From positions 1 through 12,332 of the forward strand of contig QMRC01000020.1 in the NCBI GenBank assembly GCA_003649205.1: 12,332 nucleotides of DNA, written 5' to 3'. How positions within the stretch are numbered: the first letter of the stretch is position 1; each line of letters starts with the position of its first letter. The notes beneath the pieces were generated by a model, which had not been told where the DNA came from, ran no database searches, and saw nothing but the letters and a program-made list of their open reading frames with translations. This DNA is from Thermoprotei archaeon. GTDB taxonomy: Archaea; Thermoproteota; Thermoprotei; Thermoproteales; B15-G16. Below, piece after piece: positions 1 through 12,332 of the stretch. A program made the translations under genes and the position numbers.

Positions 1-13
1 CCTAGTTGACGCA

Positions 14-3000
14 ATGAAGAAAGCTAATGTGAGAGAGGTGTACAATAACGCTACGAACACCTACACCTACGTGATAACTGGTCTAGACGTTAAGTGGATG
101 GATCCATACAACTCAATGAGTGCACACTACTGTAAATGGTTCAACTACACAATAATCTCTACAGAACCTCCAAATGCATGGATTAGAGTCTACATCGAAG
201 GCTTTAAAGTAATGACAATACCACAGGAAGCACATGTAGTAATTGGGACAAATGTAGAGAATGACATAGACTACGGAGTAGCATTACTACTATTTGAGTA
301 CACAGGTGTGTATAAGCCCGAGGAGGTAGTTGCTGAGGTACCTAAGGAAGTCAAGGAAGTACTTGGTAGTAGGTTGCTGAAGTACCTAGCACTAGGTAAG
401 TTAATTACAGCTGTAGTACTTGACAAGGGTACTATACACCTACCTGAGAACGGTAATTGGACTAAGTCGTACCCAATACAGAAGTACATTGTTGAAGCAC
501 TTGCAAGAGCTACTGTAACGGGTAAGGTGCTCGTAGTTGTTGCTGGTAAGATAAGTGCAACAAAGGACTACTACTGGAGCGATAACTTCGATTATGCAGA
601 TACTATAGTCACAGCTGTGACAAATATAACGAAGGGTAGGCTAGTTGTCCCAATCAAGGTAGTTGATGTAGATACTGATGAGCCGATACAGGGTGCAACT
701 GTGAAGATCTTCAAGAAAGTTGGTGCTAGTGAGGAGCTAGTTGCAGAGGGTACGACTAATGCTAGTGGAATGGTTACACTGTACGTACCGTGTGCAGGTA
801 CGTACAAGCTATATGCTGAACACCCAGACTACAAGCCGAATTACATCATCACACAGATCTACTACAACACAACTGTACCATACGTGATTAAGCTAGCTAG
901 GAAGGAGTACCAGCAGTGGGTACCTCCGCCTCCTCCAGTGGCTGGTGAGTACGGTGCTGAGGAAGGTTATCCGCCAATAATAACACCTGAAGGTAAGAAG
1001 ATGTACTGGTTGCTGATACACGTAGTAACGAAGGATGGGTTCCCAGTATCTGGTGCTACAGTAAAGATCTACAATGCAACAGAACAGCTGTACGATACCG
1101 AGGTGACGAACGGTACTGGAACAGCGTACTTCCTAGTACCAGAGGGCTTCTCAGGAACTTACGAGGTCTACTACAATGAACTCTACGTCAATGGAACTAT
1201 AGCACCAGTCTACAAGCACAGAGTGATCGAGGTAGTTCTACCAATATACTCGAAACAGAATAAGACAGGACACGTAGTGTTCTACGTATACGATGTAGTG
1301 AGTAGAACACCTATTGAAGGGGCTAAGCTAGAGATTAAGGAGCCATACTACAACAGATTAGTTGCTGTGATGTACACTAATGCTACGGGATATGCAGAGA
1401 AGTGGCTCCCATACGGTGCATACAACTTGACAGTGTACGCTGGAGGCTACTACAACTACTCAATTCAGTTCTACGTACTCAGCACAGAGCAAGTAATCAG
1501 AATACCTCTTCTACCACTGACAGGAGTTACACAGTACGTACCTCCATATCCTCCAGCAAATGACTCAAGACCTCCAGTGATAATTAATGGAACTGAGTAC
1601 TACTATCTATGGGTTAGGGTTTCGTATGAGGATGGTGCTCCAGTTCACGGTGCTAATGTCACTGTGTACGATGCTGTGAGATACAGTGACATAACTAATG
1701 GAACGGGAACTGTGTACTTCCTACTACCAGCATACAAGGTGTACTACGTAAATGTGACGTACCTCAACTACACTGCTGTTAGGAGTCTAAATCTAACACA
1801 TCACACATTCCTAGTGTTCAAGGTACCGTACAAGTCTGTGTACTTCCAGCCAGAGGTACTGATCAAGAGTGTAGATCTAGTATTTGTCAGAGGTATAGCA
1901 CCTGCATATCACCTAGTACTCGTGACAATACTGACTAATGTACCACAGACAGTTGTTGTCGAGGTTAACGTAACGAGAGTTGATACTGGTGAACTGATTA
2001 AGAGCTACAACGTGACGTTTGTATGTGATGAGGCAGGAGTCTACACCAATGCGACATTCGTGTACATAAATGTGACAGGGCAAAATGTACCGTTTAGGGT
2101 CTGTGCTAAGATAGTGCAGTTTGAGTACGATACAAACCTCGACAACAACTTCATGTGCTCAGCAGTGAGGAAGATATCGAGCAAGAGAGGTGTAGAGGTC
2201 TTCGTGCTGTGGAAGGTAATTGACTTCGGAAACAAGTACAGGTACATCCTACCAGAGCTAACTAAGGTACAGGTCTGCATTAAGGTGAAGACAACATTTA
2301 ACCTAACTACGTACAAGCTTCATGTAAAACCAGTTATCGAGTACATGGACTACATTAAGAAGCGTAGAGAGAGGATTGAGAAACTAGCAGTCATCACTAC
2401 TGAGAATCCAAGTGGAGCAGTGATGTGGTTCAACTACACCTTCGTGATACCTTGGACAGATGTTATCAACTTAACAGCACTTATTGAGAAGTTACCAATA
2501 CCAGTTGACGAGATCAAGATATTCAATGCGAGCATTAGAGTTGATCCAAATGCTAGGCTAGAGAGAGTAGATTTACCGAAGACAGTAACGTCAGAGCAAG
2601 AGTTCACGTACAAGATTGTTGTTAAGTCAAATGTCTACGATCCACAAGCCTCGGCAACAGTAGTGTTCATAGATGCAGATACGGGAGAAGTAGTGTACTC
2701 GTGGAGTAGTAGAGTAGAGCTAAAGAAGGGTCTAAATACAATTGTCATAAAGGCTAAAGCACCAAGAGTAGAGCCAAAGAAGATATTCGGCTTTGAGGTA
2801 GCACCAACAGTTAAGAAGTTCATAGTGAATGCAACCGTAAACGGCTACAACGTATATCCCGAGGACGATACCTTAACAACAACAGTGTACGTAAGCTCCA
2901 AGATACCGCTACTAACATGGGCATTCATAGGAGTACTAGCATTGATAATCCTCCTCCTAATACTCGTAATGGTATCACTACTTGCAAGAAAAACAGTTAC

Positions 3001-3025
3001 AATCAGAAGAACGAGATACTTGTAA
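14..3025 (+). CDS. Large membrane-anchored surface/virion glycoprotein with four carboxypeptidase-regulatory-like (prealbumin-like) beta-sandwich repeats and C-terminal Ig/CARDB-like domains; probably 5'-truncated
   Basis: 1003-aa ORF. The frame is open back to base 2 (CTA GTT GAC GCA ATG) and no signal peptide is visible, so it likely starts before the window. Four repeats of 'V..D..P(I/V).GA.V.I...TN.(S/T)G....P', two Pro-rich linkers, more than 25 N-x-S/T sequons, CARDB-like endings (DTNLDNN, YPEDDT), and a C-terminal hydrophobic helix (WAFIGVLALIILLLILVMVSLLA) followed by a basic tail (RKTVTIRRTRYL). Confidence 0.85.
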   Translation: MKKANVREVYNNATNTYTYVITGLDVKWMDPYNSMSAHYCKWFNYTIISTEPPNAWIRVYIEGFKVMTIPQEAHVVIGTNVENDIDYGVALLLFEYTGVYKPEEVVAEVPKEVKEVLGSRLLKYLALGKLITAVVLDKGTIHLPENGNWTKSYPIQKYIVEALARATVTGKVLVVVAGKISATKDYYWSDNFDYADTIVTAVTNITKGRLVVPIKVVDVDTDEPIQGATVKIFKKVGASEELVAEGTTNASGMVTLYVPCAGTYKLYAEHPDYKPNYIITQIYYNTTVPYVIKLARKEYQQWVPPPPPVAGEYGAEEGYPPIITPEGKKMYWLLIHVVTKDGFPVSGATVKIYNATEQLYDTEVTNGTGTAYFLVPEGFSGTYEVYYNELYVNGTIAPVYKHRVIEVVLPIYSKQNKTGHVVFYVYDVVSRTPIEGAKLEIKEPYYNRLVAVMYTNATGYAEKWLPYGAYNLTVYAGGYYNYSIQFYVLSTEQVIRIPLLPLTGVTQYVPPYPPANDSRPPVIINGTEYYYLWVRVSYEDGAPVHGANVTVYDAVRYSDITNGTGTVYFLLPAYKVYYVNVTYLNYTAVRSLNLTHHTFLVFKVPYKSVYFQPEVLIKSVDLVFVRGIAPAYHLVLVTILTNVPQTVVVEVNVTRVDTGELIKSYNVTFVCDEAGVYTNATFVYINVTGQNVPFRVCAKIVQFEYDTNLDNNFMCSAVRKISSKRGVEVFVLWKVIDFGNKYRYILPELTKVQVCIKVKTTFNLTTYKLHVKPVIEYMDYIKKRRERIEKLAVITTENPSGAVMWFNYTFVIPWTDVINLTALIEKLPIPVDEIKIFNASIRVDPNARLERVDLPKTVTSEQEFTYKIVVKSNVYDPQASATVVFIDADTGEVVYSWSSRVELKKGLNTIVIKAKAPRVEPKKIFGFEVAPTVKKFIVNATVNGYNVYPEDDTLTTTVYVSSKIPLLTWAFIGVLALIILLLILVMVSLLARKTVTIRRTRYL

Positions 3026-3053
3026 ACTCTTTCCATTCTTTACTCCTATAGAT

Positions 3054-3572
3054 TTACCTACCTCTAACTCTGTATTCAGCAATGGGATTTCTGTAGAGTA
3101 CTAGCTTAGTGTTTGGTAGTATGTTCTTTAGTGCTTCAATAACTCTCTCACTGTCATCCCAAACCTCCTCAATTTCGTAACCGACATCTAGTAAGTGCCT
3201 TATCACCTCTAGCTTAAGCTCGTAATCCTTCCTGTAATCTCCCTTCTTCCTGAAGTAAATCTCATCAACAGGAATCTCATACCTCCTCAACTGATTGAGT
3301 GTAGCGTACTTCTGAGTCTCCTCAACTCTACCAGTGACAATGATTATCCTGTAACCACTTCTCTTCATCAACTTCACATGTGCAACAACATCGAGATTAG
3401 GTCTATCTAAATACATGTACTTCGGACTGAGAAAGAGATTCCAAAATCTCCTCCTCTGCTTAGAATCTGCTTTTGACAAATCATCTACACCAACTTCCTC
3501 AAGGCATCTCCTAATTCTCTCAGATACATCAAATAACACACCATCTAGATCCACAACTATTGCCTTCACCAT
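3054..3572 (-). CDS. HAD-superfamily phosphatase resembling the T4 polynucleotide kinase 3'-phosphatase domain (stand-alone)
   Basis: Motif I DLDGVL, motif II IIVTGR, motif III Lys (DYELK), motif IV WDDS..V; 'D.P...V' and 'FR..GDYRKD..LK' are typical of PNKP-phosphatase-like HADs. ATG at 3572 is preferred over GTG 3581 because GGTGG lies 5 nt upstream. Confidence 0.88.
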   Translation of the reverse strand: MVKAIVVDLDGVLFDVSERIRRCLEEVGVDDLSKADSKQRRRFWNLFLSPKYMYLDRPNLDVVAHVKLMKRSGYRIIIVTGRVEETQKYATLNQLRRYEIPVDEIYFRKKGDYRKDYELKLEVIRHLLDVGYEIEEVWDDSERVIEALKNILPNTKLVLYRNPIAEYRVRGR

Positions 3573-3659
3573 GTAGCCCACCAGTAGCTAAAGCACACAG
3601 AATCTATGAGTAGAAGATATGAAATAAGATGTGAAAGAGGAGTATAGGAGGCAACATAG

Positions 3660-4049
3660 TTAATTAAGTTCTTCAGGAAGTATTATCGCACTTCTACATA
3701 ACCAATTACAAGCTTCATCAAATGACATATCTGCTGGTCTAAGTACAGCATATGCACCTATCATTCTCAATTTGTACCTCTTTCCTTGAAATTCAAAACC
3801 GTAATCCTTAACAGCAAGTACTGTAGATAGATATGCATGAAGATCATCAATGAATCTTCTACTTCTCGACTCTTCAATGCCAAGAATTTCTCTAAGTAGA
3901 TCTTTTGAAAAGTAGCGAAGATACAAATTACCTTTATCTGTTGATATGAAAGCAATTACACCTTCTTTATCACCGTAGAAGAGACTTTCAGCAATTCTTC
4001 TAATGATATTAAGTATCTCCTCCTTGCTAAGACCTCTCACTGAGTACAT
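3660..4049 (-). CDS. Hypothetical protein (129 aa), AT-rich
   Basis: ATG-started ORF with GGTGA upstream and a purine-rich BRE/TATA-like tract at about 4078-4100; globular alpha/beta pattern; no recognised motif. Confidence 0.75.
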   Translation of the reverse strand: MYSVRGLSKEEILNIIRRIAESLFYGDKEGVIAFISTDKGNLYLRYFSKDLLREILGIEESRSRRFIDDLHAYLSTVLAVKDYGFEFQGKRYKLRMIGAYAVLRPADMSFDEACNWLCRSAIILPEELN

Positions 4050-4103
4050 GTTCTCAGACTAGCTTCACCGTGCTAGCTATTATCTTTTTCTTTCTCTTCT
4101 AAT

Positions 4104-4298
4104 CTAAGCATATATTAGTAGTAGAGTAGCAATGCCTATGATTACGAGCAACAATCCAATGTACCCGTGATGTATGTGGTACCTACCAACATACACCTCC
4201 CTACCTAAGCTCGGAGCCTTACCTAAGTGATACAGAATGTCGTGAACTATGAGGAAGATTCCAATAGTGAGAATTAGCACCACTACACCAAGCAACAT
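4104..4298 (-). CDS. Small two-helix membrane protein (64 aa) with HIHHG motif
   Basis: Two hydrophobic stretches (aa 2-19 and 46-63) flanking a loop with HD...H and YHIHHGYIG; SD-like GAGGT upstream of the ATG. Confidence 0.78.
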   Translation of the reverse strand: MLLGVVVLILTIGIFLIVHDILYHLGKAPSLGREVYVGRYHIHHGYIGLLLVIIGIATLLLIYA

Positions 4299-4417
4299 AT
4301 CACATACCTCAATAATGCTTCAATTCTTGCATAAGACTAGGTTCCTATAAGCTTTACTTTACTTCAAACAAAACTTGTATATGTTAGGGATTCTATGTAT
4401 TGACTTAGGTGAGCTAT

Positions 4418-4867
4418 ATGGTCTCCTTTATTGATATTTTGAGAAAGCTCATGGAAGGTACATACTCTACAATGACTGGTTCTCCAGATGCTCCTGAAAC
4501 ATTTAGAGAATTTGTTGAAGAGATTAAAGTGAAAGTTCCTGAGTTAAGAGATAAAGATGATTGGGAAGTGGAAAATACTGTACTTGAAGCAATTGATTAT
4601 GCTAGACATAAACTCTGTTCTCAGATTAAGAAAGCAGAAGTAGTACCAGCAACACCTGATTACTATGGAGGTATTACTGTTTACACATGTTATCATCCCG
4701 ATATAGGAAGATTCTACTTAGTAATAGATGAAGAAGAAGATGCTAGTTCAGGATATGCTCACTACAGTTTTACTATAACTAAAAACAGAAGAAAAGCACT
4801 ACGTGAATATGAAGAACGTATTAAAGCATGGAAAGAAGAGGAAGTAGAGTTTGAGGAAACTATATGA
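4418..4867 (+). CDS. Acidic hypothetical protein (about 149 aa), AT-rich
   Basis: Long ORF; ATG 4418 is preceded by SD GGTGA (preferred to GTG 4409); Glu-rich with an acidic C-terminal tail (KEEEVEFEETI). Confidence 0.8.
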   Translation: MVSFIDILRKLMEGTYSTMTGSPDAPETFREFVEEIKVKVPELRDKDDWEVENTVLEAIDYARHKLCSQIKKAEVVPATPDYYGGITVYTCYHPDIGRFYLVIDEEEDASSGYAHYSFTITKNRRKALREYEERIKAWKEEEVEFEETI

Positions 4868-5057
4868 GGAAACTGAAGCTAAATCTTCAGTATTTCGTAC
4901 CTCCATGTCTTTTGCTTGGGAAGTTAGTTTGTATTAGTGATTCCTCAATTTGTGGTTTCTACATGAGTAGGTACTGTCCGTATCCTGATGAAGCGAGGGA
5001 ATTAGTTAGTAAGTTTTTTAAGTGTTAGTAATATCTTGAGCAGTGCTATGGGAGTAC

Positions 5058-5151
5058 CGTAAGGGGGTTTTGGTGTGAAGTTGCTACGTAAGGGGGTTTC
5101 GGAATGAATTCCCAAGAACACAGCAACAACATAAGCAAAAGGGGGCGGTTT
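5058..5151. repeat. 13-bp direct repeat CGTAAGGGGGTTT x2 plus a degenerate third copy in a non-coding gap
   Basis: Exact copies at 5058-5070 and 5087-5099; AAGGGGGCGGTTT at 5139-5151. Confidence 0.8.
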
Positions 5152-5231
5152 CGCTCATGATGTAAAGTACACTTACAAGATAGAGTAGTTAACTAGGAAA
5201 TAAATGTATGGAATTGGCTCAGTAAGTTAAG

Positions 5232-5250
5232 TAGAAAAAAGAAGAAGTTT
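5232..5250 (-). terminator. Putative archaeal oligo-pyrimidine terminator after the 196-aa gene
   Basis: Minus strand reads AACTTCTTCTTTTTTCTAC just after the stop codon at 5254. Confidence 0.5.
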
Positions 5251-5253
5251 GAA

Positions 5254-5844
5254 CTATAGCTTGGGAGGATACTTACCTAAGTACTCCCTAAATAACTTCT
5301 CTAGTGCTCCCTCTACATCACCAGCATATGCAGAAGCTACATGTTCTGCATCATGTTCATCTGGTAGGTACTTCTCCTTAAACTTATCAATTAATTTTGG
5401 TAACTTCTTAATATCCTCACCAGTAACAGTAAATCCTGTTGTCAGCTTTCCAACAAAACACTCCCACACATTGTCAAAGTAACCTTCCTCTTCGTACCAG
5501 CCTGAGAACGATGATGCTATAGACCTTAGCTCTTTCTCAGCTTCCTTCATGAGCTTACTGTACTTCTGATGTATTTCACTTAGAATCTTCTCATCAACCT
5601 CAAACTCTAACTCTGCTACGTCCTCACCAAATTTCTCAAGTATCTTCTCTATAGCTTCCTCGCTATAACCTCGCTTTTTAAGTTCCTCTCTCAATCTATT
5701 TAGGTAGTCCTCCTCCAAATCCAGTACATACCACTTAAAGCTCTCAGCACTCATACCATCTTCTTGAACTGCTATGTAATCTACACTTCTCTTATTTGGT
5801 CTAATTTCGATAGCCTCCTTAAATCCTCTCTTCCTCAGTTTCAA
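5254..5844 (-). CDS. Hypothetical helical, Glu/Lys-rich protein (196 aa)
   Basis: Long ORF with element-typical codon use; TTG start with GAGG upstream overlaps the end of the 97-aa gene by 26 nt. Start uncertain. Confidence 0.8.
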   Translation of the reverse strand: MKLRKRGFKEAIEIRPNKRSVDYIAVQEDGMSAESFKWYVLDLEEDYLNRLREELKKRGYSEEAIEKILEKFGEDVAELEFEVDEKILSEIHQKYSKLMKEAEKELRSIASSFSGWYEEEGYFDNVWECFVGKLTTGFTVTGEDIKKLPKLIDKFKEKYLPDEHDAEHVASAYAGDVEGALEKLFREYLGKYPPKL

Positions 5845-6112
5845 ATACTAGCCTCGGTACATACCATCTATCGTATGCAATATCAATGCCGTACTTCTCG
5901 ATTACCTCATCAAGCTTCTCTTCAGGTAGAGTCTTTTCAACTAGCTCGACTACCTCATTCCAGATATCATACACATGCTCTATAGATGGTACAACACAAA
6001 TCTCTGTGTCCCACTCTTTTCTCGGTTCTCCACTAGCCTTTCTACAAAGCTCTCTGAACTTTTGTATAGCTTCATCCTTTGTTATGTACTTAGTCTCTAA
6101 TGCTAATGACAT
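5819..6112 (-). CDS. Hypothetical acidic protein (97 aa)
   Basis: ATG with AGGTG upstream; co-directional with and overlapping the next gene. Confidence 0.78.
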   Translation of the reverse strand: MSLALETKYITKDEAIQKFRELCRKASGEPRKEWDTEICVVPSIEHVYDIWNEVVELVEKTLPEEKLDEVIEKYGIDIAYDRWYVPRLVFETEEERI

Positions 6113-6170
6113 AGTTTATGACACCTACGAGTAGTAGCACTATTCACAGTAAAAAGAGTTTGTACATAAA

Positions 6171-6554
6171 CTACCAGCCGTATAGTTCTGTTATTCTCTC
6201 GCTTAGGTATCTTCTCAGTGCTTTCTCTACTGCTGATTTTAGGTAGTAGTTGACTGTATCTACGAAGCAGTACTCCTCATCTCCAGTCTTCTCAACACAT
6301 CTACTGTACTTACTCCTTATCTGGTACGGTCTTAGCTTCTTAATCTCATCGAGTACATAGGATAGTAGTCTCTCTCGCTCAGCTCTCGTAACTGGTATAG
6401 CCATCTTCCTCAAGTCACTGAGTACGCTGTCTATCATTGGTAGTAGGATTCTTGCTAGTGAATCCCTATCAACTTCCTCGAAGACCTTCCTAAGCTCTTC
6501 AGCTAGCTTCTCAGGTGTTACCTTCTCAAGTTCAAGCAAGTATCTTTCTGCCAT
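6171..6554 (-). CDS. Alpha-helical protein (127 aa) with Cx9C motif; paralogue of 6532-6858
   Basis: ATG with strong SD (GGAGGTGAGGAAGGAG); amphipathic helices; aligns by eye with the upstream gene. Confidence 0.82.
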   Translation of the reverse strand: MAERYLLELEKVTPEKLAEELRKVFEEVDRDSLARILLPMIDSVLSDLRKMAIPVTRAERERLLSYVLDEIKKLRPYQIRSKYSRCVEKTGDEEYCFVDTVNYYLKSAVEKALRRYLSERITELYGW

Positions 6555-6858
6555 ACTCCTTCCTCACCTCCGACATAACTGCATCTAGTACACGAAATGC
6601 CTCCCTAACTAAGCAAGCTCTAGGCTTCTCAGTCAATCTAGTGCATAGTGCTAGACTCCTCTCTATCTCGTACCTATGCTCATCTATGTACCTCAGCAAC
6701 TTCTCCCTAATCCTCTCAACCTCCTCATCAGGTAAGACATGTAGTTCCTTCTCCTCAATCCACTTATCTACAATAGCTCTAATCAAGTCCTCAACATTAC
6801 TGAAGTCACTAGCTAACTTAGTTAGGAGAGATTTACTCGGCTCAGGCAGAGCACTCAC
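6532..6858 (-). CDS. Alpha-helical protein (108 aa) with Cx9C motif; paralogue of 6171-6554
   Basis: GTG-started ORF overlapping the next gene by 23 nt; shared YxI-x6-C-x3-T-x5-C(L/F)V pattern. Confidence 0.8.
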   Translation of the reverse strand: MSALPEPSKSLLTKLASDFSNVEDLIRAIVDKWIEEKELHVLPDEEVERIREKLLRYIDEHRYEIERSLALCTRLTEKPRACLVREAFRVLDAVMSEVRKEYGRKILA

Positions 6859-6871
6859 CTCGTACTGTTGA

Positions 6872-6940
6872 GATACCGCACACTCAAATATTTGTTAACT
6901 AAATGTACTGTTTTGTGAATAGAGCATAAATACCGCCACA
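6872..6940. promoter_or_regulatory. Divergent promoter region between the paralogue operon and the wHTH gene
   Basis: CATAAATA at 6925-6932 lies about 25 nt before ATG 6957 (leaderless spacing); palindrome CAAATATTTG at 6885-6894 lies about 30 nt before GTG 6858. Confidence 0.5.
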
Positions 6941-6956
6941 GTGCATTGAGTAATTG

Positions 6957-7349
6957 ATGGGTAGGTCGAAGTCTAGACGAGTGATGTTGCAGGTACTCAG
7001 TGCAATATATGAGCTAGTTAAGGTGTCTAAGGGGAGTAAGGTCTCCTTCACTGCTAGGGTAATTGCTAGGTACGTCTACTGCAACAACACGAAGAAGCGA
7101 GGTCAAAAGCTAACGCAATCTCAAATTGTTTCAGTTGCTCACTGCCTACAGAAGCTCCATAAGGTCGGTCTAGTGAATATAGATGATACTGGAACTGCTA
7201 GGTCTCAGTACGTTCACAGGTACTACATTCAGCAAGGTAATAAGCTATTTGACCTAGCTAAGAAGTCATCAGATAAGCGTGAGTTCATAGCAAATGTGAT
7301 AAGGTTCATCAAGATGGTAGTAGGAAGAAAAATAAAGAGGTATATTTAG
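6957..7349 (+). CDS. Basic winged-helix DNA-binding protein (putative transcription regulator)
   Basis: Pattern helix - 'FTARVIARYV' - recognition helix 'SVAHCLQKLHKVGLV' - wing 'HRYYI'; very Lys/Arg-rich; lone + strand gene in a - strand block. Confidence 0.75.
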   Translation: MGRSKSRRVMLQVLSAIYELVKVSKGSKVSFTARVIARYVYCNNTKKRGQKLTQSQIVSVAHCLQKLHKVGLVNIDDTGTARSQYVHRYYIQQGNKLFDLAKKSSDKREFIANVIRFIKMVVGRKIKRYI

Positions 7350-7350
7350 A

Positions 7351-7770
7351 CTAGGGTTTGTTCACTAGCTCTCTCAACCTAGCTAACTCATCGATAGGGT
7401 ACTTACTAGCGATGATTTTCAGCTTGTTGATTAGCTTAGTAATCTCTTCACCATTTGCTATTACTCTAGTCTTGACACCATTTTGCTCACAGTAAAGCCT
7501 ACCGTTAACAACCTCGTACTCAGGTAGCTCACTACGTAACTTATCCCAGTTCTCAACAATGAACTTCTCCAACTCATTGAGTTCACTATAGATCTCCCTC
7601 AACCTATCCTTGATACCTCTAATGTCGTCTAGCTTGATCTCGGGTAGCATGTACTTCACGAAACAGCTAAGGCAGACAGCTATCTTCGTACCACATGCAG
7701 GACATGGAATGAGTACACAACCTCTAGAACTAAGCCACTGCCTACAGAATGCACACCTATACAACTTCAT
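7351..7770 (-). CDS. Cys-rich Zn-finger protein with coiled coil (139 aa)
   Basis: N-terminal CAFC-x8-C-x4-CPAC-x6-CLSC (7 Cys) followed by the heptad stretch LDDIRGIKDRLREIYSELNELEKFI; AGGTG SD upstream. Confidence 0.82.
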   Translation of the reverse strand: MKLYRCAFCRQWLSSRGCVLIPCPACGTKIAVCLSCFVKYMLPEIKLDDIRGIKDRLREIYSELNELEKFIVENWDKLRSELPEYEVVNGRLYCEQNGVKTRVIANGEEITKLINKLKIIASKYPIDELARLRELVNKP

Positions 7771-7828
7771 TCCCTACACCTACTGATTACCTTGTGAAGA
7801 ACAAGCAAGAGAATTGAAACCACACATA

Positions 7829-8032
7829 TTAACTATTGTTGTCTATGTATCCTCTAATCCTCAGGTAGATCCTAGCACCATCATGACGTCTATTGGGGTA
7901 GACCTTACTTCTCTTAACTATGTAACCTCTAGCTTTCAGTATTTTGTAGAGTTCCTTAGCAATCTCTAGTGCTATCTCCCTATCATCGTCGCTGTACCAC
8001 ATTACACGTATATCGATCTTCACATCAGTCAC
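7829..8032 (-). CDS. Small beta-alpha-beta-beta protein (67 aa) with 'YPNRR...RIYL' motif
   Basis: GTG start 1 nt after the stop of the 85-aa gene; the motif recalls small phage proteins of unknown function (DUF3970-like, from memory, unverified). Confidence 0.72.
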   Translation of the reverse strand: MTDVKIDIRVMWYSDDDREIALEIAKELYKILKARGYIVKRSKVYPNRRHDGARIYLRIRGYIDNNS

Positions 8033-8033
8033 C

Positions 8034-8291
8034 TCACTCAGCTAGTATGAACATCCTCTCTGTGAGGTACTTCCTAAATACTGGTAACCACTTATCTGCT
8101 GATACTCTGATCACGTTACCCCTATCATAGCAACCACACTTAATACACTTAACCAGTGGCTCAAGCTTTAGGTATCTACCTCCATTCTCCTTCCTTGCAT
8201 AGATCCTCACTACGTACATTGGGTAACCACACCTCTTACAGAACTTCATCAACTTTCTCAAAATATCATCTAGAGTACCATACGGAGGCAT
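8034..8291 (-). CDS. Zinc-ribbon protein (85 aa)
   Basis: CKRCG...CIKCG pair separated by a beta-hairpin-like segment; basic. Confidence 0.8.
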   Translation of the reverse strand: MPPYGTLDDILRKLMKFCKRCGYPMYVVRIYARKENGGRYLKLEPLVKCIKCGCYDRGNVIRVSADKWLPVFRKYLTERMFILAE

Positions 8292-8315
8292 AGTAGGAGA
8301 AAGAGAAATACCTGA

Positions 8316-9860
8316 TTAGATAAAGGGTACTCTGCTTCTTCTAGGTACTTCAGTGAATAGCTTTGTAGCTAGTTCAATGGGGTTACTGCACTCTCTCAGT
8401 GGTAGTGACAGTTCTCTAGCTAGTCTCTCTAGGTTGTCTCTAGTTGGTTGTGCTAGGTTCTCAAGCTTCTCATATAGCTCCTTCACATGTCTACACGCTG
8501 GGGAGTCAATTGATTCGTAGCCACAGATTAGGCACCTAGCAATTACTCTCCTCACGTACTTGTTCACTCTACCCCACACAACTACATCTCTCGTAACTAC
8601 AGCTACGAATCCTTCAGGTCTATCGGGCTCCAGCTCTACTAGATTGAAGTACACCCCCTCCTCGACATCTAGTACATCTCTCTCATAGTCGAGTTCCCTA
8701 GCTACCTCACTAGGTACTCCAAACTTCGGGCTTAAATCGAGTTCAAGGTGCTCAACAGTACCTAGGACTAGGCTCTTCACTATCTCATATGCCTTCAAGT
8801 ACTTGAGCAACTTACTCACTGGACTATCTACATTCCTAAGCTCTCTAGCTAGGTCAGGGTACCTACTTCTCAGTATGCTCACTACCTTCCACAACTTGCT
8901 GTAACCCTCATCAGTGAACCAATAGAGCCAAGACTTAATCTTTGGCACACCCTCAGCACCGAGTACCCTCAGTACCTGCTGAATTAACTTAGGCTCTAGA
9001 CCAGTTACTGAAGCTAGAACGTGCTCAGGTCTCCTGTACCAGAACACTCTACCAGCACTAACTACCTCAACTCTCTTAAACGGATTGAACCACTCAGCGT
9101 AGTCACAGTTGTACTGTAGCTCCCGTAAGTCATCCTCCCCTAGATTCAGCACCTCAAGTACTTTACCTAAGTCACCTCCCTTCTCCCTAAATCTAGTGAA
9201 GAGAGCCCATATGTTTGGAACCCTCTCCTTAAGCTCCTCAACTCTCGTAGCTGGGTCAATGAACTCACTCTCAGCAATCAATATGTCGAGTACTCTACCT
9301 AGACCAAGTACCTCAGACGTATCTACTCTACCGAACATGAAACCTACTGTCCTGACTGGTATGTTCTCTGCACATGCTAGTGCATAGCAGAGTTTACTCA
9401 GTAAGCTCCTACTGAGGAGAACAACTGTACCTCCTCTAACCCTCCTATCGCCTAACTTAACGAGTAACCTACCTGTCGTAGTTACCCTAATCTGCTGAGT
9501 CTCATCTACCTTATCCGCTGTTCCACGTAGCTCAGGAACAGCACCAACCTCCCTAGCAACCTCACTCACCTCAGCAATACCGTCAACAGCGATGTAGCAT
9601 GGAAGCGTGATCTCTACTTCATGACCTCTAACCCTAATAACGCTGTACTCTCTACCAAGAACAAGATCCTCAAAAGTCTGAGGAAGCGGGTACCTCAGCA
9701 ACTTCTCCTTCCACTCACTAGGAAGCTCACTAAGTCTAATCCTCCTAGCAAGCTCATTGTACGTAATGTAACCTCTAACATACGCTTGAAGGCTCTTGTA
9801 TATCGTACACACTACACAACCAAGCTCCCTACCCCTAGGACAAATCAAATCCATCGACAT
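8316..9860 (-). CDS. 514-aa multidomain protein: N-terminal Cys cluster, degenerate JAB/MPN-like domain, wHTH-like segment, C-terminal SWIM-like Zn finger
   Basis: The ORF is clear. Domain calls are by eye: aa 146-277 MPN-like, aa 279-325 wHTH-like (LASVTGLEPKLIQQVLRVLG...YWFTDEG), C443-x2-C446-x9-C456-x-H458 SWIM-like. Confidence 0.7.
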   Translation of the reverse strand: MSMDLICPRGRELGCVVCTIYKSLQAYVRGYITYNELARRIRLSELPSEWKEKLLRYPLPQTFEDLVLGREYSVIRVRGHEVEITLPCYIAVDGIAEVSEVAREVGAVPELRGTADKVDETQQIRVTTTGRLLVKLGDRRVRGGTVVLLSRSLLSKLCYALACAENIPVRTVGFMFGRVDTSEVLGLGRVLDILIAESEFIDPATRVEELKERVPNIWALFTRFREKGGDLGKVLEVLNLGEDDLRELQYNCDYAEWFNPFKRVEVVSAGRVFWYRRPEHVLASVTGLEPKLIQQVLRVLGAEGVPKIKSWLYWFTDEGYSKLWKVVSILRSRYPDLARELRNVDSPVSKLLKYLKAYEIVKSLVLGTVEHLELDLSPKFGVPSEVARELDYERDVLDVEEGVYFNLVELEPDRPEGFVAVVTRDVVVWGRVNKYVRRVIARCLICGYESIDSPACRHVKELYEKLENLAQPTRDNLERLARELSLPLRECSNPIELATKLFTEVPRRSRVPFI

Positions 9861-9878
9861 AGTAGGAAAAAGAAGTGA

Positions 9879-10016
9879 TTACATCATGTCTTCACAGATC
9901 CTAGCTATTAACTGCTTGAACTCCTCCCTCGTAGGCAACCTATTGTGCACAGCTACAAAATCAGCGTAGTAACAAGCAAGAATCTCGTAGTGTGTCTTTA
10001 TCTCCCTTTTGTACAA
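9879..10016 (-). CDS. Unannotated 45-aa ORF or 3' remnant of a gene cut by the TnpB element (LYKREIKTHYEILACYYADFVAVHNRLPTREEFKQLIARICEDMM)
   Basis: Open frame with element-typical codons fills the gap between tnpB and the 514-aa gene; only a TTG start with no SD; the frame stays open across the putative element end at 10026. Confidence 0.6.
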   Translation of the reverse strand: MYKREIKTHYEILACYYADFVAVHNRLPTREEFKQLIARICEDMM

Positions 10017-10041
10017 TGGATAAAGCCGTTTCAGAGTTTGT

Positions 10042-11133
10042 TTACTTCTCGTGATTTTTAATCACTTTTAATCCCTTGCAGGCTATTATGTATGCACTTG
10101 CCATATGTCTATCTAGTCCTCTTTTCTTCATTACCTCTTCATGTTCTTGACTATGTGTTGTTCCCTTTGGATCTACTAGTATTGGTGTTAAACCAAGCTT
10201 CAAACTCATTAACAATCCATGTTGTAGAAGTTGTTTCTTAGCAAACCTAGTTATCTTCCTATTACCGCTTGGTGACCTTACTCTACTACGCTTCTTCACT
10301 TCAAAAAGGTTCTCAAAAACAATGTAGTCTACACCAATCCTCCTAGCATAGCTTAGTAGTTCCTTCAATTTCTTCAACCTAATATCTCTAGCTTTATCTC
10401 TAGGGAAACCATGTAGTGTTACTTCAGGAAACCAAGCAGTTTTCATAGCTACGATTCTGCCACTAGGGTCTATGATAACCATGTTAATCCTATCACTATT
10501 GAGGTCTAGCCCTGCCACTAATCCATACCCTCTACGTTCTGGTAGTGAGAAGTGTTTTAGGTATAGGAAGAGTGGTACTGAAACATGTAACTCGATCCTA
10601 CCTTCTCTAAGCACTATACGAGTACCGTAACCTTCCTTTTTCTGATTTGCTAGCTCAAGAAGTTCTCTCAGCAACGAAATGTATCTCTCTCCAAAGAATG
10701 CTCTACACTTTATCCATGAACTATCCCAAGGATACTTAATAAATACTTGAAAGAACTTTGTACTTGGAATCATCTTTATGTTTCTATTACCTTTATCGTA
10801 CTTGTTGCCTCGTGATATAATGAACAGTTTCTTAACATGTATGTGCCTAGGATTACCATTATTGAATTTACACCCCTCAACTATGAACTTTGCATGTTTG
10901 TATGCTGATTCTAGGTAGATATAGTTTGGAAGCATCTGATAAAGCTTCTTTGTAGCATCCTTCATAGAAGCACCATTTACTACCTCACGAATCATCAACT
11001 CAACAGCCTTCCTGAAGCTCCACGCTAATCTCACAAGTTTCATGTAGTCTTCTGGAGTCTCTGGAAGAAGCTTACCGATAACTGTTACGTGAGGTATTAG
11101 CTCCTCTACGCTACTCAGTCTTAGTGTAGACAA
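10042..11133 (-). CDS. tnpB: TnpB-family RuvC protein, Zn-finger-less archaeal subtype with RuvC-III D->H
   Basis: RuvC-I AGLD210LN, RuvC-II IVFE274NL, 'LVDPKGTT' motif, RuvC-III D341-R-H343-MASAYIIA; no CxxC pairs between RuvC-II and RuvC-III; TTG start with strong SD GGAGGTGA. Confidence 0.9.
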   Translation of the reverse strand: MSTLRLSSVEELIPHVTVIGKLLPETPEDYMKLVRLAWSFRKAVELMIREVVNGASMKDATKKLYQMLPNYIYLESAYKHAKFIVEGCKFNNGNPRHIHVKKLFIISRGNKYDKGNRNIKMIPSTKFFQVFIKYPWDSSWIKCRAFFGERYISLLRELLELANQKKEGYGTRIVLREGRIELHVSVPLFLYLKHFSLPERRGYGLVAGLDLNSDRINMVIIDPSGRIVAMKTAWFPEVTLHGFPRDKARDIRLKKLKELLSYARRIGVDYIVFENLFEVKKRSRVRSPSGNRKITRFAKKQLLQHGLLMSLKLGLTPILVDPKGTTHSQEHEEVMKKRGLDRHMASAYIIACKGLKVIKNHEK

Positions 11134-11260
11134 TCACTATCACCTCCTTACCGTGTAGGTGCTTCATCTTCTCCGCTACATGCTTTGGTATGTAAATACC
11201 TAGGGATTTCCCTCTACCGAGCTTAGATAGTTTAGCAGTAAACACATAGACCTCACTCAT
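11111..11260 (-). CDS. Unannotated 49-aa AbrB/MazE/SpoVT-type swapped-hairpin DNA-binding protein
   Basis: MSEVYVFTAKLSKLGRGKSLGIYIPKHVAEKMKHLHGKEVIVIVYTKTE* matches the AbrB pattern 'K..K.G..S.GI.IPK.....L...G.EV.V.V'; overlaps the tnpB start by 23 nt and contains its SD. Confidence 0.82.
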   Translation of the reverse strand: MSEVYVFTAKLSKLGRGKSLGIYIPKHVAEKMKHLHGKEVIVIVYTKTE

Positions 11261-11286
11261 TATCCGTACACCAAATATGAACAAGA

Positions 11287-11310
11287 CAGAAATACTTATA
11301 AGCTTTCTCC
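11287..11310. promoter_or_regulatory. Palindromic TATA box (CTTATAAG, 11296-11303) with purine-rich BRE-like flank on both strands
   Basis: Minus strand GGAGAAAGCTTATAAGTA lies about 35 nt upstream of ATG 11260; plus strand CAGAAATACTTATAAGC lies about 24 nt upstream of the start of the GC-rich segment. Confidence 0.7.
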
Positions 11311-11326
11311 ACCTATCTCTAGCATT

Positions 11327-11445
11327 GGATGAACTCGATGAGCTAGGCGAGGGGGACGCATGAGATGAAGCTCCGTGTCGCCCGAGGGAGGTACGCTCCC
11401 GAAGGGAGGCACGGAGCAGATAAATAGGGGTGATGAGGGCGAGTA
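11327..11445 (+). ncRNA. Candidate structured ncRNA (possible omegaRNA-like scaffold) divergent from abrB-tnpB
   Basis: GC-rich non-coding island: stem GCTCCGTG 11370-11377 / CACGGAGC 11410-11417, inner hairpin CTCCC-GAA-GGGAG 11396-11408, TCGCCC 11378-11383 complementary to GGGCGA 11437-11442, and a box-C motif GTGATGA 11430-11436. Confidence 0.5.
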
Positions 11446-11456
11446 ATTAAAAGTAA

Positions 11457-11753
11457 TTAGAAATCTCTAAAAGTAACGATGAAACCCGAACCCTCGAAGG
11501 TCTCACCAAGCTTACGTGGGAATCCTGTAGATCTCCTACACAAAAACACAGCAACACCAGAATCACCTTGACAGAATAGAACGATATCACCAGCAGAATC
11601 ATGCTTGTACTCCTCAACCTTTGCAAATACCTTCCTCAAATCCTCGATAAAGTTCATGAAGTCCTTTTCCGTCAACGCACCAATAGTTACTTCACACCTA
11701 ACGTAGAAGTCCGTTAACATGGACTTCCCCACAGTCTGGAGTATCTTAAGCAA
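11457..11753 (-). CDS. Hypothetical alpha/beta protein (87-98 aa)
   Basis: ORF with typical codon use; the true start may be ATG 11720 (GTGGGG upstream) rather than TTG 11753. Confidence 0.72.
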   Translation of the reverse strand: MLKILQTVGKSMLTDFYVRCEVTIGALTEKDFMNFIEDLRKVFAKVEEYKHDSAGDIVLFCQGDSGVAVFLCRRSTGFPRKLGETFEGSGFIVTFRDF

Positions 11754-11770
11754 GTTATAAGGACTTGAGC

Positions 11771-12328
11771 TTACAGCACCTCAAATGGTATCATGCTGTA
11801 GAAAACTAGCTTCCTCCTCTCACTGTCTGGGTATGGTCTACACAGCATTGTGCAACCTGCGTTCAAGCATATGAAGTCGCTTACGAATCCACTTGCTTGA
11901 TTCACTATGACACCTCCGACACAGCTCTTGATGACTCTCATCAGCTTCTCAGCATCACTACCTCTCACAGGCTTCGTGAAGTCAACTACAATAACCTCAA
12001 TGTCTTTAATGCTCTGTATCTTCTCTAGAACCTCACCACTCAACCTAAATACACCCTGCTTGTTGACAACTTCGTGACTAGTAATCACGTACCTCACTCT
12101 ATCACTCATTCTCTCAGCTATCACGAAGCTAGATAGGAACGCAGGTACACTAGGTGCACCAGCAAGCACAACAGCTCTAGGAGGTAACTTAGGCTCATAC
12201 TCAATCAACTCACTAAAGTGCTCACTAATGAAATCCAGAGCACCTGTTACATCCCTAACAAACTCCTCAAGCAACTGAGCATGCTTCTTAGGGTTGAAGT
12301 ACTCATAGAAAAGCTCCTCAAAACCCAT
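11771..12328 (-). CDS. Degenerate P-loop NTPase-fold protein (DnaC/IstB-like), possibly 5'-truncated
   Basis: AVVLAGAPSVPAFLSSFVIAERM parallels hhhhGxPGxGKThhAxhhA; Walker-B-like EVIVVD116; the frame is open to the window edge. Confidence 0.6.
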   Translation of the reverse strand: MGFEELFYEYFNPKKHAQLLEEFVRDVTGALDFISEHFSELIEYEPKLPPRAVVLAGAPSVPAFLSSFVIAERMSDRVRYVITSHEVVNKQGVFRLSGEVLEKIQSIKDIEVIVVDFTKPVRGSDAEKLMRVIKSCVGGVIVNQASGFVSDFICLNAGCTMLCRPYPDSERRKLVFYSMIPFEVL

Positions 12329-12332
12329 ACCA

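Follow-up and report, generated by a model that had tools for sequence, protein, structure and literature searches.

A compact AbrB/MazE-TnpB insertion in a hot-spring archaeon carries a conserved divergent structured RNA that may act as a guide

The window analysed here is a stretch of 12,332 nucleotides of contig QMRC01000020.1 from a hot-spring archaeon (Thermoprotei archaeon, GCA_003649205.1). It contains a compact, self-contained insertion of 1.47 kb (10025-11494) composed of three parts: an abrB-like gene, a tnpB-like gene and, beyond a palindromic putative promoter, a structured RNA segment on the opposite strand (Table 1). All the elements described in the initial annotation of this cassette were present, and only their limits needed adjustment. 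Among related loci, the conserved block stops at 10024/10025 on the tnpB side (End B), 17-18 nt past the tnpB stop codon and thus close to the 15 nt first proposed, and sequence conservation on the RNA side stops at 11494/11495. The upstream segment had been placed at 11327-11445 and called GC-rich. Its structured nature was upheld, but it ends at 11493/11494 and, judging from the TATA position, probably starts near 11323-11326; at about 51% GC it is better described as rich in G and A (G 0.34, A 0.29).

Table 1 Features of the cassette. Positions are those of the window; strands are relative to the window.
Feature	Position	Strand	Description
End B, tnpB-distal tip of the cassette	10025-10041	-	17-18 conserved nt past the tnpB stop, ending ...GAAACGGC(T)
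tnpB-like gene	10042-11133	-	363 aa, TTG start
AbrB/MazE-like gene	11111-11260	-	49 aa, ATG at 11260
Promoter/operator palindrome (putative)	11286-11311		Purine-rich BRE-like arm, TTATAA (11296-11301), mirrored arm
Structured RNA (predicted)	11323-11494	+	Divergent from abrB-tnpB; covariance model R1 spans 11314-11493
Central hairpin domain of the RNA	11370-11417	+	Helices P4, P5 and P6
P4	11370-11379 with 11408-11417	+	
P5	11381-11383 with 11404-11406	+	
P6	11386-11390 with 11396-11400	+	
3' module of the RNA	11428-11493	+	Two mirrored kink-turn motifs (predicted)
Flank directly 3' of the RNA scaffold	11495-11514	+	Candidate guide segment

A Pfam search of the TnpB-like protein matched no family, and its NCBIfam scores were all below the cut-offs (TIGR01765, 40 bits against 47.25; TIGR01766, 21.9 against 32; guided_TnpB, 13.4 against 100). 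There were 454 TnpB homologues, and all 120 among the matches listed were tagged PF27229.1. The organisms bearing this lineage include Thermoprotei, Desulfurococcales, Staphylothermus, Thermogladius and Vulcanisaeta; Vulcanisaeta souniana and Thermogladius calderae are among the named hosts. No sequence relative with a solved structure was found at E ≤0.01. The AlphaFold2 model of the protein (pLDDT 90.2, pTM 0.82) matched AsCas12f (E 5.8e-11), Cas12k (1.3e-10), ISDra2 TnpB (8exa, 1.2e-7; 8h1j, 4.3e-7) and Fanzor2 (9.9e-6) in Foldseek with a probability of 1.00 and TMq values of 0.48-0.61. According to this model, the 363-aa protein has a full-length TnpB/Cas12f fold with WED, REC and RuvC parts. 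D210, E274 and D341 are invariant in the TnpB alignment, and H343 is nearly so (at least 90%). The RuvC-III motif reads GLD[RK]H, that is, D341-R/K-H343, and His occupies the position of the third canonical RuvC Asp when the register is read against the DRDXN motif as quoted in PMC10691335. No C4 zinc finger was detected, with no CxxC pair between E274 and D341 in 26 rows of an alignment of 51. Neither the TnpB-like nor the AbrB-like protein matched anything in PADLOC or PHROGs, and IMG/VR gave no relatives among 128 pattern matches. With no viral link in these collections, the earlier suggestion of a virus-domesticated module is unsupported.

The TTG start of tnpB is preceded by GGAGGTGA, a Shine-Dalgarno sequence situated within the abrB-like gene. 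The abrB-like ORF overlaps the tnpB start by 23 nt and, judging from this overlap, is translationally coupled to it. In tblastn searches, the small gene lies upstream of tnpB in most loci at 45% identity or higher. Its assignment to the AbrB/MazE fold is a weak one. The window protein matched Pfam MazE_antitoxin at E 0.058, below the cut-off of 24.7 bits, and seven of 30 family members gave matches, all sub-threshold (best E 0.014). The fold model (pLDDT 89.5) resembled a RIFT dimer (8jvq, TMq 0.56, the best value) and MazE (1ub4_C, 0.50) in Foldseek, with nothing at E ≤0.001; a VIA search gave Z ≤2.8, and a search for sequence relatives with solved structures returned nothing relevant.

The palindromic sequence CTTATAAG is located at 11295-11302, between the abrB-like gene and the RNA segment. 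A TATA-like hexamer is present in 71 of 72 distinct upstream regions, mostly 37-45 nt ahead of the abrB start. The two arms of the palindrome mirror one another, with a mean of 9.1 matching positions out of 16, and change together from one subfamily to the next (ACAGAAA/TTTCTGT, ACGGAAA/TTTCCGT, AAGTAAA/TTTACTT and GCATAAA/TTAATGC). The palindrome is described here as a putative BRE-TATA-BRE promoter/operator common to both directions.

The purine-rich segment on the far side of the palindrome, folded as + strand, has a minimum free energy of -62.3 kcal/mol (z = -4.11), and none of 200 shuffled sequences was as stable; folded as - strand, the same segment gave z = -3.36. The covariance model R1 built for it found 73 matches in 95 loci, all of them upstream of and antisense to tnpB, and 60 of the 68 related loci having at least 420 nt of upstream sequence contain it. 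R1 was also matched beside relatives of 36-41% identity in four loci, and beside none of the relatives of 26-33% identity. One genome (G082) has three RNA matches, each adjoining one of its three tnpB copies. Locus L008/L015 has an intact tnpB with neither abrB nor RNA. The abrB-like gene and the upstream segment are thus both conserved along with TnpB in this clade. The window's genome (G000) has no second match to the RNA or its flank beyond chance 14-19-mers. Some 14-18-mers of the RNA 5' motif recur elsewhere in G000; by eye these look like coding DELDEL-type strings and were set aside.

The stems of the segment covary. In alignments fitted to the model, 92.5% of 2144 cells were paired. 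Shuffles gave 67.6%, none of 500 reaching the observed value, and slid partners gave 45-51%; double changes occurred in 34 of the 36 base pairs. RNAalifold on an unfitted MAFFT alignment recovered the C-stem, P3, P4, P5 and P6, and 15 of its 26 pairs were compensatory. For helix 2, in the central hairpin domain, the paired fraction is 95.1% and 12 of 13 pairs show double changes, and one U-G pair of the RNA is conserved in 61 of 64 sequences. A strand test counted 226 G-U/U-G against 57 A-C/C-A combinations, favouring the + strand of the window. A mirrored model on the tnpB-sense strand, likewise compared in model-fitted alignments, was 87.2% paired overall, with P4 at 83.2% compared with 95.1% on the + strand. 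In 62 sequences, runs of at least four T were found 7 times on the RNA strand and 50 times on the opposite one. For the NC stem, pairing is slightly higher on the tnpB-sense strand (91.7% versus 87.8%), and the NC stem of the window itself has a C-A mismatch on the + strand. The weakest helix, P8, is 78.7% paired and its 5' strand (11319-11323) lies at or before the RNA start predicted from the TATA box; this helix is doubtful. Rfam gave no match at E values up to 1, and no tRNAs were found.

The 3' module has the order GGGU-GAU-GA-GGGC-GA-(P3 hairpin, 11443-11477)-GAUGAA-ACCC-GA-ACCC. In 71 distinct rows, the bulged strand is GAUGA in 35 and AAUGA in 12, and the non-bulged strand is GA in 42 and AA in 6; in the mirrored copy, 42 rows have GA and 34 have GAUGAA or AAUGAA(A). 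Pairing reaches 97.2% in the C-stem, where all four pairs covary, and 94.2% in P3. The closing stem forms the last 4 nt of the RNA model, and the conserved block extends one base beyond it. A kink-turn is defined by a C helix, a 3-nt bulge, tandem G-A/A-G pairs and an NC helix (PMC5499556). The 3' module fits this pattern and is predicted to form a mirrored double kink-turn, with the GA/GA signature on the + strand only. The same elements are found in archaeal kink-turn RNAs such as box C/D sRNAs and the double K-turn of RNase P (PMC5499556). In RNase P, however, the helix that is NC in one K-turn doubles as the C helix of the following one, whereas here two opposite-strand K-turns share a single NC helix. 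The motif order RUGAUGA ... GA ... hairpin ... GAUGA ... YGA with a terminal stem mimics boxes C, D', C' and D of box C/D sRNAs, but the 12-nt guide spacers of those RNAs are lacking; the spacers are 3-4 nt long and paired with each other, and Rfam gave no match. A further kink-turn, with a C-stem of its own at the P4 base, was considered and dropped because, by eye, its pairing is seen in L004 and is missing from WIN, L045 and L055. Among the papers listed on TnpB with K-turn, L7Ae or RIIIr-4, there was no sign of a natural K-turn omega RNA.

The cassette behaves as an insertion. It is present in G082 and G078 and absent from the congeneric genomes G079, G080 and G085, in which about 6 nt lie between the joined flanks; the RNA model of G082 stops 3 nt short of the point where flank homology with the empty sites resumes. 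G082 also contains a second cassette copy, 98% identical over 1397 nt. A search for the empty site of this second copy found no counterpart of its immediate flanks in five congeners; for the window copy, the flanking 98-aa ORF had no homologue in 120 genomes of the class or in a set of 5.8 billion proteins. The flanks differ at every locus. The cassette is a discrete insertion, and these comparisons suggest that it is, or recently was, mobile as a unit. The initial annotation had stated that its reading would fail if homologous loci lacked the upstream segment or if the segment occurred in empty-site alleles. The segment is co-conserved with the clade and is missing from the empty sites together with the whole cassette; both tests therefore favour that annotation. 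No conserved TAM or target motif was found in the End B flanks of 14 WIN-type, 14 L102-type and 12 L114-type loci, which showed only a weak preference at +1 that differed between subfamilies, and no direct repeat (target site duplication) was found at the cassette flanks.

A similar gene pair has been published. In the passages concerned with it, Altae-Tran 2023 (PNAS; PMC10691335) describes clade RIIIr-4 as RHH/MazE-TnpB, without a zinc finger and with an Asp-to-His change in RuvC-III; calls it non-mobile; suggests a long 3' UTR as a possible guide; and proposes a toxin-antitoxin role. By its sequence, the cassette fits this description: it is archaeal, with crenarchaeal members, its tnpB lies just downstream of a small AbrB/MazE gene with no transposase in the locus, and its protein has no C4 zinc finger and carries His for Asp in RuvC-III while the remaining site is conserved. 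The pairing of AbrB with a TnpB devoid of a zinc finger, noted in the initial annotation, is present but not new. The cassette differs from the published account, as far as those passages go, in its short tail, in the upstream divergent RNA and in the existence of empty-site alleles. What seems new here is a conserved, covarying, upstream divergent RNA tied to the AbrB/MazE-TnpB clade, with pairing that favours the + strand and a predicted mirrored double kink-turn at its end, together with the finding that the cassette is a discrete insertion.

We give about an even chance to the reading in which the cassette is a mobile AbrB/MazE-TnpB unit of the RIIIr-4 type, its divergent RNA an omega-like guide RNA and its AbrB a repressor. 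One palindromic BRE-TATA-BRE promoter would fire both ways: leftward into the abrB-tnpB operon, and rightward into a purine-rich RNA of about 170 nt with a three-helix central hairpin and a mirrored double kink-turn 3' module. This RNA, bound by TnpB, would be the omega-RNA equivalent of the clade, with its scaffold inside the element and its guide supplied by transcription into the flank; the scaffold ends at the element boundary, which would leave the adjoining flank to act as a 3' guide. The layout would be that of a canonical TnpB, except that the RNA gene occupies the opposite end and strand of the element. Host L7Ae would bind the kink-turns, and an AbrB-like dimer would sit on the palindrome and repress both transcripts. 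The palindromic operator as a possible AbrB target is newly proposed here, by analogy with the RHH protein Arc, which is reported to repress IS605 promoters (bioRxiv 10.64898/2026.09.24.754181). In both cases a small dimeric DNA-binding protein would act in a TnpB-bearing element, with self-repression only proposed for the cassette; here, in contrast to Arc as described there, the protein is AbrB/MazE-like instead of RHH, the site is an archaeal BRE-TATA palindrome, and the case is made from sequence. The reading in its full detail is more tentative, and we lean somewhat against it: a guide RNA gene that moved to the far end of the element and was reversed, with its own half-promoter, two kink-turns recruiting L7Ae and a guide taken from the flank, serving a TnpB with no obvious TAM, no zinc finger and a His-containing RuvC, while AbrB gates both RNA and protein.

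Such a guide RNA would share some features with known systems. Like the IS200/IS605 (IS1341-type) elements with omega/reRNA, for example ISDra2, the cassette is compact, encodes a TnpB fold and has an RNA scaffold of the 150-200 nt class ending at the element boundary. In contrast to the ISDra2 type, the RNA is at the opposite end and on the opposite strand, has its own putative promoter instead of being cut from the tnpB mRNA, and contains kink-turn motifs, and the cassette has no conserved TAM, TnpA or zinc finger. As in IscB/IsrB, the RNA gene lies upstream of the nuclease gene. However, the IscB/IsrB omega RNA is on the same strand as the nuclease gene and has its guide at the 5' end (PMC10691335, in the part on these systems), whereas here the RNA is divergent and its free end on the flank side is the 3' end.

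The cassette could instead be a toxin-antitoxin-like addiction module, in which TnpB is the toxin and AbrB/MazE the antitoxin that binds it, and the RNA is regulatory or sequestering, for example a decoy for L7Ae or TnpB or a brake on the promoter that both transcripts share. In its gene order, its 23-nt overlap and its small first gene of the DNA-binding type, the cassette is typical of type II toxin-antitoxin loci, and a patchy distribution (27 of 120 genomes of the class, 16 of 39 genera) and the failure to find a TAM agree with it; the published hypothesis includes a co-fold of an RHH partner with TnpB, as mentioned in PMC10691335. Such a module nevertheless leaves unexplained a covarying RNA of about 170 nt whose last stem closes one base from the element boundary. 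In addition, the lack of a second RNA or flank match in G000 is what a flank-derived guide would give, as it would not match the carrier genome. We regard this alternative as fairly unlikely.

It is improbable that the structure acts at the DNA level, as the folded single-stranded end of an IS200/IS605-type element moved by a Y1 transposase in trans, with the RNA being incidental. Right ends of IS200/IS605 elements have hairpins 6-7 nt from the end. The structure here is likewise at the tip of the element with hairpins at that distance, and DNA also tolerates G-T pairs. Yet six covarying helices over about 170 nt far exceed a TnpA hairpin, and the GA/GA kink-turn signatures are RNA motifs. The cassette encodes no TnpA, as the initial annotation had reported, and the genome of the window (93.8% complete) has no Y1 transposase. 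The Y1 TnpA domain (PF01797) was detected in only one of five carrier genomes checked. That genome, G082, is also the one with the 98%-identical second copy, but its TnpA belongs to a canonical insertion sequence with its own zinc-ribbon TnpB, while G017, 98% complete and with 10 RNA copies, has none. Together with the lack of a conserved target motif in the End B flanks, this leaves the cassette outside the IS200/IS605 family as usually defined.

The probability is equally small that a canonical guide RNA overlaps the 3' end of tnpB and reads past End B, the upstream RNA being accessory. Synonymous-site identity rises only in the last ~20 codons of tnpB (from a baseline of 0.5-0.65 to 0.79-0.83), the terminal ...YGAAAC.GC of End B resembles the RNA end ...YGAAC.C, and PMC10691335, in its passages on the clade, expects such a guide. 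However, the extra nucleotide constraint at the 3' end of tnpB covers only ~60 nt and the constrained region only ~80 nt. No covarying hairpin is present there, and L042 does not retain the GTGAT/ATCAC hairpin seen in the window. Behind tnpB, this subfamily has a tail of 17-18 nt and the Vulcanisaeta type one of 62 nt, and the two are unrelated in sequence. Terminal inverted repeats reach significance in a subset of the subfamilies: the similarity of the two ends is significant in WIN, L047 and L114 (0 of 300 shuffles) but not in L004, L042, L102-type and L016-type loci. Finally, a domesticated, immobile TldR-like RNA-guided regulator with a fixed guide against a host target, as entertained in the initial annotation, is very improbable because D210, E274 and D341 are invariant, the flanks are specific to each locus and the cassette behaves as an insertion, with empty sites and a duplicate that is 98% identical; G000 also yielded no target-like match. 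In favour of this reading are the non-canonical RuvC-III motif and the placing of the clade among non-mobile TnpBs in PMC10691335, where it treats this clade.

Should the divergent RNA prove not to be a guide, an explanation is still needed for a conserved RNA of the L7Ae type that accompanies a nuclease-regulator pair. TnpB is the ancestor of Cas12 and a compact scaffold for genome editing, and to our knowledge every TnpB guide RNA described to date lies at or past the 3' end of the gene. For RIIIr-4, the only proposal made in the published passages on the clade is a toxin-antitoxin role; added here are a candidate RNA, defined by its coordinates, covariance model and secondary structure, and evidence that a cassette of this type inserts and duplicates. 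If the RNA is indeed a guide, omega-RNA genes can relocate and gain a promoter of their own, a step towards the separate guide genes of CRISPR-like systems, and an OMEGA system would be linked to the kink-turn biology of the host. The clade would then also offer thermostable nucleases of 355-375 aa, possibly with a relaxed TAM. Should the guide depend on L7Ae, this would be the first RNA-guided nuclease of the TnpB/Cas12 type whose guide RNA needs a host kink-turn protein.

The cassette layout given in the initial annotation proved accurate: two ORFs on the - strand that overlap by 23 nt, a TATA palindrome and a folded + strand segment were all found. The folded segment does not end at 11445 as first placed, however, and its structured part reaches 11493/11494. 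Beyond the promoter core CTTATAAG, the + strand is purine-rich and folds at -62.3 kcal/mol (z = -4.11), with 0 of 200 shuffles folding as well, while the - strand of the same upstream segment gave a folding z of -3.36. Rfam (E up to 1) and tRNA searches of the window returned no match.

Features of the abrB-tnpB cassette and the putative divergent RNA (window coordinates)
Feature	Position	Strand	Remark
49-aa ORF	ATG 11260, stop 11111-11113	-	overlaps tnpB by 23 nt
363-aa ORF (tnpB)	TTG 11133, stop 10042-10044	-	GGAGGTGA precedes start
Promoter core CTTATAAG	11295-11302		upstream of 49-aa ORF
P8	11319-11323 with 11342-11346	+	78.7% paired
Near-invariant 5' stretch AUGAACUCGAUGAGC	11329-11343	+	
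G-rich stretch GCGAGGGGGA	11347-11356	+	
GAUGAA, then P4		+	
P4	11370-11379 with 11408-11417	+	
P5	11381-11383 with 11404-11406	+	
P6	11386-11390 with 11396-11400	+	
3' module	GGGU(11428-11431)-GAU-GA-GGGC(11437-11440)-GA-(P3 hairpin 11443-11477)-GAUGAA-ACCC(11484-11487)-GA-ACCC(11490-11493)	+	

The window is the whole of contig C20 (12,332 bp) in a source genome of 2.07 Mb (31 contigs, 93.8% complete). Elsewhere on it are a PNKP-type HAD phosphatase (3054-3581(-); PHROG polynucleotide kinase, E 4e-34) and a 1003-aa protein with CarboxypepD_reg/prealbumin-like repeats (14-3025(+)). The eight remaining ORFs of the ten scanned on C20 had no PHROG match at E <=0.001, and their Pfam matches were all below cut-off. 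On contig C3 of this genome, identical short matches lie at mirrored positions on opposite strands (~21536 and ~269893, and other pairs), a pattern pointing to misassembly or to a large inverted duplication in that contig.

The 363-aa protein matched 0 families of a Pfam set without PF27229.1 and fell under the cut-off of the NCBIfam TnpB models (TIGR01765, 40 bits vs 47.25; TIGR01766, 21.9 vs 32; guided_TnpB, 13.4 vs 100). It has 454 homologues at E <=0.001 and 219 matches in a 50%-identity representative library. Among the homologues listed, 120 of 120 carry PF27229.1; most are unnamed or annotated as 'IS605 OrfB family transposase', and their sources are Thermoprotei, Desulfurococcales, Staphylothermus, Thermogladius and Vulcanisaeta. 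An AlphaFold2 model (51 input sequences; pLDDT 90.2) matched Cas12f (E 5.8e-11), Cas12k, ISDra2 TnpB (1.2e-7) and Fanzor2 over its full length at probability 1.00. The TnpB alignment shows no variation at D210, E274 or D341 and almost none at H343; its RuvC-III motif is GLD[RK]H, and the stretch between RuvC-II and RuvC-III lacks Cys pairs. According to Altae-Tran et al. 2023 (PMC10691335), the RIIIr-4 clade has lost the C4 zinc finger and replaced the RuvC-III Asp by His, and in the archaeal 'RHH/MazE-TnpB' group an AbrB/MazE or RHH gene precedes tnpB. The residue pattern of the window TnpB is, at the level of sequence, the RIIIr-4 signature. Protein and upstream gene both fit the published clade, and the gene pair is therefore already known. 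A second, degraded tnpB relative (30-39% identity, internal stops) lies at ~27231-27955 of contig C9 in the source genome, with no RNA match nearby.

In most loci that share at least 45% TnpB identity and have sequence in front of tnpB, tblastn finds the 49-aa protein immediately before that gene; its conserved core is G.L.IYIPK...L.G.EV.V.V. Of 30 members, 7 matched Pfam MazE_antitoxin, all below threshold (best E 0.014). Foldseek found nothing significant for the monomer model (pLDDT 89.5), the top TM values being 0.56 for a dimeric RIFT barrel and 0.50 for MazE, and VIA gave Z <=2.8. These hints point weakly to an AbrB/MazE-like protein, and we keep this label because of them and of the published clade annotation.

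The upstream segment is conserved well beyond the window. An nhmmer profile matched 76 of 90 distinct upstream regions. R1, a covariance model built from 11 close sequences and a hand-drawn 36-pair structure, gave 73 matches in 95 loci, all upstream of and antisense to tnpB, and matched 60 of the 68 loci with at least 420 nt upstream. The element also lies next to TnpB relatives with identities as low as 36-41% (4 loci); none was found beside relatives of 26-33% identity. Standard pairs make up 92.5% of the 2144 cells of the R1 alignment; shuffling gives 67.6% (0/500 as high), and sliding partners by 1-3 columns lowers pairing to 45-51%. Changes on both sides occur in 34 of 36 pairs, with 507 double-change cells against 141.5 expected. 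Because this alignment was fitted to the model, 31 sequences were also aligned with MAFFT alone and folded by RNAalifold, which found P4, P5, P6, P3 and the terminal C-stem independently of R1; compensatory changes occur in 15 of its 26 pairs. By these comparative data, the segment is a conserved structured element.

Four lines favour the window + strand, divergent from abrB-tnpB, as the RNA strand. In that orientation G-U/U-G cells number 226 against 57 for A-C/C-A, one P4 U-G pair being kept in 61 of 64 sequences. R2, the mirrored tnpB-sense model, is 87.2% paired overall and reaches 83.2% in P4, against 95.1% on the + strand. Runs of at least four T, which stop archaeal RNA polymerase, number 7 on the + strand and 50 on the other (62 sequences), and kink-turn signatures exist in the loops of the + strand only. 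The NC stem speaks for the other strand, being slightly better paired in the sense orientation (91.7% vs 87.8%). P8 was not relied on because it is the weakest helix and may precede the transcription start.

A kink-turn, as described in PMC5499556, consists of a C helix, a 3-nt bulge, tandem G-A/A-G pairs and an NC helix. By this standard definition, the 3' module would comprise two kink-turns on opposite strands around one common 4-bp NC helix, the terminal stem serving as C helix of one and P3 of the other. In 71 distinct rows, the bulged strand reads GAUGA in 35 and AAUGA in 12 and the non-bulged strand GA in 42 and AA in 6; the mirrored copy reads GA in 42 and GAUGAA or AAUGAA(A) in 34. 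The C-stem is 97.2% paired and covaries (GGGU/ACCC, GAGU/ACUC, GGGG/CCCC, CCGU/ACGG, CCGC/GCGG). The module differs from the RNase P double K-turn described in PMC5499556, in which a single helix acts as NC helix of one turn and C helix of the following one. Its motif order mimics boxes C, D', C' and D of archaeal sRNAs, but guide spacers are absent.

The TATA box is the centre of a 26-30-bp palindrome with purine-rich arms; BRE elements are likewise purine-rich. Of 72 distinct upstream regions examined, 71 contain a TATA-like hexamer, usually at a distance of 37-45 nt ahead of the abrB start. On average, 9.1 of 16 positions match between one arm and the mirror image of the other, and from subfamily to subfamily the two arms change together (ACAGAAA/TTTCTGT, ACGGAAA/TTTCCGT, AAGTAAA/TTTACTT, GCATAAA/TTAATGC). 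Since they lie within the untranscribed region on both sides, this symmetry points to protein binding. The binder could be TFB on either side, firing bidirectionally, a dimeric repressor, or both, and the AbrB/MazE-type dimer of the first gene would be the obvious candidate. The RHH protein Arc is described in this repressor role in bacterial IS605 elements (bioRxiv 10.64898/2026.09.24.754181).

Among close relatives (74-87% protein identity), conservation starts sharply at window 11494 (AGGGTTCGGG..., - strand) and stops 17-18 nt past the tnpB stop (...GAAACGGC(T), 10024/10025). Cassettes measure 1454-1527 bp, and flanks are unrelated between loci. G082, a complete genome of another genus, shares one cassette copy and its flanks with G078 at 95% identity. 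In three congeneric genomes (G079, G080, G085), the same flanks (~80% identical) are joined across only ~6 nt, and ~1475 bp with tnpB, abrB and the RNA are absent. A second G082 copy, 98% identical over 1397 nt, lies at another locus, which G078 lacks. The empty sites and this copy contradict the published description of the clade as 'non-mobile', at least for this part of it. The clade has a scattered distribution, occurring in 27 of the 120 genomes of the class and in 16 of 39 genera, and some genomes hold many diverged copies (10 RNA matches in G017, 12 in G014). No Y1 transposase was found in the source genome, G017, G014 or G078, and the sole one of G082 sits in a canonical IS200/IS605 with a Zn-ribbon TnpB. 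The compared loci showed neither a target-site duplication nor a conserved flank motif. The outward-read tips 10024-10068 and 11450-11494 are alike in an inverted-repeat-like manner (AAAGTRATTARAAATC...ARAAGTAA...YGAA.C); this likeness is significant in the window, L047 and L114 (0/300 shuffles) and not significant in examples from four other subfamilies.

Several further loci were noted. One locus (L008/L015, G015:C8) has an intact 74%-identical tnpB without abrB or RNA; its database protein bears an N-terminal extension, which suggests that a cassette truncated at its 5' end has become joined to the sequence upstream. The ~60-nt tnpB-distal tip of a Vulcanisaeta-type cassette (L126 175-234, G082:C1 ~635993-636052) recurs alone elsewhere in G082, G081 and G089 at 82-97% identity, and these copies may represent solo ends or form a small repeat family. 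Adjoining the second G082 copy, a ~48-nt sequence (L130 2145-2196, G082:C1 ~1250856-1250907) has dozens of copies in all five congeneric genomes (90-100% identity) and is a candidate repeat, MITE or RNA gene. Upstream of the window cassette, a 98-aa ORF (11457-11753(-)) has its stop codon within the element; in silico excision of 10025-11494 joins it in frame to a 45-aa ORF (9879-10016(-)), which has a 1-in-3 probability by chance. The cassette may thus interrupt an ORFan gene, homologues of the 98-aa ORF being absent from 120 genomes of the class and a 5.8-billion-protein set.

The R1 scaffold stops one base before the element end; in the G082 copy, 3 nt separate the end of the model from the point at which the flanks again match the empty sites. 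A read-through transcript would bear flank sequence at its 3' end. Canonical TnpB omega RNAs likewise carry 3' flank sequence, but here the RNA gene lies at the opposite element end, on the other strand and with its own promoter. Given the scaffold at the element edge and the little constraint at the tnpB 3' end, the upstream RNA is most likely the omega-RNA equivalent of the clade. L7Ae probably holds its kink-turns, and AbrB probably throttles both promoter arms. The weak points of this omega-RNA reading are the tnpB-alone locus and the far flank, where a tally at the listed related loci showed no TAM-like motif. A rival reading is a toxin-antitoxin module whose RNA is not a guide. Another takes the RNA segment as a DNA-level transposon end. 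A canonical 3' guide would lie at the tnpB end, where extra nucleotide constraint covers only the last ~20 codons (synonymous identity 0.79-0.83 vs 0.5-0.65) plus 17-18 nt, and no conserved hairpin was found. Least likely is a TldR-like domesticated regulator, since the acidic residues are invariant, the loci are variable with empty sites present, and the source genome has no target-like match.

An upstream, divergent or kink-turn-bearing RNA was not found for any TnpB in the literature searched, which took in text of the PNAS paper (PMC10691335). Beside the known gene pair, what appears to be new in this clade is the upstream RNA, its promoter and the mobility of the cassette.
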